IMG/VR virus record: IMGVR_UViG_3300021387_001337 | Location: 6,483-70,482 of that record | Reading direction: 5' to 3' (one strand) | DNA from: a virus | Lineage: Duplodnaviria > Caudoviricetes | Length of the DNA stretch: 64,000 bases | Shown: positions 1-64,000 of the stretch, piece by piece | How the letters are laid out: each line of letters opens with the position of its first letter | Numbering within the stretch: the first letter of the stretch is position 1 | Notes under the pieces: model-generated | Database searches by the model: none | The model's input: only the letters and a program-made list of their open reading frames with translations | Told to the model about the DNA's origin: nothing | Made by a program: the position numbers and the translations under genes

Positions 1-1
1 T

Positions 2-3000
2 GAGCAGGGTAAACAAGATACTAAGTCTATCTATAACTCAGCACAGCAAGAAGTAATAGATAACTTAGTACAGCAGGGAATGGCTCAAGATGCTGACTTC
101 TTGGATAAAGTAGTTGATATGGGTAGACTAGAAAAAGGCATTAAGGACTATCACCAACAGTATCAAGCCATTCTCTCAGACCCCAAAGCATATCAGAACT
201 ATGTACAAAGGGCTAAATATAATGCCCAGAGAGACCTTACAAGAAGAAGGGCAGAGAGAATTGCGGGAATTCAAAACTTCCAAGAGTACTCTCAAGAGCT
301 TGATAGACTTACAGCCAATGCTTCTCAGCAGGAGATGAATGAGATTATGTCTGTACTGAGAGAACAGGATAGAAGAAATCAACAGCCTCAGGAAGAAGGA
401 CAAACTCCTACAAAGAGTAACTTCCAGAGGTATATGGAGAACATTCAAAAGCAGGGAGGCCTTATCAGACAGTTTGCTAAGAATCCTAATTTGACAGACA
501 ATGACCAGAGCCTACTGATAGATGCTATGCAGTATCTTAGCAGTAAAGGTATTGATGTTACTGATAGAGAAGCTGCTGTAGAAGCTTTGATAGAAAGAGA
601 TGAACAGGGTAATCAAGGTGGTAAGTTCCGTCAGTTTGTAGAGGCAAAGAATGACCAGAGGCTCCCACAACAGAGAACCTTTATGCCTGTATTTACCAGT
701 ATAGGTCAGGTGGTTAGTCAGTATGTGGACTTGATAAATGGTCAGCAGACAGATGCCATTAATAGAGGTAACTTACAGCCTACTGTTCAGCCTGCTGCTA
801 CTCCTGATACTTCAGGTGCTCCAGCTGCACAGCCTCAGACATCTCCTGTAAGTACTGACTCTTCCCTCCCCACACCTTCTCCTGCTACTCAGCCAGGGCC
901 TGCACCTGCTGGTCCCTCACTATTCAACATAGGTTATAGCAGTGCTGATGGTGGTCAATTTGTGGATGGTGATGGTACTGTAGCTACTGGAGCCCAGACA
1001 CAAAGTATGCAACAGAAACAACAAGAAGGCAGTAAGGAAGAGGAACAGAAATCTAATCTGAGAAAAAACTTTGAAGCAGTTACTACTCCTGAGATTGCTA
1101 AGATGTTAGATGATGCAGCAGGAACTATTAGAAATGGTAATTTCTCAGAAGAAGTTAGAGACCTTGCATGGCAATATTTAATGGAACTTTCCGTTAATAC
1201 TGATAACAACTATCCTACACTGGACGACTTGATGACAGATATTCAGACACAGGTGAACAGGCTAAAGACACAGGCCAATATGCAAGAGGAAGAAGATAAT
1301 AACTTCAGTAAGGCAGCTGGACTTCTACAAGGAGTTTATAATTCTCTAAGTACCAAAAAACTTAGAGGAAGGAGGAGGTCTGCTCCTATGCCTTCAGCTA
1401 GACCTGAGAATCCTAGGGCTGCATGGATACATACTGCTAATATAGCCTATATGGAAAGACAGAATCCAGATGCTTGGGCAGTAAGGTTTACAGATGATTA
1501 TGCTATTGATGAGTGGAACAGAGACCATGTGATAGATAGAAAAGACCCTGTTTACTTTATTACAGACTCTGATTGGACTGCTGAAGTTACCATGCAAATG
1601 AATAATGGTGAGGGTAGAAACTATGATACTTTGACAGACATGCCTGTAGTGGCTGCTGTAAGAGTAGAGGCTCCTCAGAACCCTGCTAATACTACAGCTA
1701 TTGAAGTTGATGGTCTATGGTATCAACCTATAGGAATTATGCCTAGTAGTAAGGCTAAGAGTGTGAGTGGTGCTGCTTTAACAGAGGAAATCAGAAAAGT
1801 AGCCTCTAAGGAGCAAGGCAGACATTTAATCACTGCCAATGGGATGCCTAATGGTCAGCCCCTGATTACCCATGTGTATGGTGTAAACTATCTGACAGCT
1901 CATCATCCTGATGCAAGTAATCCAGCACAAAGGGAAAATAATGAAGAGAATAATTCTGATATAATAGATGCAGTACTAAGAAGTCTTCCCAAAGCTTCTG
2001 AGGATAGGCTGAGAGCAATGTCTAAACAGGAGATGTTGGCTGATCCAGAGTATCAAGAAGCAAGAAGTAAGTTCTTAGATGGTTTGCAATGGAACGGTGA
2101 AGGAAGTGGTACTTATGAAAATCAGCTTACCTTTACTCCAGAGAACTATCGTCAAGGAGAGACTGGTAATCCTATGATAGTATTTACCAGACCTATGGCA
2201 GAAACTACTAGTAGAAATGGTGAGGAGACATTGCCTGAGGTACTAGCTAATGAGCCTCTTGACCAAGTAGTAGGCTTTAATAGTAGGACTGAAAGACTTT
2301 TCAATGAGATTATTAGACCTCTGTTCCAGTATCTTCCTATGAAGGACAGGAATGGTGACAAGAGTGCTAAATTAATTACTCAAACGGATGTAGATGCTAA
2401 TCCAAATGCTTTCCAAGAGGAATGTGACAGACTCACTAAGATGCTTAATGGTTTTGATGGTTCTAACAGTTCGAGAGGACTGAGAGGAGTCAGTGACTTC
2501 CTTTATATTAATCCAAAGAGTGGTTGGAGTATTAAGGTAACTGCACCTGAAGGATTACAGACTATTGGTACTGATGTTACAAATTCAGAAAGTGTCTATA
2601 AGATATTCTATGTAAATAATGATCCTGAAATAGCTCCTATTGAGATTGGCACTATCACTATGAATGCTGATAGTAGCAATAGTCCTGCTAATAACATAGC
2701 AGCTATGGGACTTCTAAAGAATATCATGTGGGACGGTCAGCAAGTAAGGGACTTCTTAAACTGGCAAGTACCTAAGACTGATGCTCAAAACTTGAAGAAT
2801 CCTGATAAGTCGAGGAGTAGTCAAGCAAGAAGGAATTATGCTTCTATAGTTGATGATGATATATTAACTCTGGCAGGCAGTTCTATAGTATATGATGTTG
2901 ATGGTGTAAAACTTAATGCTCCTATAACTGTAGATGGTCAGGGACACACAAGAATAGTATTTCCTCAGGATACTGTGGTCAATGCTGACAATGCTCAGCC

Positions 3001-4558
3001 AGCTACTCCACAGAATTTGACTCCACAAGGAGATGGGGCTATAGTAGCAGGAGATGGTAATCAGGTACTTGAAGACTCAGGTGCTAATTTAGGAGGTAAC
3101 AATAATGGCTCCCTCCCCCCAACTCCTCCTCGCAGGAATCCTAACCTTGAAAGAGCAGAGGCTACTACCAGAAGGATTGTGGAGGATAGCAAGGAATTCC
3201 AGCTGTCAGAGGATGAGACCTATTATTATATCATAGACAAGAACACTGGTAAGGAAGTTAAATACCTCCGTGTAACTACAGTGATTGGTGCTGATGAGAG
3301 TGTGCCTCAGTGGACACCTACCATTGATGAAATCTTGAATAAGCTGAAGGAAAGACACTCTATCAGTAATGATGCATACTCAGAGAGTTACAAGGATAGT
3401 CAGGAGATGAGTAGGAAACTAAATATTCCTATTGCAGAGATTCGCAGAGCTATAGCAGAACTTAGAACTGCTCATAATAAGGAGAAGTATGGTGCTTGGG
3501 CCACACCTTCTACCTCTATTGGTAATAGCTTTGATACTATCACCCGTGACTTCTTGGCAGGACACTTGAAAGCAGAGTATCCCAATGTGTCACAGGATGT
3601 ATTGAATGTCTTTGTACAGCAGCTGACTCTGTTTAAGAATGATTTAGACTCAAGAGGTATTCATATAGTCTCTGAAGGAGTAATGGCACATGGCACTATT
3701 ACTATGACAGATGATGATGAGAATACCCATGATGTAAAGGTTGCAGGTACTCTTGATTTGTTTGGTTATGATGATAATGGTAACTTCTATATCTTTGATA
3801 TGAAAACTACCAGAAAGCATACAGACCAGAAATTACAGGACGAAAAGGCTAAGTGGTCAAGACAGATAAGTATGTATGCTGACCTGCTTAAGCAGACTTA
3901 TGGCATTGATATAACTCCAAACCATCTGAGAATTATTCCTATCAATGTTAATTTCCCAACTCCTATGGGCAAGAGAGAGGAGTATCTTGATCCAACAGGT
4001 CCTGCATACTCAGAGACTGCTGAAGGACAGTTACAGATGACTTATAGAGGCCATGAGCCTGAGGACTTCAAGATGACTATGCCTCAGAACCCTAAGGAGA
4101 ACAATGGTGATAATGCTGTAGGTATGAGGAAGACTGCCTATAAAGAGCAGTTCCAGCCTGGTTATACAAGGTTTAATATCAACTGGGATAATCTTAGTAG
4201 TGAAGACCAAGATATTGCTTCAGCCCTAACTACACAGACAGGAGGTACAGGAGAAACTTCTGGCAGTGCTCCTTCATCAGCACATATAGAAACGCCTCAG
4301 AGAAGAAGTCCTAGCTTTATGGATATGGGTAATCTAGGTTTTGAGGAGCATCAGGAAGCAGGTCCTACAGCAGCTCCTATAGTTCCTAATGGCCAATCAG
4401 AGGTATTACCCCAATGGCGCAGACTTAGTGCAGCAGTCAAGGGGTTCCTGACAGACAACTATGGTATTGAGAGTGTTGAGGAGTATAATGATATGCTCAA
4501 TGACCCAGCCCTATCAGAAGCAGTAGTCCATGATTTAAAGTGTCATGGATTGATATAA
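2..4558 (+). CDS. Giant virion (cargo/ejection-type) protein, 5'-truncated by the window edge, with a PD-(D/E)XK nuclease-like domain near the C-terminus
   Basis: Frame is open from nt 2 (EQGKQDTK...) through the track ORF 80-4558. Motif AGTLDLFGYDDNGNFYIFDMKT...RQISMYADLL at about 3740-3890. Size and P/Q/A-rich linkers fit crAss-like large virion proteins. Confidence 0.7.
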   Translation, partial: EQGKQDTKSIYNSAQQEVIDNLVQQGMAQDADFLDKVVDMGRLEKGIKDYHQQYQAILSDPKAYQNYVQRAKYNAQRDLTRRRAERIAGIQNFQEYSQELDRLTANASQQEMNEIMSVLREQDRRNQQPQEEGQTPTKSNFQRYMENIQKQGGLIRQFAKNPNLTDNDQSLLIDAMQYLSSKGIDVTDREAAVEALIERDEQGNQGGKFRQFVEAKNDQRLPQQRTFMPVFTSIGQVVSQYVDLINGQQTDAINRGNLQPTVQPAATPDTSGAPAAQPQTSPVSTDSSLPTPSPATQPGPAPAGPSLFNIGYSSADGGQFVDGDGTVATGAQTQSMQQKQQEGSKEEEQKSNLRKNFEAVTTPEIAKMLDDAAGTIRNGNFSEEVRDLAWQYLMELSVNTDNNYPTLDDLMTDIQTQVNRLKTQANMQEEEDNNFSKAAGLLQGVYNSLSTKKLRGRRRSAPMPSARPENPRAAWIHTANIAYMERQNPDAWAVRFTDDYAIDEWNRDHVIDRKDPVYFITDSDWTAEVTMQMNNGEGRNYDTLTDMPVVAAVRVEAPQNPANTTAIEVDGLWYQPIGIMPSSKAKSVSGAALTEEIRKVASKEQGRHLITANGMPNGQPLITHVYGVNYLTAHHPDASNPAQRENNEENNSDIIDAVLRSLPKASEDRLRAMSKQEMLADPEYQEARSKFLDGLQWNGEGSGTYENQLTFTPENYRQGETGNPMIVFTRPMAETTSRNGEETLPEVLANEPLDQVVGFNSRTERLFNEIIRPLFQYLPMKDRNGDKSAKLITQTDVDANPNAFQEECDRLTKMLNGFDGSNSSRGLRGVSDFLYINPKSGWSIKVTAPEGLQTIGTDVTNSESVYKIFYVNNDPEIAPIEIGTITMNADSSNSPANNIAAMGLLKNIMWDGQQVRDFLNWQVPKTDAQNLKNPDKSRSSQARRNYASIVDDDILTLAGSSIVYDVDGVKLNAPITVDGQGHTRIVFPQDTVVNADNAQPATPQNLTPQGDGAIVAGDGNQVLEDSGANLGGNNNGSLPPTPPRRNPNLERAEATTRRIVEDSKEFQLSEDETYYYIIDKNTGKEVKYLRVTTVIGADESVPQWTPTIDEILNKLKERHSISNDAYSESYKDSQEMSRKLNIPIAEIRRAIAELRTAHNKEKYGAWATPSTSIGNSFDTITRDFLAGHLKAEYPNVSQDVLNVFVQQLTLFKNDLDSRGIHIVSEGVMAHGTITMTDDDENTHDVKVAGTLDLFGYDDNGNFYIFDMKTTRKHTDQKLQDEKAKWSRQISMYADLLKQTYGIDITPNHLRIIPINVNFPTPMGKREEYLDPTGPAYSETAEGQLQMTYRGHEPEDFKMTMPQNPKENNGDNAVGMRKTAYKEQFQPGYTRFNINWDNLSSEDQDIASALTTQTGGTGETSGSAPSSAHIETPQRRSPSFMDMGNLGFEEHQEAGPTAAPIVPNGQSEVLPQWRRLSAAVKGFLTDNYGIESVEEYNDMLNDPALSEAVVHDLKCHGLI

Positions 4559-4575
4559 AATCTATAAGAAAAAAG

Positions 4576-4600
4576 AAAAGGAGGTTTCGGCCTCCTTTTT
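4576..4600. terminator. Bidirectional intrinsic terminator between convergent genes
   Basis: AAAAGGAGGT-TTCG-GCCTCCTTTTT hairpin with A-run before and T-run after. Confidence 0.85.
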
Positions 4601-4658
4601 ATTTTTTCCTACTTGCATTTATTTAACACCTTTTGACTGCTCTTAGAGGGAGATAAAG

Positions 4659-4787
4659 TTATCCTACTAATTCTGGACTGTCTATCACTGGATGGCTTCC
4701 AGCCCACCAACCACATATATACAATACTGTAATTAATATGGCTATAATTAATACAAGCCAAAACCAAAAAGTTTTATTGATTTTCAT
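4659..4787 (-). CDS. 42 aa single-pass membrane peptide (not in the ORF track)
   Basis: Translated by hand: MKINKTFWFWLVLIIAILITVLYICGWWAGSHPVIDSPELVG. Its ATG overlaps the TGA of the upstream gene (ATGA coupling). Confidence 0.6.
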   Translation of the reverse strand: MKINKTFWFWLVLIIAILITVLYICGWWAGSHPVIDSPELVG

Positions 4788-6850
4788 TTCTTCTTTTTAT
4801 TTGGTGTTACCACAATCTCAGGAAGGAATACTTCCCTTGGATAATTGTATCTATAAAAAAGATTCTGTGTGTGACCATCACTATTTGCAGTGTAGATAGA
4901 TAAAGGCACATTTCGTTGTATAAAAGAATTATCGTGCCCTCCTCTGCTATAAGTTATTAGGGGCTCACCTTTTTTAATAGGGTATTTTTTCCCTTTGAAA
5001 GTAGCCGTTCTATCTTGACCAGCAAAGCCTGTTACCATCATTGTATGATAACTGTCCTTATTGGGCACTTTAGAAATGATTAAATTACCAGGAACTACAT
5101 CAGCAGAATCTATAGCTGTATAATTGAATCTTTCAGGATTGGTATGAATAGATTTTGCCCCCTTTACTGGAGTTTGAGGATCTACCCACTGAGTAGCAGA
5201 CAATGTGCAGTTAGAGACCCCAGAAGGAAAATCTTCATATATGTTATCTTTTATCCATCTGAGACTATTTCTAAACAGAGTATTTCCAAGACTTAAAGGC
5301 TCATCTTTAGCTTCATTATAATTAGAATATACCTGATTGGTTCTATGTAGTGCTGCATCTTCCCAATCATATTCTTTTTTACTAATAGGAGAAAATATAG
5401 GAGTTCTTGCAACATAAGTGGCATCAGGTATGGCAATATTCATCTGCTGACTATCCTCAGAAGTACCATCAAACAGATTACCTCCAAAAGCTTTCTTGTA
5501 CTTATTTACCACTCTATGATTGATGGTATAATTAGAAATTACCTGTCCTGGTTTAGAACCTTTTGGAGCCAGTTTAAATGACGGCAAATGGTGAACATCT
5601 GTATAAGACATTTTGGATTTCATCTGTTCTCCATGTTTCTCAGCTTCCCTACGAAGCTTGACAGTATTGTCCCAATAGTCTATAACTAATTCATCATCAT
5701 AGTCTTTTTTCTTTTCTTGAGCATAATTAAAATCATCAAATATCCCCTGACCAGTAACAGCTCCTTGCAAGAACTTGATAGCCTTTCCTGCCTTAGAGAC
5801 TACAGGCAATGCTCCTAGGGACTCCATTACAGCATTATAGGCATTATTGAAAGATGGATTGCTATCATATTGGCTAATAGCTTCCTTGGCATCTCCATAG
5901 CCAGATACACCTGTTGGATCAAGAGCTTTTCCTATAGTGTAGAATAAAGGAGACTGTGCTGCAACCTCATCCCATGTGCTGAGATTAGTTACTTCTTCTC
6001 TTCCATCCCCCTTAGGTCCTCCTGTTAAAAATAAATTACCTCCAAGTCCATGTTTCCAGTGTCTAGAGTTCAAAGCAAAGATAGCCATCTTCTTCTGAGC
6101 AGGAGTACCATGTTCTTTAAACCAAGTGGCAGAATGTCCTGTTCTCTCTTTTAAAGCAGTGAACTTTCCTCTGTTCTCTGGCTTAATATGAATACTGCCA
6201 CCCTCTGCTTTCTTTTTGGGCTGATATTTATAGTAGTTAGGCCTGTTAGGATCATTCATTAATGTGTAGTCTTTCCTAAACTCTAACCATTCCTTCTTTT
6301 CTTCAGGAGTCATATGCCTCTGTTTTCCGCCTTCTTCAGTAACCAATCCTTTATTAAACCAATCAAGTTCATAGCCGACTGTATCATGAGTTTTAGGCTT
6401 CATAAAGTAACCAATACCATCCTTCCCAAAAGCAATACTGTTAGCATGATAGCTTTTATCGGAATTATCATAATGAAACATTCCTTTACTATATGCCTCA
6501 TCAAAGTTCTTAGGTTTTCCGTTTAGTTTCCAATAGAAGTAGGAATCATACTTGTCATTAGGAGTAAACCTTTGATTATCTGGAAGAGTATTTAGATACT
6601 GATTATATTCAGAGTCTGGTGTGATTATAACCTCTCTTCTTTGAGTGAAGGGTACTATAGTATTCACTTCCTCTTTCTCCCTCTTACTTCCTCCCTCAGC
6701 AAACTCATTGTACTTATCTTTTATGTCTTGAAGAGTAGTAATACCATGACGTACTGCTATCTTCATCATTTCAGCCTTTGCTGCAAGGGAAAGATTATCC
6801 CATGCAGTCTTAGGAACTGGTGTATATGTATAACCTTTATACTGCTGCAT
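4784..6850 (-). CDS. Modular virion-associated protein with AxGG linkers and a C-terminal NlpC/P60 (CHAP)-like peptidase domain
   Basis: Likely start is ATG 6850; the track's TTG at 6871 lies inside the promoter. SNCTLSATQW...PGNLIISK...YHTMMVTG gives a Cys/His pair. Repeated FAEGG, KAEGG, HGLGG and KAFGG motifs. Confidence 0.6.
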   Translation of the reverse strand: MQQYKGYTYTPVPKTAWDNLSLAAKAEMMKIAVRHGITTLQDIKDKYNEFAEGGSKREKEEVNTIVPFTQRREVIITPDSEYNQYLNTLPDNQRFTPNDKYDSYFYWKLNGKPKNFDEAYSKGMFHYDNSDKSYHANSIAFGKDGIGYFMKPKTHDTVGYELDWFNKGLVTEEGGKQRHMTPEEKKEWLEFRKDYTLMNDPNRPNYYKYQPKKKAEGGSIHIKPENRGKFTALKERTGHSATWFKEHGTPAQKKMAIFALNSRHWKHGLGGNLFLTGGPKGDGREEVTNLSTWDEVAAQSPLFYTIGKALDPTGVSGYGDAKEAISQYDSNPSFNNAYNAVMESLGALPVVSKAGKAIKFLQGAVTGQGIFDDFNYAQEKKKDYDDELVIDYWDNTVKLRREAEKHGEQMKSKMSYTDVHHLPSFKLAPKGSKPGQVISNYTINHRVVNKYKKAFGGNLFDGTSEDSQQMNIAIPDATYVARTPIFSPISKKEYDWEDAALHRTNQVYSNYNEAKDEPLSLGNTLFRNSLRWIKDNIYEDFPSGVSNCTLSATQWVDPQTPVKGAKSIHTNPERFNYTAIDSADVVPGNLIISKVPNKDSYHTMMVTGFAGQDRTATFKGKKYPIKKGEPLITYSRGGHDNSFIQRNVPLSIYTANSDGHTQNLFYRYNYPREVFLPEIVVTPNKKKK

Positions 6851-6868
6851 ACTACTATATTTTGTTTG

Positions 6869-6900
6869 CAAAGGTAAATAAAATATAAGACAGTACCAAA
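6869..6900 (-). promoter_or_regulatory. Bacteroidota sigma-A-type promoter
   Basis: TTTG (6897-6900), 20 nt spacer, TACCTTTG (6869-6876); matches the Bacteroides TTTG/TAnnTTTG consensus. Confidence 0.75.
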
Positions 6901-6981
6901 CACTAAGTATTTTTATTAACCATCCTTTATAAATATAATTAGGACTTTACTTAGCAGTGGGAATATTATACATAATAGACG

Positions 6982-6989
6982 TACCTTTG
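6982..6989 (+). promoter_or_regulatory. Putative -7 promoter element for the lysis genes (divergent from the 6869-6900 promoter)
   Basis: TACCTTTG upstream of 7072; no clear -33 TTTG. Confidence 0.5.
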
Positions 6990-7071
6990 TACAAAAGAAA
7001 GGAAGCAATGAATAAAGTATTAACAAGATACTCAACTAAGTGCCTGTTTGAATGTTTAAAAATGAAGTAAT

Positions 7072-7404
7072 ATGGCATCAGAAATTATTATCACGTTGGT
7101 AGGACTGTTCTGTACAACAGTGTCCAGCATTGTAACATTTATCCTTACTAGGAGGAAGTATAATACTGAGGTAGATTCTCAGCAGATAGAAAACATGGAA
7201 AAGTCTTTTGACGCATATAAAAAAATGATGGAAGAAACTCTTGATGCTCAAAAAAGGCTGATGGAGACTACTGTCAGTGGGCTTAATAACAAGATAGATA
7301 CATTGGAAAAAGAGAATGCCTTCCTCCGTCAACAGGTTGATAATCTTAGAACCCAGATGATTCAATTCCTTGGTGTCAAGTTCAATGGAGATAAACATGA
7401 ATAA
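7072..7404 (+). CDS. Putative holin (N-terminal TM helix plus coiled coil)
   Basis: Hydrophobic IIITLVGLFCTTVSSIVTFIL followed by heptad-rich sequence; overlaps the amidase gene. Confidence 0.6.
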   Translation: MASEIIITLVGLFCTTVSSIVTFILTRRKYNTEVDSQQIENMEKSFDAYKKMMEETLDAQKRLMETTVSGLNNKIDTLEKENAFLRQQVDNLRTQMIQFLGVKFNGDKHE

Positions 7405-8050
7405 GCAAGATTATATAATCATCCTTGGTACTGCTCATAGAATGAGAGAGCCAGGAAAAGAGTCTCCTGATAAAAGGCTGAAAGAATGTGTTTACTCTAG
7501 AGAGATTTGCTCTGAAGTAGCAGCAAAACTAAGAGCCTATGGCCTAAAAGTTGAAATAGACTATGAACCTTTGGACTTACCAAAGACTATGCAGTCATCA
7601 ATAGTCAAACAAGAAAGAAACAATGAGTTAGCTATGAGGGTTAACTTTGTAAATGAGATATGTAGGCAGAAAGGCACCAAGAATGTTCTGTATGTTTCTA
7701 TACATGTTAATGCAGCTGGTGCAGATGGGGCATGGCATACTGGTACTGGATGGGAGGCTCTGACATCTACAGGAAAAACTAAATCAGATACTTTAGCTGC
7801 TTGCCTCTATGATGCAGCTAAGAAGAATTTAATAGGTATTAAAATCAGGGAAGATTATTCTGATGGAGATCCTGATAAAGAGGCTAATCTTTATGTTCTT
7901 AACAATACAAAATGTCCTGCTGTTCTAACAGAAAATCTATTTCAGGATAATAAAAAAGATGTGGATTATTTGTTGTCAGATATAGGTAGACACGCTATAG
8001 CAAGATTACATGTAGAAGGAATACTAAGATATATAGAGATAATGAGTTAA
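7397..8050 (+). CDS. Endolysin, N-acetylmuramoyl-L-alanine amidase (Amidase_3)
   Basis: Zn-ligand motifs GTAH...E, VSIHVNA and VLTENLFQDN; start taken as ATG 7397 (MNKQDY). Confidence 0.9.
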   Translation: MNKQDYIIILGTAHRMREPGKESPDKRLKECVYSREICSEVAAKLRAYGLKVEIDYEPLDLPKTMQSSIVKQERNNELAMRVNFVNEICRQKGTKNVLYVSIHVNAAGADGAWHTGTGWEALTSTGKTKSDTLAACLYDAAKKNLIGIKIREDYSDGDPDKEANLYVLNNTKCPAVLTENLFQDNKKDVDYLLSDIGRHAIARLHVEGILRYIEIMS

Positions 8051-8088
8051 CTATTTTTTCTTTACGTATATTTGTTTTAGGATGTAAG

Positions 8089-8120
8089 AAAGAGGGAAGC
8101 TGAGAAGCCTTCCTCTTTTT
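8089..8120 (+). terminator. Intrinsic terminator after the endolysin
   Basis: AAAGAGGGAAGC-TGAGAA-GCCTTCCTCTTTTT. Confidence 0.75.
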
Positions 8121-8166
8121 GTTTGACTACTAACTACCTAACAATAAGGACATTTTGTCCACTATC

Positions 8167-8205
8167 GGCATTGTTTGAAATGCCTCTTAATAGTTTCTAA
8201 CTTTG
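8167..8205 (+). promoter_or_regulatory. Bacteroidota promoter with extended upstream motif
   Basis: TTTG 8174-8177, 20 nt spacer, TAACTTTG 8198-8205; GGCATTGTTT shared with 14957. Confidence 0.75.
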
Positions 8206-8264
8206 CACCATCACTAGTGATATAAATTGTTTTATTGTTTAATTGATTAAAAAGATTAGAAACT

Positions 8265-9248
8265 ATGGCACAAAATGATGGTGTTTATGTTTTTCCAGAT
8301 GCTGTAAGTAAAGCATCAGGTATTGATCCTGGCCTGCTGGCACTGCTGAACCAGAATGGTGGCTTTGGTGGTAATGGCAACTGGATTTGGATTCTCTTCC
8401 TCTGGATGATGTGGGGAGGTAATGGTTTTGGTAATGGCATGAATGGTGGTACTGGTTTTATTTCTAATCAGCTCAACAACAATCAGGGTAGAGACCTGCT
8501 GCTTCAGGCACTGAATGGTAGAGCCGATGCTCTTGGACAAATTGCCCAGATTACCAATACTGGTGTTGAGACTGTGAAGAATGGTATCTTTGCTCTTCAG
8601 AATGCAATTAATCAGGTAGGTTCTCAGGTTGGTATGAGTGGTCTTCAGACTATCAATGCCCTCCAGCTTGGTAATGCTAACCTGAGTCAGCAACTCTGTG
8701 AGTGCTGCTGCAACATGAGGTATGACTTGGCTACTCAGACCAATACTCTTCAGGCTCAGGCTGCACAGAATTATGCTAACTCTCAGTTGCAGAGTGCTCA
8801 GAACCATGCTGCTACTCAGCTTCAGATGGCTCAGATTGAGAGTGCAGACCAGCTGGCAGTATGTCAGCAGACTAATGCACTGACTTCTCAGGCTGCTAAT
8901 AACACCAATAGTATCTTGAGTGCTATTCAGTCTCAGAATGCCATGATTACTGATCAGTTCTGTCAGCTGAAGGAGCGTGAGTTGCAGAATAAGATTGATA
9001 CTCAGGGTGAAATCATTACTCAGCTGAGGAATCAGATTAGCAATGACCATCAGACCCTCCAGTTCAATAGTGCATTCCATGCCCTGGATGACAAGATTGA
9101 TGCTATTGCTGCTAAGCAGCCTAACACTGTTCCTGTTCAGTGGCCTAATCTGACAGCTGTAAATACTACTCCATACATAGGTCAGGGTTACTACCCTTGG
9201 GGTAGTAATGGCTTCAATGGCTGGGGTAATGGTGGTATAGTACTGTAA
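8265..9248 (+). CDS. Hypothetical protein: Gly/Trp-rich hydrophobic N-terminal segment, Q/N-rich coiled coil, CECCC motif
   Basis: GGFGGNGNWIWILFLWMMWGG and QQLCECCC; first gene after the 8167-8205 promoter. Confidence 0.75.
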   Translation: MAQNDGVYVFPDAVSKASGIDPGLLALLNQNGGFGGNGNWIWILFLWMMWGGNGFGNGMNGGTGFISNQLNNNQGRDLLLQALNGRADALGQIAQITNTGVETVKNGIFALQNAINQVGSQVGMSGLQTINALQLGNANLSQQLCECCCNMRYDLATQTNTLQAQAAQNYANSQLQSAQNHAATQLQMAQIESADQLAVCQQTNALTSQAANNTNSILSAIQSQNAMITDQFCQLKERELQNKIDTQGEIITQLRNQISNDHQTLQFNSAFHALDDKIDAIAAKQPNTVPVQWPNLTAVNTTPYIGQGYYPWGSNGFNGWGNGGIVL

Positions 9249-9272
9249 TTAAGGGAAATAGGAGGTAAAAGT

Positions 9273-9608
9273 ATGAATTGCATAAATATTATAGCAACCA
9301 ATGCAGGAGGTATTCCCCGTATTGTTTCAACCAATACTACAGTAGGCACTGAGAGTGTTAACATTGCCTTAGGTTTCAGAGGTATTAAGCCAGCAGGTTA
9401 TCTGACTATTATAATTGATACAGTTATTCCTGCTGATACTACTGCAACCCTGCCTGTCACATTTACACTGAATGACATTACAAGAGCTCTTACTTTACCT
9501 GATGGTACACCCATCACAGCAGCAGAACTGTTAAATGTTAGTGTTATTACGGTGTATAATGACAGAACCAGAGGCCTGCTAACTCTCATGTCAAGAACAA
9601 CCGTTTAG
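9273..9608 (+). CDS. Hypothetical beta-rich protein
   Basis: ORF with upstream GGAGG, co-oriented in the operon. Confidence 0.7.
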   Translation: MNCINIIATNAGGIPRIVSTNTTVGTESVNIALGFRGIKPAGYLTIIIDTVIPADTTATLPVTFTLNDITRALTLPDGTPITAAELLNVSVITVYNDRTRGLLTLMSRTTV

Positions 9609-9633
9609 TATTAATTTTCAAAAGTAATTAACT

Positions 9634-10128
9634 ATGTTTTCCAATTTAAGTAAAGGCAGTGTCCTGTATGGTCTTGACAGGAAGAATGGCAATAAAGTGT
9701 TTACTGCCACAGTAGAGAATATATCACTTCCAAGGCCTAGATTCAACCAAAATACATTTGGTCAGATACCAGAAATGGTGGTGGATATAGCAGCTAATAT
9801 AGGAGGTGAAAGAAAGGAGTTTCAGCAAGTTCCAAACAACAATGTTATTGCTGATTTTGGGCCTAACTCCTTGGTAATCTCTGATAGTAAGGATTCACTG
9901 ATTAATCACATTAAAGCTCTTAGGCAAGAGAGTAAAAGTGTTATAGACAGTGCTCCTATGCATCAGGAGTGGCTTCCTCAGTATGATGCTGCTCTCAGTG
10001 AGCTTGATCCTGCAACAGCCAATGACAATGCTGTAAAGGAACTAAACAATAAAGTCAATAACCTGGAAGGCCAGATTGCAGAGATGCTGTCTTTGCTTAA
10101 GGCTGGAAACAACAAACCAACAGTTTAA
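9634..10128 (+). CDS. Hypothetical protein with C-terminal coiled coil
   Basis: ORF in operon with AT-rich leader. Confidence 0.75.
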   Translation: MFSNLSKGSVLYGLDRKNGNKVFTATVENISLPRPRFNQNTFGQIPEMVVDIAANIGGERKEFQQVPNNNVIADFGPNSLVISDSKDSLINHIKALRQESKSVIDSAPMHQEWLPQYDAALSELDPATANDNAVKELNNKVNNLEGQIAEMLSLLKAGNNKPTV

Positions 10129-10132
10129 GATT

Positions 10133-10360
10133 ATGGTAGTAATGTTTAAGATGACTCCTGAGAAAAAGGAGAAGTATGTTAAGAAGCTGGAGAAGATGTC
10201 TGAATTCATAGATGAGTTCAAGGAGTGCTTGGAGGATTCTGATGAAATGGATTATGATGAGGATTGGGAAGAAGAAAATCCTCAGTTCAAGAATGCTATG
10301 CGCAGAGCCATGAAGTCAATGATGAAGAGTCGCTACAGCAGGAGAGGTGAAAGTTATTAA
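10133..10360 (+). CDS. Small acidic/basic hypothetical protein
   Basis: Start refined to ATG 10133 (MVVMFKMTPEKK). Confidence 0.65.
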   Translation: MVVMFKMTPEKKEKYVKKLEKMSEFIDEFKECLEDSDEMDYDEDWEEENPQFKNAMRRAMKSMMKSRYSRRGESY

Positions 10361-10373
10361 TGTTTAATCGAGG

Positions 10374-10410
10374 AGGGCAGCAGGCAAATATAACTTGCTG
10401 CCTTTCTTTT
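10374..10410 (+). terminator. Intra-operon terminator/attenuator hairpin
   Basis: AGGGCAGCAGG-loop-CTTGCTGCCTT followed by TCTTTT. Confidence 0.65.
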
Positions 10411-10425
10411 AAAAGGAGAAATAAT

Positions 10426-10842
10426 ATGTATAACAAGGATATGGGTAGTTATGACGAGATTCCTGAAGGCATGATGTATTATATCAATAACTATGGATGT
10501 CACTTCAACAAGAAGCTATGTGATTGGGCTGTCAGTCAGATGTATAAGGACAATAATGGTAAGAAAGAATACATTAAGCCATACACTAAGGATCAGGTTA
10601 ATGCTATGATGGCCAGCTATGGTATCAAGGTTGAAAGAAATAAGATGTATGATGCAGTATATGTAGCTAATATGTGTGCTGCTGATTTCTTAGGAAAGTC
10701 TGTTCCTGATGAAAGACATCTTATCATGTATGTTAAAGACCTTCTGGACGATGCTGATGCAGAAGAGGGATTTATATTTAACAGATTCTATGCGGACTGT
10801 ATGTTCATGGATAATCCCGTAGAGTGGGAGGATATGGTATGA
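10426..10842 (+). CDS. Hypothetical protein
   Basis: Start refined to ATG 10426 (MYNKDMGSY), downstream of the hairpin. Confidence 0.7.
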   Translation: MYNKDMGSYDEIPEGMMYYINNYGCHFNKKLCDWAVSQMYKDNNGKKEYIKPYTKDQVNAMMASYGIKVERNKMYDAVYVANMCAADFLGKSVPDERHLIMYVKDLLDDADAEEGFIFNRFYADCMFMDNPVEWEDMV

Positions 10843-11249
10843 GGACTAGATTTTTTGAAATAGGAGACAATGACTGGGGAATTTTACTATGCTGGGATTA
10901 TGATAGCAGGGACTATGATGATATGTATGCCATTATGGATAACTTTGGGTTGGAGGAAAAAGAAATAACAGAATCTTTTAAAATACTCCGTAAGCCTGAT
11001 ACTGGTATGACAATACCTGACTTTAGCAGTCAGATGTCTGTAATATTTATCAGTAAGACAACTTCAGAAGAAGAATGGCTTGATACCCTGTTCCATGAGT
11101 TAAAACATGTAGTAGAGCATATCAGTTTATTCTATAGAGTTGATCCTCAAAGTGAACCTGCTGCTTATCTTCAAGGAGAAATAGGAAGACAATTGTTTCC
11201 TGTCATTATGACAAGACTTTGCAGAAAAGGCAGCCATTATACTAATTAG
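10839..11249 (+). CDS. Small HExxH zincin-like protein
   Basis: LFHELKHVVEH...SEPAAYLQGEI; ATGA-coupled to the previous gene. Confidence 0.65.
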   Translation: MRTRFFEIGDNDWGILLCWDYDSRDYDDMYAIMDNFGLEEKEITESFKILRKPDTGMTIPDFSSQMSVIFISKTTSEEEWLDTLFHELKHVVEHISLFYRVDPQSEPAAYLQGEIGRQLFPVIMTRLCRKGSHYTN

Positions 11250-11286
11250 AGTCTTAATTAGATGTACTTACTCAAAAAATATAGTG

Positions 11287-11318
11287 TGTGAACAAATACA
11301 CTATATTTTTTATTTTTG
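11287..11318 (+). promoter_or_regulatory. Putative promoter for tail-associated genes
   Basis: TGTG, 20 nt spacer, TATTTTTG. Confidence 0.5.
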
Positions 11319-11336
11319 CATAAAAATCACAGAGAT

Positions 11337-12185
11337 ATGATAGAACAAGAGAAACATATAGGAGAGTCCCAAATGAAGGACAAGCCTATTAAGCCTTTAG
11401 GCTTTAAGCTAAAAGACAAATCAGTTAAAAAGGATCACCTCTCAGATGAATTGTTGCATGAGCTTGAGAGAATCAATGACCTTCAGAATCAGATAGACAC
11501 CTTGGAAACAAGTGGAATGGCAATCAGCAATCTCTTTGGTGATGATGAGCATATAGGTATATCACAGAAGACTCTTACTGATGCATTCAATAAGATATGG
11601 GCTAAGATTGATGAGATGACAGGAGAGCATAACACAGGTATCAGTCTTGTTATATCTCCAGAATACTTTGTAGGAGAGAGTGGGGTAGATGTTCATGTAA
11701 CAGCCTCTTCACAGGGTACAGGAGGAAAGTTTGATGCTATTGCCCTTTATCTTAACGGTGAACTCATTATTTCACAAGAAAATGTGGAGACACTGGAGTA
11801 TGATTTTCATATTGATGAAACATCCACATTGAAATGTGTTGCTAAGATTCTTGGAGTTCCTTATACAGAGGAGAGGAACATCACACACTATCATGCTTTC
11901 TGGTTAGGAGGTGGTAATACTGCATCTGATGTAATGATTCAGGCAAACCTTATTCCTATCACCCACGGAATGAAAGGAAGCTATAATATTTCATTATCAC
12001 AGGGAGACCATATTATCATTGTGGTTGACTCTACTTTGAGAGAAGGACTCAGACGTGCAGATATGAGTGGCTTTGAGATACCATTCAGTGAAACTACGCA
12101 GACTATTGACGGTACAGAGTATAAGATATTTACAAGTCTTAATACCTATAACGTAGGAACATATAATATAGATATAAACAGCTAA
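11337..12185 (+). CDS. Putative tail/structural protein (beta-rich C-terminal part)
   Basis: Start refined to ATG 11337; beta-strand-like pattern; lies upstream of the tail fibre. Confidence 0.5.
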   Translation: MIEQEKHIGESQMKDKPIKPLGFKLKDKSVKKDHLSDELLHELERINDLQNQIDTLETSGMAISNLFGDDEHIGISQKTLTDAFNKIWAKIDEMTGEHNTGISLVISPEYFVGESGVDVHVTASSQGTGGKFDAIALYLNGELIISQENVETLEYDFHIDETSTLKCVAKILGVPYTEERNITHYHAFWLGGGNTASDVMIQANLIPITHGMKGSYNISLSQGDHIIIVVDSTLREGLRRADMSGFEIPFSETTQTIDGTEYKIFTSLNTYNVGTYNIDINS

Positions 12186-12190
12186 AGGAT

Positions 12191-12598
12191 ATGACTCAGA
12201 ATATTAACGCTACAATAAGGGGGAAGCAATCCAATATCCCCTATGAGAAAAAGACAGTTGTCCTCGGTGGCAATATGGTGGGAGGCAAGAATATTCTCAC
12301 GCAGGATATGCTTCTGTCTGAGAATACCAAGTATATTATAAAGTGGACATTTGACCTTAACACAAATACAATCACCATGCCTGTTGGTTCAGCACTGGAG
12401 TTTAATGGTGGAAGTATTAACAATGGTACGATTATTATTAATGACACATCAATATACCCCTCATACAGCTCTCTTACAGAAGGCTCAAACCTTACTGTAG
12501 AAGGTAATCCTTCTGCAGGAACTTATAAATTTGAAAATGGCAAACCGTTTTGGCATAATGGTACAGCATGGGTAGACGCAACAGGTACTCCAGTATAA
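12191..12598 (+). CDS. Short tailspike-like protein (beta-helix-like start)
   Basis: NTKYIIKWTFDLNTNTITMPVGSALEFNGGSINNG and a KPFWHNGTAWVDATG end resemble tailspike segments. Confidence 0.5.
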   Translation: MTQNINATIRGKQSNIPYEKKTVVLGGNMVGGKNILTQDMLLSENTKYIIKWTFDLNTNTITMPVGSALEFNGGSINNGTIIINDTSIYPSYSSLTEGSNLTVEGNPSAGTYKFENGKPFWHNGTAWVDATGTPV

Positions 12599-12730
12599 AC
12601 CAAATAATAATATGACATATAAAGAAGAAACTTATGTTCTTGATACTCTCATAGAGATACAAGAAACTATTAGAAGTCAAAAATTTAAATAAAATCTTGA
12701 AATTATCTATAACTTAATAAAATAATTATT

Positions 12731-14824
12731 ATGACAGAAGTAACAACTAATATTCCTGCTAGACTTAAAAATGCTGCTGTTGGTGGTCATGTAGCAGGTG
12801 TAGAAGATATTGTTGATGATGTTAGTGGTAAGACTCAAGCAGAAATTAATACTGATATTAATTCAACGCTCACAACTCATCAAAATGAGATAAATACACT
12901 AAATAGTCAGAATTATGAGTCTGTAACAGCTACAGAGCAGACCACTGCTGCAACAGACGTGCTTCCTGCCACTGGTGAGGCTGATACCATCTACAGAGTT
13001 GGTTCTTGGGATGGTGCACAATATGATGCCACCTGCTACAGTGAATATGCCTGGAAAGGTGATGCTTATATTCATCTGTCTACCAAGCCACAGATAGGCG
13101 AGGTGTTTGATATTTCTGCCTACCGTGCTACTGGTGGTACACTGGCAAAGTACGCTGACTTATCAGCTGCTCTTGACGGTGGAAACAATATTCCGTCAGC
13201 ACTCCGCAAGGGTGGAATGTCAGTCAAGTTCATTCAAGGTTCTGCACAGAGTTCTGACAATAAGTATGTACAATATAGATTGATGTCTGATACGTTTAAT
13301 ACTAATCCTGCTAATTGGCAAGGTGTTGATGATGTGCCTACTGCTGGAAGTGATAATCTGGTTAAGAGTGGAGGAGTGTATACACCAATATTTGGAGGGG
13401 TTGTAGAGTATGTATCTTACATTACAGGTTTTTATAGCGACACTTCTTTGAATATTATTTCGGCTGATGCGTTTAGAATTAATAAATACAGAATTAGTGG
13501 AACGAGAATACACGTCAAGTCAAGGACATTGTCAAATATGTATTGCGCATGGTTTGATAACTCTGATAATGTAATAGGAACTCCATTTGCTGGTAATAGT
13601 GGAAGCGGTTATAGTTTTGATGAGGATCTTGATATACCCAATGGGGCTGAATATATCAGCATTTCTCATGTTGTTGATGACGGATACACTTGCACTGTGA
13701 CGTCTTTAGATACAGGGATAAAAGGAACAGTTGAACAGATTGAAAAAACCTTGTACAGTAAACTGAAACTATCATCTATAGAGGATAGTGCTTTCTATTC
13801 ATCCCCAACAGGAGATAAAAACACCTCTATCGCAGATTTTAGCATTGCACATTATGACATTATTGAATCTATAAGTACCATTCATATCAAGGGACGTACT
13901 ATACCTTCTACGTATATATTGTTTTTTGATAAAAATGACACAATTCTTTCTTATACAGAAGGAAATTCTGGAAGTGGTATAAACACAGACGATGATTATA
14001 CAGTTCCTTCAGGTTGTACTCATTTCGGTATTAGTTATGTAAACATATATGAATTAATTGTTTCTACCCCAGAAAATGACGGCATTGTTGGTAAGGTAGA
14101 AGAAATTGATAAAAAGGTAGAAGAAATTGATAAAGTAGTAAATCCTGATTACTATTCTACAAAAAAATTTGGTCTTATAGGTGACAGTATTGCTGCTAAT
14201 GGTGGCTTTATTGCAAAGGCTGCTGATATATTAGGTTTTACTTATAAAAACGTTGCTATTGGAGGGTGGATGCTTGGTGATAAAGAAGGTGTATCTGTAT
14301 ATAAGCAAGTAAATGGAGTGGCTCCTGCAAATGTTGGATTAGATGGTGATGAAGACATGGTAATAATCTTTGCCGGTACTAATGACTTTGGGCACGCATT
14401 GACTATTGGAGAACCTTATATTGTGGATGCGGATGGTCACAGGTCTGCTAATCAAGACGACTTGACAACCTGTGGTGGCCTTGAAAAAACAATCCAAACG
14501 TTATATACTAAATATAATGGCTACATTCCGATTATAATTTGCTTGCCACTACAGCGTAGTCTTGAAGGAACTTACTCATCTGGAGGGTCCTGGGATAAAA
14601 ACGACATTGATAAATACATGGATGATTATGCTGATGGAATTAAAGCAGTGGCTCAATATTATGGGATACCTGTTTGTGATTTCTATAATATCAACATGAA
14701 TCCAAACATCCCTGCTGCAAATACTAAATACTTTAGTGACGGACTTCATCCAAATACAGCCGGTCATAATCTTATGGGTAGATGGTTGGCTAAATTCATT
14801 GAAGCACACGCATTTGATGTTTAA
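12731..14824 (+). CDS. Tail fibre/receptor-binding protein with C-terminal SGNH/GDSL esterase
   Basis: SGNH blocks LIGDSI, AIGG, FAGTNDFG and DGLHP; two internal GNSGSG-containing repeats. Confidence 0.8.
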   Translation: MTEVTTNIPARLKNAAVGGHVAGVEDIVDDVSGKTQAEINTDINSTLTTHQNEINTLNSQNYESVTATEQTTAATDVLPATGEADTIYRVGSWDGAQYDATCYSEYAWKGDAYIHLSTKPQIGEVFDISAYRATGGTLAKYADLSAALDGGNNIPSALRKGGMSVKFIQGSAQSSDNKYVQYRLMSDTFNTNPANWQGVDDVPTAGSDNLVKSGGVYTPIFGGVVEYVSYITGFYSDTSLNIISADAFRINKYRISGTRIHVKSRTLSNMYCAWFDNSDNVIGTPFAGNSGSGYSFDEDLDIPNGAEYISISHVVDDGYTCTVTSLDTGIKGTVEQIEKTLYSKLKLSSIEDSAFYSSPTGDKNTSIADFSIAHYDIIESISTIHIKGRTIPSTYILFFDKNDTILSYTEGNSGSGINTDDDYTVPSGCTHFGISYVNIYELIVSTPENDGIVGKVEEIDKKVEEIDKVVNPDYYSTKKFGLIGDSIAANGGFIAKAADILGFTYKNVAIGGWMLGDKEGVSVYKQVNGVAPANVGLDGDEDMVIIFAGTNDFGHALTIGEPYIVDADGHRSANQDDLTTCGGLEKTIQTLYTKYNGYIPIIICLPLQRSLEGTYSSGGSWDKNDIDKYMDDYADGIKAVAQYYGIPVCDFYNINMNPNIPAANTKYFSDGLHPNTAGHNLMGRWLAKFIEAHAFDV
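14093..14134 (+). repeat. Perfect 21 nt tandem duplication (KVEEIDK x2)
   Basis: AAGGTAGAAGAAATTGATAAA repeated at 14093 and 14114. Confidence 0.9.
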
Positions 14825-14851
14825 CATAGTTATTGTAATAAGTAGGTACAT

Positions 14852-14878
14852 AAGGCAGTCACTTCGGTGGCTGTCTTT
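14852..14878 (+). terminator. Intrinsic terminator with UUCG tetraloop
   Basis: AAGGCAGTCAC-TTCG-GTGGCTGTCTTT. Confidence 0.8.
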
Positions 14879-14956
14879 AATCAAAGAAATCCCACTCTTT
14901 ATAGGTGGGATTTTTATTTGCTACTCTTTTAAAATCAACAACTTACCCTCATCATT

Positions 14957-14995
14957 GGCATTGTTTTCATTCTATCTATATTATAACTAACTTTG
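14957..14995 (+). promoter_or_regulatory. Promoter sharing an extended motif with 8167-8205
   Basis: GGCATTGTTT-N20-CTAACTTTG. Confidence 0.65.
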
Positions 14996-15021
14996 TAGTG
15001 CAATAATAAACAATATTAGAT

Positions 15022-15390
15022 ATGAAAACAACAGAAGAATTAAAGCAAGAGCAGTATGATGCCAAAGCTAAGTTACATGAGTTAATAGAACTCATTAACA
15101 GTAAAGAATACTATTCTCTTAGTCAGTCTGAAAAGAATATTATAGGACAAAGAAGAATTGCTATTGAGCTATATCTTAACTCTCTTACTAAAAACATCTA
15201 TGACAAGGAAGGTAGTACTTTTGATTTAAGTGGTGCTATGTGGCCATTAATGATGAGTAGTATGTTTTCTGGCAGTTCCTTTGGATCTTCCTCTGGTACT
15301 GAGTATCTAAAGAAAAAACTTGAAGAGGAAGGACATAAGACTGAGACAGATGATAGTCAGGAGGAATCTGTTTATGCAGTACCAGTATGA
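15022..15390 (+). CDS. Hypothetical protein
   Basis: ORF directly downstream of a promoter. Confidence 0.7.
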   Translation: MKTTEELKQEQYDAKAKLHELIELINSKEYYSLSQSEKNIIGQRRIAIELYLNSLTKNIYDKEGSTFDLSGAMWPLMMSSMFSGSSFGSSSGTEYLKKKLEEEGHKTETDDSQEESVYAVPV

Positions 15391-15524
15391 AACAAGATGC
15401 AATAATAAATCAGTTGGCTAGAATCTCTGGTAGATCCAGGAAACAGGTAATAGAGGTTCTTAAAAAGATGTCTCAGATGCCTGAAGTACAAAAGGAAATT
15501 AGAAACTATTCTAAGAAATCCTAA
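15387..15524 (+). CDS. 45 aa basic helical protein (not in the ORF track)
   Basis: MKQDAIINQLARISGRSRKQVIEVLKKMSQ...; ATGA overlap with the upstream stop. Confidence 0.55.
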   Translation: MKQDAIINQLARISGRSRKQVIEVLKKMSQMPEVQKEIRNYSKKS

Positions 15525-15598
15525 AGGTTTCTGTAAGTCTTAAAGGAATCAAATGTATCTATTCTATCTTTGCAGTACAATGTCAAAGAAGAGTAGAT

Positions 15599-15880
15599 AT
15601 GTTTGATTTTAAGAAGTTAGTAGTGAAGTATCTCAGAGAGGTAGCTGATAAGATAGACGCAGGAACTTCTGAGATAGGAGAGACTGAAGCTATGGATATT
15701 CTCAAAGTAATAGCACACAGACCTATGAGCAAGGAACAGGCTTGTAACTATCTTAATCTTTCTAGAAGCAGGTTTGATGACCTTGTAAGAGAAGGCAGAA
15801 TACCTAAAGGCAGGAAGAGAGTAGGATTAAAGGAGCTCTCATGGTGGGAGGATGAACTGGAAATGTGTAAAAGAAAATAA
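15599..15880 (+). CDS. AlpA/excisionase-like HTH DNA-binding protein
   Basis: MSKEQACNYLNLSRSRFDDLVREGRIPKG; TATCTTTG element at 15565-15572. Confidence 0.75.
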   Translation: MFDFKKLVVKYLREVADKIDAGTSEIGETEAMDILKVIAHRPMSKEQACNYLNLSRSRFDDLVREGRIPKGRKRVGLKELSWWEDELEMCKRK

Positions 15881-15891
15881 TTTCTCATGTA

Positions 15892-15923
15892 TTTGGTAAT
15901 TTGAAATATAATGATTAATTTTG
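15892..15923 (+). promoter_or_regulatory. Bacteroidota promoter
   Basis: TTTG 15892-15895, 20 nt spacer, TAATTTTG 15916-15923. Confidence 0.7.
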
Positions 15924-15963
15924 CAGAAAAATATGAAGACAACAACAAAGAAGGCTAATTGCT

Positions 15964-16428
15964 ATGCAAGAGGTGGAAGAGTTAAGGCAAACACAATTAA
16001 GGCAGGAGTTACCAAGAATAGAAGCAGAAGATACTCCTGTGGAGGAAAGCTTAAGACTAAGTAACTACCATCAGAGTAAACTATTCTTAGGTTTCCTCAA
16101 AATACTTCCAATGCTTATGGCAGCAATGTATTTAGGCAATACTGTACTGTCATATTTTAATGTGGAAAGTAGGGTTTTCTCCTACATGTCTAGTTTAGGA
16201 ATCATTCCTTGGGCTTTTATAGTGTTTGCTTCCTACAGGCTGCGGTTTTGTGAGTACCATAGAATGTTTCTTTGGTATATATTAGTAAACAATTTATTAT
16301 GCTGGGTAGATGAAGAGTACACGTTACCTATAGACAATTGGAACTACTTTATTCTACACATAAGTATAGCAGGATTATTCTTGTTTTTAGTACTGTATTT
16401 TCATCAGAAGTGCAGGAAAAAATCTTAA
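15964..16428 (+). CDS. Multi-pass membrane protein
   Basis: About four hydrophobic segments in the C-terminal two thirds. Confidence 0.7.
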   Translation: MQEVEELRQTQLRQELPRIEAEDTPVEESLRLSNYHQSKLFLGFLKILPMLMAAMYLGNTVLSYFNVESRVFSYMSSLGIIPWAFIVFASYRLRFCEYHRMFLWYILVNNLLCWVDEEYTLPIDNWNYFILHISIAGLFLFLVLYFHQKCRKKS

Positions 16429-16510
16429 AGAACTCTAAAAGATAAAGCCAGAGATAGTACTCTGGCTATTTTTATACTATATTTGCAGAAACTAAAAATA
16501 AATACAAGCT

Positions 16511-17095
16511 ATGGGCAAATACAAGGGAGAATTGAATTGGTATTGGAGCAAACGGGTATATGTTTACCCTTTTAAGGATTTACTACAAGATTTTAGTTGG
16601 TCAGAATGGAGGAATATCAATGACTCTGAATTTGAAAGTAGGCTAGATAAATATAATGAAGTTGAAGCAATAGGGTTAAAACTAGTCACAGGCAAGAAAG
16701 GTGTCTGTGGCATAGGCATCAGAAGAAGCACTGATGTTCGGCATTCACTATCTGTAGTGCAAACTTCTTTAAGCCTGTTGGGACTTTCAAAGGACTATGA
16801 TTGGATTATACAGACTCCTCATGAGTATATTATCATTATTGACGCTGTAGATGGGTTTAACAATAAAGACCAGAAAGTTTTTGAGAATATTAGGATTTAC
16901 TGGGAAACATCTATCCAGGCCCCAATAAGAGGATTCCCAGCAGCCTATCCAGTACAGTTTATTGGGTTCAATCCTCAAAACCACCCAAAGCAGAGTTCAA
17001 AAAAGAGTATCTATTATTGTATTGGCCAATTGACTGGGAAGACAGATATAGTCTTTTCAAAGAAAAAACCTTGGTGGAAAAGGTTATTCTGCTAA
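16511..17095 (+). CDS. Hypothetical protein with basic amphipathic C-terminus (KKPWWKRLF)
   Basis: ORF preceded by TATATTTG at 16478-16485. Confidence 0.65.
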   Translation: MGKYKGELNWYWSKRVYVYPFKDLLQDFSWSEWRNINDSEFESRLDKYNEVEAIGLKLVTGKKGVCGIGIRRSTDVRHSLSVVQTSLSLLGLSKDYDWIIQTPHEYIIIIDAVDGFNNKDQKVFENIRIYWETSIQAPIRGFPAAYPVQFIGFNPQNHPKQSSKKSIYYCIGQLTGKTDIVFSKKKPWWKRLFC

Positions 17096-17104
17096 AGTAA
17101 CAAT

Positions 17105-17143
17105 AAAAAGAAAAGGAGAAGGAGGAATTACTCCACCTTCTCC
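17105..17143 (-). terminator. Terminator for the large virion genes at the strand-convergence point
   Basis: Minus strand reads GGAGAAGGTGGAG-TAAT-TCCTCCTTCTCC-TTTTCTTTTT. Confidence 0.8.
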
Positions 17144-17167
17144 CAAACAACATCAACTTAACAGGTA

Positions 17168-20100
17168 TTACCTAGTTCTTAGCTTTCTACCAAACTCATA
17201 GTTATCAGCGGCCTCATAAGGGTGTTCTATAGCCCACCATGATTTCCAATAAGGCACAACTCTTTCAAGATGCTTCTCAAACTTTGAGTCATACTTTTCA
17301 TACTTGCCATTTTTGTCATCTTGTTGATAGAAAAAGTCTTTATCTGTCTCTTCTCCTATAGCAACACCAATACCTTGATATCCTAGTTGTCCAAGATCAT
17401 ACAAAGCACTTACACCAACAGGCACAAAATCGAGTAATTGTCCTGATTGCATGAAGGTTTCTGGAATATAAAGTAAGGCTTCCTGCTCTAAAAGAGTTCT
17501 CATAGCAAAATAATATACTAAACCTGTAGTTTGGTCTATCTCTTTATCATCATCATCTCCACCACCTCTTGCAGTAGCTAATCTGAGAGCTAACAAAAGT
17601 CCCATTAAGAAAGCTGAAGCAGCCATACGTCTAGCATTCATATTCTGTTCTTCAGAGAAACCTGCATCTTGCATAGCTTTCATAGACCTCTTAGACCAAG
17701 GAGCCATCATACTGATGAGCATGTCCCAAAAGCTTAAGGCATTCTTATTACCAAACATTCCTGATACCCAAGATGCATGAACCTTTAAAGCAGTATTGAC
17801 AAAGCCTTCTACATTCCTGTCAAGGGCTACACTATAGTGATTGTTGGAATACATCATTTCCAAATAACCCAAAGCCCAACCCTTCATAGCTAAGAATGCA
17901 TTAGTGTACCATTGCTGATGCCATGCAGTTTTGTCTTGCTCATTGTAGATACCATGAAGCCTGTTATTAGTCTCACGACACTTATCCATATAAGCAGACT
18001 CATCAGATTTAGTCCAAATGATATTATAGATGTCATCTTTGACTGTCTGAAGAATGTCATTATAATTGCCTGTACCAACACCCCTATACCTCAGATACTG
18101 TTGCTCTGCTGAATCAAACGTAGGAACTGCCGTCAATGGACTTGCAGAGGAGAGATAGTCTTCTGTTTTCTGAAGGATACTAGAGAGGATATTGTACTTA
18201 TATGCTCTGAACTGCATGATTTGCTTATCAGTCAAAGCATTGTACTGGTCCCTATAAGCATTATACTCATCAACATGATCCTTTTTATAGGTCTCATCAG
18301 CAAACTGTTCATCTTGATATACTAGCCAATCCTCAAAGTCAACAGTTGATTTAGTGACAGGTTTGAGGAATACTCCCTTGTCATTGAGTACATCAGAGGT
18401 AATCTCAGAAGCACTCAATGGATTAAATTTAGTAAATTCAAGAGTATATCCTTTAGTTACCCCAGAATCATCTTTATTAGGAGTTTGTTTATAGGCATCC
18501 CATAGATTACCCTCTGCGTTACCATAAACATCATACAAAGTAGTACCGTGTGCCACGGCCAAATAACTCATTGCCTGCATGTAGTGATCCCCTGAGGAGT
18601 AGGGCAAATATCCTAAACATCTATAGAAATTATTTAATTTTGACCTTGAAGTTTTCCAGTTTCTAAACCTTTCCCTATTATTGCTGGATGTATTCATCTC
18701 CTGCAAGAACAAGTGCAGTTTATCATCTTGTCTAAGATTTCCTGGCGTCCAAAGTTGAGGAAGATGCTGGAAGTAATACTTATGAGCATAAGCCCAATCT
18801 TTTGCAGTGAAGTAATCACCTGTAACAGCTTCTTTGAAGATATTATTAAAGCCTGTTAGAGTATTTACTGCACCACCCAACACATTTCCTTTCAAGAACA
18901 ATGTACCACCAAGGGAAGAGATATTCTGAATTACTTTATTAAGAAGGATTCTTCTTCCTTTCCCAATAGGAATTCCCCAATAAGTAGCACTGATACCATA
19001 GACCTGCTTATCCAAGAATTTGATGTATCTACCATAAGCTCTGTTCTTAGAGCCAGTAGCCCTAGTCTCATGTCTTCCTGTCATCTCTCTCCAGGAACTA
19101 CCAACCTTCTTAGAGCCTTTCTCCCAAATAGTTTCCTTACCTTGAATATTCCTATTATACAATGCTTCAGCACCTACCTCAAGACCATCCACTACATTAT
19201 CAAGACACTGATAGGATGTGGCCATTGAAGCATAGGCCAGCATAGAGTGGAATAAGTCAGTAGACAAATCCTGCATATTTTTTAGTTTGTTAATACCAAA
19301 GACTGGAATTCTTGCAGCTCTTTCCTCTTCATAATTCAGTCTAGTGCCAAGCAGTTCCTCATCAGGAGAGTTCATGGAATTAAGATCTCCATAGTCAGTA
19401 TCCTCAGAAGTCTCTACAAAGTTTTCTAGAATTACCCTACGACCAAAAGTCTTTCTCCATGCATTAGCAGTCTTAAAAACTCCTTTCTCAAGAGGTGTAG
19501 AATTTCTGACAGAATTCATAAAAGTTCCCCTAAACTGAGGAAGTCTATATGAAGTAGTAGAACCAACAGGTAACATAGAGTCAAGCTCATACTTAATCTG
19601 CCTATAGTCATAGAGCCATCTTTCCAATGATTCACCATTCTTATCGGGATACTTTGCTTTTACCTTATCCCATTGGTCAGAAGCATAGATAGCATTGGGA
19701 ACCCATTTTACATATAATACTTCATGTGTTACAGGGTCTTTAATTTCCACCTTGATGCTATTATGGGCATTCCAGTCCTTCATCAGGGGCCTGAGATATT
19801 GGTCCCACTTAAATCCTCTGGTAAAGCCAGACATGGTTGACCAATTAGGATTAGCAGTCTTAAAATCTTCCCAAACTTGCTTTTTGAACTCATCCCTTGC
19901 TTTCTCCCATGAACCATAGTGGACAGCAGGAACATAGCCTAACTCTCCCATATAAGTATCATAGATTGCATCTTCTTCCTGATTACCTTCTCTAGTAGGA
20001 GCAGCAGGAGCAGTAATTAAATTACCTGTAGGAATGCCATTTTCATCCTTCTCAACTAAGTCAGATACATCCAAACCAAGTCTTTCGGCTCTTTCCTTCA

Positions 20101-22060
20101 ATACTATCAGTCTCTCTTGGTACTTTGTGGTCAAGTCATCAGCAGTCTTATTAGCTGTCTTAACCAACTTGTCTGCAATCTGGCCAATCACATCAGGATT
20201 GTTAGCCATAGAACCTAGGTATCTATGAAAAACATCAATATCATCAATGCCTTCACCTTCTACCATATCAGCAATACTTTGAGAGTGCTCACCAAGAGCC
20301 TGCCTGCCATGCCAAATATCAGACCAAAGAAGTCCCGCAGTGGAAGTAACATACGTACTGCCATAAATATCTTCACAGAATCTTGCAAAGTATGCAGACT
20401 CTAGGTTAGTCAGTTCACTCTTAGTATGAGCTATAATATTCTTATAACTAATCAAGGCACTACGCATGTTGATAGATTTCCAAGTACCATTCTCATCTTG
20501 ATACCTCACATCATTCAAGGTAGAACCATTAGCCAATACCAGAGAGCCACCAAGATGGTTCTTGTCAAGGGCCTTGTCTATTAAGTCTAAGACTACTTCT
20601 GCACTTCTAAGAAATACTCTTGCTTGTCTAAGATATCTGCCATTGCGAGCCATATTTGCATAGAAATCAGAAGGATTCTGAAGGTTTACAGCTTTGAGCA
20701 TTTGGTCAATTTCCTTATCAGGACCAAGATAATCAGTGACCTGTACTAATGCCTGTACAATACCATCAAATGCAAACACATCAGCTCTTGCATCTACCAT
20801 CTGAAGAGCAGACTCACCACTTCTATTGTCAGTACCAGACAGTACTGCCATAGCAAGAGATGCCTGAGTCATGCCAGTAAACTGGTCTTGGGCTATAGCT
20901 TCCAGCTGTTTGGTCATTCTGCCTAACTCATCAATAGTATCTCTATACACCTTCTGATTGACAGTCAGTGCAGCATCATGCATTGTCTCAGGAATACTGA
21001 TAGCATTCTCTACAGAGAAGCTATTATCTCCTTCTACAAATCCATAGGCAATTCTATTAGCTATCTGTTCAGCCTTAGAAGCAGCCCATCTGACTTCATT
21101 ACCTGAGAAGCTGTAAAAGATTCTCTTGGCAAGATTGGCTATTCTATTAGCAAGAACCCTTGCAGGTCCCATATTATCTAGTTTCCTTTGTAAGGCTTTT
21201 CCTACCAATCTTCCTGCAACCTCTCTTTTAGCATTTGAACCTAGATTGGCATTATCATACTCTACATCACCTAGAGCCTCTTTCTGTACTTCTGGAGACT
21301 CAAGCAGTTTCTCTAACCTTTGAACTAAAGGGTTCTCACCTAAAGCACCTACAGCAAAGTGTCCTGCCTCTTCAGCAAAAGCATCAGAAGTATAACCATC
21401 CTTAGAAAGTTCTATCAGGCCATAAAGACCATCTTCCATTTTGACTGCATTTTCTGTAGAGTATCTACCTTCTTTTCTATTGCCTTCAAGAAATTTAACT
21501 GATACTCCATGGCTTCTTAATAAAGCTTTGAGTTTCCTTTCTAGTTCTTCATTATGCACTACATCATGGAGTTTCTTCCTCTCATTGGGAGTATTCCCCT
21601 CCACCTCCTCCTTCCCTTCGACACTGGTTACTGTCTTAGACTGGGGGACTACAGTTACATAGTACTCTCCTGAAGCTGTAGGAAACATAGTAGCAATTAC
21701 TTGGTCAGAGAAAGTATTATTATCATTAAAGTCCTGAATTCTTTTTAAAGCTTCATCATAACTATATACTCCCTCGCCAATATCCTTATTAAGTACTTGG
21801 AGAAGTTTGTCACTTTCAATATCTATCTTGGCTATATACCTCAATGAACTAAAAGTAATCTCTCCATTCTCATCAGTTTGAAACTCCTGGTACTCTCTTG
21901 CTTTAGAGAGAAATTCAGGAGAAGTTCCTACTGCATAGTACTCTTTTGCTAACTCCCTATTATTAGATGTATAGTGGAGCAGATCATTAAATAACCTGCT
22001 TTTCACTACACTTCCATCTGGGCGTTTAACATGTGCTAAAATTGTACATGACTTACTCAT
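17168..22060 (-). CDS. Large virion cargo protein of crAss-like phages (1630 aa)
   Basis: Size, position directly downstream of the RNAP gene, degenerate zincin-like FAEEAGH motif near the N-terminus. Confidence 0.7.
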   Translation of the reverse strand: MSKSCTILAHVKRPDGSVVKSRLFNDLLHYTSNNRELAKEYYAVGTSPEFLSKAREYQEFQTDENGEITFSSLRYIAKIDIESDKLLQVLNKDIGEGVYSYDEALKRIQDFNDNNTFSDQVIATMFPTASGEYYVTVVPQSKTVTSVEGKEEVEGNTPNERKKLHDVVHNEELERKLKALLRSHGVSVKFLEGNRKEGRYSTENAVKMEDGLYGLIELSKDGYTSDAFAEEAGHFAVGALGENPLVQRLEKLLESPEVQKEALGDVEYDNANLGSNAKREVAGRLVGKALQRKLDNMGPARVLANRIANLAKRIFYSFSGNEVRWAASKAEQIANRIAYGFVEGDNSFSVENAISIPETMHDAALTVNQKVYRDTIDELGRMTKQLEAIAQDQFTGMTQASLAMAVLSGTDNRSGESALQMVDARADVFAFDGIVQALVQVTDYLGPDKEIDQMLKAVNLQNPSDFYANMARNGRYLRQARVFLRSAEVVLDLIDKALDKNHLGGSLVLANGSTLNDVRYQDENGTWKSINMRSALISYKNIIAHTKSELTNLESAYFARFCEDIYGSTYVTSTAGLLWSDIWHGRQALGEHSQSIADMVEGEGIDDIDVFHRYLGSMANNPDVIGQIADKLVKTANKTADDLTTKYQERLIVLKERAERLGLDVSDLVEKDENGIPTGNLITAPAAPTREGNQEEDAIYDTYMGELGYVPAVHYGSWEKARDEFKKQVWEDFKTANPNWSTMSGFTRGFKWDQYLRPLMKDWNAHNSIKVEIKDPVTHEVLYVKWVPNAIYASDQWDKVKAKYPDKNGESLERWLYDYRQIKYELDSMLPVGSTTSYRLPQFRGTFMNSVRNSTPLEKGVFKTANAWRKTFGRRVILENFVETSEDTDYGDLNSMNSPDEELLGTRLNYEEERAARIPVFGINKLKNMQDLSTDLFHSMLAYASMATSYQCLDNVVDGLEVGAEALYNRNIQGKETIWEKGSKKVGSSWREMTGRHETRATGSKNRAYGRYIKFLDKQVYGISATYWGIPIGKGRRILLNKVIQNISSLGGTLFLKGNVLGGAVNTLTGFNNIFKEAVTGDYFTAKDWAYAHKYYFQHLPQLWTPGNLRQDDKLHLFLQEMNTSSNNRERFRNWKTSRSKLNNFYRCLGYLPYSSGDHYMQAMSYLAVAHGTTLYDVYGNAEGNLWDAYKQTPNKDDSGVTKGYTLEFTKFNPLSASEITSDVLNDKGVFLKPVTKSTVDFEDWLVYQDEQFADETYKKDHVDEYNAYRDQYNALTDKQIMQFRAYKYNILSSILQKTEDYLSSASPLTAVPTFDSAEQQYLRYRGVGTGNYNDILQTVKDDIYNIIWTKSDESAYMDKCRETNNRLHGIYNEQDKTAWHQQWYTNAFLAMKGWALGYLEMMYSNNHYSVALDRNVEGFVNTALKVHASWVSGMFGNKNALSFWDMLISMMAPWSKRSMKAMQDAGFSEEQNMNARRMAASAFLMGLLLALRLATARGGGDDDDKEIDQTTGLVYYFAMRTLLEQEALLYIPETFMQSGQLLDFVPVGVSALYDLGQLGYQGIGVAIGEETDKDFFYQQDDKNGKYEKYDSKFEKHLERVVPYWKSWWAIEHPYEAADNYEFGRKLRTR

Positions 22061-22104
22061 TATATCTTCTTTTTTAAAGCGTTATCCTGAAATAATCTTC
22101 TACC

Positions 22105-25100
22105 TTAACAACCCATCATAGGATTACCTTGATCATCTAACATCAATACTCCATTCTTTCTACAAGCCTGCCTCAATGCTGTAACAGTATCCATCAAATC
22201 ATCAAAGCTCTGGCTTTTCAGAAGAGTCTTGATGCCATCAATCTGAGCTTGAGACACAGCACCTTGATCTCTCATTCTTAGACCTTCTATATAGTCGTTG
22301 AAAATAGCATCCTCAAGAGACTGTCTCATAGCATCCAAACCACTGGCATCACCATTAGGAGTATCAGTAGCTGGTTCTTTTCCAATGCCATTACCATTAG
22401 AGGCTTCAGTAGGAGTCATTGATTCTATTGCTGCCTCTTCCTCAGGTTCTACATAATTCTCATTCCTCTGAGGCTCTGCATTCATAGATGTTTGATACCT
22501 CATAGTAGGAGTTAGTTTCTGATTGATGTCATACTCAATGGTCTTAGAAGAGCCCCAAGGAACAACCTTTTTATAAGTAATGCTTAACTGTTTATTGACA
22601 TTAAATCCTAAATCAGTATTGCTCTCAGCCATATAATAGGAATCTCCAATCTTAATACAAGGAGCCCAAGTAACACTCTGAATCTTTCCATCAGGAGTTT
22701 CTACTTTTACCAAGCTACTAAGAGCAGACATATCACTATCATTTTGATATTTGCTAATGTCAATAGTAATAGAATCCCTGAACTTCATACCATCTCTAAG
22801 GGTATTACCATTCTGAGAAGTCTGTTCAGTAATAATCTCCTTTAGACGTTTGTTGCCTATAGCAGTATCAAGAACAAATCTCATGTTGTCTAAATGATTG
22901 AGAATCCACATTTGAGCAAACTCATCTTCATTGAGCCCTCTTTCAGTACCATCTAAGACTTCATTAAGGAACTGACGGTAAGTCCTATTCCTTCCATAAG
23001 AAACCCTTTTCTTGCTTTCCTGAGACACATTATCTAAGGTAGACTGAGAGAATCTAATATTAGAGGGAATATCCGTACCAATGAAGTTATGGGCAAACAT
23101 ATCAAACTCCTTTTGAGTAAGTTCCCTATCAATTTTGAAGGTTAGTTCAGGATGACTCTTAGCCTCATTGATAAAAGCCAGTACAGATGCATAAGTCAAC
23201 TTGTCTGGTAACTGGTAAGTATTACCAGTCAACTCTCCTTCTATAGACCTGTTAGCACCATATTCTTCAGCTCTTTCATAGCCACCAATAACACTTGGCG
23301 ACCATACCACTACATCATCCTTAGACTCATGGATATTATTAAATCCTTGAAGAGGAAGACCTTGGTTTCTCTCTACTATAATACTGTCCTTAACAGCAGT
23401 AGGAGCAAGATGCATGAAGGAGAGGGGACTAAAGTCAAAGCCCAACTGATAGAAGCAATACATAAAGAGGTCTCGTCCTAACTCAGCATAGTCTTGAGAA
23501 TCAAAATAACCATCTTCCTTTACCTCCATCAAATAAGCCCAAGACTCTCTGATGGCCTCTTTAGTGTCAGCATCCATACCACCAATATCCTGCATAGAGA
23601 TTTTCCAAGTTTCTTTGTATTCAGGCAAACCTGTTACTGGATTCTTACCAGCCTCTATTTGTTCAGACTCAGGACTAAGATATTTGAATATCTCCAGCTT
23701 ACCAAGACCATCAGGATCAGCTGCTATCATAGACATCAAGTCCTCAGCAAACTTTTCTTTATAGTATTCCCTATTAGTCATATTCATTCTCTCTCCATCC
23801 TTTACATGTGCTGCTTCACCATTGAATAGAGACTTTGTCTGCTTAGCTAATAGAGCTACAGGAATGTTGCTATGAATGGCATTGATGTCATCCTCATTAA
23901 GAGTCCCAAACCTTGCAAGACTTTGCATCTTATCGCGCATAGCAGTATATAAGGTCCTTTCATAGGGGAAGTACTTAGACAGAAGCTTGATAGCCCTACG
24001 ATTAGCATCATACATAGCTTGCTCATAAGCAAAGGGATTGAATCTGACATAATGCAAATATTCCTGCTTCTTCATAGTGGTCAGCTTCTCGTCATTATCT
24101 ATAGGCATAGACATCAGACCTGTAGCAGATGCACTAGTAGCAACTTCCATCTTATAACTGAGAGAGCCTTTATCTTTCTCACTCTTGGGAAATTTATCCA
24201 CATATCTATCCACCTTCAGCTGCTGTGCATACATACCACCAAAGGTAGAACTTACAGCATTGGAAGCAGTGAACTTAGTATTAAGCACAAAGTTAGAGAT
24301 GTCAGAAGAAACCTGAAGAATATGACTGAAAAGGTCTAAGACTGCATACTGCATCTTTGCATTTTCTGCTAAGAAATCATCCTGAGTCTTTCCATCCTCC
24401 AGCATCAGTCTTTCACCAACAATGCCCATAGCTAAATCATTCTCAGTAATAGCTACTTTCTGATTAGGATTATATCCAGTCAGATTAGCCATCAGCTCTT
24501 TCTTAGCATCTTCAACTACTGAAGATATGTTGGCACCTCTGTTAAAGGCATCTTGACATACTTTACGAATGATAGGTTGATTGAATAGTAAGCCAATCTC
24601 TTTAGTAGTATAACCAATTCTAGCCAACAGAGCACCTGCATCAGCTGTTAGGGTATTAAGATTCAAGAAGTTCAGCACAGGATCTTTTACAGCATCCACA
24701 GAAGCTGCCAAAAATTCTGCCATATTCAAGTCAATCCTTGCAGCTTCATCCTTATCCCTCTTATGTAAAAGGTCTTTGAAAGACTTACCACAGAACTCTA
24801 TAGGCTCATTCAACTCAAAGACATCCATAGAAGATGCAAAGGCATGGTTGGTATTTTGGTTAGCAAAGATACCAATTAACTTGCCAGCTACCTGATTCTG
24901 CTGATTATACACCAATATGGTATAGGGGTCAGTAGGGTCATAGTTAGGCTCTGGGTCAGTATTACTGTCCTGTCTTTGCTCTAGAGCAGACATATTGACA
25001 TTACCTCCATTGACTACTCCTGTTAAGTCACCATGAAATAACTCACGCATTAACCTTGCTGCCTTAGAAGCATTAGCAAATCCACCAGGAGTATATCTCT

Positions 25101-28100
25101 GTTTGACTGTCTGGGGGTCCATCAGCCTTGCCTGAATCAAAGTGATAAGAAGATTATTCCTTGCAGCCCTTGTGTTTTCTTCAGGAGCCTTATTGAAATC
25201 ATACTCCTCCATCCACTCAGTAGTGATGCCCTTAGTCTGATTAAGGTCTGGAGTAATACCATGAGCCTGTGCAGTCATGGCAAAGGCAGTACCCTTATCA
25301 TAGCCAAAGTTTTCTTTAATACCAGCAGCATCCCAATAGGAATTAAGAGTAGTCTTATGAATAGTTCTGACTCTGCCTGTGTCTTGACCTTGCTTATTAT
25401 ATATAGGCTTAGTCTCTACTAAGTCAGGATTATTTGCCTCTACCTCCTCCCTGTCCCTCTCCAGAGCCTCTTTGATTTCAGGGTTCTCCTCATAAAAATC
25501 CCACCAGATGCTATACTTCTGATTGTCTGAGAAATTACTCTCCACATAAGACTTGTCATTGTAGTGTTTATGGTACTCACGTAACATAAAGTATAGCTTA
25601 TCAATATCAAAGTCAAAGCCTGCAATAGAAGTACCTTCAGGTGGAACCTTTAGAGTACCACCAGCAGTCTTAGGAGTAAACCTCTTAATCTGGCAGTTAA
25701 TCATAGAGTAGTCCCTCTCAGTAGGAATACGATAAGCCAGAATACTTAAGATGTCAGGATATTCAGTCTCAATAAGAGGCTTATATACTTTAGCCTCTGG
25801 ATCATCATACTTACAGGGAACTAACTTTCCATCTACTTCCTTATAGGTGTAGGACTGATACTTCTTCCACTCACGATTGGTCTTACCATCAGTACCTGTC
25901 TTTTCAATAGGTTCTCCTGAAGGAATTAAGTTGCCATCAGGGAAGCAATACTTGTCAAAGGGAAGATTAACCTTCTGCTTAGTAACATTACCATTAGCAT
26001 CCTTTACATCCATCATGAAAGACTTATCAAAAGGCATCTCTATCTCAGCATAGAGAACATTAGCTTCATTGTCTGGGTCAATAACATATCTCAGACCACC
26101 ATCTTCTTCATAGCCATCAATACCAAAGGCACTAACCTGAACAGCAGAACCACCAGAGATTTGCTGCTTATTGACTATCTTCTTGAAGGTAGAGAGAATC
26201 AGTGCTGCTGCATCATGTTCCAAACCACCCTCAAATAGGGGAATCATAAACTTCTGAAGGTGCTCATCATTGCCCGTAACTACATAAGCAAAGAGATTAT
26301 CCATAGCCTCCCGCATAGAACCTACAGTAGATTGCTGAAGCAAGTTACTCAACTCCTCAATATTACCCGCATTCTGGGCAAATTTCTCATAAGAATCAAA
26401 GATATTGGCACAAATTAGTGAGTTATACAAAGCCAGTAGGTTTCTACCATTTAAAGATACCTGGGCATTTGTAGTACCATTATCAGTAGAGAGATTAACA
26501 TGACCATTAAAATTAGCTATACCCTCTAAGTAGGGAGTAAAGTCAAGTCCCATATCCAAACCAGCCATAATCAGTTTTCTAACCTGAGTACCAAAGAGCT
26601 GAGAGCTATTGATATGCTCAGGAACATTGGTCTGAATTCTATAGTCTTTATAGGGAAGTTCGTGGATATAAGCAGCATTCATAGCAGCATTAAGACCTTC
26701 CTTGTCAGTAACCCCATCTAACTTAGCCTGACCAAAGATACCTACCTTGCCAATTTTAGTAGAGCCTACCATATCAACATTATGGGCCTCCATCCAGTTA
26801 GCAAGGTCACGGAGCTTAGAGCCTTTAGGCATTAGCTCAGGAATAATCAAAGCCTCTGCATACTTATGCTGAACAGGAATATACTGATAGGTATTAATCA
26901 TTAAGGGTTGTCCATTAGTTCCCATAACTACATTACCTTGAGCATCTCTTTTGGCAATTCTAATAGGATACTTCTCATGAGTAAACATATAAGGCTTGAT
27001 AGGCTGAAGCACCAACATAAAGTCAGCAATCTGCTGCCTTTCATCATCAGTAATTTCAGAGTCATCAACAATATGTTTATTTCTGATTTGCATGATGGCC
27101 TTATAAGCTTCCTCCATATCCCTTGTCCACTGACCAGCCATACCCTTTACTCTACGATAGGAAGTAAGAGTTCTATAGCCCTGACCATCAGTAAGAGAAT
27201 TCTTTCTGTAAGTATCATAGATGTCACTGTCCTTACCAAAGTTCAGCTCTACCATACGCATGAATTCCTTATTAGTATCTTCTGAGTTGACAGTAATATC
27301 ATCAAAGTAAGCTACACGCTCAATACCATCAGGAGAATAAAGGAATCCATCAAAGTCTCTTGCCATCACATCCAGTACATTACCAGGAGCATGAATCTCC
27401 TTATAACGCTTCTGAAGGTCTTTTGTTCCATGATAGAATGAAGGATCAATAGTCATTATCTGAAGTTGCTGGGCAGTAGCCAATTTAGTATTCCAGAAGA
27501 ATTCTTGAAGTTTCTCTCTGATGTTTTCAGGAGTAGCAAAGCTACTGATATTCCTAAATACCTCTTTCTTTCCTTGCTTAGCAGTTTCCAATACACCAAG
27601 GTTCTGCATTCTATTTTGGAAAGTTTCTGTAGCATCATCCATATACTGACGAATAATCTGACGAATAGTACTTTCATCAAACTCTTTACCAGCAGGAATA
27701 GCATACTTATCCTGATACTCCTGAGAGGAGGGATTAAGGAAAGTGAGGATACTAAATTCACCTTTAGGATGCTTGACTTTCTTACCATTAGCATACATAT
27801 CATGTGCCATAGCATCCTCTATAGCCATTCTGCGCTTCTCCTGTATATAGATGTTCCAGAATTGCTCAATAACTCTTTCCTGAGCATCAGCATCAAATCT
27901 ATACTCAATCTTAGTCCTTGTGTTATCAGCAGCATCAACTACCTTACCTTCCTTATTTACCCATACAGCTGAAGAGATTCTTGGTGCTCTAATATATTTA
28001 CTCACACCAGCATCACCAAGAATAAACACAGGATACATAGCAGAGAGTTTCTTACGAATATCCCTGCTGCCTTTACCACCATATCCTTTCTTCTGTTGTT

Positions 28101-30408
28101 CATCAGCAAAGAAGTGAACTAGCATATCAATGCCATGCTCTCTTGAGGTGAAGTCTTCAAACTTTTTATCTTCCCTACCAAGGTCTCTTTCATAATTGAA
28201 AATAGCTGCTACAGAGTCGAGTAGGGTAGTCCTTGGGTCTTTACAAGCAGCTATCAAGTCAGAAAGCCACATGTTAAGAATTCTACCAGACTGACCATTG
28301 GTAGCCAAATACTCATCATCTACAAAGAAAGGACTCTGAAGATACTCTTCTATTAGGAACTTCTGAAGACCTGGTTTGTCATTTGTCTCTACAAATTGCT
28401 GAATGGTTTCCAGTCTGTCACCTAAGTAGGAAGGAGATACAAAGCTATACATAGTATTGCCTTGATATCTGGCTCTTGACTCCACTCTGTAACCTTCCTG
28501 ATGTTTATTGATAACATCTAGCAGTTTCTCAGAATGTTCCTTCACAGGAGTTGTTCTTGTCTCAGGGTCAGTAACCTTGTTATAAAGACCTCTGAACTTC
28601 ATGTGCTTTGTCTGAAGGTTCTCTACATTCTTAGTTCCCAAAGATTTTACACCAGCAGCATAGAGAATACCAGTATTACCTTTGGGGTCAAAGAGTTGTT
28701 CCAGCTGCTCCCTGACAGTGTAGATGTCCCTTGATGTCAAGATGCTATCAATGGCATCAACTGTAACATCATATCCTAAGGAGGTAAAGACCTCCATCAG
28801 AAATTCCCTACGCATCTCAAAGGTAAGAGGAACTGTCTTGCCATCAATAGTAATAGTAGCATTACGACCATTATTAATCAAAGGTACATTGCTAGCTCCA
28901 TACACTTGACCAAAAGCTGCAAGAGCAGGATCTACCTCTTCATGTGTCCAGTCAAGTACCTTTTTTCTAAGCTCAGCTAGTCTTTCCCAGTTAATTTCCT
29001 TGGTATTCTCATCAAAGATAGGGGTATAACCCCACATCTTAACATTAACTGGAAACTTACCTCTGGATGACATAACCATATCATACTTACCCTTCAGTAC
29101 ATTGGTAGGTCTGTTAAGAATTCTAGTCTTAATGTTTTTAATAAAACTATTGCCCTCACGCTTGTCTTCCCACATTACTGAGTAGGGCTGGAAGTTTTTC
29201 TTAAAGTCACAGAAGAACTGAGTTCTTGCCTGAGGATTAGACACAAGTATATCTACTATAGGCTGCATCCAAGGAATCTTAGCTTCCCCAGGCTTACCTG
29301 CCTTACAGAGTTTCTTTAGCATGTCCTCTGAGTCCTGAATACCTTTGAGAAATTCCATTAAAGCCTGATGGGTTTTAGTGGCATCCATGAACTGCTGATT
29401 TCCCAAATCATCTACCACAGGGACAGACTTCATACCAGTATATCTGCGTTTCTTCTGACCGTCAGTTGTAGTGTATTCCTCATATTCAGGAACCATTTCT
29501 ACCTGAGGAACTGTAGCAAGAATCCTTCTAACCTGTTGCCCAACAGAACCAAAAGCACTCTGAAGGTCTGAGTTCTCCATCCAGCCATCACGTTTGGATT
29601 CAGACATATCCCATTTGGCAGCAATGTCATTATCACCATAGTTATCAGAAGAAGCAGCTGCTGCAAATTCTTTCTTAATTCCTAACTTCACTCCCTCCTT
29701 CTTTACAAGGTCTTTTAAGACGAAGGGTATCAGTTCATTCCAGTTTTCAAGCAGCTTGGAGTACTCCTCAAATCTATGCTCACACATTTTCTGAAACTCA
29801 TCTACAGTAGTAGGAGCACCTATAAAGTTTAGCCTTCCTGCTTCTTGGTAGGCTTTAAATCCTTCTGTAGGATTATTCATTAGCCTGAACCAGTTAGCTC
29901 TTGTTTCATGAACAAGATTATACACTCCATCAAGGATGGCAGCTTCTCCACCAATATGCTGGCCATCAATAGTTATAAAGCCATTTACAAAGCTTTGCCT
30001 GTCAGCATGAGAACCTTCCATAAGTCTGTCTACTTCCCAAGAGAAAAGATTAGAGAGAAGACTAATTCTACTCTTTCTTTCATGCAAGGAGTAGGCATGT
30101 CTTAGAGCATCATAAGCTCTATCTATATGTCTTGTGCCACTTGCCATCCTTGACTGTTGCTTCATCTTGATGCCAGCCCTGAACTTCATCAATTTATCAG
30201 CAGCCTTGTCAAGATCAGCATCTGTAGGATTATCTGGTAGTAAAGGTTCTGTACCAGTCTCTTCAGCATTTTGGTCATAAAGTCCTCTCAAGGAGGCTAT
30301 CTTCATGGGGTTCATACCCTTATTGCCCATTTGGGCACTCCAGCCAAACTTACTGGCAATATGGCCATCAATTTTCTTGTTAACTATGTAACACTTATGA
30401 CTTGTCAT
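22105..30408 (-). CDS. crAss-like virion DNA-dependent RNA polymerase (2767 aa)
   Basis: Catalytic loop GFDFDIDKLYF at about 25590-25622, preceded by YRIPT; DxDxD loop of the phi14:2 gp66-type single-chain virion RNAP. Confidence 0.92.
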   Translation of the reverse strand: MTSHKCYIVNKKIDGHIASKFGWSAQMGNKGMNPMKIASLRGLYDQNAEETGTEPLLPDNPTDADLDKAADKLMKFRAGIKMKQQSRMASGTRHIDRAYDALRHAYSLHERKSRISLLSNLFSWEVDRLMEGSHADRQSFVNGFITIDGQHIGGEAAILDGVYNLVHETRANWFRLMNNPTEGFKAYQEAGRLNFIGAPTTVDEFQKMCEHRFEEYSKLLENWNELIPFVLKDLVKKEGVKLGIKKEFAAAASSDNYGDNDIAAKWDMSESKRDGWMENSDLQSAFGSVGQQVRRILATVPQVEMVPEYEEYTTTDGQKKRRYTGMKSVPVVDDLGNQQFMDATKTHQALMEFLKGIQDSEDMLKKLCKAGKPGEAKIPWMQPIVDILVSNPQARTQFFCDFKKNFQPYSVMWEDKREGNSFIKNIKTRILNRPTNVLKGKYDMVMSSRGKFPVNVKMWGYTPIFDENTKEINWERLAELRKKVLDWTHEEVDPALAAFGQVYGASNVPLINNGRNATITIDGKTVPLTFEMRREFLMEVFTSLGYDVTVDAIDSILTSRDIYTVREQLEQLFDPKGNTGILYAAGVKSLGTKNVENLQTKHMKFRGLYNKVTDPETRTTPVKEHSEKLLDVINKHQEGYRVESRARYQGNTMYSFVSPSYLGDRLETIQQFVETNDKPGLQKFLIEEYLQSPFFVDDEYLATNGQSGRILNMWLSDLIAACKDPRTTLLDSVAAIFNYERDLGREDKKFEDFTSREHGIDMLVHFFADEQQKKGYGGKGSRDIRKKLSAMYPVFILGDAGVSKYIRAPRISSAVWVNKEGKVVDAADNTRTKIEYRFDADAQERVIEQFWNIYIQEKRRMAIEDAMAHDMYANGKKVKHPKGEFSILTFLNPSSQEYQDKYAIPAGKEFDESTIRQIIRQYMDDATETFQNRMQNLGVLETAKQGKKEVFRNISSFATPENIREKLQEFFWNTKLATAQQLQIMTIDPSFYHGTKDLQKRYKEIHAPGNVLDVMARDFDGFLYSPDGIERVAYFDDITVNSEDTNKEFMRMVELNFGKDSDIYDTYRKNSLTDGQGYRTLTSYRRVKGMAGQWTRDMEEAYKAIMQIRNKHIVDDSEITDDERQQIADFMLVLQPIKPYMFTHEKYPIRIAKRDAQGNVVMGTNGQPLMINTYQYIPVQHKYAEALIIPELMPKGSKLRDLANWMEAHNVDMVGSTKIGKVGIFGQAKLDGVTDKEGLNAAMNAAYIHELPYKDYRIQTNVPEHINSSQLFGTQVRKLIMAGLDMGLDFTPYLEGIANFNGHVNLSTDNGTTNAQVSLNGRNLLALYNSLICANIFDSYEKFAQNAGNIEELSNLLQQSTVGSMREAMDNLFAYVVTGNDEHLQKFMIPLFEGGLEHDAAALILSTFKKIVNKQQISGGSAVQVSAFGIDGYEEDGGLRYVIDPDNEANVLYAEIEMPFDKSFMMDVKDANGNVTKQKVNLPFDKYCFPDGNLIPSGEPIEKTGTDGKTNREWKKYQSYTYKEVDGKLVPCKYDDPEAKVYKPLIETEYPDILSILAYRIPTERDYSMINCQIKRFTPKTAGGTLKVPPEGTSIAGFDFDIDKLYFMLREYHKHYNDKSYVESNFSDNQKYSIWWDFYEENPEIKEALERDREEVEANNPDLVETKPIYNKQGQDTGRVRTIHKTTLNSYWDAAGIKENFGYDKGTAFAMTAQAHGITPDLNQTKGITTEWMEEYDFNKAPEENTRAARNNLLITLIQARLMDPQTVKQRYTPGGFANASKAARLMRELFHGDLTGVVNGGNVNMSALEQRQDSNTDPEPNYDPTDPYTILVYNQQNQVAGKLIGIFANQNTNHAFASSMDVFELNEPIEFCGKSFKDLLHKRDKDEAARIDLNMAEFLAASVDAVKDPVLNFLNLNTLTADAGALLARIGYTTKEIGLLFNQPIIRKVCQDAFNRGANISSVVEDAKKELMANLTGYNPNQKVAITENDLAMGIVGERLMLEDGKTQDDFLAENAKMQYAVLDLFSHILQVSSDISNFVLNTKFTASNAVSSTFGGMYAQQLKVDRYVDKFPKSEKDKGSLSYKMEVATSASATGLMSMPIDNDEKLTTMKKQEYLHYVRFNPFAYEQAMYDANRRAIKLLSKYFPYERTLYTAMRDKMQSLARFGTLNEDDINAIHSNIPVALLAKQTKSLFNGEAAHVKDGERMNMTNREYYKEKFAEDLMSMIAADPDGLGKLEIFKYLSPESEQIEAGKNPVTGLPEYKETWKISMQDIGGMDADTKEAIRESWAYLMEVKEDGYFDSQDYAELGRDLFMYCFYQLGFDFSPLSFMHLAPTAVKDSIIVERNQGLPLQGFNNIHESKDDVVVWSPSVIGGYERAEEYGANRSIEGELTGNTYQLPDKLTYASVLAFINEAKSHPELTFKIDRELTQKEFDMFAHNFIGTDIPSNIRFSQSTLDNVSQESKKRVSYGRNRTYRQFLNEVLDGTERGLNEDEFAQMWILNHLDNMRFVLDTAIGNKRLKEIITEQTSQNGNTLRDGMKFRDSITIDISKYQNDSDMSALSSLVKVETPDGKIQSVTWAPCIKIGDSYYMAESNTDLGFNVNKQLSITYKKVVPWGSSKTIEYDINQKLTPTMRYQTSMNAEPQRNENYVEPEEEAAIESMTPTEASNGNGIGKEPATDTPNGDASGLDAMRQSLEDAIFNDYIEGLRMRDQGAVSQAQIDGIKTLLKSQSFDDLMDTVTALRQACRKNGVLMLDDQGNPMMGC

Positions 30409-30435
30409 TTGATGTTATTATTAAAAATTCTTAGG

Positions 30436-30443
30436 CAAAGGTA
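30436..30443 (-). promoter_or_regulatory. -7 promoter element for the RNAP gene
   Basis: TACCTTTG 28 nt upstream of the ATG, downstream of a terminator. Confidence 0.55.
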
Positions 30444-30508
30444 GTGCTTTTACTTATAGTTTCAGTAAGTTTAAGCAAAGTCTTAACCATATTTAAAGGG
30501 TTCGTTAG

Positions 30509-30542
30509 AAAAAGAAAGGGAACAGCATAGCCATTCCCTTTT
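30509..30542 (-). terminator. Terminator closing the small-gene block
   Basis: AAAAGGGAATGGC-TAT-GCTGTTCCCTTTCTTTT on the minus strand. Confidence 0.75.
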
Positions 30543-30543
30543 A

Positions 30544-31110
30544 TTAGTCAACTATTTCAAATTTGTGAATGTAGATGAAGTTCTCACATTCATCTCCTGT
30601 AGCTTCATAGTCAGCATTCCAAGCTTCCACTTCTTCCTCTGATTTAACTCCATACTTCTCATTGAGCCACTTGTACATAGCTTCTTCAGTACTAAAATAC
30701 TCAGATTGATAGATGTCATCTTGTGCTGTATCTACCCAATATCTCTCAGGAAAATACTTACCCTCCTTATCATTGGTGCAATAAACCTCACATCCAGGTT
30801 CTTCTACAATCCAATAAACCTTAATATCAGGAAACTTCTGTATGAGTAATTCTTCAAAGTTTTGTAATCCCCGCCTCTCTTCAGCGTAGAATCTAAGTAC
30901 TCCATCTTTTAAAGTAGGCTCTTCAGAGATTTCTCCTCTAAGCCTCTTATCCTCTAACTCATCTTCTGTAAAGCCGAGATTTATACAAGTCTGATACTCC
31001 TCCCAGTGTTTCTTATCACTGTGAATTGCTAAACAAATAGCCCCAAGAATCTCTGTAAGGCTCTTTTCACTTCCTTCGATGGCATAAGCCACACTTGCCA
31101 TATTTGCCAT
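30544..31110 (-). CDS. Hypothetical acidic protein
   Basis: ORF in the co-oriented early block. Confidence 0.75.
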   Translation of the reverse strand: MANMASVAYAIEGSEKSLTEILGAICLAIHSDKKHWEEYQTCINLGFTEDELEDKRLRGEISEEPTLKDGVLRFYAEERRGLQNFEELLIQKFPDIKVYWIVEEPGCEVYCTNDKEGKYFPERYWVDTAQDDIYQSEYFSTEEAMYKWLNEKYGVKSEEEVEAWNADYEATGDECENFIYIHKFEIVD

Positions 31111-31122
31111 AGTTATTCTTCA

Positions 31123-31317
31123 TTAGATTTTTTTCTTTGGTATCTCCATATATTCTGCTGTAATCTTCAGACTAGTCCAGAAGAGTTGCTCACAGTAGTC
31201 ATTACCTAGTTTCTTAGCTAGATATTCCATAGTCTCATCTGATACTTCTGAAGTATCAAAACCTAATTCCTCCAAGTCTTCTCTTGAGACTTCAGATATT
31301 ACAAATGATTCTTTCAT
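31123..31317 (-). CDS. Hypothetical protein
   Basis: ORF overlapping its upstream neighbour (ATGA). Confidence 0.7.
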   Translation of the reverse strand: MKESFVISEVSREDLEELGFDTSEVSDETMEYLAKKLGNDYCEQLFWTSLKITAEYMEIPKKKI

Positions 31318-31727
31318 AGAGTTATTTCTTTATTAATCCCACATAGTTTAAGTACATGCTGAAGCTCATGGATATACTTCATTTTAATAAGAGGGTCATC
31401 TTCTATGAAAAGATAGTTCTCATCCTTTTTGATAATCCATACAAAATTCCACTTCTTACCATTAGCATCTATTTGGTAATAAAACGTATCCTCCCTACCA
31501 AATTCTAGCTGGTACTCTTTATTAAGAGGAAAGTTTCTTTCTACCAACTCCTTTGTTAAATGAAGAGGGTAGCATTCAGATGGTCTAAGATAATACATTC
31601 TATTTTCATTAGGCTCTGCATGATAGCCTATCTTCTTTCTGGTTATCTGCTCTACCTGAAAGGGAAAGGCATTGAACCTTCCCTTATAGTAAAGCCAGTC
31701 CTTTCTTTGTAAATCTTCTGTTCTCAT
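31314..31727 (-). CDS. Hypothetical phage protein (YopX-like layout)
   Basis: C-terminal KYIHELQHVLKLCG. Confidence 0.6.
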   Translation of the reverse strand: MRTEDLQRKDWLYYKGRFNAFPFQVEQITRKKIGYHAEPNENRMYYLRPSECYPLHLTKELVERNFPLNKEYQLEFGREDTFYYQIDANGKKWNFVWIIKKDENYLFIEDDPLIKMKYIHELQHVLKLCGINKEITL

Positions 31728-31876
31728 GTATCTTCTCTTAATTTACCATTACACCTTTCTTTTCTCTCTAATAGACTGTCAGTGTGAAGCTTGTCACAGT
31801 AGTGAAAGCCAGGAAGTTGATAGCCAGGAGAACACCATTCCCAGTATTTACAGTCATTGCAAAATGATCTAGCCAT
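31724..31876 (-). CDS. 50 aa Cys-rich protein (not in the ORF track)
   Basis: MARSFCNDCKYWEWCSPG...HYCDK...RC; fills the gap and is ATGA-coupled. Confidence 0.6.
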   Translation of the reverse strand: MARSFCNDCKYWEWCSPGYQLPGFHYCDKLHTDSLLERKERCNGKLREDT

Positions 31877-31878
31877 AC

Positions 31879-32085
31879 TTATCTCTTTCTTTTAGTACTA
31901 TGCCCTATATGCCATTGGCCGCAGTCTCTACACACATAAGGATGGTATTTATTCTTATTGATACGATGCTTCTCTATATAATTCAAAGCTTCGGCAAGAG
32001 TCTTGAACTGCAACTTTGGAACCATCTTACCATGTTTGACAGTCCAATGCTGCTTCAAGCCTCTTGCTATTGCTTGTCCCTTCAT
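31879..32085 (-). CDS. Small zinc-ribbon-like protein
   Basis: YVCRDCGQWHIGH. Confidence 0.7.
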   Translation of the reverse strand: MKGQAIARGLKQHWTVKHGKMVPKLQFKTLAEALNYIEKHRINKNKYHPYVCRDCGQWHIGHSTKRKR

Positions 32086-32366
32086 CTTAGTTTAACTTTT
32101 TTCAGTGTGTACTGATAATATTCTTCCATCATCTCACCAGAGTTCTCATGTTGCCATGTTACACCAGTATAATAGCCACACCAGCTTCTTTCATCTCCTT
32201 TGTGATAATTTCTAAAGACTTTATTCTTGCCTCTAAGGTTGCTTTCAATATATTCCTTAGCAGCTTTTCTAGTCTTGAAGTTCTCCTGAGCAATCAGCTC
32301 AAACTTATCTTCTAAATCACCTCTGACCCAATCTTTGTCATGGTGATGTACTGTTACTGTATACAT
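32082..32366 (-). CDS. Hypothetical protein
   Basis: Coupled ORF. Confidence 0.7.
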   Translation of the reverse strand: MYTVTVHHHDKDWVRGDLEDKFELIAQENFKTRKAAKEYIESNLRGKNKVFRNYHKGDERSWCGYYTGVTWQHENSGEMMEEYYQYTLKKVKLR

Positions 32367-32506
32367 AATTCTGATCTTTTTTGTTCCTGTTTGAAATACT
32401 CCTGCTGTTCTTGAGTAGTGTTATTTACCCATTCTTCAGCATACTTTTGATACTTCGCATGATTATTTTTTCTAAATCTTTGAAGCATGTAGTCTCTAAT
32501 ATTCAT
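32354..32506 (-). CDS. Small hypothetical protein
   Basis: Start refined to ATG 32506 (MNIRDYMLQRF). Confidence 0.6.
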   Translation of the reverse strand: MNIRDYMLQRFRKNNHAKYQKYAEEWVNNTTQEQQEYFKQEQKRSELCIQ

Positions 32507-32507
32507 A

Positions 32508-33005
32508 TTACTTATCACTAATATCTCCAGTGTCTTTTGCTTCAATGCCAATATCCTTCTTATGACATTGTATCAAGAGAGAAGCAAGAGATTCAATAGG
32601 ATACTCAAATTCAGCATAAATGTAATTTTCATTATATTCTCCCTGCTGTAACTGGGGGTCATAGTCCTTAGTCTTTAAGGCATAGTAGAACATATAGAAA
32701 GGGGCATCTTTACAGAACTTTAGTCCTCCTGAAAACGGCTTACCATCAATAGTAGGATATATCCATTCATGAAGCTTATAGAGTAGTTCTGAGACTGTGT
32801 AGGTTGGAATGTTATCAGTTATCTTATCTAACCAGTTCTCTCTTTCATGTAGTCTAGGGCTTAATATAATATAGTCCATTCCTGTCTTTGAAACAGTAAT
32901 TATTCTATACTTAGCATCAGACATATCTACTCCTACATCCAGGAGCCTCTGAACCCACTCCCTATTAAGGAAGTCCTGTTGGGTTTTCTTGTTTAGTTCA
33001 ATCAT
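32508..33005 (-). CDS. Hypothetical protein
   Basis: ORF in block. Confidence 0.7.
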   Translation of the reverse strand: MIELNKKTQQDFLNREWVQRLLDVGVDMSDAKYRIITVSKTGMDYIILSPRLHERENWLDKITDNIPTYTVSELLYKLHEWIYPTIDGKPFSGGLKFCKDAPFYMFYYALKTKDYDPQLQQGEYNENYIYAEFEYPIESLASLLIQCHKKDIGIEAKDTGDISDK

Positions 33006-33006
33006 A

Positions 33007-33345
33007 TCACTTTAGCATTTTATACATTCTCATGAACCCTTCATTCTCTTCAATATCTTGAAATCCAAGCTTATGATAGAAAGCCATTAACCAATCTGTC
33101 TGAGCAGAGTTTAAGTCAATCCTGAAGATGTCATGCTTCTGACAATAGTTAATGCACTCTTCCATCAGACAGAATCCTATATGTCTTTTTCTTTCTTCTG
33201 GGATTACAGATAGTCCTGAAATGTAGCAGACTCCAGGATTATTCTTTTCAAAGGACATATCTACAGTTCCTGCTCCAACTGCATATATAAGAGTTACTGT
33301 TTTGCCCCAAGGCCATTCATTCTCATGTACTACCATAATTCCCAA
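33007..33345 (-). CDS. GNAT-family N-acetyltransferase
   Basis: Acetyl-CoA motif A ISGLSVIPEERKRHIG and AFYHKLGF. Confidence 0.85.
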   Translation of the reverse strand: MGIMVVHENEWPWGKTVTLIYAVGAGTVDMSFEKNNPGVCYISGLSVIPEERKRHIGFCLMEECINYCQKHDIFRIDLNSAQTDWLMAFYHKLGFQDIEENEGFMRMYKMLK

Positions 33346-33393
33346 TTCTTAATTACATAATTCTTAATTCTCATTAGAGCATATCTGCTAACA

Positions 33394-33642
33394 TTACTTT
33401 ATACCTGTTCCTTGAGTATCTGTAGCCCAAGTTCCTCCAGTAGTAGCTAGTCTAGGACAATTCACACAATCATGGAATGGGTTAGTGCAAGTTCCTCCAG
33501 GTTCATAGCACAAGGGCCTTGCCTGTTGTATAATAGTAGGAATATAAGTTGGAGGAGGGGCCATTTGGGGAATATCTCTCTCTACTAATAATTCAGCTAA
33601 CCTCTCTTTAGACAGCTTCATGTAGTCTTCTTTAGTCATCAT
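33394..33642 (-). CDS. Hypothetical Pro/Cys-rich protein
   Basis: CYEPGGTCTNPFHDCVNCP. Confidence 0.65.
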   Translation of the reverse strand: MMTKEDYMKLSKERLAELLVERDIPQMAPPPTYIPTIIQQARPLCYEPGGTCTNPFHDCVNCPRLATTGGTWATDTQGTGIK

Positions 33643-33769
33643 AATAACTTCTTTTTAAGTTTTTCTAATTTTCAGAATCCTGTGTATTTCTTCTTGACAG
33701 CTTTTTCTACAGGGGGGGTGTTTCAGGTCTCCAATTTGATGATTTTTCAATAATGTATTTCATATAGTT

Positions 33770-34426
33770 CTACAAGTTTTCATATAACAATGTCAAGTGA
33801 TTCTTCTTCACATCAGGAACTTCTATGAATGACCCAAAGGTAGCAGCTTCAAGAGCCTTGAATCCCTTCTGAAACTCTTGGAGATTAAAAGGATGACAAA
33901 TAAGATGTAAACCATGCTTTGTAGGCATTTGGTAAACTACCTTTTCTGCATGTTTTGACTTCTGAAGGTTAATGTAGATGTGCAATTTGTTGATTGCTTC
34001 CTCAGAGTAATCTCCATCCAAGTCAATGATCCATAGGTTATTACCCGAAGGAGTATATTTACCTGAACAGGACTCAAAGATGTTGTAGAACTTCTTGTAG
34101 TCATGGGCAGCTATTCTTCTTGCTGACTCTGCTAGAGTGTCAAGAGCTACCTGACTCATAAGTTTGTAGTTCACAGAACAATAGGCTCTCATCTTTAAGA
34201 GTGTGCAGATGGATTTAATCTCCTCCTCATACTTCTCCAAGTCATGCCATGAGTAGATGTAGTAGTTCCTAAAGTGATAGTTAGCAGCAGGCATATCAGG
34301 ATTATCCTTGCCTCTGCGCATCAACTCTATCACATAGTATTTGTCAAGAGTTCCTTTCTCATTAGTGTCAGGGAGTCCACCACAAAGATTAATGAACTCC
34401 CTGTATCTCTCAAAGTTGTCTGTCAT
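33770..34426 (-). CDS. Possible AEP/prim-pol-fold protein
   Basis: WIIDLD and TKHGLHL resemble AEP motifs I and II. Confidence 0.45.
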   Translation of the reverse strand: MTDNFERYREFINLCGGLPDTNEKGTLDKYYVIELMRRGKDNPDMPAANYHFRNYYIYSWHDLEKYEEEIKSICTLLKMRAYCSVNYKLMSQVALDTLAESARRIAAHDYKKFYNIFESCSGKYTPSGNNLWIIDLDGDYSEEAINKLHIYINLQKSKHAEKVVYQMPTKHGLHLICHPFNLQEFQKGFKALEAATFGSFIEVPDVKKNHLTLLYENL

Positions 34427-34428
34427 AA

Positions 34429-34767
34429 TTAAGTTTCCATATCTTTTTTAAATACATACTCTGCAAGCATATAATCTGCTCCAAAAATACATACCTGAAG
34501 AACTACAACCTCTTCTTCTTTTGTAACATTGTAGGAATTTCCCCATTTTTCATTACTGTCGTCATAATGAGTTTCTTGATAAGTTAATTTTGGAACTTCT
34601 CTAGGATCTGTTGGAAATAACTTCCGTTCTATTTCAGAACCTCTTTGGAAGCGAATAAATCTACTTACAGGATTGGATTTTTGAATAAACCCTGATGAAG
34701 GTTGGTTCAGATTTACTTCACACTTCTGATTATTAGTATTACCTCCAATATAATATCTATTTAACAT
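34429..34767 (-). CDS. Hypothetical protein
   Basis: Start refined to ATG 34767 (MLNRYYIGG). Confidence 0.6.
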   Translation of the reverse strand: MLNRYYIGGNTNNQKCEVNLNQPSSGFIQKSNPVSRFIRFQRGSEIERKLFPTDPREVPKLTYQETHYDDSNEKWGNSYNVTKEEEVVVLQVCIFGADYMLAEYVFKKDMET

Positions 34768-34786
34768 ACTTACTCCTTCTTTTGTT

Positions 34787-35143
34787 TTACTTGCAATATT
34801 GACCAAACATAGGACTGAACATAGATTGTTCCATATAGCAAATAGGAGAGTTAATGTCCTTGAACATTCTCTCCTTGGCATCTTTGGTAATACCTACAAG
34901 TCTTCCTGTTCTATAAGGATTCTTTCCTGTTTCTCCATCTCTGACTTCAATAATCATTAAACCTTGTTGGTCAATGACCTTCTGACAATCATCACACAGA
35001 CCCATTGCTACATCTTTAGGAGCCTCTACATCTCCTTTGAGTCTGCCAAACATAGCAATACCAATCTCTTTGCCACAACACTCACAATGTGTAATTGAAG
35101 GATTTACTCCATGTTTAGGAGATAGTTTTATACTATTACTCAT
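34787..35143 (-). CDS. Zinc-finger hypothetical protein
   Basis: CECC...CDDC. Confidence 0.7.
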   Translation of the reverse strand: MSNSIKLSPKHGVNPSITHCECCGKEIGIAMFGRLKGDVEAPKDVAMGLCDDCQKVIDQQGLMIIEVRDGETGKNPYRTGRLVGITKDAKERMFKDINSPICYMEQSMFSPMFGQYCK

Positions 35144-35931
35144 TTTATTAAAATTCTTATAATTGATTTTACTTTATGCACATATCCTTCAGTCATCTCA
35201 ATAATATTAATGTCTTTATTCTTGGAAAGACTATAGATGAGGAGAGGGTTATGAATAACTGCTATAAGTTGAGTCTGAGGTTTGTGAAAGCTAAGGATAG
35301 ACTTAATATGCCCAATGTTGTCAAGAGAAAGATTCCTGTCTGGCTCATCCATAAGGATAGTTATTTCCTTCTTTTCCTCAGTAGGTTTGATTCTATGTTC
35401 TTTCACATAATCTATGTAAGCAGCATACCTTTCTTTGCGCCAATCATTTAGTTTAGGAAATGACAAAGAAGCTTTCCCAGAGAACATTAGATTCCAAAGA
35501 TTATTGATAGCAGTAGTAACACCTTCTCCTGTAGAGGAGTGTATCATTGTACCAAGAGTACCAAAGTTCTCAAAGCTTTGAAGTCCTATGCCTGACTCTC
35601 CCTTATACTCCTCAGGATGTGCCATTCTAAAGACGTTGGTTGCATAGTCAGCATAAACATCCACACCATCAGTCATTTCTTCACTTTTCAGATTATAATC
35701 ATCAAATAGTTTGGCTACATTCTTTTCTTCACATTGCTGTTGGCCTACTAATAGATACCTTTGAATTAACTTCATCAGAGTAGTCTTACCACAGCCATTC
35801 TCTCCAACAATGAGATTAACTCCTGGTTTGAAGACATACTCCATACCATTCTGGAAGTTATCCAAGTCAGAGAGATACTGCAAAGGAGCTTTCTCATTAT
35901 CTTTGATTACTACTTTATAAACCATATTCAA
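35140..35931 (-). CDS. Stand-alone ABC-type ATPase
   Basis: Walker A GENGCGKT, Walker B ILMDEP, H-loop VIHNP. Confidence 0.85.
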   Translation of the reverse strand: MNMVYKVVIKDNEKAPLQYLSDLDNFQNGMEYVFKPGVNLIVGENGCGKTTLMKLIQRYLLVGQQQCEEKNVAKLFDDYNLKSEEMTDGVDVYADYATNVFRMAHPEEYKGESGIGLQSFENFGTLGTMIHSSTGEGVTTAINNLWNLMFSGKASLSFPKLNDWRKERYAAYIDYVKEHRIKPTEEKKEITILMDEPDRNLSLDNIGHIKSILSFHKPQTQLIAVIHNPLLIYSLSKNKDINIIEMTEGYVHKVKSIIRILIK

Positions 35932-36533
35932 CTAAATTCTGTAAATCCAGCAAATCTTAAACCATCTGAATAGAAGTCTGAGTTAGTGTAGGAAGTAAAC
36001 TTATATCCTTCTTGTCTTAGCAAATCAGTAAGTTCTCCTGTTACAGGGTACGGAGTATAGGTACTATGTTCTCTTTTATACTTTTCATAACTAGCTGCAT
36101 CCCATCCATCAGACTGCCCCCATTCAAGAGCATCTTTCCAGAACTCTTCCTTATCTTGCTTTTCTCTATACTCATCAAAAACAATTACATCATCTCTGAA
36201 TATAAAGTCATGAAGCCCTTGTTTAGTAAGAGGATAGAGATACTTAGGAATGCTTGGGTCAGGAACATATCTTCTGCCTGTAAGACTATCTTCCAAATGT
36301 CCTTGCCTGATGGCAAATACATTAGGGTTCCAAAGGAATTTCCATCCGTGTGATAGCTTACCAAGATGTACTTTTCCTCCAATGATTTCATTGTCATCAT
36401 CCAGTTGTATAGAGTCATACATTTCTGTTTTTAGTCTACTAATCAAACTAAAATCATCAGCCTCTATAGCATCATGAAGTTCCTTCTTTCTTTTCTTTGA
36501 AGGTATGATATATGCAAAGTAATTGATACCCAT
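35928..36533 (-). CDS. Hypothetical protein
   Basis: Coupled ORF. Confidence 0.75.
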   Translation of the reverse strand: MGINYFAYIIPSKKRKKELHDAIEADDFSLISRLKTEMYDSIQLDDDNEIIGGKVHLGKLSHGWKFLWNPNVFAIRQGHLEDSLTGRRYVPDPSIPKYLYPLTKQGLHDFIFRDDVIVFDEYREKQDKEEFWKDALEWGQSDGWDAASYEKYKREHSTYTPYPVTGELTDLLRQEGYKFTSYTNSDFYSDGLRFAGFTEFS

Positions 36534-36534
36534 A

Positions 36535-37092
36535 TCACATTAATACATTACAATATTCTTCTCTTGCTAAATTATATCCCTGAGAATCTATAAAACCACA
36601 AGACTTTAATTCAGGACACATACCTCTATAAATACAAGAAGGAACACACGCTGTTGCAAGTATAGGCTCTTGTTCATAGAGTAGATTAATCACTTGCTGC
36701 CAAGTACTTCTTGTTTCCTTTTCTGCATGTGTGCACAATCTAACTTTAGATATATTGATAATCTCTTGAGCATTGAGAAACAACCTCATATTATATAGGT
36801 CATCCATCCTTTGGGCATGTCTAGAAGGAAGCTCTTTGATAATGTCATGCCTGCCTGTAGATACAAATGGCTGTGCATGAATATGCCTTACCAAATGATC
36901 TGAAACAAATCTAGGAATATCATATAAGTCAATGTTAAACATCAGACATCTTAGAGGAGAATGCTCTGCTTTGACCATCTTCCTTTTAAAATCATCAGAG
37001 GGCTCCTTATCCAAGGGAGTCTTTCTTTGAGTAAACCTTGCTGCATTAAGCACATCAGTCCACGATGTAACTTTAGTTATCTGTATTTCCAT
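36535..37092 (-). CDS. thyX: Flavin-dependent thymidylate synthase-like protein
   Basis: KAEHSPLR, HLVRH...STGRHD, CVPSCIYRGMCPE. Confidence 0.75.
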   Translation of the reverse strand: MEIQITKVTSWTDVLNAARFTQRKTPLDKEPSDDFKRKMVKAEHSPLRCLMFNIDLYDIPRFVSDHLVRHIHAQPFVSTGRHDIIKELPSRHAQRMDDLYNMRLFLNAQEIINISKVRLCTHAEKETRSTWQQVINLLYEQEPILATACVPSCIYRGMCPELKSCGFIDSQGYNLAREEYCNVLM

Positions 37093-37267
37093 TACTTAAT
37101 ATTTCTTTATGAAATGTTATATTACCCGTTCCAAACATCCATTGACAATCATTGGCATTATGTCCAAGCTCATCAAGGAGTTCATCCATATCAGGCTCAT
37201 ACCCATACTATACAGGATAGATGTCTACGTCTCCTGTATTGAAATCTAGAATTGTTAAATGCTCCAT
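37073..37267 (-). pseudogene. 64-codon ORF with one in-frame TAG at 37208-37210
   Basis: MEHLTILDFNTGDVDIYPV*YGYEPDMDELLDELGHNANDCQWMFG...; fills the gap exactly in a gene-dense block. Confidence 0.55.
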
Positions 37268-37269
37268 AA

Positions 37270-37410
37270 TCAATCATAGTCATCATAGTTGCACTCAGGT
37301 TCACGAGGATCTACTGTACAGTCCCTATCATTACAATAATTTCTAATACTTCCATCAGGTCTCTTCTCTTCACGAAAATAACCACATCTATAACAACTTG
37401 TATAATGCAT
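37270..37410 (-). CDS. 46 aa Cys-rich protein (not in the ORF track)
   Basis: MHYTSCYRCGYF...NYCNDRDC...EC. Confidence 0.55.
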   Translation of the reverse strand: MHYTSCYRCGYFREEKRPDGSIRNYCNDRDCTVDPREPECNYDDYD

Positions 37411-37412
37411 AA

Positions 37413-37835
37413 TTAATTCTTTTTAGTTTTACTTTCAACAAAATCCTTCCAATGATAAAAGGCATTATTACATAATCTGAAAATAGTACCAAGCAGATAA
37501 CAGAAAGGCTCCTGGTCATCATAGTCTACATGAGCACCTACATACTTAAATACCTCAAGAGTTACATGCCCAGCTTCATGAGCAAGATAAGAACCTCTTA
37601 CTTCTTCTGTCTTAGGAATCCATATTAAGCAAGCGGCATCATTGGTCTTTTTATTCCTTACTTGGTAAGTTGCAGCAGGATTATCACCAGGAAAAGCAAT
37701 ATGATTATACTGCTCATCATAGGGCTTATAAAACCTGTTGATTTCTTTTTCTAAATCTCCTATTGCAATAATAAGCTGTACTGGATAAACTACTAAATTA
37801 AACTCTTGAAGAATTCCCTTTTCATTTAGTATCAT
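37413..37835 (-). CDS. HExxH zincin-like protein (paralog of 39510-39941)
   Basis: LAHEAGH...QEPFCYLLG. Confidence 0.7.
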   Translation of the reverse strand: MILNEKGILQEFNLVVYPVQLIIAIGDLEKEINRFYKPYDEQYNHIAFPGDNPAATYQVRNKKTNDAACLIWIPKTEEVRGSYLAHEAGHVTLEVFKYVGAHVDYDDQEPFCYLLGTIFRLCNNAFYHWKDFVESKTKKN

Positions 37836-38079
37836 ACTCTTCTCTTAACATTTCTATTGGTGTGACATTTTCAAAAGCCCCACAATGAGGACAATGAAAG
37901 ACATAACATTCAATATCTCCATCTTTGTCTAGTCTTTTATATTGATACTTCATTCTATGATTACAGTATGGACATTTTCTGAAATACTTGAAATGAATCC
38001 ATCCTGGTAATATATCCAAGAATATAGCAATAACAATAATTGCAAGGATAATAATAACTAACAAAATAAAAGTCATCAT
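37822..38079 (-). CDS. Membrane-anchored zinc-ribbon protein
   Basis: N-terminal hydrophobic helix; CPYC...CPHC. Confidence 0.7.
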   Translation of the reverse strand: MMTFILLVIIILAIIVIAIFLDILPGWIHFKYFRKCPYCNHRMKYQYKRLDKDGDIECYVFHCPHCGAFENVTPIEMLREEYDTK

Positions 38080-38082
38080 ACC

Positions 38083-38535
38083 TTAATTCTCCACATATTC
38101 AGTCTCATCTTCTGTCCAACAGTTACATTCTTCAATTAGAGATTTGTACTTCCTGACTTGAGTAGCTGCCCATTTATGGGGTTCCTTCTTGTCTTCTTCC
38201 TCCCACTTCTTCAAGTCCTGTTCAAGGTATCCTTTAAGCATTTGAATCAGTTGAAGAGGAGTCTTATAGCCATTACTCTCATATTCTTCAGCCCAATTGG
38301 TATCTGAGGTATCTGGATCATCATGCCAAGCACTTGCATAGCATCCGCCCTCATCATCAGACTCATAATCAACTCCTTCAGCTCCTGGAATATAATTACT
38401 GGTCCATACTGAGGCAGTTCTACTAAGACTCTGAGAACAGGTTACTTCAAACTCTTCTTCTGGAACATCTGATTGGTTCCAAGGAGCATTTGGATCAAAT
38501 TCTGCACCAGCGGGATAATATCCACTTTCACGCAT
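38083..38535 (-). CDS. Hypothetical acidic protein
   Basis: GYYPAGAEFDPNAPW N-terminus. Confidence 0.7.
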   Translation of the reverse strand: MRESGYYPAGAEFDPNAPWNQSDVPEEEFEVTCSQSLSRTASVWTSNYIPGAEGVDYESDDEGGCYASAWHDDPDTSDTNWAEEYESNGYKTPLQLIQMLKGYLEQDLKKWEEEDKKEPHKWAATQVRKYKSLIEECNCWTEDETEYVEN

Positions 38536-39208
38536 ATCTAAATATAATTTTTTGATTGTTATTTTTTCTAAACTTACAACAGTCTATGATAGACTTCGGA
38601 CTAAAATGGTAATAAGAAGCAGCATCATTTACTGAATTAAAGGTTCTTATTAAAGTACCTTCTAGATCATAAGCTTCTACTTTTTTACATTTACACTTAT
38701 ATCTTTCTCTTACAGCTGCTAACCTATAATTGATAGAATCGTCATGATACAAAAAGATATAGCTGTTGATAGTATTAATTTCACTTTTACAACATTTTGA
38801 TATATTTGTAGATGGAATTTTTAGTTCATCTTCTATATCTGATATTGAGTTCCAAGATTTGATAAGATTCCCTTCTAGGTCATACTGATCTACTGCAAGA
38901 GCATGAGAGTATCTTTGATTATATAGACTAGTACACCACTCTAAATTCTCTACTCTATTATCACACTTATCATAGTTTATATGATTAACTTGGGGTAATT
39001 CATCTGGATTTGGTATAAACGCTAAAGCAACAGCTCTATGAACAAACATTTGCTTATGTTTGATATATTCAGAATTTAAATTTACTGTTAGATAGCCTTT
39101 ATAATTCACAGATGGCTTCAGTATTTTACCAAAAGGATTCTTTATTCTTCCAAGATTACTCACTGAGTAGTATTCAAATTCTGGTACAGGTTTCCAAACT
39201 TCTTCCAT
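38528..39208 (-). CDS. Free-standing NUMOD4-HNH-NUMOD1 homing endonuclease
   Basis: EVWKPV...YSVSNLGRI, VHRAVA...VNHINYDKCDNRVENLEW, two C-terminal repeats; AT-rich; start refined to ATG 39208 with TACTTTTG at 39221-39228. Confidence 0.9.
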   Translation of the reverse strand: MEEVWKPVPEFEYYSVSNLGRIKNPFGKILKPSVNYKGYLTVNLNSEYIKHKQMFVHRAVALAFIPNPDELPQVNHINYDKCDNRVENLEWCTSLYNQRYSHALAVDQYDLEGNLIKSWNSISDIEDELKIPSTNISKCCKSEINTINSYIFLYHDDSINYRLAAVRERYKCKCKKVEAYDLEGTLIRTFNSVNDAASYYHFSPKSIIDCCKFRKNNNQKIIFRYA

Positions 39209-39330
39209 ATCTTTTTTATGCAAAAGTAACAAGTATTGTTATTAAACTGTACACTCTAATAATTATACTAAGATGGGATAACTATGATTGTTAAGAAATA
39301 AAGCAGGATAATTATAATTGTCGTACATAG

Positions 39331-39513
39331 TTATTTTATAATTAATTTATTCTCTTTGATTAGCCGCAAGGCCACACAGGAATTCACTCTCAGAGGAATA
39401 CTGATGTGCCTACCTCCATTGACATAGATACAATGTGAGCCTGTCTGATGGCTGTAGGTATAACCATTTCTTCTGAGCATTTTACAGAATTCCCTATGTA
39501 TCCACTGCTTCAT
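39331..39513 (-). CDS. hicA: HicA-like protein
   Basis: LRRNGY...QTGSHCIY...ISIP matches the HicA GSH motif and size. Confidence 0.7.
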   Translation of the reverse strand: MKQWIHREFCKMLRRNGYTYSHQTGSHCIYVNGGRHISIPLRVNSCVALRLIKENKLIIK

Positions 39514-39941
39514 TTCTTCTTAGATTTATTCTGAGGTTCAAAGTCTCGTAATTCATAAAATGCCCCATTAAGAAGCCTGAAAAGAGTGCCAAGTAAATAG
39601 CAAAAACATTCTTGGTCTTCTTCTGGGTTAATAGTAGCACCAATATAATTGAATATTTCAAGAGTAGCATGACCACACTCATGAGCAAATACTGAACCCC
39701 TATATTCATCTAAGTTGCGTACCCACACCATCACACATAGTTGGTTGCTCTTCTTATCGTGAATGCAATAAGTACTACCAGCATTTCCTTCAATAGGCTG
39801 TCCAATCCAATTGGCTTTTTCATTGTTTGGCAAGAAGTGTTTATTAACTTCCTCCTCAACTTCCCCAATTGCTACAACAAAGTCAACAGGATAAATAACA
39901 AGACTAAATCTTCTCAAAATACCTTTTTCATTTAATACCAT
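39510..39941 (-). CDS. HExxH zincin-like protein (paralog of 37413-37835)
   Basis: FAHECGH...QECFCYLLG; N-terminus MVLNEKGIL versus MILNEKGIL. Confidence 0.7.
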   Translation of the reverse strand: MVLNEKGILRRFSLVIYPVDFVVAIGEVEEEVNKHFLPNNEKANWIGQPIEGNAGSTYCIHDKKSNQLCVMVWVRNLDEYRGSVFAHECGHATLEIFNYIGATINPEEDQECFCYLLGTLFRLLNGAFYELRDFEPQNKSKKK

Positions 39942-39944
39942 ACC

Positions 39945-40259
39945 TTATTTATTCAATTCAAGATACTTATTAAGATACCAGATAGCCTTACCAATATCAA
40001 CATTACCACCTTTAGACTGTGCTCTCCAATTGTACTTAAAGGCATTGAGCTTGCAGAATATAGCAACCTCATCATCTCCAAAGGCAGCTCTCATGGCTGT
40101 AATACAGTCTATATTAATCTGAGTATTGAAAGACTGGTAATGAGTAGGATTATCAATCTTTGGATTGCCTAAATCCTCCTCTAGATCATCATACACTTTC
40201 TTTTGAGTTTTATCAAACTCTTCCTGCATTGTACCAGCAGTTTGCTCATTCTGCTCCAT
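39945..40259 (-). CDS. DUF3310-like phage protein
   Basis: NPTHY...FCKLNAFKYNWRA...DIGKAIWYL. Confidence 0.8.
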   Translation of the reverse strand: MEQNEQTAGTMQEEFDKTQKKVYDDLEEDLGNPKIDNPTHYQSFNTQINIDCITAMRAAFGDDEVAIFCKLNAFKYNWRAQSKGGNVDIGKAIWYLNKYLELNK

Positions 40260-40680
40260 TACTCTGAGGTGTTAGATAGTCATAGTCTACCTGTTTAATG
40301 CCTTCAATCTGCATATCATAGCCCTGACGAGCTAACTGAAGGAACTTGTTATTAGCATCTGTAGTATCATTAGCCCAAAGTAGTACCTTATATTTTAAGG
40401 TTTTCTCTGTACCATCATCATCCAGCCAGATGTCCTTAAGAGTTCCAATATAGGAATAGTCACCATCAAATTGAGATTCTACTTCTTTAATTTGAGAAAT
40501 CTTCATAGACTGAATCTCAAAACTTTCCACAGTACCAGTATTAACTTCTTCATTAAGGTGTGCTGTCACAACATACTCTGCCTCAGAGAAAAAATCCTTA
40601 TCAAGAATATAATTCTCTGTCCTTCTTCTAGTCTTAGAGTCAATAACCCTTGCAACTTTTACTTTTACTTCTATACGCAT
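40246..40680 (-). CDS. DUF4494-like Bacteroidota protein
   Basis: VKVARV...ENYILD..FFSEAE. Confidence 0.6.
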   Translation of the reverse strand: MRIEVKVKVARVIDSKTRRRTENYILDKDFFSEAEYVVTAHLNEEVNTGTVESFEIQSMKISQIKEVESQFDGDYSYIGTLKDIWLDDDGTEKTLKYKVLLWANDTTDANNKFLQLARQGYDMQIEGIKQVDYDYLTPQSNGAE

Positions 40681-40705
40681 AATTCTACTTTATTATATTG
40701 TTAGT

Positions 40706-40963
40706 TTATAATACTGCGGCTACTCTAGATAAACCTTCTTGCTTCATCCTACTATTAATGAAATTGTGTCTAAATACAGAAAGCTGCTGGATTATTTCTT
40801 TAGTAGTCCAAGATGAATCAATAGGGGCTAGGGGAGTACCATTATAGGCTATAAAAAGATTATTGTCAAAGTCTTGAAGAGTAATAGTCTCTTCAGCTAA
40901 TTTTGTAATAGCCTCCTGTTTCTTTGTTTGAGACTTTTCTTTTATTGTTCTAATAAGTTCCAT
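40706..40963 (-). CDS. Hypothetical protein
   Basis: ORF in block. Confidence 0.7.
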   Translation of the reverse strand: MELIRTIKEKSQTKKQEAITKLAEETITLQDFDNNLFIAYNGTPLAPIDSSWTTKEIIQQLSVFRHNFINSRMKQEGLSRVAAVL

Positions 40964-40964
40964 A

Positions 40965-41159
40965 TTACCAAGAGTTAATGTCTGTTATATCAGTCATAGT
41001 CTCTGGAAGGTCTTTAACCATTACTTTGGTAGTAAGACCTATACCAGATTCTGATGACTGGGTTATTAGTACTGAACCTACTGCTAGGTTATCATCACAA
41101 AATTCCTTCAGTGCATCAACTTCTGCTTTGGTTAGTGTTATTTCTTTAATGTATGCCAT
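40965..41159 (-). CDS. Hypothetical protein
   Basis: ORF in block. Confidence 0.65.
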   Translation of the reverse strand: MAYIKEITLTKAEVDALKEFCDDNLAVGSVLITQSSESGIGLTTKVMVKDLPETMTDITDINSW

Positions 41160-41171
41160 AATAATAAATGT

Positions 41172-43397
41172 TTAATGGATCCAGTGGTCACTTACAGAAG
41201 CATCAGAGTCAAGAGTAAGAGATTTTAAGAAAGGTTGTGCCTCAGACTTCATAACTTCTTGGATTTTATTCTTGACTTCCTCAGCCATAGCCTCAGGACA
41301 CTCCACATTAATCTCATCATGGACAGGTATGCAGAATTTAACTGTATTGAAATAACCATTATCTACTATCCAGTCAAAGAGTACCTTATTAAATCTCTTG
41401 AAAATGATAGCTCCTGAACCTTGCAAGGGGGAGTTACAAGCATTCTTTTCCCATTTGGTTTTAGCTTTGAAATGCTTGGAAACCTTTCTTGCTACCTCAT
41501 CTCCTGTACCTTTATGGTTTTCTCTATAGTCAGTCCAAAAGGCATTGTCTTGAGAGGCTTCTACTTTCTTCCACCATTTCCAATCCCACCAGAAAGCTTT
41601 ATGACCTGTAACAGGAGAGATAAGAATATATCCATTTTGGACTACATGATTCTTTTGCTTCTGTTGAAATTTAGCTATTCCAGGGAAACCCTTCATATAG
41701 TTATCATAGATACTTTTGGCAACTTGAGGATCCATTCCATATTGCTGCACCAAGGTGCTGTCATTACCAGCATAGGCAAAACAAAACTCTGGTCCTTTAG
41801 CCTCTTGACGGAAGTGTTTGTAGAGCTTTTTAATGTTCTTAATTGGAGTGTCTCTAGGAATATCATTAGGGAAAATCATATAAGCTACAGTACTATGCAT
41901 GTCTTCTCCTTTAAGAAATACATCCATCATAGCTTTATCCTGGGAGAAATCAGCCATAAGAACTGACTCCTGACCACAGTAGTCAATAGAAATCCATACA
42001 TTTCCTTTTTCTGCACAAAAAGAAGCTCTGGTAATCTCATCAGCAGGGAGATTCTGAAGTTGAGGATAGGCACATTTAAGTTTAGTGTCCTTTACTTCCT
42101 TGACTACAGGCAATCCTTTTAATTTAGCAAGAGATTGATTCTGTTTCTGAGAGCCACATGCCAATCTGCCAGTATCAGTTCCTAATGCTCTGAATGTAGT
42201 ATGTATTCTGTCAGTATAAGGATTAATGGCATTTAGATAGTTCTGGCCATAAGTACTACAAACCTTTTGAGCTTCTGTATAGGCCAGATAGACATCATAA
42301 AACTCAGGATTCACATGTCTCTGGGGTTCCAACACTGAGGCATCAATACTATCCTTCTCCTCCTTAGTTTTCTTATCAATACCCTTACAATTAAAACCTA
42401 AAGCAGTCAAGAAAGGAATGACCTGCTTATTAGAGTTCCAGTTAATGTTACACTTAGGAGTTGTATCCCAACCAAGGAACAAATCACCTTGTAAATTAAT
42501 CTTAAGGAATCTGCTGTCACCAAAGTCAACCACATACTGATTCAGTTTCTCTAAGGCTTCTGTCATCTTCTTATAATCAGATGCCATCTTCTGTTGCCAC
42601 AATGGGACATTCATGTGAACACCACACCATTCATAATATGCAACAGCAGGGATGAACTGACATTCAACTTTAGCAGCTTGAAGTAATCCTAATTCTTTAA
42701 GCCTTTTAACTTGCATTTGCATAAGCCTGTAAAGGGGCTGGACATCTTTTGCTGCATAAATAATGTGCTTGGTTTCTATCCTTTGAAGGTCTTGGGTAAA
42801 TTCTTCTCTGACTTCTTTAGACATCTCTTCACCAAAATATCTATACATCAAGGCTTTCAGTCCTACACCACTATGCTCATAGACAAATTCAGCAACATTA
42901 GGAATATCTCTATAAAGTCTTTTCTTCTTTTCTTCTTTTTTCAGGTCTTCCCAACCTGGAATACTGTCCACATATTCACAATATTGCATCATAATTTCCT
43001 CTGTACAACCTACCATAAAGTTTGGATAGGCCATATAGAGTATTTGTTCAGAAGTCATAGTGTCATAGCACTTGCGAACAATAATACCAAAGGCAAACAA
43101 TACTTTAATATCAAACTTTAAATTTTGTCCAACAATAAAGGCAGATTCAATAGCTTCTTTATATAATTTAATGTTAATTTCTGAAGCATTAACAACTACT
43201 TGAACTGTCTCTTCAATATTACCAAACTGAACCAATAATGCCTTATCAATATGTGGATCAAGACCTGTAGTCTCTGTATCTAATTGAATTATATGGTTAG
43301 TAAAGGAGTTAATAAGATTTAATGACTCCTCTACAGAACATACTTGATAGTCTTTATGCTCAAAAGCTTCCTGCTGAATTGTAACATAGTATATCAT
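41172..43397 (-). CDS. polA: Family A DNA polymerase with 3'-5' exonuclease
   Basis: ExoI LDTETTG, ExoII NLKFD, motif A IDYCGQE, motif B RQEAK...FAY, motif C VHDEI. Confidence 0.95.
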   Translation of the reverse strand: MIYYVTIQQEAFEHKDYQVCSVEESLNLINSFTNHIIQLDTETTGLDPHIDKALLVQFGNIEETVQVVVNASEINIKLYKEAIESAFIVGQNLKFDIKVLFAFGIIVRKCYDTMTSEQILYMAYPNFMVGCTEEIMMQYCEYVDSIPGWEDLKKEEKKKRLYRDIPNVAEFVYEHSGVGLKALMYRYFGEEMSKEVREEFTQDLQRIETKHIIYAAKDVQPLYRLMQMQVKRLKELGLLQAAKVECQFIPAVAYYEWCGVHMNVPLWQQKMASDYKKMTEALEKLNQYVVDFGDSRFLKINLQGDLFLGWDTTPKCNINWNSNKQVIPFLTALGFNCKGIDKKTKEEKDSIDASVLEPQRHVNPEFYDVYLAYTEAQKVCSTYGQNYLNAINPYTDRIHTTFRALGTDTGRLACGSQKQNQSLAKLKGLPVVKEVKDTKLKCAYPQLQNLPADEITRASFCAEKGNVWISIDYCGQESVLMADFSQDKAMMDVFLKGEDMHSTVAYMIFPNDIPRDTPIKNIKKLYKHFRQEAKGPEFCFAYAGNDSTLVQQYGMDPQVAKSIYDNYMKGFPGIAKFQQKQKNHVVQNGYILISPVTGHKAFWWDWKWWKKVEASQDNAFWTDYRENHKGTGDEVARKVSKHFKAKTKWEKNACNSPLQGSGAIIFKRFNKVLFDWIVDNGYFNTVKFCIPVHDEINVECPEAMAEEVKNKIQEVMKSEAQPFLKSLTLDSDASVSDHWIH

Positions 43398-43840
43398 ACC
43401 TTACTATAAGCTATCAACTCATTAAAGTCTAATATATATCTATAGCGATTGAAGAAGCCTGAACCAAGTAGGCCATGTACAGTTGCTCCATGACTCTTCT
43501 TCAGATGAGTAAAAGCATCTTTCATGTCTTTGATAAGATAATCAAATGGATAAGACTTTTCCTTATAACTAAGAGTGATATTACATACCTGAACAGGCTG
43601 TTTGTTTCCCTCTATACCATAGAGAGTGGCACCATTATCTTCTACCATTTTATGCTCTATTTGGTTAAGAATATTACTATCTATCACATTGACACTAGAG
43701 CCAGTATCAAGAATAAAATTGAATACCTTGTCTCCCTGTTGTAAGGAAATAATTGGCAGTCCTGTAAGATTCAGGCCACTTCTAAAGTCCATATAGTCAG
43801 GATGAATATCAAATAGTCTTTGCAAAAATTTTTTAAACAT
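43394..43840 (-). CDS. Retropepsin-like aspartyl protease
   Basis: FILDTGSS and GLLG motifs; start refined to ATG 43840. Confidence 0.85.
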   Translation of the reverse strand: MFKKFLQRLFDIHPDYMDFRSGLNLTGLPIISLQQGDKVFNFILDTGSSVNVIDSNILNQIEHKMVEDNGATLYGIEGNKQPVQVCNITLSYKEKSYPFDYLIKDMKDAFTHLKKSHGATVHGLLGSGFFNRYRYILDFNELIAYSKV

Positions 43841-43862
43841 ACACAATACAATTAATAGTACT

Positions 43863-44345
43863 TTATTTGTCTGTGCTTCCAAAGCCGCCACGATTGTTGT
43901 TATCCAATGAATCTACATATTTAAACTTGTAGCCGCTGGTAAACAACCACAGAAACTTTTGCCAGACAGTTGCCTTTTGACTGAGACAAATCTCAAACTG
44001 ACAGATTCTGTCTCCTTTACTTATCTTTACTGCTTCATAATGTGCTGACCTTATAGCAGCTGCTTGAAACTTCCATACATCGTCTTTACCAGAGTAGCTA
44101 TTATCAATATAGCCAACACTGTTTGCCAAACAGAAATTTCTTTTGATAGGATTACTACTACGGTCATAAATCTTAGCAATACATCCTGAAGGAAGTTTCA
44201 TAGACAGTCCCAAAGATACCAAATGTGCCTTATTGGGCTTGACTACACAGTCTTCAACTGCTATCAGGTCATAACAGTCTCCTTTTTCATTAATAACTAT
44301 GTTGGCAATATCACTATGCTTAAATACTTTTACTGTTCTTTTCAT
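43863..44345 (-). CDS. dut: Trimeric dUTPase
   Basis: RSS, GYIDNSYSG, GDRICQ, RGGFGST. Confidence 0.92.
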   Translation of the reverse strand: MKRTVKVFKHSDIANIVINEKGDCYDLIAVEDCVVKPNKAHLVSLGLSMKLPSGCIAKIYDRSSNPIKRNFCLANSVGYIDNSYSGKDDVWKFQAAAIRSAHYEAVKISKGDRICQFEICLSQKATVWQKFLWLFTSGYKFKYVDSLDNNNRGGFGSTDK

Positions 44346-44604
44346 TTTGTTTTTTTTCTATTTCTTTTAATTGTGAATTAAAACTTTTAATCGCTGTGTC
44401 AATGTTGACATTATTGCCAGGAAATTCCTGCTTTATTTCTTCCAACCAGCCTATCCAATTCTTAAGTTTGTGATACCTTTCTAAAGATTCCATATCCATG
44501 TAAATAATTTATATCCTCCTACTGTAGCTATTAGAATAAGCCAAACATGATAACAATAAACAGGCATCCACAGCAGCCTATCTCATCTTTAAATGCTGGT
44601 ATCC

Positions 44605-45069
44605 TCATAGTTTTTGCATTAGTTTTGTTATATCCCACATCTTTTCTCCTGGATGGGTAATATGATAAAGTCTTTGGTTGGTTGTTGGAGAATTTAAGCC
44701 TCCAAGTTCTGCATCATAATGGCCTTCCTTGTAAAAATCAAGATACTGCAAGATGCCCCAATGATTTTTAGGCAGTCTATCTAGACCTGAATACCATGCG
44801 GTCTTGACTCTCTTATGGGCATACATGAACAGTTCTGTCAGAGTATCAATATCATGTTCTCCACCAAGTAGAAGGAGACAAGTAATACCATTGTGCTGAT
44901 TAAGCAGGCCACAAAGAGCCTCTACATCAAGAGGAGTACCTTTGTCTTCCCAGAGTTCCCTTTGGTTGCATCCTTTACAATGAATCTGGCATCCAGAGAT
45001 AGAGAGTCCCAGGATAATTTCACCTGGGATCTCTGTAAATACCTCTTGTAGCTTTAAATATTTGAGCAT
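44605..45069 (-). CDS. nrdG: Anaerobic RNR activase (radical SAM)
   Basis: SGCQIHCKGC (CxxxCxxC), adjacent to nrdD. Confidence 0.92.
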   Translation of the reverse strand: MLKYLKLQEVFTEIPGEIILGLSISGCQIHCKGCNQRELWEDKGTPLDVEALCGLLNQHNGITCLLLLGGEHDIDTLTELFMYAHKRVKTAWYSGLDRLPKNHWGILQYLDFYKEGHYDAELGGLNSPTTNQRLYHITHPGEKMWDITKLMQKL

Positions 45070-45070
45070 A

Positions 45071-47281
45071 CTAAAAGTCTTTTAATTCTGATTTTCCATC
45101 ACTATAAGTTCTATGAGAGCCTTCAATCTGTCTGTCAGAACCCCATGTTTTGGTAGCTGTTAAGTACCCTATGACACGGCTATACTGAGTAATATGTTCA
45201 GAACCACACTTAGGACATTTTGTAATTGGATGCTTGATAATAAAATGACAATCATCACACTCACTATTAGGAATGTTGAAAGTGAAGTATTGAGTACCAT
45301 TCTCTCTAGCAAAGTCAAGAAGTTTCAGATACTGCTCTTTAGACAGGTGGTCTTCAAGGTTACAATGAAGTGCGGAACCTCCGTCAGTAAACTGATAAGT
45401 AGCATTACCATGTAGACGGAACTTATCAAGAACAGATGTGTTATCATGGGCATTGTAGAAGTAACTATTGTATAAGTTCTCATCTTCAGGCACCCAGAAT
45501 CCATCAGCCTTATCCCATCTATAATTCTTACCACCTACAGACTCAGCGGGTATTACCTCACTATTAAATCTGATAGGATATTTCTTGTCCTCAATAGAGT
45601 GAAGTTCATTCTGCTCCTTGATGGTAGAGAGAATAAATTGAAGGAACTCTACATAGGACTTATTCCAACTAACTTCAAGTCCAAGAAATCTTGCTGCCTC
45701 ATTATGACCATTGATACCTATAGTAGAATACAAGTCTTTCATGTGAATATAACCACCATTAGAGACTGAGTACATACCTCTATCTTCCTCCCTATATAAC
45801 AAATGCTTGAAAGAAATATGTGCCTTATAGACTACCTCAAGAATGTCAATAATGTACTCTCTAAGACCCTCATATCCTGGCATATTGACTGTCTTGTCAA
45901 TTACTCCACCATTATCTTCTTTAGTTTTGGGTTTTTGTCTTGCCCAAGACTGGACAATCCTATTGAGGTTGAGAGTAATGACATTACAAGAACCAGTCTT
46001 TAAGCCTGTCATTCCAGATGTAGGACTAAAGGTGTTCTTTTGAAGTTTATTTCTCAAGCGGCAGCATGAAGCTAGACTGTCTACACTATCACTAATATAT
46101 GTGAAGAAACTATGACCTTTGGCATACATCTCTGCACAGAGTTCCTTGTATTCCTTATCTATAAAGTCCTTATCATCATAGACCATACAGAAAGTCTCAA
46201 CAGGGAAAGTAAGTACAGACTTCAGTCTTCTTTCATTGAACCAGTTCATAAAGAGACGCTGGAGTTTATCAATAGCTTCCCACTCAGGTTTAGTGCCATC
46301 AGGATAATAGAAATCCCCAAACATTCCATTGAAGTAAGTGTGGTCAAAGTAAGAAATATTGGTAAAGGGACTTTGTCCTCCCCTGTTACCTGCCATTTGA
46401 TTTACACCATATACAAAGGTCTTGAAAGCACCTCTGATCTTATCCCAGATAGTTTGCTGAGTAAGGCAATGCTCATTAGTGATAGTCACATCAAGCTTTT
46501 CATACCACTTTGGTCCAAACTCCTTTACTATGTAGTAGTTAAGAGTAAGTAAGTAAGAAGGTACAGCAACAGCACCTTTACACTGACCAGAGGCAGCATG
46601 AATAAAATTCACCAACTGTCCTGAGAAAGAAGCCATATTAGTAGGAGCACCTTCAGTTTTACCACCATCCAAAGAACCAATACCATCTGTCATCAGAGGG
46701 TACAAGTCATCAGCCTGACAGTAGAACTTGATAGTAGGAGTACTGGCTTCATCACCAATATAGATAAAGTGATGCTCAAGCAGATCTATATACCTTTTAT
46801 ATATATCCTCATTAGGAAAATCCTTCTTAAGCTGTCTCTTCATCCTACGCCTCTGTACATTTCTATTTGTAGTCTTATACACTTCGGGGTCAAGAGTAGC
46901 TACATTCTTCTGTGACACATTACTGTTAGGATCAGTCTCTGAGGCAGTGGCTGCATTATCTGCATTCTCACTATAGCTATCCATATAATCTAGTCTCTCT
47001 TCGATAAATCTCTCCATCTTATGCTGCTCTCTATAGAGCATGTAAGCCTTGCCAACAGGGAAACACCTTTTACATAGATACTTCTCTACTTGGTCTTGGA
47101 TTTCCTCAACAGTAATCTCTTCATCCTTCAGCTCCCCAAGGTCTTCACAGAACTTCTGAATCTTATGTTTATCTACCTTACCTACATGGATGTCACAAGC
47201 TTTGAAAGCCTTTAGGATAGCACTTTCAATTTTTTCAGCATCAAACTCTTCTTTTGAATTGTCTCTTTTGATTACAAACAT
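45071..47281 (-). CDS. nrdD: Class III (anaerobic) ribonucleotide reductase
   Basis: ATP cone, ASCCRL, TIGING, Zn site CDDC...CPKC, glycyl-radical RVIGYL. Confidence 0.95.
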   Translation of the reverse strand: MFVIKRDNSKEEFDAEKIESAILKAFKACDIHVGKVDKHKIQKFCEDLGELKDEEITVEEIQDQVEKYLCKRCFPVGKAYMLYREQHKMERFIEERLDYMDSYSENADNAATASETDPNSNVSQKNVATLDPEVYKTTNRNVQRRRMKRQLKKDFPNEDIYKRYIDLLEHHFIYIGDEASTPTIKFYCQADDLYPLMTDGIGSLDGGKTEGAPTNMASFSGQLVNFIHAASGQCKGAVAVPSYLLTLNYYIVKEFGPKWYEKLDVTITNEHCLTQQTIWDKIRGAFKTFVYGVNQMAGNRGGQSPFTNISYFDHTYFNGMFGDFYYPDGTKPEWEAIDKLQRLFMNWFNERRLKSVLTFPVETFCMVYDDKDFIDKEYKELCAEMYAKGHSFFTYISDSVDSLASCCRLRNKLQKNTFSPTSGMTGLKTGSCNVITLNLNRIVQSWARQKPKTKEDNGGVIDKTVNMPGYEGLREYIIDILEVVYKAHISFKHLLYREEDRGMYSVSNGGYIHMKDLYSTIGINGHNEAARFLGLEVSWNKSYVEFLQFILSTIKEQNELHSIEDKKYPIRFNSEVIPAESVGGKNYRWDKADGFWVPEDENLYNSYFYNAHDNTSVLDKFRLHGNATYQFTDGGSALHCNLEDHLSKEQYLKLLDFARENGTQYFTFNIPNSECDDCHFIIKHPITKCPKCGSEHITQYSRVIGYLTATKTWGSDRQIEGSHRTYSDGKSELKDF

Positions 47282-47300
47282 TTCTTCATATTGTTAAGCA

Positions 47301-48347
47301 TTAAAGTTTCTTTGTTAAGCACTTGATGATGTTTACTCCATCTTTGTTAATACCATTTGGTACTGGGGGCCTAAGATTTAAATATCCTTGAAGTTCTTCT
47401 CCAATAGCAAAGGGGTCTCTATACTCATTGCCCTTTTCGTCTATAAGTATTCCAATAGATTTAGTTAGAGGAAATTCCCATACCAAAGGTGTTAAGGTAT
47501 TCTTATTGACAACAATAAAGCGATAGTCTGCAAGTTTAAAATCTTTAAAGTAATCATCCTTGTCCATATTGGTACGAATATTCCTCCAGTATAGTCTACT
47601 TTGGATCATATAGGACCACTGAAGAAAACTCTCCTCAAAATTCCATTCAGTATGACTGGAAGTCTTAAGGTCGATAGGATAGATAATTTTATTTTCATAA
47701 TCTACAACTATCAAATCAGCCATTGACCTATAGTTTACATTATTATGAGAGAACTTAAACTTGAGTTGGTAATACCTTCTAATGGGAGATAGCTCATCAT
47801 TATCCGCGAAATATCCAGCTGTGGAAGAAGATTCCCTTAAAGCCCTAACCATATTCATAGCATCCTGATACATAGCTACAGATACTATAGTCTTATCACT
47901 ATGTTTAAGGGCATTATAGTACTCTGCAATATTACCTGTTTTAAGTACCTGTTTATAGCGAGTGTTATCATACTTGTCATTTTGCCAAAAGCCTACTTCC
48001 TTAGCAGCCTGTGAAACAATGCTCTCTGGTATTTCCTCAAAACTATCAAACGGTAAACACTGGTTAACCAAACTTTTACAAATATCAATGCCACTATCTG
48101 TAACATTAATGTCCAAAATTGTGTAAAGGCTCTTAAACTCATCTTCTCCTCCTGTGAGTGCTGTGTCTACAAGCGATCCAAGCAATAATGATGGGCTTTC
48201 CTTTCTGTCAAACAAGTGGTCAAGGCCATCATAGCCACTACGCTCATAGGTAGCCAATGTTGAATAGGATAGAGCAGGATCTTCCCTATAAACCTTTTCA
48301 GGAACATTCCATGCTATCTCACTTAGCTCTTTTTGTATCTCTATCAT
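47301..48347 (-). CDS. PD-(D/E)XK exonuclease (RecE/ExoVIII-like)
   Basis: ADLIVVD...PIDLKT...YMIQSRLY. Confidence 0.8.
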   Translation of the reverse strand: MIEIQKELSEIAWNVPEKVYREDPALSYSTLATYERSGYDGLDHLFDRKESPSLLLGSLVDTALTGGEDEFKSLYTILDINVTDSGIDICKSLVNQCLPFDSFEEIPESIVSQAAKEVGFWQNDKYDNTRYKQVLKTGNIAEYYNALKHSDKTIVSVAMYQDAMNMVRALRESSSTAGYFADNDELSPIRRYYQLKFKFSHNNVNYRSMADLIVVDYENKIIYPIDLKTSSHTEWNFEESFLQWSYMIQSRLYWRNIRTNMDKDDYFKDFKLADYRFIVVNKNTLTPLVWEFPLTKSIGILIDEKGNEYRDPFAIGEELQGYLNLRPPVPNGINKDGVNIIKCLTKKL

Positions 48348-48619
48348 GCTTGTCTTTTCTTTTTCTCACAATACCATTCATATAGTGGCCCTGCTGCCTT
48401 ATAAATATCAGAGAGAGCCTGCATCTTAATGGGGAATACCTCATTACTATGTTTTTCACTAAGCTTCTCTAAATCATCAAACTCCCTCTCCAGTACAGGC
48501 AGAAAGTCATGAAGATAGGCAGCAAATTTCTCTACTTTCTCTGTATTATTGCCAAGCTTGGCATAGCTGGTAGGATTAACAGGACTACCAGCATTTGAAT
48601 AATTTCCAATGTTGCTCAT
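48344..48619 (-). CDS. Hypothetical protein
   Basis: Coupled ORF. Confidence 0.65.
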   Translation of the reverse strand: MSNIGNYSNAGSPVNPTSYAKLGNNTEKVEKFAAYLHDFLPVLEREFDDLEKLSEKHSNEVFPIKMQALSDIYKAAGPLYEWYCEKKKRQA

Positions 48620-49185
48620 AACTTAATTTTAATTAATTTCCAATTATACCCATAAACATAATCTGTTTTACCTAGAAGAGACCTAAGAATAGCACCTTTA
48701 GGTTTCCCTTTGAGTTTTAATTCTGCCATAGCTTCATTAATAGACTCAAATAGTTTTGTTTCTGAGAGCTGTTTCTTTGTTCCTTTAGATGTTACTTGTA
48801 CAGCAAGTCCTAAATAAGTCAGATGATTATCCAAAGCTTCAAGAAGCTGCTTCTGATTCTTTACTATATAATAGATAGCATCAGGCTCATTCTCTTTAAG
48901 ATATTTGTAGAACATCTTTTCCTTGATTTTAAAGTCTGGAGTCTTCCATCCTTTTGTCTCAATCATTACAGGACCTATAAAGAAATCAGGAGTATAGTCA
49001 ATAGATATTACTTTTCTCTTCTGCCACTGGCAATAGAATCCTTCCTGGAGAGTATAAGTTTTGGCCTCATACTCCCAGGGGATACCCATTCTATCCAGTG
49101 TTTCAGCTGTCTCGGCTTCCAGTTTACTTTTGTATTTGAATCCATTATAGACAGTAGGTTCTACACCAACAATATGTTCACTCAT
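48616..49185 (-). CDS. T7 endonuclease I-like resolvase
   Basis: YKSKLE...WEYE...YTPDF...IETKG. Confidence 0.8.
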   Translation of the reverse strand: MSEHIVGVEPTVYNGFKYKSKLEAETAETLDRMGIPWEYEAKTYTLQEGFYCQWQKRKVISIDYTPDFFIGPVMIETKGWKTPDFKIKEKMFYKYLKENEPDAIYYIVKNQKQLLEALDNHLTYLGLAVQVTSKGTKKQLSETKLFESINEAMAELKLKGKPKGAILRSLLGKTDYVYGYNWKLIKIKL

Positions 49186-49196
49186 TTCTTTTTAGG

Positions 49197-49556
49197 CTAA
49201 GCATTCTTCTTCTCTTCCTTCTTTAAATCAGCTGTTATAGACTTAACTGTATCATAGATTTCTTTAATTAAGCCTTCGATATTATCCACCCTTTCCTCAA
49301 GAGCTTCAAAATCTTCTTCTAAAGCAACTAATGACTCACAGGGTTCATCTTTAAAGTTAATTAAGTCATCTTCATCTTCAACCTCACGCTCTTCTACAAA
49401 GCCCATTTCAATAAGCCAGTCCATAGAGTCCTCAGTAAACTCTACATCCTTCTCAACAGTTACCTTGCCATCTTTCAGCTCCTTGAAAAAAGTAAGATTA
49501 ACTACTTCACCGAACTCAATTGCTTCATCTGTCTCTACTACAAAATACTTTTTCAT
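49197..49556 (-). CDS. Acidic coiled-coil hypothetical protein
   Basis: ORF in block. Confidence 0.7.
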   Translation of the reverse strand: MKKYFVVETDEAIEFGEVVNLTFFKELKDGKVTVEKDVEFTEDSMDWLIEMGFVEEREVEDEDDLINFKDEPCESLVALEEDFEALEERVDNIEGLIKEIYDTVKSITADLKKEEKKNA

Positions 49557-49573
49557 CTTTAATTATTTAATAG

Positions 49574-50245
49574 TTAATACTCTTCAAACCACTCTATACC
49601 ATAGCCATTTTGACTAATAAGAATGGAGTTAATCTCTTGCCAAATGTCAGAAGGCATTTTCTGCTTCTGACGAGCATACCATGAAGGGTGTCTGATTCTA
49701 ATCACATGATTGAACTGCTTGTTAATGTATGGCTCCAGTGTCTGAGCCTGAGTTCCCATGAGTACATAAACCAGCCCTGTATGGTACATTGAGAGATTAG
49801 TGAGTAAGGACTTGATGAAAGGCCTCCATAAGAGAGTATGGCTTCCTACCCTTCCTACTTCACAGGAAAGTGCTGAGTTTAACAACAGCACCCCCTGTGC
49901 TTCCCACTTCTCCAAATCTGAAGCAAAGTTAATGGTTCTGTGGGGGATTGTATAATCAATAACTGATTCCTTAAGAACTTCTAAGGAGGGGGAATATTGC
50001 GATTCTGGTGTATCAGGGCTATTGGCAAAGGCAATTCCTGTAGCTACTCCTTTCTGGGGATAGGGGTCCTGAGCAAGTATTACTACACGAAGATTACTGA
50101 GAGAACACAATCTGAAGGCTTTGAATACATCTTTAAGTTGAGGACAAATAGAATAAGAAGAGACTGATAGTTTCTTTATGATTCTATCAGCCTCTTGTAA
50201 GTCTACTACCTTAGACCAGTCTCCAAAATACTCTTGTATAGTCAT
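49574..50245 (-). CDS. ung: Uracil-DNA glycosylase (family 1)
   Basis: ILAQDPYP, GVLLLN, HPSW. Confidence 0.92.
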   Translation of the reverse strand: MTIQEYFGDWSKVVDLQEADRIIKKLSVSSYSICPQLKDVFKAFRLCSLSNLRVVILAQDPYPQKGVATGIAFANSPDTPESQYSPSLEVLKESVIDYTIPHRTINFASDLEKWEAQGVLLLNSALSCEVGRVGSHTLLWRPFIKSLLTNLSMYHTGLVYVLMGTQAQTLEPYINKQFNHVIRIRHPSWYARQKQKMPSDIWQEINSILISQNGYGIEWFEEY

Positions 50246-51009
50246 CTTTGCAATAATTCATCTATATGGTCAAGTGCTAATTGTAGTAGATCTTTGTTGG
50301 TAACAGAAATAGAAGGAACCTCTGACTTCTTAATAGTAAAAGGACACTCATCAATTTCTACCTTTACCTGCCAGCAACCCCTATGTGAGAAGGGTGCTCC
50401 TTGTTCCAAGAAAAAGGCTGTATTAGGATGGCAGGGAGTATAGATGAGATTGTTGAGACTGCTGACTAGTGCCTTGTTTACAATAAATCTTTGTAGGGCA
50501 TCTTCTTTTGATACACATATACCAGGGTTAATCCTAAGTATAGGTCTTTTATAGTAGTATTTTATCCTGCCTTCACTATCACTTTTCTTTTCCAATATCC
50601 ATGATAGCATCATCAGAGGCTTAAAATTGGAGTTAAAGATACTCCCAAAAGTGCAATAATATGCATCGGCAGCATTAGGAATAGACACCTTTGTAAGATG
50701 TTTTGAGAATTTGGTAGACAAACAATCTCTCATAATTGCATCAAGTGACTTATAATCAGAGCTAAGACCACAAGAATACAATTCAGCTACTAGCATATCA
50801 GTATGCAGTGACTGCCTATTTATATCTAAAAAAGCATCAAAGGCAAACGCAGGCACTTCAATAACATCTTGATTAATGGGAATCTCCATAAATAGAGCAG
50901 AAGTGGTACGAATATTGGGTGTAGTCCTATAGCCATATCTTCTCAATACAGAATTTGAATCACTATCCTGAAAGATTGAACGAATAACAGAGTCAAGTGT
51001 TGCAGCCAT
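50242..51009 (-). CDS. Hypothetical protein coupled to the E1 and UDG genes
   Basis: TAATG overlap with the ThiF stop; ATGA overlap with the UDG start. Confidence 0.75.
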   Translation of the reverse strand: MAATLDSVIRSIFQDSDSNSVLRRYGYRTTPNIRTTSALFMEIPINQDVIEVPAFAFDAFLDINRQSLHTDMLVAELYSCGLSSDYKSLDAIMRDCLSTKFSKHLTKVSIPNAADAYYCTFGSIFNSNFKPLMMLSWILEKKSDSEGRIKYYYKRPILRINPGICVSKEDALQRFIVNKALVSSLNNLIYTPCHPNTAFFLEQGAPFSHRGCWQVKVEIDECPFTIKKSEVPSISVTNKDLLQLALDHIDELLQR

Positions 51010-52295
51010 TACTTAATAGTTTTAAAGATCATATTTTGTGCATCATACTCAGTAAAGAAAGGCAAGTCATAAGGAATGGCTGGATTAAGAGTATTAGCTA
51101 CCCAATTGGTAAATAGGTTTACTATGACTGAACCAATCATACAAGCAAGATAGGTGGTCTGCTTGAGTGAACACTGAGTGGCATCTGCCTCTGCATCAGT
51201 GAAGAGATACTTATGCTGATATTCACTGAGAGCCCATTCGTTATCTCCTGTAATACAAAATACCTGAAGAGTATCTATTGACAATCTGCCATCCAACAGC
51301 AAGCACTTGTATCTTTCCTCATCAGGCTTACTATTTACATGTTCTAACCATTTACTAAAGAAAACTCTTCTAGCTGTCATATTGTCAAAGCCACAAATCA
51401 TAATATCACCAGCCTCATAGTTTTGTGTAAACTTATCTTTAATGGCATAGATACTCCTCATGGTAGTATAGCTACGTATCATATCAGCCATAGCATCTAC
51501 TTTTGCTTTACCTATATCTTCTATACAGTAAAGCTGTCCTGACATGTTAGCTTGTTCTACTATATCATCATCATACATGAAGAGGGCTTCAGGATTCATA
51601 CGGGCTAACTGAAGGACAGTCCAAGAACCAATACCCCCACAACCTGCAAGAATAATACGGGCCTTCTGAATTGCATTATACCATTCAGTGCCTGAAAATC
51701 TGGAGGTAGCGTCATTTATCAGTAGGGTAGAAGAGTTGGGAGCTAGCAGAAGTTCTGTTATAGAAGGCTCTTGCTGTTCTGCTACATCAAATGCCTCCAT
51801 ATCATCCTGAGATACTTCTTCATCAGGATTTTCATTAACACCCTGAACACCCTGATTAGTTCCCTCATGGATAACAGGAACATCTATAACTTCTCCATTT
51901 GGCAAATGAAAGTGTATATCATGAGGTTCCACTCCAGATTCAAGATGCATCCCCATATTAACAGGGGTCACACTTCTAGATTCTATCAGTTCATCCCAGT
52001 CTCTGTCTTCTTCTGCATCAAGATCCCTGCCTTCTCCACTATTCTCATTATACTCGTCAGTATTCTCTCCTTCTTCCTCTTCCTCAACCTCTTCTGCTTC
52101 ATCATACTCTGGCTCTTGGAAACCATTGTCTGCAAGAATGTCATTGAAATCATCAAGAGGAATATTAGAAGATGGAGATTCTCCCTGATGTTGCTGTGAT
52201 ATAACAGATACTGTATCAGAGCTTGCAGGAACAGTTATTTCCCTATTTCCCTCACTAATACCCAGAGAATTCAACCAATCATCTAGATTATTCAT
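51009..52295 (-). CDS. E1-like ThiF/MoeB adenylating enzyme with acidic N-terminal extension
   Basis: GCGGIG, YDDDIVEQANMSGQ, KAKV, CGFDNMTAR, LDGR; candidate catalytic Cys in ATQCSLKQT. Confidence 0.9.
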   Translation of the reverse strand: MNNLDDWLNSLGISEGNREITVPASSDTVSVISQQHQGESPSSNIPLDDFNDILADNGFQEPEYDEAEEVEEEEEGENTDEYNENSGEGRDLDAEEDRDWDELIESRSVTPVNMGMHLESGVEPHDIHFHLPNGEVIDVPVIHEGTNQGVQGVNENPDEEVSQDDMEAFDVAEQQEPSITELLLAPNSSTLLINDATSRFSGTEWYNAIQKARIILAGCGGIGSWTVLQLARMNPEALFMYDDDIVEQANMSGQLYCIEDIGKAKVDAMADMIRSYTTMRSIYAIKDKFTQNYEAGDIMICGFDNMTARRVFFSKWLEHVNSKPDEERYKCLLLDGRLSIDTLQVFCITGDNEWALSEYQHKYLFTDAEADATQCSLKQTTYLACMIGSVIVNLFTNWVANTLNPAIPYDLPFFTEYDAQNMIFKTIK

Positions 52296-53601
52296 AAATG
52301 TAACGCATTAAAACTTCTTTATAATCATCCATATAAACATTTACACCATCAGGAGCATACTGATATAGTTCAGTATATATAGCAGAGGCAACTTTACTCT
52401 GAATTAACTCCCAGTCGTCAATAATTTCTGAAGGAATGTCATCATCATCAATCAAATATTGATTTGTCATAAACTCTACTATAAACTCCTTCCACTCATT
52501 AAACTGAGAAGATTCATTGCCATCAGGTCCAAATATTTCCCCATACTTCTTATTCATCCATCGGTTTATCCATTGTTTCAGGTCTATGTTATCACTTACT
52601 ATAAGGGAGCAAGTAACCATTTGACAGACTAACTTATGAATAATAGTTGGATCTGGTTCCCATTTAGAAGTATCTATCTTACCCATTTCCTCCTCAGAGA
52701 AGAGTGTAGGCTCTTGATTAAATGTTTCTTTAGTTTCCGCAGCTTTCTTTTCATTCTGCCAGTCACGGAAGGAATAGTCCTCATCAAAATCCCTAAGTGC
52801 TGGATTAATTATCTTAGTACCATTAGGAATCCAAGGACTTTTGCTATTGTTAGAAGTGTTAACAGTAGGAGTTACAGGAGTTACTACAGCCTTTTTCTTC
52901 TTAGCCTCAATCTCATCAAATCTTGTATCAAGATAGGCCAAAGGATTGTCTACCTTCTCTACTTGAATATCCAGCATAAAGTACTCAATAACTTCTTTAT
53001 CAATTATCTGAGTACTTTCAGACATAGTATCTTCTCCAGTTTTGATAGTCCCTTCTCCAAAGAACTCATAACTTGTGCCAAGAGATTTAGTTACTACTTC
53101 AGACTTGGATTGAATCTTTCTTGTTAAAGCAGCTACATAAGTACCTCTGGTATCTACTACAAGTGATACAAAGCAGTTAGTATCATTACCTTCACTCCTT
53201 ATAGTATTAAAGTCTGTCCCACTTATAAACGCACCTAGTTGGTGATGTGAATGCACCAAGCCTATATCACAACCAAAGAGATCAATATTATCAGCAATAT
53301 ATCCAACCACACTTTCATCCATCTTAAAGTCAGTGAAAGTGCCAGAGCCTAAATCCATAGGGAATATGTCCTGACAGTGAATCTCTAAGTCATCTTGCTT
53401 AAAACTGCCAGTATGATTATAGAATAATACTCCAGACCATTCAGTAGATGGAAACTTGCGGATAAGATATCTGATTTTTTCTTCTACATTGCGAGGTACA
53501 AAGAGTTTATAGGTAGTAGACGCTTTGATGAGTGGGGGCAGGGAGGGCTGTTGCTGAAGAGCTGGAGCTAGCATCCTGCTGGTGTTGTCTTGTATATTCA
53601 T
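52288..53601 (-). CDS. JAB/JAMM metallo-isopeptidase
   Basis: TEWSG...HSHHQLGAFISGTD is an exact E...HxH-x7-S-x2-D motif. Confidence 0.9.
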   Translation of the reverse strand: MNIQDNTSRMLAPALQQQPSLPPLIKASTTYKLFVPRNVEEKIRYLIRKFPSTEWSGVLFYNHTGSFKQDDLEIHCQDIFPMDLGSGTFTDFKMDESVVGYIADNIDLFGCDIGLVHSHHQLGAFISGTDFNTIRSEGNDTNCFVSLVVDTRGTYVAALTRKIQSKSEVVTKSLGTSYEFFGEGTIKTGEDTMSESTQIIDKEVIEYFMLDIQVEKVDNPLAYLDTRFDEIEAKKKKAVVTPVTPTVNTSNNSKSPWIPNGTKIINPALRDFDEDYSFRDWQNEKKAAETKETFNQEPTLFSEEEMGKIDTSKWEPDPTIIHKLVCQMVTCSLIVSDNIDLKQWINRWMNKKYGEIFGPDGNESSQFNEWKEFIVEFMTNQYLIDDDDIPSEIIDDWELIQSKVASAIYTELYQYAPDGVNVYMDDYKEVLMRYIYE

Positions 53602-55894
53602 TTGTATAATGATAATTTATGATTTTAAGAATGTTATTCAATATATACATGGAGAGACTATGACTGAGCACAATACTCTCCTGAGGAGTGAATTCAGTAG
53701 AACCGCTGATTTTCAAAGTGACATCATTACCCTTGAAGGTGCATACTTTCTTGCCTATATAGTCTTCCAACCTCAAGTTGTCCAGACTTCTGGAACCATT
53801 AGGATCAAAGAACTTGCCTCCAGCTACTATAGCACGATTAATAATTTGCCTATCGAACATTCTAGAAACAAGACTTTTCTCTACATAGTATTTATTAATC
53901 CAGTCTATAAAAGCATTACTAACATCAAGAATATATTCATAATATGACATACCAACTATAAAATGATCCTGCTGATAACTAATTGCTAGATGTCCATTCT
54001 TTAGGTAATATTGAATGAATTTCTGAAGGCCTGCCCTAGTGAGGGTATGCTCAACTTGATTTAGTATATTACCTGCTTCACACTCATTAAATCTATTATA
54101 GTCCCTCAGATTTGAATTAATATTGACTTCCTCAAGATGTCTGTAAGGCACCCCACTAAGAGATTCTACAGTAACATACCTAGATAGTTCTTCACAAAAA
54201 AGCATCCATTTAATTTCATCAAAGCCCTCGGAGAAAGCACTTTGCAGACTATGAATGGTATCTTTGATGGGCCCTGTACCTAAGCATGGGTCTTGAAAAA
54301 CTGTCAAATCATCCTTCGGAATACTACAAATATGAGACATTTTGTTATCACTAAGGCTCTTTATCCTTAGTATCTTGTTTTTATATACTTACTGTATCTG
54401 TTATATATGTGGTATAACAATCTTTTGTTTATACTTTTACAAAAAATTTAGGAATTATGAAAAAAGTACAATTAAAAGATTTTGATTCTCAAATTGTCAA
54501 ATTGAAGACAGACGGTCTTAGTTATGAAGAAATTGCTAGTATTTTACATTTAAAGAAAAATTCAGTTGTAGCCTATATAAAAAGGCTTTATCCAGAACTC
54601 AAGACTTTAAATATGATTAGAGGCAATACTTCTTATTTCCATAATATAGATAGTTATGCCAAAGCCTATTTACTAGGTTTTATAGCTGCTGATGGGGCTA
54701 TAGTTAAGCAACGCAACACTACATATTTAACAATAACTATTAACTATGAAGATAAATCTGTTCTTGAATTTTTACAATCGGAACTACAAGATCATAGAAA
54801 ATTAACAGAAATCATAAAAGCATCTTCTTTTGATGCTAATAAAAAGATTCACCATATTCGTTTTTGTATAGGTTCATCTGAGATAGCCGAAGATTTACAA
54901 AACATTGGTATAACTCCAAATAAAAGCTTAACTATGGGTAACATTATTACTAATATACCCTTGAACTATAGAGATGCTTTTATTATTGGTTATTTTGATG
55001 GTGATGGAAGTGTTAGTAGAATACAACATTCTCCTAATAATAGGAGTTTAATCATACAGATAAGGGGAACATTCTCCTTTTTAGAAGGGATTTCCAATCA
55101 TCTATGTATTCCAACTTCTTTTATTAAACAATATGATTCAATATCACAATTAAATATAACAAATAAGAAGTATATATCCAGATTTTTCCAATGTTATGCA
55201 AACTTACCTTTTTACTTTAAAAGGAAATATGATAAGTTTGATAATTGGATTTGTCCAGATAAAAGGTATAAACAAGTTCAGACTATATCATCATCTGTAG
55301 CATAAAACTACAGAGCTGGGCACTCGTGTCACTATTATATTCTGCAATTAGCAGTTTCAAGTGTTAGTCGTTGAACCTTCCAAAGGTTTTTGCACCTAAG
55401 GCTTGGCTGCTGATTGTCTGCTTTTTCAGATTTTCCAGCAATTCACCCAGTTTAAACTGCACTCTTAGTTAATGCATATAATCACAAACCCACTGTTCTA
55501 GGGTGTAAGTTGATCTATTGAGAGTAAAACCTCTATACTCTACAGGAATCATGCCTTTGGCATCAAGTGTTATTTTTGCATACAAGTCATATATTAATAT
55601 AGACCTATCATTTTCATTAGTTACCTTGACTGTAGGCCAATACACTAAGATAAAAGGATGGATGCCTGCATAACTTCTGGCAACACCATTGAATGTTCTG
55701 CCATCTGCTTCATAACCACTACCATCCTCTCTCATAGGAATCTCAGCAACAGCAAAGGATTCAGCTATAGTATCATCATCTGGAAGACCTTGAAGGTCAA
55801 CAAACCCCTCTCCAAAGTAATTTTGGAATACCTCATAGACATTATAGACATCAGTAAAAGCCTTATGCCTGAAATCATTGATTGTGTAAAACAT
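53507..55894 (-). CDS. Prokaryotic E2 (UBC-fold)-like protein, spliced: exon 1 55472-55894 plus exon 2 53507-54337 (417 aa)
   Basis: Joining gives DYMH|SHICSIPKDDLTVFQDPCLG, an E2-type HxH...C-L-G active site; the frame is preserved exactly. Confidence 0.8.
54408..54439 (+). promoter_or_regulatory. Candidate internal promoter for the antisense endonuclease
   Basis: TGTG-N20-TACTTTTA, 17 nt before the ATG; one mismatch in each element. Confidence 0.4.
54457..55305 (+). CDS. Double-motif LAGLIDADG homing endonuclease, antisense to the host intron
   Basis: YLLGFIAADG and FIIGYFDGDG; N-terminal HTH-like LSYEEIASILHLKKNSV; very AT-rich. Confidence 0.92.
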   Translation: MKKVQLKDFDSQIVKLKTDGLSYEEIASILHLKKNSVVAYIKRLYPELKTLNMIRGNTSYFHNIDSYAKAYLLGFIAADGAIVKQRNTTYLTITINYEDKSVLEFLQSELQDHRKLTEIIKASSFDANKKIHHIRFCIGSSEIAEDLQNIGITPNKSLTMGNIITNIPLNYRDAFIIGYFDGDGSVSRIQHSPNNRSLIIQIRGTFSFLEGISNHLCIPTSFIKQYDSISQLNITNKKYISRFFQCYANLPFYFKRKYDKFDNWICPDKRYKQVQTISSSVA

Positions 55895-55926
55895 TGCTCT
55901 ATGTATAATAATAAGGTGGAAAATAA

Positions 55927-55955
55927 TAGGGCAGGATAACTTAATACCCTGCCCA
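55927..55955 (-). terminator. Hairpin/attenuator between the Ubl and E2 genes
   Basis: Minus strand reads ATGGGCAGGGTA-TTAAGT-TATCCTGCCCTAT then TATTTT. Confidence 0.6.
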
Positions 55956-55987
55956 TTGACACAACCAAATTCAAAAACAGCTATGAG

Positions 55988-56743
55988 TTAGTGCCTAATG
56001 CTTCTCATCATATCATTCATATCATCTGCAGTTATCTCAAGCTTCTCTTCTTCCAAGCGGTGGGCCAGCTCTGTGAGTAGGTTTGCCAATGCGGTCACAT
56101 CTTCACTGGATAACAGATTCTCCTTGACCATAGACTTGATGCCAGTATAAAACCATTCCACTGTGTTTGCATGAGGAGCAGTAGCAAGTACTTTCTCAGG
56201 AGTATTTACTTCCTCCTTCACCTTCCCCAGGTCTTTCAGTTCCTCACGAACCTCATTGATAGCCTCTTTATTGCTAGAAATATTTTTCTCAGCAGTATTA
56301 GCAAAGAAGTTAATCAGCTTATCACTAGAGATACGAGTCCAATTGTCACCAAACCCTGCCTTAATAGCCTCTCCAAGATTATTCTTCTTAATATAATCTC
56401 CAAACTCCTTACGATTAGTAGGATATGCACCTGAGCGAATTTGCTTGTTAGTATTAGTCAGCAACATTACCAGATTGTTAGTAGTCTGACCTTTAAACTG
56501 TACATTAGTAGGCAGCTGAGTTTCAGGTGAGAGTAGCTGAGTTTTGGTGATACCTTCAGTAAATGTGAGTCCCGAAATATTAATGGGTGATTCATTCTTA
56601 ATCCAAGTCTGGCCAACCATCTTATAGACATTCTCATTACGACGAATAGCATCTTGAAGCTGCCCTAAAGTCTCTGCATCTGTCACTACACGATATTTAC
56701 TCTGATCACGATTGTTGGCAATTAATATTTCACGTTCTGTCAT
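55988..56743 (-). CDS. Putative ubiquitin-like (beta-grasp) precursor with C-terminal extension
   Basis: N-terminal about 105 aa with a beta-grasp-like pattern (REILIA...YRVVTDAETLGQL...NNLVMLLT) ending KQIRSG|A; first gene of the E2-JAB-E1 run. Confidence 0.6.
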   Translation of the reverse strand: MTEREILIANNRDQSKYRVVTDAETLGQLQDAIRRNENVYKMVGQTWIKNESPINISGLTFTEGITKTQLLSPETQLPTNVQFKGQTTNNLVMLLTNTNKQIRSGAYPTNRKEFGDYIKKNNLGEAIKAGFGDNWTRISSDKLINFFANTAEKNISSNKEAINEVREELKDLGKVKEEVNTPEKVLATAPHANTVEWFYTGIKSMVKENLLSSEDVTALANLLTELAHRLEEEKLEITADDMNDMMRSIRH

Positions 56744-56761
56744 AATATAAAAGCTTTTAAA

Positions 56762-57784
56762 TTAATGAAATAATGTTTCTAATCTCTTGAAATCTTCTTT
56801 GTTTGTGAGGGACTTATAATAATCACTGAAATCTTTCTCTGTCCCTAAATCAGGTACAATAAAAGGAAAACCTGTTTTATCTGAGAGGTTTTTAGCATCT
56901 TTCTTACCTGCTTCATCTGTATCAAAGCAGATAAAAACTTTCTTATATCTCCTTTTGAGTTCCTTGACAGCAGTGTCACTGATGTTATAGCCTTCTCCCT
57001 GAGGAGCAATAGCGGGTATATGGCATTGACAGGACAGTACTAATGCATCTTTAAGGCTACTACAGATAACTATTCTGTCTCCCTCCTGAGGTACTTTAGT
57101 CCATAAAGAGATAACACTGGCATCCATACAAGAGCACCACTTAAATCCCTTTGTGTTCAAGGGTTGGTATATCTTCATTGATAGCTTACCTTCCTTGTAT
57201 TCTGTAAACACATAAGCAAGTTTGTCAGCAGGAAATGTATATTTTCTTGTTTTACCTGTTTCTTTATCCCTCTTAGTGATTATCTTATGACTAATCGGCA
57301 ATACACCAACATACTTCAGCCAAGGTTTTGTGATACCATAGCTTCCCCAATATTCCTCATCATACTTCTGCCAAGGTCTGACCTTTACTTCTATCTTGGT
57401 GAGTTCAGAAGATTCCTTTCTAGTCAGAGTTTTAATTTGCTTCATCTTAAACTCTACATCAGAACCTTCCTGTTTCTGCATAACTTCAAGTATCTTGTCA
57501 AACACTTGATTGAAGGTACAATTCCACTTTTTACAGAGTAAATCTAACAAACTACCTTTGGTTTCACTCTCTCCAAAGTCCTTAAATCTGATGTGCTTGT
57601 TATCATCCAGATAGATACTGAATGAAGGATTGTTGTCTGCTCTAAATGGAGAATGTATCCTACAAGGAATACTAGTAATCTCTGGGAATACAGCTGTCAG
57701 TATTCTAATTTCTGAGTACTTCTCAAATAACTCAGGTATAGAGATACTGGTTGAGGTTTTGCCTACTATCATAAGATTTATCAC
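56762..57784 (-). CDS. DNA primase (DnaG-like, TOPRIM)
   Basis: IHSPFRADNNPSF...FKDFG; CSSLKDA; CFDTDEAG. Confidence 0.85.
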   Translation of the reverse strand: MINLMIVGKTSTSISIPELFEKYSEIRILTAVFPEITSIPCRIHSPFRADNNPSFSIYLDDNKHIRFKDFGESETKGSLLDLLCKKWNCTFNQVFDKILEVMQKQEGSDVEFKMKQIKTLTRKESSELTKIEVKVRPWQKYDEEYWGSYGITKPWLKYVGVLPISHKIITKRDKETGKTRKYTFPADKLAYVFTEYKEGKLSMKIYQPLNTKGFKWCSCMDASVISLWTKVPQEGDRIVICSSLKDALVLSCQCHIPAIAPQGEGYNISDTAVKELKRRYKKVFICFDTDEAGKKDAKNLSDKTGFPFIVPDLGTEKDFSDYYKSLTNKEDFKRLETLFH

Positions 57785-57809
57785 TTAAAGGGTTAAAGGA
57801 AAAGGAATT

Positions 57810-57845
57810 GGGAGGAGGTTAAAATGAGAAAAAAATCCTCCTCCC
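57810..57845 (-). terminator. Hairpin/terminator between the SSB and primase genes
   Basis: GGGAGGAGG...CCTCCTCCC inverted repeat. Confidence 0.55.
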
Positions 57846-57858
57846 TGAGTATCTGCAA

Positions 57859-58797
57859 CTACTCATCCCAAGGCATACCACCACCATTAGCAGGTGCATC
57901 AAACGGCATGTCACCTGTTGTATCTGTGGGCTTTTCCAAGTTAGTAGGCTCTACAGTCCACTCCTGGAGCTCACAGACTCTATAGTCAATGTTCTGATAA
58001 GCACCATTCTGCTTTGCATTTACCAAGTCCTTCTCAAGTTTAGTTACTGCATTCATATTAGCAGCATTACTAAGAATCAGCTCACCTCTGGTACAAACGG
58101 CCTGATACTGCTTGCCCTCATCAGTAGTTCGAACACCATAGAGCAGCTTTACCTTATTATTAGGCTGGAGAGAAATAGCCTCCTTGAGTTCCTTAAAGTC
58201 ACCTTTAAAATAGTCCTTAATATGCTCTAAGCCAAATACACACTCCTGAGCATTCTCCTTCTTAATCCACTGGCCATTAACATAGTTAAAGGCATCTGCA
58301 ACACAAAGATACTTCTTCAAAAAAGCCACCAGATCACACTCTCCTACACAAGCCATACGATACTTGGTATCAATCTTCTGAGGGTTGCCATTAGCACCTA
58401 CAAGTGCCTTACCAGCCTTTGCATCTTCTACATTGGCCCATGTGTAATTTCCATATTGGTCAATTACTCTTACCTTAGTCTGGTCTTTATTATAATCAGG
58501 AGCCATACGCAGAGTAATCATTGCTCTTGATTTTAGTTCAATACCATTGTTAGCCTCAGGGTCTGTCTGAATCAGGAAAGTAATATGAGCCTCTTTGCCA
58601 TTCTCTCCATCCTTTACATACTCAGGTTCTGCCTGAGACTCAAAGCCAAAGAACTCATCAATCTCCTTCTTAGTAGGCTGCACACCTTTAACATAAGTAC
58701 TACCTACACCTACATAACGCTTGAAACTTTCACCTGCTTCTTTACTCTCCTGTGTCTTGCCAATTGCAAGAAAACTATAACCATTAATTTTCTTCAT
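57859..58797 (-). CDS. Putative single-stranded DNA-binding protein
   Basis: Position in the replication block; acidic/aromatic tail DMPFDAPANGGGMPWDE. Confidence 0.55.
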   Translation of the reverse strand: MKKINGYSFLAIGKTQESKEAGESFKRYVGVGSTYVKGVQPTKKEIDEFFGFESQAEPEYVKDGENGKEAHITFLIQTDPEANNGIELKSRAMITLRMAPDYNKDQTKVRVIDQYGNYTWANVEDAKAGKALVGANGNPQKIDTKYRMACVGECDLVAFLKKYLCVADAFNYVNGQWIKKENAQECVFGLEHIKDYFKGDFKELKEAISLQPNNKVKLLYGVRTTDEGKQYQAVCTRGELILSNAANMNAVTKLEKDLVNAKQNGAYQNIDYRVCELQEWTVEPTNLEKPTDTTGDMPFDAPANGGGMPWDE

Positions 58798-58849
58798 AAC
58801 TGTTTATTTACTGTTTTTTAATTGTGTTAATAATCCTTTTGAATAATAA

Positions 58850-59320
58850 TTAGTTGTTCCAAGGCAAATCTCCTGCCTCTGCTTCCTGCTCATTGGCAGG
58901 CTCAGCAGCCACTTCAGATACTGCCTCTCCTTCTGCTCCCACTGTTGCCTCAGGTTCAGATTCAGGCTCCTGAAAGGTTGTCCCTTCCTTATCAGCAATA
59001 GTGATGACATACTGCTTCTTCTGCTCATCATAAGTAACAATGTCAGTAGGCAGATATTTAGTAACCTTGATGGGCTTACCATCCTTACCTGTAGCACCTG
59101 TAGGCTCTATAACCTTCTTTACAAGGTCATAAACAGGCAGGCCAACAATCTTGACAATACCTTCCTCCAGAGAATCATTGAGTGCCTGAAGACTCTTCAT
59201 CTCATTAACAAGAGGTATAATCTTGTTCTTGAGTGACTCAATCTTGCGCATATTGGGATCCATCATCTTAGCTGCGCTCTTTACCTGTTGAAACTGTGAA
59301 TAAGAAATTCTTTTCTCCAT
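58850..59320 (-). CDS. Hypothetical protein with acidic tail (DLPWNN)
   Basis: SSB-like tail; ORF in block. Confidence 0.7.
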   Translation of the reverse strand: MEKRISYSQFQQVKSAAKMMDPNMRKIESLKNKIIPLVNEMKSLQALNDSLEEGIVKIVGLPVYDLVKKVIEPTGATGKDGKPIKVTKYLPTDIVTYDEQKKQYVITIADKEGTTFQEPESEPEATVGAEGEAVSEVAAEPANEQEAEAGDLPWNN

Positions 59321-59364
59321 AATGTTTTTGTTTTTTAATTAATTAATATTGTTGTGTATATCTT

Positions 59365-60087
59365 TTAGGCTGCACTATCAGCCTTATCTTCTATTTTATA
59401 ATACTTACGAATGGTATCATCTACCAGTCGAAGAGAGTTAGGAATTTCAAAATCAGAGAACATTCCCAAAGGAGTCTTTGCAGAACTGTGATTAGCCTTA
59501 GTTTGGAAGAAATACTTATTATCTCCATCATCTCCGTAGTCCACGCGAGTCATTAATACCAATGGATAGAAACCTTCAGGTTGTGTTTTAGTGAGTTTCT
59601 TACCAATGACAGAGAACACAGTTTTTTCAGTACCGTCAGGCTGTGTCTGAAGCATAGTATGACCAAAAATGTAAACTATCTGATCCTTGCGAAGAGCATT
59701 ACAGAGCATATTAAGTTCTATAACGTCATTGGCTAAATCCTTCCATTGGTCAAATGACATCTTTTTGCGGTCATTAAATTCCTTCATAGCCAACCAAATA
59801 TTTACTGTATCAATAGCTACAGACTTAATCTCTGGATTCTTGGCACAATATTCAAGTGCCTTCTTAACCTCATCGAAAGTTTTTGGTTCTACATAATTTC
59901 TATGTTCTGTGTCCCACATGCCTCCAGGGAAAGGAAGGGTCTTTCTATCAAGATTGATGATGAAATGACTCTTGGGATTCATACCTTGATAATTTTCAAG
60001 GTCAAACTTACCATCAGGATTGATGATAGTTGAGGTGGTCTTTCCATCTCCAGACGCACCTAAAATAGCTACAATTGTTGCTGCCAT
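59365..60087 (-). CDS. AAA_24/Sak4-like ATPase
   Basis: GASGDGKT Walker A; VAIDT Walker B. Confidence 0.8.
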   Translation of the reverse strand: MAATIVAILGASGDGKTTSTIINPDGKFDLENYQGMNPKSHFIINLDRKTLPFPGGMWDTEHRNYVEPKTFDEVKKALEYCAKNPEIKSVAIDTVNIWLAMKEFNDRKKMSFDQWKDLANDVIELNMLCNALRKDQIVYIFGHTMLQTQPDGTEKTVFSVIGKKLTKTQPEGFYPLVLMTRVDYGDDGDNKYFFQTKANHSSAKTPLGMFSDFEIPNSLRLVDDTIRKYYKIEDKADSAA

Positions 60088-60125
60088 TTGTTTCTTCTAC
60101 TCTTTTAAAATTGTTATTGACTGTG

Positions 60126-60133
60126 CAAAGGTA
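60126..60133 (-). promoter_or_regulatory. -7 promoter element
   Basis: TACCTTTG in the intergenic region upstream of 60087. Confidence 0.5.
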
Positions 60134-60201
60134 TTTTCTTAATGTAAGAAGATTACCTTGCTTAAAATTTTCTTTATGTTAATTGAAGGGAGTTACTAAG
60201 C

Positions 60202-61296
60202 CTAACTTCTCATATTATGGTCTATTAACTGATATACTTGATTAAGCTTGGAAAGTTCGTTAGGTTTAGGTAAGGGACTAAAAAAGTTTACTGCACCATC
60301 AAAGTAAAGTGGTAAGTAGCCATTAGACTCTCCCTCACGGTTTAAGACAACTTCAAGAAACCTGCCATACCCACCAAGTTTCTTAGTATCATAGCCTCTG
60401 TAGTCATCTATCTCAAAAGCATGAGGATTGGTTATACCCAACATTACTGAAGCATCTTTACCAGTATTCTTGGTGTCAGCAAGTCCTGCCAAGGTAGGCA
60501 TAATCTTCTTTTGCTTAAAAGCATCAAGAGAAATAGTATCAATATTCTGCTGCTGGACTAACACTGGAGTATAATGGAATTTATCTCTAAAATCAATAAA
60601 GTACTCAGAGAGCTTATCAATGCATTGTTTGAGGTTCCAGCCACGTTCTAACTCTGTAAGTCCTGCATGGTCCCAAAGGATAATTACATATTCATTAGGG
60701 TCATTTGGCTCATAGTGATCAAAGAGATTTTTCTTCTCTCCTCCAATTATGGCTTCTTTTGTTACTATCTTACCATGTTCCTGAGCGTATTTCAATATTA
60801 CCTTCCAACATCCTGTAGGATTACGCTGGTTGATAAATTCTACATGATCCATATAGAAATTTAGAATACTCTGATAATCTATAGTGTCTAATATATCAAG
60901 TACCTCATCAGGAGCAGTATTGTTCTCATTAGTAGAGTTAAGTACCATCGGAGATACTCTTATTCTATGATTAGAGAACCTATATAGAAGATGTGAACAG
61001 AATCTTGCTGTAATCTTCTCAGGTGTTTCTTCTAGTGGGAAATAGAACAGCTTTACCCTTACTTGGTCAGGATGCTCATAAGCATATAGCAGTGGCTCAT
61101 ATACAAACAGAGAACTAGCTATTTGTGTCTTTGCACTCTTAGCTGCTCCTGATATTAAATAATACTTACCTTGCTCTACTCCAGGATAATCATTTCTAAA
61201 GATTTGAAATGGTGATGGAATGCAGTTTACTCCTCCCTCAACAACTCTTCTTTTCCTCTCTCTAAAGCCTTGGAGAGTTCTTTGAACTACATTCAT
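60202..61296 (-). CDS. DnaB-like (SF4) replicative helicase
   Basis: SGAAKSAKT, ILWDH, VLVQQQ, VLNREG. Confidence 0.75.
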   Translation of the reverse strand: MNVVQRTLQGFRERKRRVVEGGVNCIPSPFQIFRNDYPGVEQGKYYLISGAAKSAKTQIASSLFVYEPLLYAYEHPDQVRVKLFYFPLEETPEKITARFCSHLLYRFSNHRIRVSPMVLNSTNENNTAPDEVLDILDTIDYQSILNFYMDHVEFINQRNPTGCWKVILKYAQEHGKIVTKEAIIGGEKKNLFDHYEPNDPNEYVIILWDHAGLTELERGWNLKQCIDKLSEYFIDFRDKFHYTPVLVQQQNIDTISLDAFKQKKIMPTLAGLADTKNTGKDASVMLGITNPHAFEIDDYRGYDTKKLGGYGRFLEVVLNREGESNGYLPLYFDGAVNFFSPLPKPNELSKLNQVYQLIDHNMRS

Positions 61297-61299
61297 ACT

Positions 61300-61890
61300 T
61301 TAATTTCTTGCATATCTTTTCCAGTCCTCCTGAGTATTAACCTCCTCTTCCTCACTCTCCTTGTTCTCAAGGAATGTAGCAAGAGAGGATTGAAGTTCCC
61401 CTCCCTTATTACGATTGTCTTTACATACAAAGTAATTAGCCATTTGAAAAGGAGGATTATAGTTACCTCTAAAGCTAGCTACATACCTTTTAGTAGCATC
61501 AATTATATCTTCATCAGAAGCATCTCCCCAATTAGTAATAAACCTTTTAAGAGCCTGCTTAATGGCTACCTTGTTACTTTTATGATAATACTTTGTGCCT
61601 GTTCTCTCATCTCTCTTAAAGCCTTGTGGATAGCATTTCTGTATCTCTTCGGCTAACTTCAGTAGCCTATCATCATCTATATTACCTCCAGAGTCACAGA
61701 GGATTTCATCAAGTACATCAGACCAATGCTGAGTGACTTGCATTTCTCCTCCCACATCTACAAGAATTTCTCTTGCAAGCATATTACTGAGGGTATCTCC
61801 CTTGGAAATCCTGAATGCCAAAGCAAACAGGACTTCCTGAACAGTCATCTTATGTTTCAGACATGTCTTTTCATCAATTGTTATTTTCAT
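61300..61890 (-). CDS. Hypothetical replication-associated protein
   Basis: ORF immediately upstream of the helicase. Confidence 0.7.
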   Translation of the reverse strand: MKITIDEKTCLKHKMTVQEVLFALAFRISKGDTLSNMLAREILVDVGGEMQVTQHWSDVLDEILCDSGGNIDDDRLLKLAEEIQKCYPQGFKRDERTGTKYYHKSNKVAIKQALKRFITNWGDASDEDIIDATKRYVASFRGNYNPPFQMANYFVCKDNRNKGGELQSSLATFLENKESEEEEVNTQEDWKRYARN

Positions 61891-61891
61891 T

Positions 61892-62095
61892 TTACTTTAA
61901 TTTAATTGTTACTTTGCCCGTAGGAAATACTAATGATGTTTCTTCACCACCAGTACATTTCTGAGCCAAATCGTTTATGATGGGCTCTAGAGTGTCATAA
62001 TACTTGAGAGCCAAGTCTTTCAATGGGTAATTAATATTACTTGGCTCTCTTTTTGGAATGGGATCAATGATTCTGTCTTTTTTAAATTCCATCAT
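61892..62095 (-). CDS. Hypothetical protein
   Basis: Coupled ORF. Confidence 0.65.
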   Translation of the reverse strand: MMEFKKDRIIDPIPKREPSNINYPLKDLALKYYDTLEPIINDLAQKCTGGEETSLVFPTGKVTIKLK

Positions 62096-63288
62096 ATTTC
62101 TTGAATTGAATGTATTGTTTTTATTGACTTAAATCCTTCAACTCCCTTTAATACCAACTCTTCCTCTCTTGTCCCCTTATAGTAAGGAATAACCATAATA
62201 GGATCTTTATGTCTCAATAGACGACCTTGCCTCTGACTAGTGATAATTTCGGAGGAAGTGATATTACAGAAGATGCCATAGCGACAATCTACCAGATTAG
62301 CATTCTCGTTAAGGATGTTTACAGCTGTGATATGGTTTATCTTCTTTGCATTGAAGTCATCATATACTTTAGTAGCATCCTTGTTCTGAGAGTGGATACA
62401 ATTCTTGCCAAGATGTTCAGTCTGGGCAATAGTCTTACAGAAGGTGATAGTTCTCTCCTTGTCAAGATGGTGGAGTATAGCCTTTACCCAGCCTAACTTA
62501 CAGTCAGCAAGAAACTCAAGCCTCTTTCCACACATAAAAAGCCAAGTTTGCTTCATGGCAGGGTTAATCATAGCCTTCTTCTTATACCATTCAATAGTCT
62601 TGTCTAAGTCCATCAGCTTTTGTTTCTGAGTGCATTTGAGGATAGCATGAACCTTCTGTTTCTTCAGCTTCCAGTAATCCTTATACTCTCCATGAACTAC
62701 AGGACCTTTGGCTTTAGGATTCAGTTCAATAGTTTCACTCATTCTTGTGTTCTCTACCTCAAGAGGAAAGAGGAGGATTGTAGGTTCGGGAAGTACTTCA
62801 GAGTCAATAGCCTCAATGATGTCACAAGAGACTACCTCAGAGTGGTAGTGATACCTAAAGAAAGCCTTGACATTGCGAGGAATAGTTGCACTTAAACCAA
62901 GCATATAGCCATACTTAATAGTCTTCAGTGCTTCCATTCTAGCTTCGGATGCTATGTGGTGGCACTCATCTAACACGACAAAATCAAAGAATTCTCCTGT
63001 ATGCTTGTGGAGAGATTCATAACACTCCATAGTTACATCAACATTTATACCTCCCCACTTCTTAAATTCATCCTTCCAAGTTTGTTTATGTACTATTTTT
63101 GCTACTAATAGAAGCATCTTAGGCTTGCGAGACTTATAGACAGAATCAGCAATCCAATTGATTAAATCTATAGATATTTTGCTTTTTCCGAGTCCTGTAG
63201 CAGCTTCTAATAGCAAACAATTACTTTTAGTTAGTGCTGTTCTACAAGCACTGTTTACTTCTTCTCTAGTCATTTTTAACTGTACCAA
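62092..63288 (-). CDS. SF2 (DExH) helicase
   Basis: ATGLGKS, DECH, SAT, QRQGR. Confidence 0.9.
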   Translation of the reverse strand: MVQLKMTREEVNSACRTALTKSNCLLLEAATGLGKSKISIDLINWIADSVYKSRKPKMLLLVAKIVHKQTWKDEFKKWGGINVDVTMECYESLHKHTGEFFDFVVLDECHHIASEARMEALKTIKYGYMLGLSATIPRNVKAFFRYHYHSEVVSCDIIEAIDSEVLPEPTILLFPLEVENTRMSETIELNPKAKGPVVHGEYKDYWKLKKQKVHAILKCTQKQKLMDLDKTIEWYKKKAMINPAMKQTWLFMCGKRLEFLADCKLGWVKAILHHLDKERTITFCKTIAQTEHLGKNCIHSQNKDATKVYDDFNAKKINHITAVNILNENANLVDCRYGIFCNITSSEIITSQRQGRLLRHKDPIMVIPYYKGTREEELVLKGVEGFKSIKTIHSIQEI

Positions 63289-63300
63289 ATTTCAGGTAAA

Positions 63301-63525
63301 TCATATTGCTTCTGCATAAAACTCTTCTGGTTCAATGTTAGAGAAATGCTCAGTAGCAAGAAAATCTTGATAAGAGAGTTCCTCATCAATAGACTTGTTA
63401 ATAAGCTCGTTCAATTCAAAAATACATTCACTAATACCTGTTTTATAGGCAAATGGCTGAGTAGGACTATCTGCCCTCTCTTGCCATTTAGTGATAATCT
63501 GTTGCAAATCAAATACATTAATCAT
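63301..63525 (-). CDS. Hypothetical protein
   Basis: ORF in block. Confidence 0.65.
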   Translation of the reverse strand: MINVFDLQQIITKWQERADSPTQPFAYKTGISECIFELNELINKSIDEELSYQDFLATEHFSNIEPEEFYAEAI

Positions 63526-63538
63526 AGTTATAAGAATT

Positions 63539-63850
63539 TTAATGTGTCAGACTCCTCAACACTGTCATAAGCCTGCGCCATATTCCAGGATTACTCTCTT
63601 CTCCCATACCATTCTTCCTGTTTCTACTTACATGCTTAGGACTGGCTGTAAAGAAACAAGTGTTCCTTGGATCCTTAGATACATGACCATACCATCTGCC
63701 TTGAACAGCACTTTTAGTACGACCAGTTTGTTCTGCTACTGCAAGAAAACATCTGTGAAGATTCTGAGGTCTTGCTTTTACATACCTTAAGATTGTTGCA
63801 TCTTCTTCAGCTGTCCATCTCTTGCAATGTCTGTTGTTACTTTGTCTCAT
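63539..63850 (-). CDS. Myb/SANT-like HTH protein
   Basis: KRWTAEEDATILRYV...VAEQTGRTKSAVQGRW. Confidence 0.65.
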   Translation of the reverse strand: MRQSNNRHCKRWTAEEDATILRYVKARPQNLHRCFLAVAEQTGRTKSAVQGRWYGHVSKDPRNTCFFTASPKHVSRNRKNGMGEESNPGIWRRLMTVLRSLTH

Positions 63851-64000
63851 TTTTACTATTATTTAAAAGATTATTATTTTCCAGCCTAAGCTGGGAGAAT
63901 TATCACATAAAAAGCTTCCTACTATCTTCTCAGACAATAGGAAGCAATCATAACTAAAAACCTAAAACTATAAATATTACTACTAACCTAAAACAATCTT

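What the first reader, a model, noticed from the sequence alone, without database searches (positions are those of the whole stretch)
50242..56743. Apparently complete phage-encoded ubiquitin-like conjugation operon (Ubl-E2-JAB-E1-X)
Seen: five co-oriented genes. E2/JAB overlap by 95 nt, JAB/E1 by 8 nt and E1/X by TAATG. They carry an intact E1 nucleotide-binding motif and a candidate catalytic Cys, an exact JAMM motif, an E2 HSH...CLG site (visible only after splicing), and a beta-grasp-like domain ending in ...RSG. Established: E1/E2/JAB/Ubl sets form bacterial conjugation systems such as the anti-phage Bil systems, and ThiF-type genes are annotated in crAss-like genomes. Inference: here the phage carries the whole cascade in its replication block and may modify its own or host proteins, for example as counter-defence or to control replication proteins. 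I know of no functional characterisation of such a phage cascade.
Basis: partly seen in the sequence, partly recalled or inferred. Interest (0 to 1): 0.9.

Follow-up and report, generated by a model that had tools for sequence, protein, structure and literature searches.

The report
Ubiquitin-like tagging genes in crAss-like phage
A gut crAss-like phage keeps, between its DNA primase and uracil-DNA glycosylase genes, its own ubiquitin-like protein, trimming protease, activating enzyme and a probable transfer enzyme, a kit studied so far only as a bacterial anti-phage defence; tagging itself has not been shown.

Summary
On the minus strand, 56743-50242 carries five co-oriented, overlapping genes. 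The first is a 251-aa protein whose first 105 residues fold as a beta-grasp and end in an invariant SG followed by A. The second is a 417-aa protein split by a 1134-nt group I intron exactly at YMH|SHI. Then come a JAMM/JAB protease with all motif residues invariant, a ThiF-type E1 with an invariant Cys375, and an unknown 255-aa protein X.

The gene order primase-Ubl-E2like-JAB-E1-X is kept in all 12 relatives I inspected, including cultured crAss001 (gp79-gp75), Dulem virus 41 and Flavobacterium phage Fpv3.

It fails the defining features of Bil, Bub and CBASS Cap2/Cap3, so I class it as a new variant of a known kind. I found no paper describing it. This scan has already noted the same cassette on other DNA, in at least 50 genomes. 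Conjugation and its targets remain inferred.

New here: the same intron family sits in the JAB gene of a relative at the same H|SH tripeptide.

The parts
56429..56743 (-). Ubl domain (residues 1-105) of the 251-aa precursor. Beta-grasp fold ending ..KQIRSG.
55988..56428 (-). C-terminal extension of the Ubl precursor (residues 106-251, plus stop). Helical, with a conserved R111..K119..G132-N134-T136..L143 segment and a variable acidic/lysine linker. Presumed to be released by cleavage after G105.
   Evidence: Secondary structure and pLDDT. Conservation. Fpv3 gp55 aligns over the Ubl and the start of the extension, with ..KQVKSGG. (hhalign 97%). The reading of the first two helices as a helix-hairpin-helix DNA-binding motif is my inference and was not tested.
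55929..55954 (-). Terminator-like GC-rich hairpin plus U-run between the Ubl gene and the E2-like gene.
   Evidence: 10-bp stem with 6 GC pairs, then TATTATTTT. A hairpin plus U-run is present at the same place in L003, L008, L006 and crAss001, with a different stem sequence in L006 and crAss001.
55472..55894 (-). E2-like gene, exon 1 (141 codons, ends ..QWVCDYMH).
   Evidence: Alignment to intronless homologues.
54338..55471 (-). Group I intron (1134 nt) interrupting the invariant HSH motif of the E2-like gene.
   Evidence: Rfam RF00028, 69.7 bits, E 8e-17, core at 55495-55264. Junction CAT|TCT from alignment with L003. The last intron base is G.
54457..55305 (+). LAGLIDADG homing-endonuclease gene (282 aa) inside the intron, antisense to it.
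   Evidence: Pfam LAGLIDADG_3 at 8.9e-11 and PHROG 4645 'endonuclease' at 2e-43.
53507..54337 (-). E2-like gene, exon 2 (276 codons plus stop, starts SHICSIPKDDLTVFQDPCLG). The spliced product is 417 aa.
   Evidence: H141, S142, H143, C159, E199 and S200 (numbering of P0001) stay invariant out to crAss001, Dulem virus 41 and Fpv3. The fold matches are to UBC/UEV/RWD chains.
52288..53601 (-). JAB/JAMM metalloprotease (437 aa). The MPN+ domain is about residues 30-165; the remaining ~270 residues are a C-terminal domain of unknown function.
   Evidence: E54, H117, S118, H119, S127 and D130 are invariant. Pfam Prok-JAB is hit by 10 of 10 family members, best E 1.1e-5. Weak match to Rpn11 over the motif.
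51009..52295 (-). E1-like adenylating enzyme (428 aa). The ThiF core is residues ~186-428. The first ~185 residues are acidic, variable, and absent in some relatives.
   Evidence: Pfam ThiF 6.2e-19. NCBIfam ThiF 1.3e-19. PADLOC Cap2 'E1-E2' 6.6e-12 and BilD 1.9e-6. PDB profile hits to PaaA, MccB, UBA5, TcdA and ThiF. GxGGIGS, D242/D244, K265, D304, R337, Y359 and C375 are invariant. C375 is kept in crAss001, Dulem 41 and Fpv3.
50242..51009 (-). Protein X (255 aa), unknown. Translationally coupled to E1 (TAATG) and to the downstream UDG (4-nt overlap).
   Evidence: No hit in Pfam, PHROGs, PADLOC or NCBIfam and nothing usable in the ESM Atlas. A gene sits at this position in all relatives inspected. 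Only P53, Y117, G122, P162 and F224 are invariant.

Best explanation
This is a phage-run ubiquitin-like activation and, probably, conjugation cassette.

Proposed steps:
1. The 251-aa first product is a precursor. The JAB protease cuts after the invariant Ser104-Gly105 and frees a ~105-residue beta-grasp Ubl and a helical C-terminal fragment.
2. The ThiF-type E1 adenylates Gly105 with ATP and probably takes the Ubl onto its invariant Cys375.
3. The 417-aa UBC-like protein receives the Ubl on Cys159, next to the invariant HSH. It then passes it to lysines of phage or host proteins. Its large extra domains and/or protein X would supply target choice, because no E3 is encoded.
4. The JAB enzyme may also reverse the tagging.

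A conserved terminator-like hairpin after the Ubl gene would let the tag be made in excess over its enzymes.

Shown here: the folds and motifs of Ubl, JAB and E1; the conserved gene order; the precursor architecture; and splicing that restores the HSH..C motif.

Inferred: the cleavage site, the thioester relay, the E2 role, any conjugate, and the targets.

For: JAB: the full JAMM motif is invariant, and Prok-JAB is hit by 10 of 10 members.

E1: ThiF at 6e-19, with invariant nucleotide-binding residues and Cys375.

Linkage: the order is the same in 12 of 12 relatives inspected, and the genes overlap.

Precedent: in Type I Bub, a JAB domain cuts a Ubl precursor directly after a conserved Gly (PMC11601596).

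Selection: homing introns sit in the HSH motifs of the E2-like gene here and of the JAB gene in L009. Such elements typically settle in conserved, needed sequence.
Against: No biochemical evidence exists.

The protein is about 2.5 times the size of an E2, and the His-to-Cys spacing is 15 residues rather than about 8.

The best PDB sequence relatives of the E1 are PaaA, MccB and TcdA, which do not conjugate Ubls. Only its nucleotide-binding half aligns, so I could not show by alignment that Cys375 lies in the crossover loop.

X is unexplained. No target is known.
Confidence: 0.6

Rival explanations
1. Sulfur-carrier or other non-conjugating Ubl pathway. JAB exposes the C-terminal Gly and the E1 adenylates it, as with ThiS/MoaD, QbsE-QbsD or CysO-Mec+. 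The Gly is then turned into a thiocarboxylate, or otherwise used for making a small molecule or a modified nucleotide needed during replication. The 417-aa protein and X would be the downstream enzymes, not an E2.
Against: Pfam finds no rhodanese or other sulfurtransferase domain in the E1 or its neighbours. The tag ends SG, not GG. It is a 105-residue domain carrying a 145-residue extension. The UBC-like fold signal, though weak, recurs in two searches. X has no invariant Cys, His, Asp or Ser that would suggest an enzyme.
Confidence: 0.12
2. Processing-and-activation module without a transfer enzyme. JAB and E1 act on the precursor: cleavage, then C-terminal adenylation leading to self-ligation, cyclisation or a C-terminal adduct, as with MccB or PaaA. 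The 417-aa protein would be a replisome or DNA-binding factor that merely shares a UBC/RWD-like scaffold. The real payload could be the released helical C-terminal fragment.
Against: The invariant His-Ser-His and Cys in the loop after strand 4 are hard to explain for a purely structural domain. The Cys in the E1 is invariant. The 62-95 nt overlap of the E2-like and JAB genes is kept across relatives.
Confidence: 0.13
3. Anti-defence tool. The cassette is a captured and remodelled relative of host CBASS, Bil or Bub machinery. The phage would use it to undo or misdirect host Ubl-type defence conjugation, for example with JAB stripping host conjugates and E1/E2 loading a decoy tag.
For: All characterised bacterial E1/E2/JAB sets act in phage defence (PMC11601596). 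PADLOC Cap2 models are the best defence-library hits of the E1, at 6.6e-12.
Against: Similarity to the defence proteins is confined to about 90 residues of the generic nucleotide-binding fold. JAB, Ubl and the E2-like protein have no PADLOC hit. The cassette sits at a fixed place in the replication block in phages of Bacteroides and Flavobacterium alike, rather than in variable accessory regions. The E2-like family alone spans 2600 clusters at 50% identity, which points to an old core function.
Confidence: 0.1

Closest known systems
Bil (bacterial ISG15-like) systems BilA-BilB-BilC-BilD (Chambers et al., PMC10557695; as summarised in PMC11601596)
   Same: Four separate genes for a beta-grasp Ubl, an E2(-like) protein, a JAB peptidase and an E1, with no E3. 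Bil Ubl chains (8tyx_A, 8tyz_B) are among the fold matches of the phage Ubl. Cys residues are available in both E1 and E2, as in Bil's thioester chemistry.
   Different: The cassette is encoded by the phage, in its replication block, not by the host as a defence. The E1 is a single ~240-residue adenylation domain rather than the IAD-AAD-CYS architecture. The Ubl carries a 145-residue C-terminal extension. The E2-like protein is 417 aa, and neither it nor the Ubl or JAB has a PADLOC hit at E <= 1. There is an extra gene, X.
Type I Bub (6E.1) operons BubAB / BubCD / BubE (Ye et al. 2024, PMC11601596)
   Same: The Ubl is made as a precursor that a JAB domain cuts directly after a conserved Gly. 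The E1 is minimal and probably homodimeric, like ThiF or UBA5. The E2 is diverged. A His lies next to an invariant Ser in the E2 active-site region (HSH here; S333/H335 in BubB).
   Different: In Bub the Ubl is fused to the E2 and the JAB domain to the E1; here all four are separate genes and the Ubl is fused to a non-E2 helical domain. No DUF6527 (BubE) protein is present. Bub lacks Cys in the E1 crossover loop and in the E2 and works through oxyesters, whereas the phage proteins keep invariant Cys375 and Cys159. hhalign finds no sequence link.
Type II CBASS Cap2/Cap3
   Different: Cap2 is one E2-E1 fusion protein and conjugates the CD-NTase itself, with no beta-grasp Ubl. There is no CD-NTase here.
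Lambda/T1 tail assembly proteins TAPI (Ubl plus C-terminal domain) and TAPK (JAB) (Iyer et al. 2006, PMC1779556)
   Same: A phage-encoded beta-grasp domain ending in a conserved Gly and fused to a C-terminal domain, predicted to be released by a phage JAB peptidase.
   Different: TAPI and TAPK lie in the tail module and have no E1 or E2. The cassette here lies in the replication module and includes an E1 and a UBC-like protein.

Membership tests
Bil (BilABCD) | Beta-grasp Ubl with a C-terminal Gly available for activation | tested here: met
   [not shown]
Bil (BilABCD) | E2 (BilB) of UBC fold with a catalytic Cys | tested here: inconclusive
   [not shown]
Bil (BilABCD) | JAB/JAMM peptidase (BilC) | tested here: met
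   E..HSH..S..D invariant. Prok-JAB hit by 10 of 10 members.
Bil (BilABCD) | [quoted passage not shown] | tested here: not met
   There is a single ThiF core of ~240 residues; relatives have E1 proteins of only 228-312 aa in total. The PADLOC BilD match covers only ~100 residues at E 1.9e-6.
Type I Bub | Ubl-E2 fusion (BubAB) and JAB-E1 fusion (BubCD) | tested here: not met
   Four separate ORFs. The Ubl extension is helical, not UBC-like.
Type I Bub | DUF6527 serine protease BubE in the operon | tested here: not met
   No Pfam family at E <= 1 for X or for either E2-like exon, and none relevant for the Ubl precursor.
Type I Bub | Oxyester chemistry: no Cys in the E1 crossover loop or the E2 active site | tested here: not met
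   Invariant C375 in the E1 and C159 in the E2-like protein. Which residue is the nucleophile was not tested; S142 is also invariant.
CBASS type II (Cap2/Cap3) | E2-E1 fusion acting on a CD-NTase, with no separate Ubl | tested here: not met
   Separate genes and a beta-grasp Ubl are present. No nucleotidyltransferase lies in the block.
ThiS/MoaD-type sulfur-carrier systems | E1 with a rhodanese domain or partner sulfurtransferase; carrier ending GG; no E2 | tested here: not met
   Only the ThiF domain is found in the E1. The tag ends SG. A UBC-like protein is present. Thiocarboxylate formation itself is not testable here.
UBC/E2 superfamily (fold level) | N-terminal helix, four-stranded meander, then a loop with a conserved His motif followed by the catalytic Cys and a helix | tested here: inconclusive
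   [not shown]
Group I intron (Rfam RF00028) | Score above the family's gathering cut-off, and an in-frame exon junction after U with a terminal intron G | tested here: met
   69.7 bits against a cut-off of 50. Junction CAT|TCT; the intron ends ..aaaatG.

The most novel reading that the evidence does not exclude
Many crAss-like phages and their Flavobacterium-phage relatives run a complete protein-tagging pathway of their own. A Ubl is cut from a precursor, activated by a minimal E1, and passed through an oversized UBC-like enzyme to replication-associated phage or host proteins. This would be the first E1-E2-DUB-Ubl system shown to be operated by a bacterial virus rather than against one.
Probability: 0.45. 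Interest if true: 0.85.

Novelty: new variant of a known kind. Interest (0 to 1): 0.7.

Why it matters
Ubiquitin-like conjugation in bacteria has so far been characterised as host immunity against phages (CBASS Cap2, Bil, Bub). This cassette would put the same chemistry in the hands of the virus.

It sits in a fixed place in the replication module of a large clade that includes the cultured gut phages crAss001 and DAC15. The experiment is therefore feasible today.

If tagging is real, it opens three questions. What does a phage tag: its replisome, host defences, or host turnover machinery? How does a 417-aa UBC-like enzyme choose targets without an E3? How did these minimal E1 and E2 forms arise relative to the bacterial and eukaryotic ones?

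It would also replace the 'thiamine biosynthesis protein' annotations carried by most of the related phage records listed.

Tried and rejected
- Nucleotide search of the 6.5-kb block against phage records: no match.
- Sequence searches of the E2-like protein: Pfam for each exon; PDB profile search, 0 hits at E <= 10; Pfam on 27 members; PADLOC and NCBIfam. All found nothing relevant.
- The recurrent Pfam PF25565 'ubiquitin-like domain' hits (8 of 27 members, best 1.3e-4) map to residues 3-50 (helix 1 plus strand 1). They are below the cut-off, and I treat them as spurious.
- Foldseek against the PDB for the E2-like model: nothing at E <= 0.001. BFVD returned only uncharacterised phage relatives.
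- ESM Atlas: only a weak lead, one viral cluster with Prok-E2_D on 14% of its members, score 0.86. For X it gave nothing.
- Profile search of 1.84 billion representatives with the E2-like alignment: 2600 hits, but the 150 listed are all close relatives, so it gave no bridge to known E2 families.
- hhalign of the E2-like profile against both proteins of a Bub operon on a Methylomagnum plasmid: probability 0.1%.
- Search of the phage's own record for Prok-E2_D: nothing. A phylum-wide family search is not possible for a virus record.
- Search for free-standing short Ubls ending at the Gly: only 6 short hits. Most appear to be fragments on short contigs or frameshifted reads; one 93-aa form ends SGAISY. 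This is not decisive.
- X against Fpv3 gp51 and the Dulem 191-aa protein: hhalign probability 4.9% and 0.2%, so homology of 'X' beyond the close clade is unproven.
- PDB profile alignment of the E1 covers only the nucleotide-binding half, so I could not place Cys375 in the crossover loop by alignment.
- Literature: no paper in the library links crAss-like phages with ThiF, JAB or ubiquitin-like systems. The nearest precedent is Asgard virus 'Nidhogg', with three E1-like genes only.
- The Python machine was lost, so I could not make a systematic synteny count over all 80 loci. Twelve relatives were inspected by hand.
Full report
**What is there.** The window is part of a 70.5-kb IMG/VR virus record. 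Its replication block matches that of Bacteroides phage crAss001 gene for gene. On the minus strand, a Toprim primase (57784-56762) lies on one side and a uracil-DNA glycosylase (50245-49574) on the other. Between them lie five co-oriented genes:
- 56743-55988, 251 aa;
- 55894-55469 plus 54340-53507, one split gene;
- 53601-52288, 437 aa;
- 52295-51009, 428 aa;
- 51009-50242, 255 aa.

X also overlaps the UDG start by 4 nt.

**The split gene.** Rfam calls a group I intron on the minus strand at 55495-55264 (69.7 bits, cut-off 50, E 8e-17). A 282-aa LAGLIDADG endonuclease gene lies antisense inside it. Relatives have one uninterrupted gene of 378-444 aa. The two window ORFs align to it end to end. 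Exon 1 stops at ..DYMH and exon 2 resumes at SHICSIPKDD..PCLG, where L003 reads ..GYLHSHVSGIPKGD..PCLG. At the DNA level the junction is CAT|TCT and the intron's last base is G. The intron is 55471-54338 (1134 nt) and the spliced product is 417 aa.

**Ubl.** An AlphaFold2 model built from 27 homologues (mean pLDDT 76.6) has strand-strand-helix-strands over residues 4-97, then a low-confidence tail, then helices.
- Foldseek agrees and includes the Bil Ubl chains 8tyx_A and 8tyz_B.
- K100, I102, S104 and G105 are invariant and A106 nearly so. In Flavobacterium phage Fpv3 the equivalent motif is KQVKSGG.

The protein is therefore a Ubl precursor: a beta-grasp domain ending SG, followed by about 145 further residues. 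No relative with a free-standing Ubl ending at the Gly turned up.

**JAB.** E54, H117-S118-H119, S127 and D130 form the full JAMM motif and are invariant. All 10 members tested match Pfam Prok-JAB, best E 1.1e-5. About 270 C-terminal residues have no assignment.

**E1.** Pfam ThiF scores 6.2e-19. NCBIfam, PADLOC and PDB matches are all to E1-type adenylating enzymes. GxGGIGS, the Asp, Lys and Arg residues of the nucleotide site, Y359 and C375 are invariant. C375 persists in crAss001, Dulem virus 41 and Fpv3. From memory, its position just before the conserved ..KQTT..A.MIGS.. helix corresponds to ThiF Cys184 and UBA5 Cys250. The PDB alignments stop before this region, so this is inference. The first ~185 residues are acidic, variable, and missing in several relatives.

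**E2-like protein.** This is the weak link. No sequence method links it to any known family, and Foldseek finds no PDB match.
- The AlphaFold2 model of the intronless homologue P0001 is confident (pLDDT 83.6). P0001 is 62% identical to window exon 1 and 48% to exon 2.
- In the second look, 12 of ranks 2-14 are E2 chains, with 120-142 of 150-169 residues aligned at rmsd 4-5 A.
- The order of elements fits an E2: helix, four strands, invariant HSH, 15 residues, invariant Cys-x-Gly, helix.
- H141, S142, H143, C159, E199 and S200 stay invariant out to Fpv3. C189 does not.

The family is large: 2600 clusters at 50% identity.

**X.** X has no relatives of known function and no conserved catalytic-type residues.

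**Linkage.** The order primase-Ubl-E2like-JAB-E1-X-UDG holds in crAss001 (gp80 to gp74), bajarodcaudo virus 1, eight IMG/VR contigs and Dulem virus 41. In Fpv3 the UDG gene has moved ahead of the Ubl gene, but Ubl-E2like-JAB-E1-next gene stay together.

E1 relatives occur in 79 of 50,697 phage records, mainly Bacteroides crAss-like and Flavobacterium phages. The cassette is thus a trait of a clade, not of all phages in the collection searched.

A GC-rich hairpin with a U-run follows the Ubl gene here and in four relatives checked. The stem sequence differs in L006 and crAss001. This fits a conserved attenuator that sets the tag above its enzymes in amount.

**Mechanism.** My preferred reading (confidence 0.6) has four steps:
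1. JAB cleaves after G105.
2. The E1 adenylates the Ubl and takes it on C375.
3. The UBC-like protein takes it on C159.
4. The UBC-like protein transfers it to lysines of phage or host proteins, with its extra domains or X choosing the targets.

Cleavage of a Ubl precursor directly after a conserved Gly by the operon's own JAB domain has been shown for Type I Bub (PMC11601596). It was predicted long ago for lambda TAPI/TAPK (PMC1779556).

Because S142 next to two His is also invariant, an oxyester route as in Bub cannot be excluded.

The rivals are a sulfur-carrier pathway, a processing-only module, and an anti-defence decoy. Each is given with its tests in the rival explanations.

**Family membership.** The cassette works like Bil, with separate Ubl, E2, JAB and E1 genes and no E3. 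It fails Bil's defining E1 architecture. It fails Bub's fusions, BubE and Cys-free chemistry. It fails CBASS's E2-E1 fusion and CD-NTase substrate (membership table). I therefore class it as a new variant of a known kind.

**Novelty and earlier notes.** I found no paper on it. The nearest viral precedent is three E1-like genes in an Asgard virus. This scan has already flagged the same cassette in at least 50 other genomes. Those notes agree with my reading, and I retested their main claims here.

**A by-product.** In relative L009 the JAB gene is split inside its JAMM motif (..LVH|SHH..) by an intron that belongs to the same family as the one in the window.
- Its first ~130 nt and last ~50 nt are about 80% identical to the window's intron.
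- Its antisense LAGLIDADG protein is 47% identical to the window's (E 7e-77).
- Both insertions lie at CAT|TCN-CAT.

One mobile intron family has thus colonised the H|SH codons of two different genes of the cassette.

Noticed in passing
L009:3717-5676 (IMGVR_UViG_3300013936_000025), compared with window 54338-55471: The same group I intron family interrupts a different gene of the cassette. In L009 the JAB gene is split inside its JAMM HxH (..LVH|SHH..). The intron ends are ~80% identical to the window's E2-gene intron, and a homologous antisense LAGLIDADG ORF is 47% identical (E 7e-77). L009 also carries an extra sense LAGLIDADG_2 ORF at 3864-4475. Both insertions lie at CAT|TCN-CAT. The P9-like hairpin differs at paired positions so that pairing is kept (CTAAGG/CCTTAG against CCTAGG/CCTAGG). 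Rfam did not call the L009 intron at E <= 0.01.
   Followed up: partly
window 51741-52295 (E1 residues 1-185): The E1 has a long, acidic, low-complexity N-terminal extension (..EEVEEEEEGENTDEYNENSGEGRDLDAEEDRDWDE..). It is variable among relatives and absent in some, which have E1 proteins of 228-312 aa. Its role is unknown.
   Followed up: no
[not shown]
   Followed up: no
L084 (Xanthomonas phage PhiXhv-16, 86865-87548 of the record) and Erwinia phage Ep032: Jumbo phages carry a 228-aa ThiF homologue (26% identical). It lacks the conserved Cys and sits in a different context: after an 892-aa protein, before 70-aa and 228-aa ORFs and the topoisomerase genes. This may be a different E1-based module.
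   Followed up: no
P0123, P0128, P0135 and others: JGI names several close homologues of the Ubl precursor 'lysophospholipase L1-like esterase', and one 'Lhr-like helicase'. Nothing in the sequence or the model supports these names.
   Followed up: no
P0389 (93 aa): One metagenomic homologue of the Ubl ends only four residues after the SG motif (..KNISSGAISY), on a 2-kb contig. It is either a naturally short precursor or a truncated or frameshifted read.
   Followed up: no
L087 (Methylomagnum ishizawai plasmid pRS11DPr5, 26295-29000 of the record): A Bub-type operon (multiubiquitin protein, ThiF protein, DUF6527) lies next to an HTH plus ImmA/IrrE pair and near SprT-like and CHC2 zinc-finger genes. 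It turned up as a weak E1 hit.
   Followed up: no

Follow-up and report, generated by a model that had tools for sequence, protein, structure and literature searches.

Two neighbouring open reading frames (ORFs) on the minus strand of the window, the 64,000-nt stretch of viral DNA analysed here, raise the question of whether they are separate genes or two halves of one, what lies between them and what kind of protein they encode. The initial annotation had read the ORFs at 55469-55894 and 53507-54340 as a single gene, split at 54338-55471 by a group I intron inside the active-site HxH motif of an E2-like protein. Taking the analyses together, we consider it highly likely that a mobile group I intron interrupts the gp78-like gene (after crAss001 gp78) of a crAss-like (Crassvirales) phage, that it carries a LAGLIDADG homing endonuclease gene (HEG) antisense in its P9 loop and that it belongs to a lineage found at two sites, with a host protein that is most likely E2-like.

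A group I intron with exact boundaries in the gp78-like gene

The gene and its insertion consist of the following parts, in window coordinates.

55472-55894, minus strand: exon 1 of the gp78-like (putatively E2-like) gene, 141 codons, ending ...DYMH
53507-54337, minus strand: exon 2 of the same gene, SHICSIPK...PCLGTGPI..., 276 codons plus stop
54338-55471, minus strand: group I intron, 1,134 nt, with an in-frame UAA at its start and its terminal G at 54338; recognised by Rfam RF00028, collinearity and ten homologous introns
55264-55495, minus strand: ribozyme core from P1 to P8, with P7' and P9 (5' strand), given as the extent of the Rfam match, which reaches 24 nt into exon 1
55458-55465, minus strand: internal guide sequence, with its P10 part (AGA) at 55465-55463 and its P1 part (GUGCA) at 55462-55458; co-varies with the exons in 11 copies
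54374-54380, minus strand: 3' strand of P9 (AAACAAG), pairing with CUUGUUU at 55276-55270 and so spanning the endonuclease cassette
54351-54370, minus strand: P9.1-type hairpin CUAAGG-AUAAAGAG-CCUUAG, followed by UGAUAACAAAAUG, which ends in the terminal G
54457-55305, plus strand: LAGLIDADG homing endonuclease gene, 282 aa, with an N-terminal HTH and two LAGLIDADG motifs; antisense to the intron, within the P9 loop

Both ORFs matched the same proteins of ~400-420 aa, confirming that they form one gene: exon 1 aligned with residues 1-141 of these relatives at 42-68% identity, and exon 2 matched them along 100% of its length. When the exons were joined in silico at CAT(55472)|TCT(54337), giving the predicted spliced-exon junction GATTATATGCAT|TCTCATATT and a product of 417 aa, the alignment with 119 uninterrupted ~400-420-aa relatives was collinear and free of gaps at the junction, so that the boundaries proposed earlier proved exact and the YMH|SHI join in frame. 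The intron separates the His141 codon from the Ser142 codon, within a Y-x-H-S-H motif that the initial annotation had expected to be contiguous in intronless homologues; it is contiguous in the 119 relatives, as Y-[M/L]-H|S-H, and the wider junction motif across relatives reads Y-[ML]-H|S-H-[IV]...PCLGxGP. The suggested conservation of this motif was likewise borne out, with Ser142, His143 and Cys159 invariant in 122 relatives and His141 retained in at least 90%, and the joined protein departs from the family at one of the 65 near-invariant columns and at none of the 25 invariant ones. These alignments show both exons to be intact as coding sequence, and removal of the intron restores a conserved, uninterrupted predicted reading frame. 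Since the first intron codon, read in frame, is TAA, full-length protein would be made only after splicing, in agreement with the dependence on splicing proposed at the outset.

A covariance-model search, the check first suggested for the intron, matched RF00028 at 55495-55264 on the minus strand with 69.7 bits (E = 1.3e-15; model positions 1-253), above the gathering score of 50, as befits a conserved group I catalytic core (P3-P8 with the P, Q, R and S elements and the G-binding P7 helix). RF00028 was the sole Rfam match in the window and in the whole 70.5-kb record, where it was recovered again with an E-value of 3.4e-19. The splice-site elements could also be located. P1 is formed by the exon end UGCAU (55476-55472) and the guide GUGCA, with a U55472.G55462 wobble at the 5' splice site, and P10 pairs the guide AGA with UCU of the 3' exon (54337-54335) over 3 bp. 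Together with collinearity and the homologous introns, these results establish, as far as sequence can, the group I identity and exact boundaries of the intron.

The host protein and its operon

Two genes lie directly downstream of the gp78-like gene in the window.

52288-53601, minus strand: JAB/MPN-like gene (HSHH...SGTD) with a weak Prok-JAB match; intronless here, its H|SH being the alternative site of the intron lineage
51009-52295, minus strand: ThiF/E1-like adenylyltransferase gene (Pfam ThiF, 6.2e-19)

The crAss001 homologue of the JAB/MPN-like gene, gp77, is annotated as a metalloprotease, and the ThiF/E1-like gene matched E1-E2 (Cap2-type) models of PADLOC down to 6.6e-12 and BilD at 1.9e-6. 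The neighbourhood comprises Ubl-like, gp78-like, JAB and ThiF/E1 genes and a fifth gene, and the gp78-like gene always stands between the Ubl-like gene and the JAB and E1 genes. Literature searches for a Ubl/E2 reading of crAss-like gp76-79 returned nothing specific.

The E2 label of the initial annotation is partly supported by a predicted, weakly matched UBC/UEV/RWD-like fold, an invariant Cys and the JAB and ThiF/E1 neighbours, and is at odds with the failure of any E2 sequence model to match, which leaves it plausible rather than demonstrated. AF2 models of the host protein had a pLDDT of 91-94 (93.7 for the N-domain model), and most of the top 50 rows of a wide structural search and of the top 23 rows after re-alignment were UBC/UEV/RWD folds. 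The N-domain aligned with E2/UEV/RWD chains over 105-136 residues at Z 4.0-6.2 and an rmsd of ~4 Å, scores that are common in such searches and lie below the advised trust level of Z ~8; examples are Ubc8 (Z 5.3, 122 aligned residues), the Tsg101 UEV (5.3), Ubc9 (5.0) and the Cap2 E2 domain (4.6). Foldseek searches of the PDB with the full and N-domain models gave nothing at E <= 0.001 (best E ~0.1, a CENP-O RWD). UQ_con and Prok-E2 Pfam models matched none of 122 family members at E <= 10, E2 family models in NCBIfam and PADLOC did not match the gp78-like protein, and a profile search of PDB sequences with the family was empty. In the ESM Atlas, a weak lead pointed to a cluster in which 11% of the members carry Prok-E2_D (score 0.79).

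A His-then-Cys order after beta-4 defines both classical and prokaryotic E2-like domains (PMC1779556). The models place His143 and Cys159 between beta-4 and the helix that follows, with a spacing of 16 residues versus ~8-10 in E2s. For the motif described as an active-site HxH, equivalence to the HPN motif is a positional analogy.

The intron may be genuine and its host something other than an E2, namely another UBC/RWD-like enzyme or adaptor (a non-catalytic UEV/RWD-type scaffold, or a new His/Cys enzyme or metal site) working with the JAB and ThiF proteins. Besides the silence of the sequence models, this reading draws on structural matches that are weak (Z 4-6) and in which UEV, RWD, CENP-O and Mediator proteins are as frequent as catalytic E2s, on the length of 417 aa, with an extra C-terminal domain of ~200 aa without known fold and a 40-residue insert, and on the H-S-H sequence, which doubles as a metal-binding signature in the neighbouring JAMM protease. 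We regard it as possible though rather unlikely, given that the invariant Cys159 sits in an invariant PCLGxGP loop 16 residues past the invariant His143, in the E2-like order, that the gene keeps its Ubl-like, JAB and E1 flanks throughout and that UBC-type folds are the commonest class in three independent structural lists. The gp78-like protein is most likely an E2-like member of a Ubl-E2-JAB-E1 operon.

Type 6d operons are the later Bil systems. The window operon resembles these Ubl-E2-JAB-E1 operons (Iyer, Burroughs and Aravind 2006, PMC1779556) and CBASS Cap2/Cap3 in its gene set, its Cap2-type/BilD E1 matches and a conserved His before a conserved Cys in a putatively UBC-like fold. In contrast to type 6d and Cap2 E2s, the gp78-like protein has the extra C-terminal domain and the wider His-Cys spacing and shows no detectable sequence similarity to E2 models, and its operon lies beside replication genes in a lytic crAss-like phage rather than in a bacterial defence island.

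An intron lineage at two sites and its antisense endonuclease gene

Ten further copies of the same intron lineage were found in other crAss-like phage contigs, three at the E2-like site and seven (L004, L122, L125, L126, L128, L129 and L131) in the adjacent JAB gene, at its H|SH (JAMM) motif. A broad core pattern matched more than 119 viral contigs; as a general phage group I signature it is not specific to this lineage, and it therefore served as a screening pool only. The cores of the eleven copies are 79-100% identical, as compared with just 28-54% for their host proteins, and identity between sites reaches 95-97%; the window core is the most diverged, at 79-85% identity to the others. Scores against RF00028 were 60.8 bits for L001 and 69.0 bits for L129. 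The L004 intron was missed by Rfam at the gathering threshold, probably because its long P9 insert lowers the score, and was counted as an intron on the basis of alignment, since its core shares 95-100% identity with copies scoring 61-69 bits.

Across the eleven copies, the guides co-vary with the exons that they pair with, as shown by three exon/guide combinations of P1 with compensating changes: AUGCAU/GUGCAU, AUCCAU/GUGGAU in L122, and GUGCAU/GUGCAC in L125 and L128. The P10 guide likewise tracks the 3' exon: JAB-site copies have UCACA/UGUGA, the window copy has UCU/AGA, and L001 and L130 share GUC/GAC. With 5 bp in P1 and 3 bp in P10, the pairings predicted for the window are the weakest among the eleven copies. 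RNAalifold on four copies yielded 65 core pairs, 13 of them with compensatory changes. Neither strand of P9 varies among the copies examined, and the P9.1 stem occurs in the homologous introns in five distinct, fully complementary versions around a conserved loop.

Both sites encode H|SH, with the joint consensus (A/G)T(G/C)CAT|(TCN/AGT)CA(T/C). The intronless E2-like site of L122 reads AATTATATGCAT|TCTCATGTA, and the intronless JAB site of the window GGCTTGGTGCAT|TCACATCAC. Trees built from 182 nt of the core and from 7 endonuclease proteins were poorly resolved and are compatible with a single clade of E2-site copies (p-AU 0.106 and 0.39), so that one site switch is the minimum. A FastTree grouping of the window core with that of L122 was set aside as unreliable. 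On balance we favour a history in which the lineage made at least one and possibly two moves between neighbouring genes of the operon that are unrelated to each other, with guides retuned after each move, seemingly never both sites occupied in one genome, and an antisense endonuclease gene that uses the ribozyme core as coding sequence. Such movement between genes would follow from both encoding His|Ser-His in nearly identical DNA (ATGCAT|TCNCAT).

The endonuclease ORF matched Pfam LAGLIDADG_3 (8.9e-11), Hom_end (5.4e-5) and phrog_4645 (2.1e-43), and both of its motifs, LLGFIAADGAI and IIGYFDGDGSV, are present in one chain with their acidic residues. In antisense, the last ~14 codons and stop of the gene correspond to P9 (5' strand), P7 (3' strand) and P8, and ~45 nt of the ribozyme core double as C-terminal endonuclease codons. 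The gene was placed in the P9 loop because the HEG-less intron of L129, which is 266 nt long, has adjacent P9 strands and matches a 1,166-nt copy exactly in its core, fixes the insertion point. A sigma-70 promoter scan around the endonuclease gene stayed at chance level (11 found, 9.6 expected), and no exact Bacteroides TAnnTTTG element was seen by eye upstream of 54457.

This arrangement could be taken to mean that splicing is used as a control, with excision of the intron, perhaps impeded when the HEG is transcribed antisense, timing or throttling the E2-like protein and the Ubl cascade. The HEG is antisense in every copy that bears one and overlaps the ribozyme core, the UAA at the intron start makes full-length protein strictly dependent on splicing, and the lineage targets two genes only, both of one operon. 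Against this, ~95% of gp78-like family representatives are intron-free at the E2-like site, one copy lacks the HEG and another carries a decayed one, the sporadic pattern is what a selfish element yields, and none of the analyses pointed to regulation. We consider a regulatory role very improbable.

Predicted splicing and relation to known introns

For this intron, we infer that splicing in vivo would proceed as follows. Once transcribed, the RNA would adopt the group I fold, with P1 formed by the exon end UGCAU pairing to the guide GUGCA and the U.G wobble placed at the cut, and guanosine would attack the 5' splice site. Alignment of the 3' exon would then rely on P10 (UCU/AGA) together with the terminal G (54338), and exon ligation would give an mRNA encoding the 417-aa protein. 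On unspliced RNA, translation would stop at the UAA that forms intron codon one. The endonuclease would presumably cut intronless alleles and thereby bring about homing.

That the insertion no longer splices, leaving a pseudogene or two polypeptides (141 aa and 276 aa, the second from an ATG that ends the intron), strikes us as very improbable: this is the most diverged copy with the shortest P1 and P10, and the ATG stands exactly at its 3' end, which is why gene callers start an ORF there, but the exons are intact with every invariant residue kept, the core beats the Rfam gathering threshold over the full model, P1 and P10 fit these particular exons, the break falls inside a loop of one domain that bears the invariant motif, and copies at the same site elsewhere end in UUG or AAG instead of AUG and so do not generally offer a downstream start.

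The window intron, which we read as probably spliced and mobile, has much in common with the T4 td, nrdB and nrdD (sunY) introns and with that in the dUTPase region of crAssphage (Carjivirus communis), to which its core is 74% identical over ~180 nt. They share RF00028, insertion into a conserved phage gene motif, an in-frame opening stop, an endonuclease gene in a peripheral loop and a sporadic distribution. The 3' splice site lies far from the core because the endonuclease gene sits in the peripheral loop, and in nrdD/sunY it is likewise distant. Unlike these introns, that of the window interrupts a putative E2-like gene rather than one of DNA metabolism, and its endonuclease is a LAGLIDADG protein with an N-terminal HTH, as opposed to the HNH (gp35 in crAssphage) or GIY-YIG enzymes, encoded on the opposite strand and sharing the ~45 nt of ribozyme core.

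Yutin et al. 2021 (PMC7886860) had earlier described group I introns in crAss-like phages; these are likewise of the self-splicing type, carry LAGLIDADG or other endonucleases and interrupt conserved Crassvirales genes. That paper makes no mention of ThiF, MPN/JAB or ubiquitin-like genes, and the hosts described here differ in being homologues of crAss001 gp78 and, in other phages, of gp77. The initial description of an unusual host accordingly holds for the gp78-like gene, for which no intron report was found, and does not extend to crAss-like phages as such. Certain nuclear rDNA group I introns (e.g. L2066; PMC9548176) also carry the HEG opposite to the intron RNA; they differ in being eukaryotic nuclear elements with His-Cys box enzymes and spliceosomal introns. 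The literature searches turned up no precedent for a phage group I intron with an antisense endonuclease gene, although one may exist. The unusual features of the intron are its host gene, the occupancy of two sites by its lineage and the antisense endonuclease gene.

The gp78-like gene is conserved across Crassvirales and currently labelled hypothetical, and in intron-bearing genomes it is annotated as a pair of unrelated ORFs, which hides its conserved HSH...PCLG motif; the JAB gene is likewise split by annotation in other phages. Within the gp78-like gene, the position of the intron singles out His-Ser-His as the stretch of DNA under the strongest constraint and so points to where mutagenesis could start. 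Site switching, if true, would provide a natural example, of a kind seldom seen, of a group I intron transposing ectopically, and the lineage could then be used to test reverse splicing versus relaxed endonuclease specificity. With two heterologous sites that have ~12 nt in common, it may offer a convenient natural system for how group I introns gain new sites.

The two ORFs and the intron between them

On the minus strand, a 141-aa ORF (55469-55894) has the C-terminus ...EQWVCDYMH with a TAA immediately after it, and a second ORF (53507-54340) starts with MSHICSIPK.... When the two halves were searched separately, either matched the same set of ~400-420-aa proteins. We joined the halves by script between CAT (55472) and TCT (54337) and aligned the 417-aa product to 119 full-length relatives, with which it was collinear and gap-free at the junction. 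In these relatives, the junction reads contiguously as Y-[M/L]-H followed by S-H-[I/V], with PCLGxGP 15 residues downstream. The alignment of 122 sequences (A1) shows no variation at S142, H143, C159, G161, G163, and P164, and at least 90% of its members have H141. Because the spliced protein retains all 25 invariant and 64 of the 65 near-invariant columns, a decaying pseudogene could be ruled out.

A match to the whole Rfam model for group I introns (RF00028) spans 55495..55264 (minus strand) with 69.7 bits (E 1.3e-15; gathering score 50); it is the sole Rfam match in the 64-kb window and likewise in the enclosing 70.5-kb viral record. These analyses bear out the initial annotation, which had read the two ORFs as one gene interrupted by a group I intron at 54338-55471 and had called for both a model search and a comparison with intronless relatives; the coordinates it gave (1,134 nt) proved exact. 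The elements it had listed (P1 with its U.G pair, P3, P7, P8, and the terminal G) were all found in place:

Elements of the intron
55476-55472 and 55462-55458, minus: P1, exon UGCAU paired with GUGCA, U.G wobble at the splice site
55465-55463, minus: P10, AGA paired with UCU, the first three exon-2 bases
within 55495..55264, minus: core P3-P8, per Rfam alignment
55276-55270 and 54380-54374, minus: long-range P9, CUUGUUU paired with AAACAAG, enclosing the endonuclease cassette
54370-54351, minus: hairpin after P9, CUAAGG-AUAAAGAG-CCUUAG
to 54338, minus: 3' tail UGAUAACAAAAUG, with the terminal G (54338) as last base

The host protein and its operon

The host gene is a homologue of gp78 of Bacteroides phage crAss001, which is annotated as hypothetical and is preceded by gp80 (primase) and gp79 (hypothetical) and followed by gp77 (metalloprotease domain), gp76 (ThiF), gp75, and gp74 (UDG). 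The window carries a JAB-like and a ThiF gene:

Neighbouring genes in the window
52288-53601, minus: JAB-like gene (HSHH...SGTD)
51009-52295, minus: ThiF gene (Pfam 6.2e-19; PADLOC Cap2-type E1-E2 models and BilD)

The ThiF/E1-like protein has an acidic, poorly conserved N-terminal extension of ~190 residues (alignment A5), with the Rossmann domain starting from around residue 200. In the uncultured phage cr106_1 (L124, MT774378.1; 2692-3895), the gp79 homologue, a putative Ubl gene, is apparently present as two small ORFs with an annotated HNH endonuclease gene between them, and this split may represent another intron of the same operon.

AlphaFold produced confident models of an intronless relative of the host protein, with pLDDT 91.2 for the whole chain and 93.7 when restricted to residues 1-221. 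Structure searches other than Foldseek returned mostly UBC, UEV, and RWD chains (105-136 residues aligned, ~4 A), with Z scores of 6.2 for BRISC UEV, 5.3 for Ubc8 and Tsg101, 5.0 for Ubc9, 4.7 for Atg10, and 4.6 for the Cap2 E2 domain, all below the level advised as trustworthy for the search used. Foldseek gave no match better than E ~0.1, that match being CENP-O, an RWD fold. Prokaryotic E2-like domains are defined by a His, then a Cys, after strand 4 (PMC1779556); the gp78-like protein shows the same order, with both residues invariant, but at 16 residues they are farther apart than is typical. The E2 reading of the host protein is partly supported by the UBC/UEV/RWD-type matches and the His-then-Cys order; sequence-model searches gave no E2 match for the protein or its family. 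Naming H-S-H the active-site HxH motif is a reasonable analogy to HPN rather than a finding. We consider it fairly likely that the host protein is E2-like, and the intron is probably hosted by the gene for such an enzyme. Residues 1-81 of the N-domain model (P0134, from L002:3078-3740) also matched small DNA-binding domains, namely that of pSK1 Par (Z 5.9, 52 residues, rmsd 2.4 A) and those of RacA and GlnR; some of this segment is inserted into the UBC-like fold.

Homologous introns at two sites

Pattern and protein look-ups revealed ten more copies of this intron lineage in other crAss-like phage contigs. Three (L001, L127, L130) are in the gp78-like gene, at the position occupied in the window, and the N-termini of the database proteins P0020, P0027, P0034, and P0057 indicate four further putative copies at the E2-type site. 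The other seven copies (L004:1715-2880, minus; L122:~1952-2992, plus; L125, L126, L128, L129, and L131) interrupt the neighbouring JAB/MPN gene within its JAMM motif, where they separate H from SH (GLMH followed by SHDQMSTFFSGTD). The E2-like gene is intronless in genomes with a JAB-site copy, and none of the genomes examined had both sites filled; in L122, for instance, the JAB site is filled and the E2-type site (AATTATATGCAT followed by TCTCAT) is empty. The empty L122 site (~891-914) and the filled site of the window (55461-55484, 54326-54337) have a 12-nt core in common, TATATGCAT followed by TCTCAT. Double occupancy would create two ~1-kb direct repeats ~1.3 kb apart and might be selected against.

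Core identity among copies is 79-100%, while the host proteins are just 28-54% identical, a pattern that would be expected of a mobile element. Trees of core and endonuclease lacked resolution and did not reject that the E2-site copies arose once (p-AU 0.106 and 0.39), so at least one switch between the E2 and JAB sites has taken place. Three further contigs (L018, L064, L084) each have two phage group I core-pattern matches on one strand, 0.5-1.3 kb apart, suggesting tandem or twin introns.

Across the copies, the guide sequences track the exons in both P1 and P10:

Guide pairings (exon / guide)
P1, AUGCAU / GUGCAU: most copies (window: UGCAU/GUGCA, 5 bp)
P1, AUCCAU / GUGGAU: L122
P1, GUGCAU / GUGCAC: L125, L128
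P10, UCACA / UGUGA: JAB site
P10, UCU / AGA: window
P10, GUC / GAC: L001, L130

RNAalifold analysis of four copies found compensatory changes in 13 of 65 core pairs, and the terminal hairpin of the homologous introns occurs with five distinct stems, all fully complementary, around a constant loop. The element is a real intron with exact boundaries, and from structure and covariation we infer that it is spliced.

The antisense endonuclease gene

A 282-aa plus-strand ORF (54457-55305), located in the stretch that separates the core from the second ORF, encodes a LAGLIDADG homing endonuclease (Pfam LAGLIDADG_3, 8.9e-11; phrog_4645, 2.1e-43) with an N-terminal helix-turn-helix. The gene is antisense in all copies that carry one. 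Its last ~14 codons (...KQVQTISS...) and stop run antisense across the 5' strand of P9, the 3' strand of P7, and P8; this tail is kept in homologues, presumably because of the ribozyme. The ORF has no stop of its own inside the cassette: its end (55262-55305, plus strand) overlies the minus-strand ribozyme core, where a TAA belonging to the P8 loop terminates it.

A 266-nt copy (L129:8106-8371, minus; RF00028 69.0 bits) lacks the endonuclease and shares an identical core with the 1,166-nt L004 intron, which places the cassette in the P9 loop. The ~900-nt cassette was cleanly gained or lost there; in L001 it is reduced to a decayed remnant.

The element belongs to an already-known kind. In prototype crAssphage, an annotated intron-encoded HNH endonuclease (gp35) adjoins the dUTPase gene (gp34), and the core of that intron is 74% identical to the one described here. 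Antisense endonuclease genes are known in nuclear rDNA introns (PMC9548176), an orientation shared by our intron; the literature searched held no example of a phage intron with such a gene. What stands out is its presence at two sites, with guides retuned to each, and an antisense endonuclease gene overlapping the ribozyme core.

Follow-up and report, generated by a model that had tools for sequence, protein, structure and literature searches.

The analysis of a 64,000-nt stretch of DNA (hereafter, the window) from a crAss-like gut phage revealed a predicted self-splicing group I intron on the minus strand, which harbors within its P9 loop a LAGLIDADG endonuclease gene encoded on the opposite strand and running into the catalytic core of the ribozyme. 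In our opinion, the whole set of data is very probably explained by a mobile group I intron bearing an inverted, self-promoted LAGLIDADG gene in the P9 loop and relocated from a JAB gene. The positions of the features are reported in the following table.

Features of the intron and of the split gene (positions in the window)
Feature	Position	Strand	Basis or remarks
Exon 1 of the 417-aa gene	55472..55894	-	ORF list; C-terminal end ...EQWVCDYMH
Group I intron, 1134 nt	54338..55471	-	Rfam match, covariation (8 homologous introns), exon joining
Internal guide sequence	55458..55467	-	P1 covariation; P10 by eye
Catalytic core	55264..55450	-	P3-P8, J8/7; Rfam and covariation
Dual-use segment	55264..55305	both	Plus: last 13 endonuclease codons and stop; minus: P9-5', P7-3', J8/7, P8-3', P8 loop
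P9 5' strand CUUGUUU	55270..55276	-	Paired to AAACAAG (54380-54374)
LAGLIDADG homing endonuclease gene, 282 aa	54457..55305	+	Pfam, PHROG, dN/dS, fold
Degenerate Bacteroidota-type promoter candidate	54409..54439	+	Position-homologous to the exact motif of the relatives
3'-terminal hairpin CUAAGG-AUAAAGAG-CCUUAG	54351..54370	-	Compensated stems in relatives
Exon 2 of the 417-aa gene	53507..54337	-	N-terminal SHICSIPKDD...

The split gene, labelled E2 in the preliminary description, codes for a protein of 417 aa, which retrieved no match from either Pfam or PHROG, and is interrupted by the intron at YMH|SH. The first codon of the intron is an in-frame UAA and its last base is the omega-G at 54338, which gives an in-frame YMH|SH junction; this exon joining agrees with the uninterrupted homologues of the relatives, where the corresponding residues are Y(M/T/L/A)HSH. 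At the 5' splice site (CAU|UAA, guide sequence GUGCA) the last base of exon 1, U55472, is paired with a G in P1, and this U·G pair (29:40) is invariant in 8/8 sequences. Among the contigs of the sequencing runs compared, no RNA contig joining the two exons was seen, and in the four runs compared the gene split in the window never occurred without the intron.

As regards the ribozyme, the search with the Rfam model RF00028 recognized the intron core on the minus strand (55495-55264, 69.7 bits, E 1.3e-15, with a gathering score of 50) and retrieved nothing from the plus strand; the covariance-model check proposed in a preliminary description of this DNA thus pointed to the minus strand only. Moreover, in the alignment of eight homologous introns 94% of the cells are paired, and changes on both sides were counted for 18 pairs, compared with 8.3±1.8 in shuffled alignments (0/500 shuffles as high). 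The ribozyme is therefore encoded by the minus strand, and covariation backs P1, P3-P6, P8, P9, and the 3' hairpin. P3 (55450-55446 with 55320-55316) is followed by P4-P6; P7 is formed by 55369-55365 with 55285-55281, P8 by 55314-55308 with 55300-55294, and J8/7 corresponds to 55293-55286. The core also has a P7.1/P7.2-like insert, and the presence of hairpins between P7 and P3' suggests an IA-like subgroup. P1 is formed by GUGCA (55462-55458) of the internal guide sequence and the exon UGCAU, and P10 by the adjoining UAAGA (55467-55463) and UCU..A of exon 2. P1 covaries among the relatives (AUGCAU/GUGCAU, AUCCAU/GUGGAU, and GGUCAU/GUGACC), and P10 of the window carries a compensatory change with respect to the introns at the JAB site, the sequences having been read by eye.

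The preliminary description placed the endonuclease gene between P7 and a 3' hairpin (CTAAGG...CCTTAG, 54370-54351). The hairpin was found exactly there, and the location of the gene can be refined, being the P9 loop, since the two P9 strands pair around the gene and close the loop that contains it. Both P9 strands are kept in all the relatives, with a compensatory change (CUUGUC/GGACAAG) in the ORF-less intron L003. The 3' hairpin is followed by a conserved GAUAACA (54349-54343), and in the relatives it is represented by five different stems, each fully compensated and with the loop always being GAUAAAGA.

The 282-aa protein consists of an N-terminal HTH and of two LAGLIDADG motifs (GFIAADG and GYFDGDG). 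It matches Pfam LAGLIDADG_3 (PF14528; E 8.9e-11) and phrog_4645, whereas the search of the PDB by sequence gave a match to the HTH part only. Both catalytic acidic residues are present, and D181, D183, and G184 are invariant in the protein alignment. The opposite polarity of the gene and of the intron, already claimed in the preliminary description, is confirmed by this Pfam match on the plus strand, by the Rfam core restricted to the minus strand, and by the neighbouring genes, all of them on the minus strand. The AF2 model (pLDDT 70) contains the alpha-beta-beta-alpha-beta-beta-alpha LAGLIDADG fold twice, and Foldseek assigned to it a probability of 1.00 with I-AniI, bI3, E-DreI, I-SceI, and I-OnuI; the protein is thus predicted to be a monomeric, double-motif LAGLIDADG homing endonuclease. 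The dN/dS values of the ORF, calculated outside the overlap with the core, range from 0.12 to 0.35 (from 0.21 to 0.35 between the window and its relatives), and the ORF is under purifying selection. Furthermore, contigs of other runs with 90-99% identity retain the ORF region. No "mirror" open frame exists on the intron strand opposite to the endonuclease, the three frames having 27-32 stops.

The last 12-14 codons of the endonuclease gene are the complement of P9-5', P7-3', J8/7, and P8-3'. In particular, QVQTISSSVA*, whose overlap with the core had been noticed in the preliminary description, is encoded by the exact complement of P9-5' (55276-55270), P7-3' (UAGUC, 55285-55281), J8/7 (55293-55286), and P8-3' (55300-55294), and the TAA stop codon (55303-55305) falls within the P8 loop; in total, the ORF covers 36-42 nt of the core. 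In the AF2 model, residues 266-282 have a pLDDT lower than 50 and no secondary structure, and the overlapping tail is predicted to be disordered. A 22-nt motif of the core was found in 17 loci, 7/17 of which have an antisense-endonuclease sequence, either complete or cut by the end of the locus; the motif is identical in introns without this endonuclease.

Concerning the expression of the gene, the absence of other plus-strand genes nearby implies that the endonuclease needs its own transcript, as had been proposed, and in five relatives a single promoter motif lies directly upstream of it. The near-consensus promoter of the preliminary description, in turn, was not recovered: a sigma-70 scan gave nothing upstream of the ORF, the total count of the scan being equal to the shuffled expectation, and only a degenerate Bacteroidota-type box was found. 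The Bacteroidota sigma-A consensus is TTTG at -33 and TAnnTTTG at -7 (PMC7366714). The candidate of the window consists of GTG (54409-54411), 20 nt, and TACTTTTA (54432-54439), and ends 18 nt before the ATG; its box is off consensus at two key positions, and neither the exact -7 TAnnTTTG nor the upstream TTG is present. The exact TTG-N20-TAnnTTTG is present in five independent relatives (L002, L021, L022, L023, and L024), where each locus of 3.7-6.7 kb has a single copy, lying 19-34 nt ahead of the endonuclease start; the -7 box of the Fpv1 candidate is TACTTTTG. The same exact motif occurs within the window ahead of other genes, at 8175 and 15893.

Since the promoter of the window deviates from the consensus, and no change restoring it at the two deviating positions was found in the related contigs of other runs, the endonuclease of the window may be expressed weakly or not at all. 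The RNA contigs, from which no strand can be read, are neutral on expression: the region is represented in a single RNA library, run X19, by two contigs of 151 nt that lie on the ORF and on the core, respectively, and two RNA runs of the source sample contain next to none of the window's sequence words. As for the end of the transcript, a scan of the plus strand from the stop codon (55305) to 56800 revealed no terminator-like site, and inspection by eye of the complements of P8, P7.1, P6, and P5 in the window and relatives revealed no stem followed by a U-run. The lack of a terminator-like site makes read-through over the core plausible.

The phylogenetic distribution of the element was analyzed using the 22-nt core motif and the protein alignment, which retrieved the relatives from IMG/VR; a search of IMG/VR with the single endonuclease protein did not retrieve any. 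The homologous Fpv1 intron was likewise undetected by Rfam at E<=0.01 and was detected by an nhmmer profile built from the intron alignment. In seven IMG/VR contigs and in 22 records of Flavobacterium psychrophilum phages (the Fpv1 group) the endonuclease is likewise antisense and enters the core in an identical frame (…KQVQTISS…*); thus, the search for the same orientation in related phages, one of the checks that had been suggested, gave a positive answer. By tblastn and nhmmer, endonuclease and intron core are on opposite strands in L020-L025, L028, L029, and Fpv1. In the Fpv1 group the intron (1021 nt) is located in the JAB gene, next to the gene split in the window. Intron-less alleles are harbored by FpV4 and Fpv3, which are exactly 1021 nt shorter and have flanks 98.9% identical; the junction of FpV4 (WYVGH|IHSHN) is that predicted from Fpv1 by the P1 rules, and the exon-2 differences between Fpv1 and FpV4 are clustered beside the insertion site, which, together with the presence or absence of the intron, hints only indirectly at cleavage of the intron-less allele. 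In L003 and L005 the endonuclease is reduced to a remnant (HSYDKYRQVQTISSPV*), L028 has a 53-aa remnant, and P9 variants without endonuclease occur in other gut metagenomes, including contigs of run X2. The family shows every stage of the homing cycle, i.e., intron-less, intron with endonuclease, intron with a remnant, and endonuclease deleted. As for the site, that of the window (ATGCAT|TCTCAT) shares 11/12 central bases with the JAB site (ATGCAT|TCACAT), and it is empty in 7/7 homologues of the relatives.

On the whole, we can depict the following scenario. A monomeric double-motif LAGLIDADG gene would have settled in inverted orientation inside the P9 loop of a mobile intron, where it would be transcribed from its own host-type promoter in the 3' part of the intron, canonical in the relatives and apparently weakened in the window. 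Translation would head toward the ribozyme and end at the first available stop, provided by the freely variable P8 loop; since the ORF would simply run to that stop, the tail (...QVQTISS) would be a disordered by-product, its sequence being frozen by the ribozyme constraints on J8/7 and P7 rather than by protein function. The inversion would keep the intron RNA free of ribosomes, and the in-frame UAA opening the intron would halt those coming from exon 1. The price would be that the two transcripts converge, the endonuclease mRNA being complementary to about 0.85 kb of the intron; the likeliest effect of sense/antisense pairing would be a low endonuclease expression, an effect on splicing being only possible. 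The intron family would usually reside at GL(M/I)H|SH of the JAB gene, and in the lineage of this phage the intron would have moved to the look-alike ATGCAT|TCTCAT (YMH|SH) of the adjacent gene in the same operon, the P1/P10 guide sequence being partly re-adapted to the new site. Both DNA cleavage and self-splicing by this family are predicted from sequence.

Other readings of the same data can be considered. The possibility that the layout is due to an assembly inversion, or that the ORF is a chance one, has a practically negligible probability: the same orientation and overlap frame recur in the 22 records of isolated phages and in seven independent metagenome contigs, the promoter region is joined to the ORF, and the ORF end to the core, by contigs assembled in other studies, and the ORF is under purifying selection. 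The inversion, named in the preliminary description as a source of error, is effectively refuted by the isolated phages and independent contigs. The protein might also act mainly as a maturase for its own intron, having lost the DNA endonuclease function, in agreement with bI3, a maturase, and I-AniI, a bifunctional enzyme, being among the best fold matches; however, a similarity of this level (TM about 0.5, 13-14% identity) is that of the LAGLIDADG fold in general, the two catalytic acidic residues are retained, and the existence of ORF-less members makes the protein apparently dispensable for splicing, so that we consider this very improbable. A decay of the endonuclease of the window, with the intron fixed at the new site, the promoter degraded, and the intact ORF left as a relic, is possible, though we would not favor it. 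The window has GTG-N20-TACTTTTA while keeping the exact motif at 8175 and 15893, and decay is common in the family (L003, L005, L028, and the contigs of run X2); on the other hand, the ORF is full-length with both catalytic Asp motifs, its dN/dS with the relatives is 0.21-0.35, and the contigs at 90-99% identity from other runs retain the ORF region. Such a decay in the window is compatible with the mobile, inverted intron being the best explanation for the whole family.

The antisense overlap could also have a regulatory role, as suggested in the preliminary description, in that a convergent endonuclease transcript extending over P8-P1 would pair with the pre-mRNA, block its folding, and tune the splicing of a putative ubiquitin-like conjugation operon. 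The lack of terminator-like plus-strand sites between 55305 and 56800, the coverage of 36-42 nt of the core by the ORF itself, and the promoter kept in the relatives are in line with this idea, which we nevertheless regard as unlikely: the window's promoter is degenerate, the overlap is more simply explained by an ORF running to the first available stop, and introns with no ORF or with a remnant (L003, L005, and L028) are maintained in the same genes although the antisense gene is missing, which indicates that the host needs no antisense regulation. In a phage-infected bacterium transcription and translation occur in one compartment. More doubtful still is a reciprocal switch, in which transcription of the endonuclease by the host RNA polymerase would proceed over the complement of P8-P1 and briefly block the splicing of the JAB or E2-like gene, and the later, strong transcription of the operon would silence the endonuclease through a duplex; if true, the timing of a ubiquitin-like conjugation pathway of the phage would be set by a selfish element in a compartment-less cell.

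How to express a nuclease gene borne by an intron without wrecking the ribozyme is a classic problem which, to our knowledge, has been studied almost only in T4 sense ORFs and in eukaryotic nucleolar antisense ORFs. Sense ORFs overlapping the core are known from several phage introns, T4 td/I-TevI among them (PMC3984707, PMC3073962). As in our case, the homing endonuclease gene of these introns lies in a peripheral loop with the ORF entering the core, and translation conflicts with ribozyme folding; however, the sense ORF is translated on the intron RNA, whereas in the window the conflict would concern transcription and the formation of an RNA duplex. Among the annotated intron cores, the nearest one (73% identity over 214 nt) is found in the dUTPase gene of crAssphage (Carjivirus communis). 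This intron, too, belongs to a phage of Bacteroidota, and its endonuclease ORF (KP06_gp35) overlaps the core, ending beside the same GUCUGA, but KP06_gp35 is an HNH endonuclease in sense orientation and upstream of the core.

Antisense His-Cys box genes are known from nuclear rDNA introns, such as Dir.S956-2/I-DirII of Didymium iridis and Dsq.L2066/I-DsqI of Diderma squamulosum (PMC9548176, PMC3073962). They share with the window an endonuclease gene that is encoded by the opposite strand within a peripheral helix (P9.2 in Dsq.L2066), and they express it from a promoter of its own; the antisense RNA is recognised there as a possible source of interference with the host transcript, against which the nucleolus/nucleoplasm separation has been invoked. 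They differ in being eukaryotic, with a Pol II promoter, polyadenylation, and spliceosomal introns, whereas the enzyme of the window is a LAGLIDADG one, whose coding region reaches P7, J8/7, and P8. The preliminary description, which considered antisense cases as mainly eukaryotic, missed a phage precedent: according to passages of Pope et al. 2013 (PMC3706429), a backwards endonuclease gene in a phage group I intron is already known from mycobacteriophage LittleE, whose major capsid gene harbors an intron with gp14, its splicing having been verified by RT-PCR. In LittleE, gp14 carries an HNH annotation and the host gene is a capsid gene of an actinophage; in the passages retrieved, the orientation is given only in a figure legend, and no core overlap, promoter, or comparative series is described (PMC3706429).

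The family analyzed in this work represents a bacterial case in which coding on the opposite strand reaches the region of highest conservation in the catalytic core and the endonuclease has a recognisable host-type promoter candidate inside the intron. Moreover, phages with the intron (Fpv1 and FpV21) and without it (FpV4 and Fpv3) share one Flavobacterium psychrophilum host strain, and therefore the expression of the endonuclease, splicing, antisense effects, and homing are all accessible to bench work. The comparison also documents a probable jump of the intron from one gene to another within an operon, at a common MHSH-coding sequence. Lastly, in the records of the Fpv1 group the JAB gene is annotated as two "hypothetical proteins" flanking an "endonuclease", an annotation that the present data correct.

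The minus strand of the window at 55495-55264 matches the Rfam group I intron model (69.7 bits, E 1.3e-15) and the plus strand gives no match to it, in agreement with the preliminary description, which had placed the intron on the minus strand. Between 17 kb and the window end, every large ORF lies on the minus strand except the 282-aa ORF at 54457-55305 (+). The ORFs flanking the intron are two halves of one gene, since related phages have unbroken homologues with ...Y(M/T/L/A)HSH... at that point; with splice points after U55472 and after G54338 the product is a 417-aa protein containing ...DYMH|SHICS..., and therefore the intron, whose first codon is an in-frame UAA, has the boundaries listed in the table. 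The 417-aa gene has no Pfam or PHROG match and contains the conserved pattern YxHSH...PC(L/T)G; its exon 1 is separated from the upstream 251-aa gene by a strong terminator-like hairpin (55929-55954, minus strand; 10-bp stem with six G-C pairs, U-rich tail).

The tested structure, completed by hand, comprised P1, P3, P4, P5, P6, P7, a hairpin pair between P7 and P3', and P8, and was evaluated on an alignment (A1) covering 230 nt at the 5' end of eight homologous introns, six of them from IMG/VR contigs and the other two from the window and Flavobacterium phage Fpv1. Standard pairs occupy 94% of cells versus 85% in shuffles, both-side changes affect 18 pairs versus 8.3±1.8 (0 of 500 shuffles reach 18), and pairing falls to 31-47% when partners are slid by 1-3 columns. 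The exon-P1 pairing covaries (AUGCAU/GUGCAU, AUCCAU/GUGGAU, GGUCAU/GUGACC; UGCAU/GUGCA in the window), the U·G pair in P1 being invariant. P9 closes the 0.9-kb insert; the 3' hairpin has five different stems among relatives, each fully compensated, and precedes GAUAACA, which a few bases separate from the omega-G.

Coordinates of the intron, its structural elements and the associated ORFs in the window
Feature	Position	Strand	Details
Group I intron	55471-54338	-	1134 nt, from exon joining
Flanking ORF, first half of split gene	55469-55894	-	ORF list
Flanking ORF, second half of split gene	53507-54340	-	ORF list
Antisense endonuclease ORF	54457-55305	+	282 aa, ORF list
P7-3' (UAGUC)	55285-55281	-	structure
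P9	CUUGUUU 55276-55270 with AAACAAG 54380-54374	-	pairing 3' of P7-3'
3' hairpin	54370-54351	-	loop GAUAAAGA(G/A)

The antisense ORF represents a genuine gene under purifying selection, with dN/dS of 0.12-0.35 in all informative pairs (pairwise, overlap left out). It matches Pfam LAGLIDADG_3 and Hom_end, with an HTH at the N-terminus, and PHROG 4645 'endonuclease', and keeps the acidic residues in both LAGLIDADG motifs. Its AlphaFold2 model (mean pLDDT 70) matches the monomeric LAGLIDADG enzymes I-AniI, bI3 maturase, E-DreI, I-SceI and I-OnuI with a Foldseek probability of 1.00. The G+C content of the gene (28% versus 37.5% in the window and 37% in the flanking exons) fits a foreign origin. 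Opposite the gene, the intron strand has no open 'mirror' frame.

The ORF runs towards the core, and the complement of P9-5', the UGAA spacer, P7-3', J8/7 and P8-3' encodes its final codons (QVQTISSSVA and stop), the TAA at 55303-55305 lying within the P8 loop; the overlap between antisense endonuclease and ribozyme core proposed earlier is thus real. The C-terminal frame is the same in every relative (...KQVQTISS and 2-3 variable residues; ...KQGQTISSPQELP in contig L023), and the variable residues are the positions of the covarying P8 stem. The 22-nt motif TGATGATATAGTCTGAACTTGT is identical across 17 IMG/VR loci, seven of which carry antisense-endonuclease sequence (three of them ending at the locus edge), the others being ORF-less or harboring different sense LAGLIDADG ORFs whose ...GDDIV terminus coincides with the UGA of GUCUGA. 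In the crAssphage dUTPase intron the core is 73% identical, and an HNH ORF in sense orientation stops at the same place. In the AlphaFold2 model the final helix stops at residue 265, and residues 266-282 have pLDDT < 50 and no secondary structure. The motif in other introns, together with the crAssphage core and the disordered model tail, indicates that the tail sequence is dictated by the ribozyme. Related introns with sense LAGLIDADG ORFs ending in ...GDDIV occur in G+C-richer phages (IMG/VR loci L009, L010, L018, L019, L012 and L006), several of which have 2-4 separate intron-core matches per locus; this suggests multiple introns in one gene cluster.

The search for the same orientation in related phages was successful: intact antisense endonuclease genes adjoin the core in seven IMG/VR contigs (loci L007/L021, L016/L020, L008/L024, L013/L022, L023, L014/L025 and L011/L029) and in 22 Flavobacterium psychrophilum phage records (the Fpv1 group). 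In all of them the intron breaks the JAB/MPN gene inside the HSH motif, the metagenomic contigs showing the site GL(M/I)H|SH and Fpv1 the site GH|IHSH. The family bears the signatures of mobility, all stages of the homing cycle being represented. In FpV4, Fpv3 and FpV4-1.x precisely the 1021 nt of the intron are missing, and the flanks are 98.9% identical; the junction expected from P1 is confirmed by FpV4, whose sequence is WYVGHIHSHNTM.... Over the initial 45 nt of exon 2, Fpv1 and FpV4 disagree at many, mostly synonymous, positions, as a co-conversion tract would look. Loci L003 and L005 have 300-nt ORF-less introns retaining the remnant HSYDKYRQVQTISSPV and stop, and L028 a 53-aa endonuclease remnant. 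P9 variants devoid of the endonuclease occur as well: in DNA contigs from a further gut metagenome, position 54370 or 54385 is linked to 55274 or 55267 through 18-23 unrelated letters.

The annotation of the Fpv1-group records divides the JAB/MPN gene, which is intact in FpV4 (410 aa), into two hypothetical proteins flanking an 'endonuclease' (gp56 and gp54 around gp55 in NC_031914.1). Fpv1 has a second, ORF-less intron of the same family (about 330 nt; NC_031914.1 74121-74449, between gp65 and gp64), splitting another minus-strand gene also annotated as two hypothetical proteins. Loci L025 (IMGVR_UViG_3300013936_000025) and L029 hold two LAGLIDADG genes in one intron, a 203-aa sense ORF between P7 and P3' and the antisense endonuclease in P9 (-647..-36 and -13..+1051, intron-sense, relative to the core motif).

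The window intron occupies an ectopic site. The window-type host gene is uninterrupted in 7/7 relatives examined, L008 carrying TTATATGCATTCTCAT, identical to the window junction, and no intron interrupts the JAB site of the window itself, GTGCAT|TCACAT. Of the 12 central bases, 11 are common to the window site ATGCAT|TCTCAT and the L007 JAB site ATGCAT|TCACAT, because both genes encode MHSH there. By eye, the P10 strand UGUGA of JAB introns pairs with UCACA, and UAAGA in the window pairs with UCU.A, with one compensatory change and one mismatch left. The intron could have moved after the endonuclease cut a look-alike site, or by reverse splicing into the co-transcribed neighbour. In contigs from two other studies the core lies beside a diverged version of this exon 1, so the arrangement is not peculiar to this assembly. 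The (M/V)HSH motifs of the JAB gene (52288-53601, minus) and the split gene (53507-55894, minus) are encoded by nearly the same DNA.

With no other plus-strand gene nearby, the endonuclease has to be served by a promoter of its own. The elements of Bacteroidota sigma-A promoters are TAnnTTTG at -7 and TTTG around -33 (PMC7366714). Counting both strands, L002 (Fpv1), L021, L022, L023 and L024 each have a single TTG-N20-TAnnTTTG, located 19-34 nt upstream of the endonuclease start, which is strong comparative evidence for a putative dedicated promoter inside the 3' part of the intron in these relatives. The 64-kb window has only four exact motifs, at about 8175 (+), 15893 (+), 6899 (-) and 15580 (-), no fewer than three of which closely precede gene starts; their presence points to a Bacteroidota host. 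The near-consensus promoter of the preliminary description was not recovered: the homologous position reads GTG-N20-TACTTTTA, a sigma-70 scan found nothing there, and related contigs of other runs show no restoring change at the deviating positions. The endonuclease may thus be weakly expressed in the window.

The scan revealed no terminator-like site on the plus strand downstream of the stop codon, and transcription could plausibly continue across the complement of the core. Such an antisense RNA might tune splicing; we consider this unlikely, as ORF-less members persist in the same genes, which implies a host independent of antisense splicing control. Inversion would instead uncouple endonuclease translation from ribozyme folding, at the price of convergent transcription and a long sense/antisense duplex, and the tail would be a by-product of the ORF running into the core. 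As a whole, this reading of the antisense endonuclease element appears highly probable to us.

Antisense endonuclease genes are known from nuclear rDNA introns (I-DirII, I-DsqI; PMC3073962, PMC9548176), and one phage case, mycobacteriophage LittleE, is documented in the available text of PMC3706429; the terms 'antisense', 'opposite' and 'orientation' do not occur in that of a 2014 review of bacterial group I introns (PMC3984707). The lineage described here (crAss-like and Fipvunavirus phages of Bacteroidota) and the host genes are new, as are the coding on the opposite strand across J8/7-P7-P8, the canonical promoter motif within the intron of relatives and the culturable intron-plus/intron-less pair. 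JAB homologues are found throughout Crassvirales.
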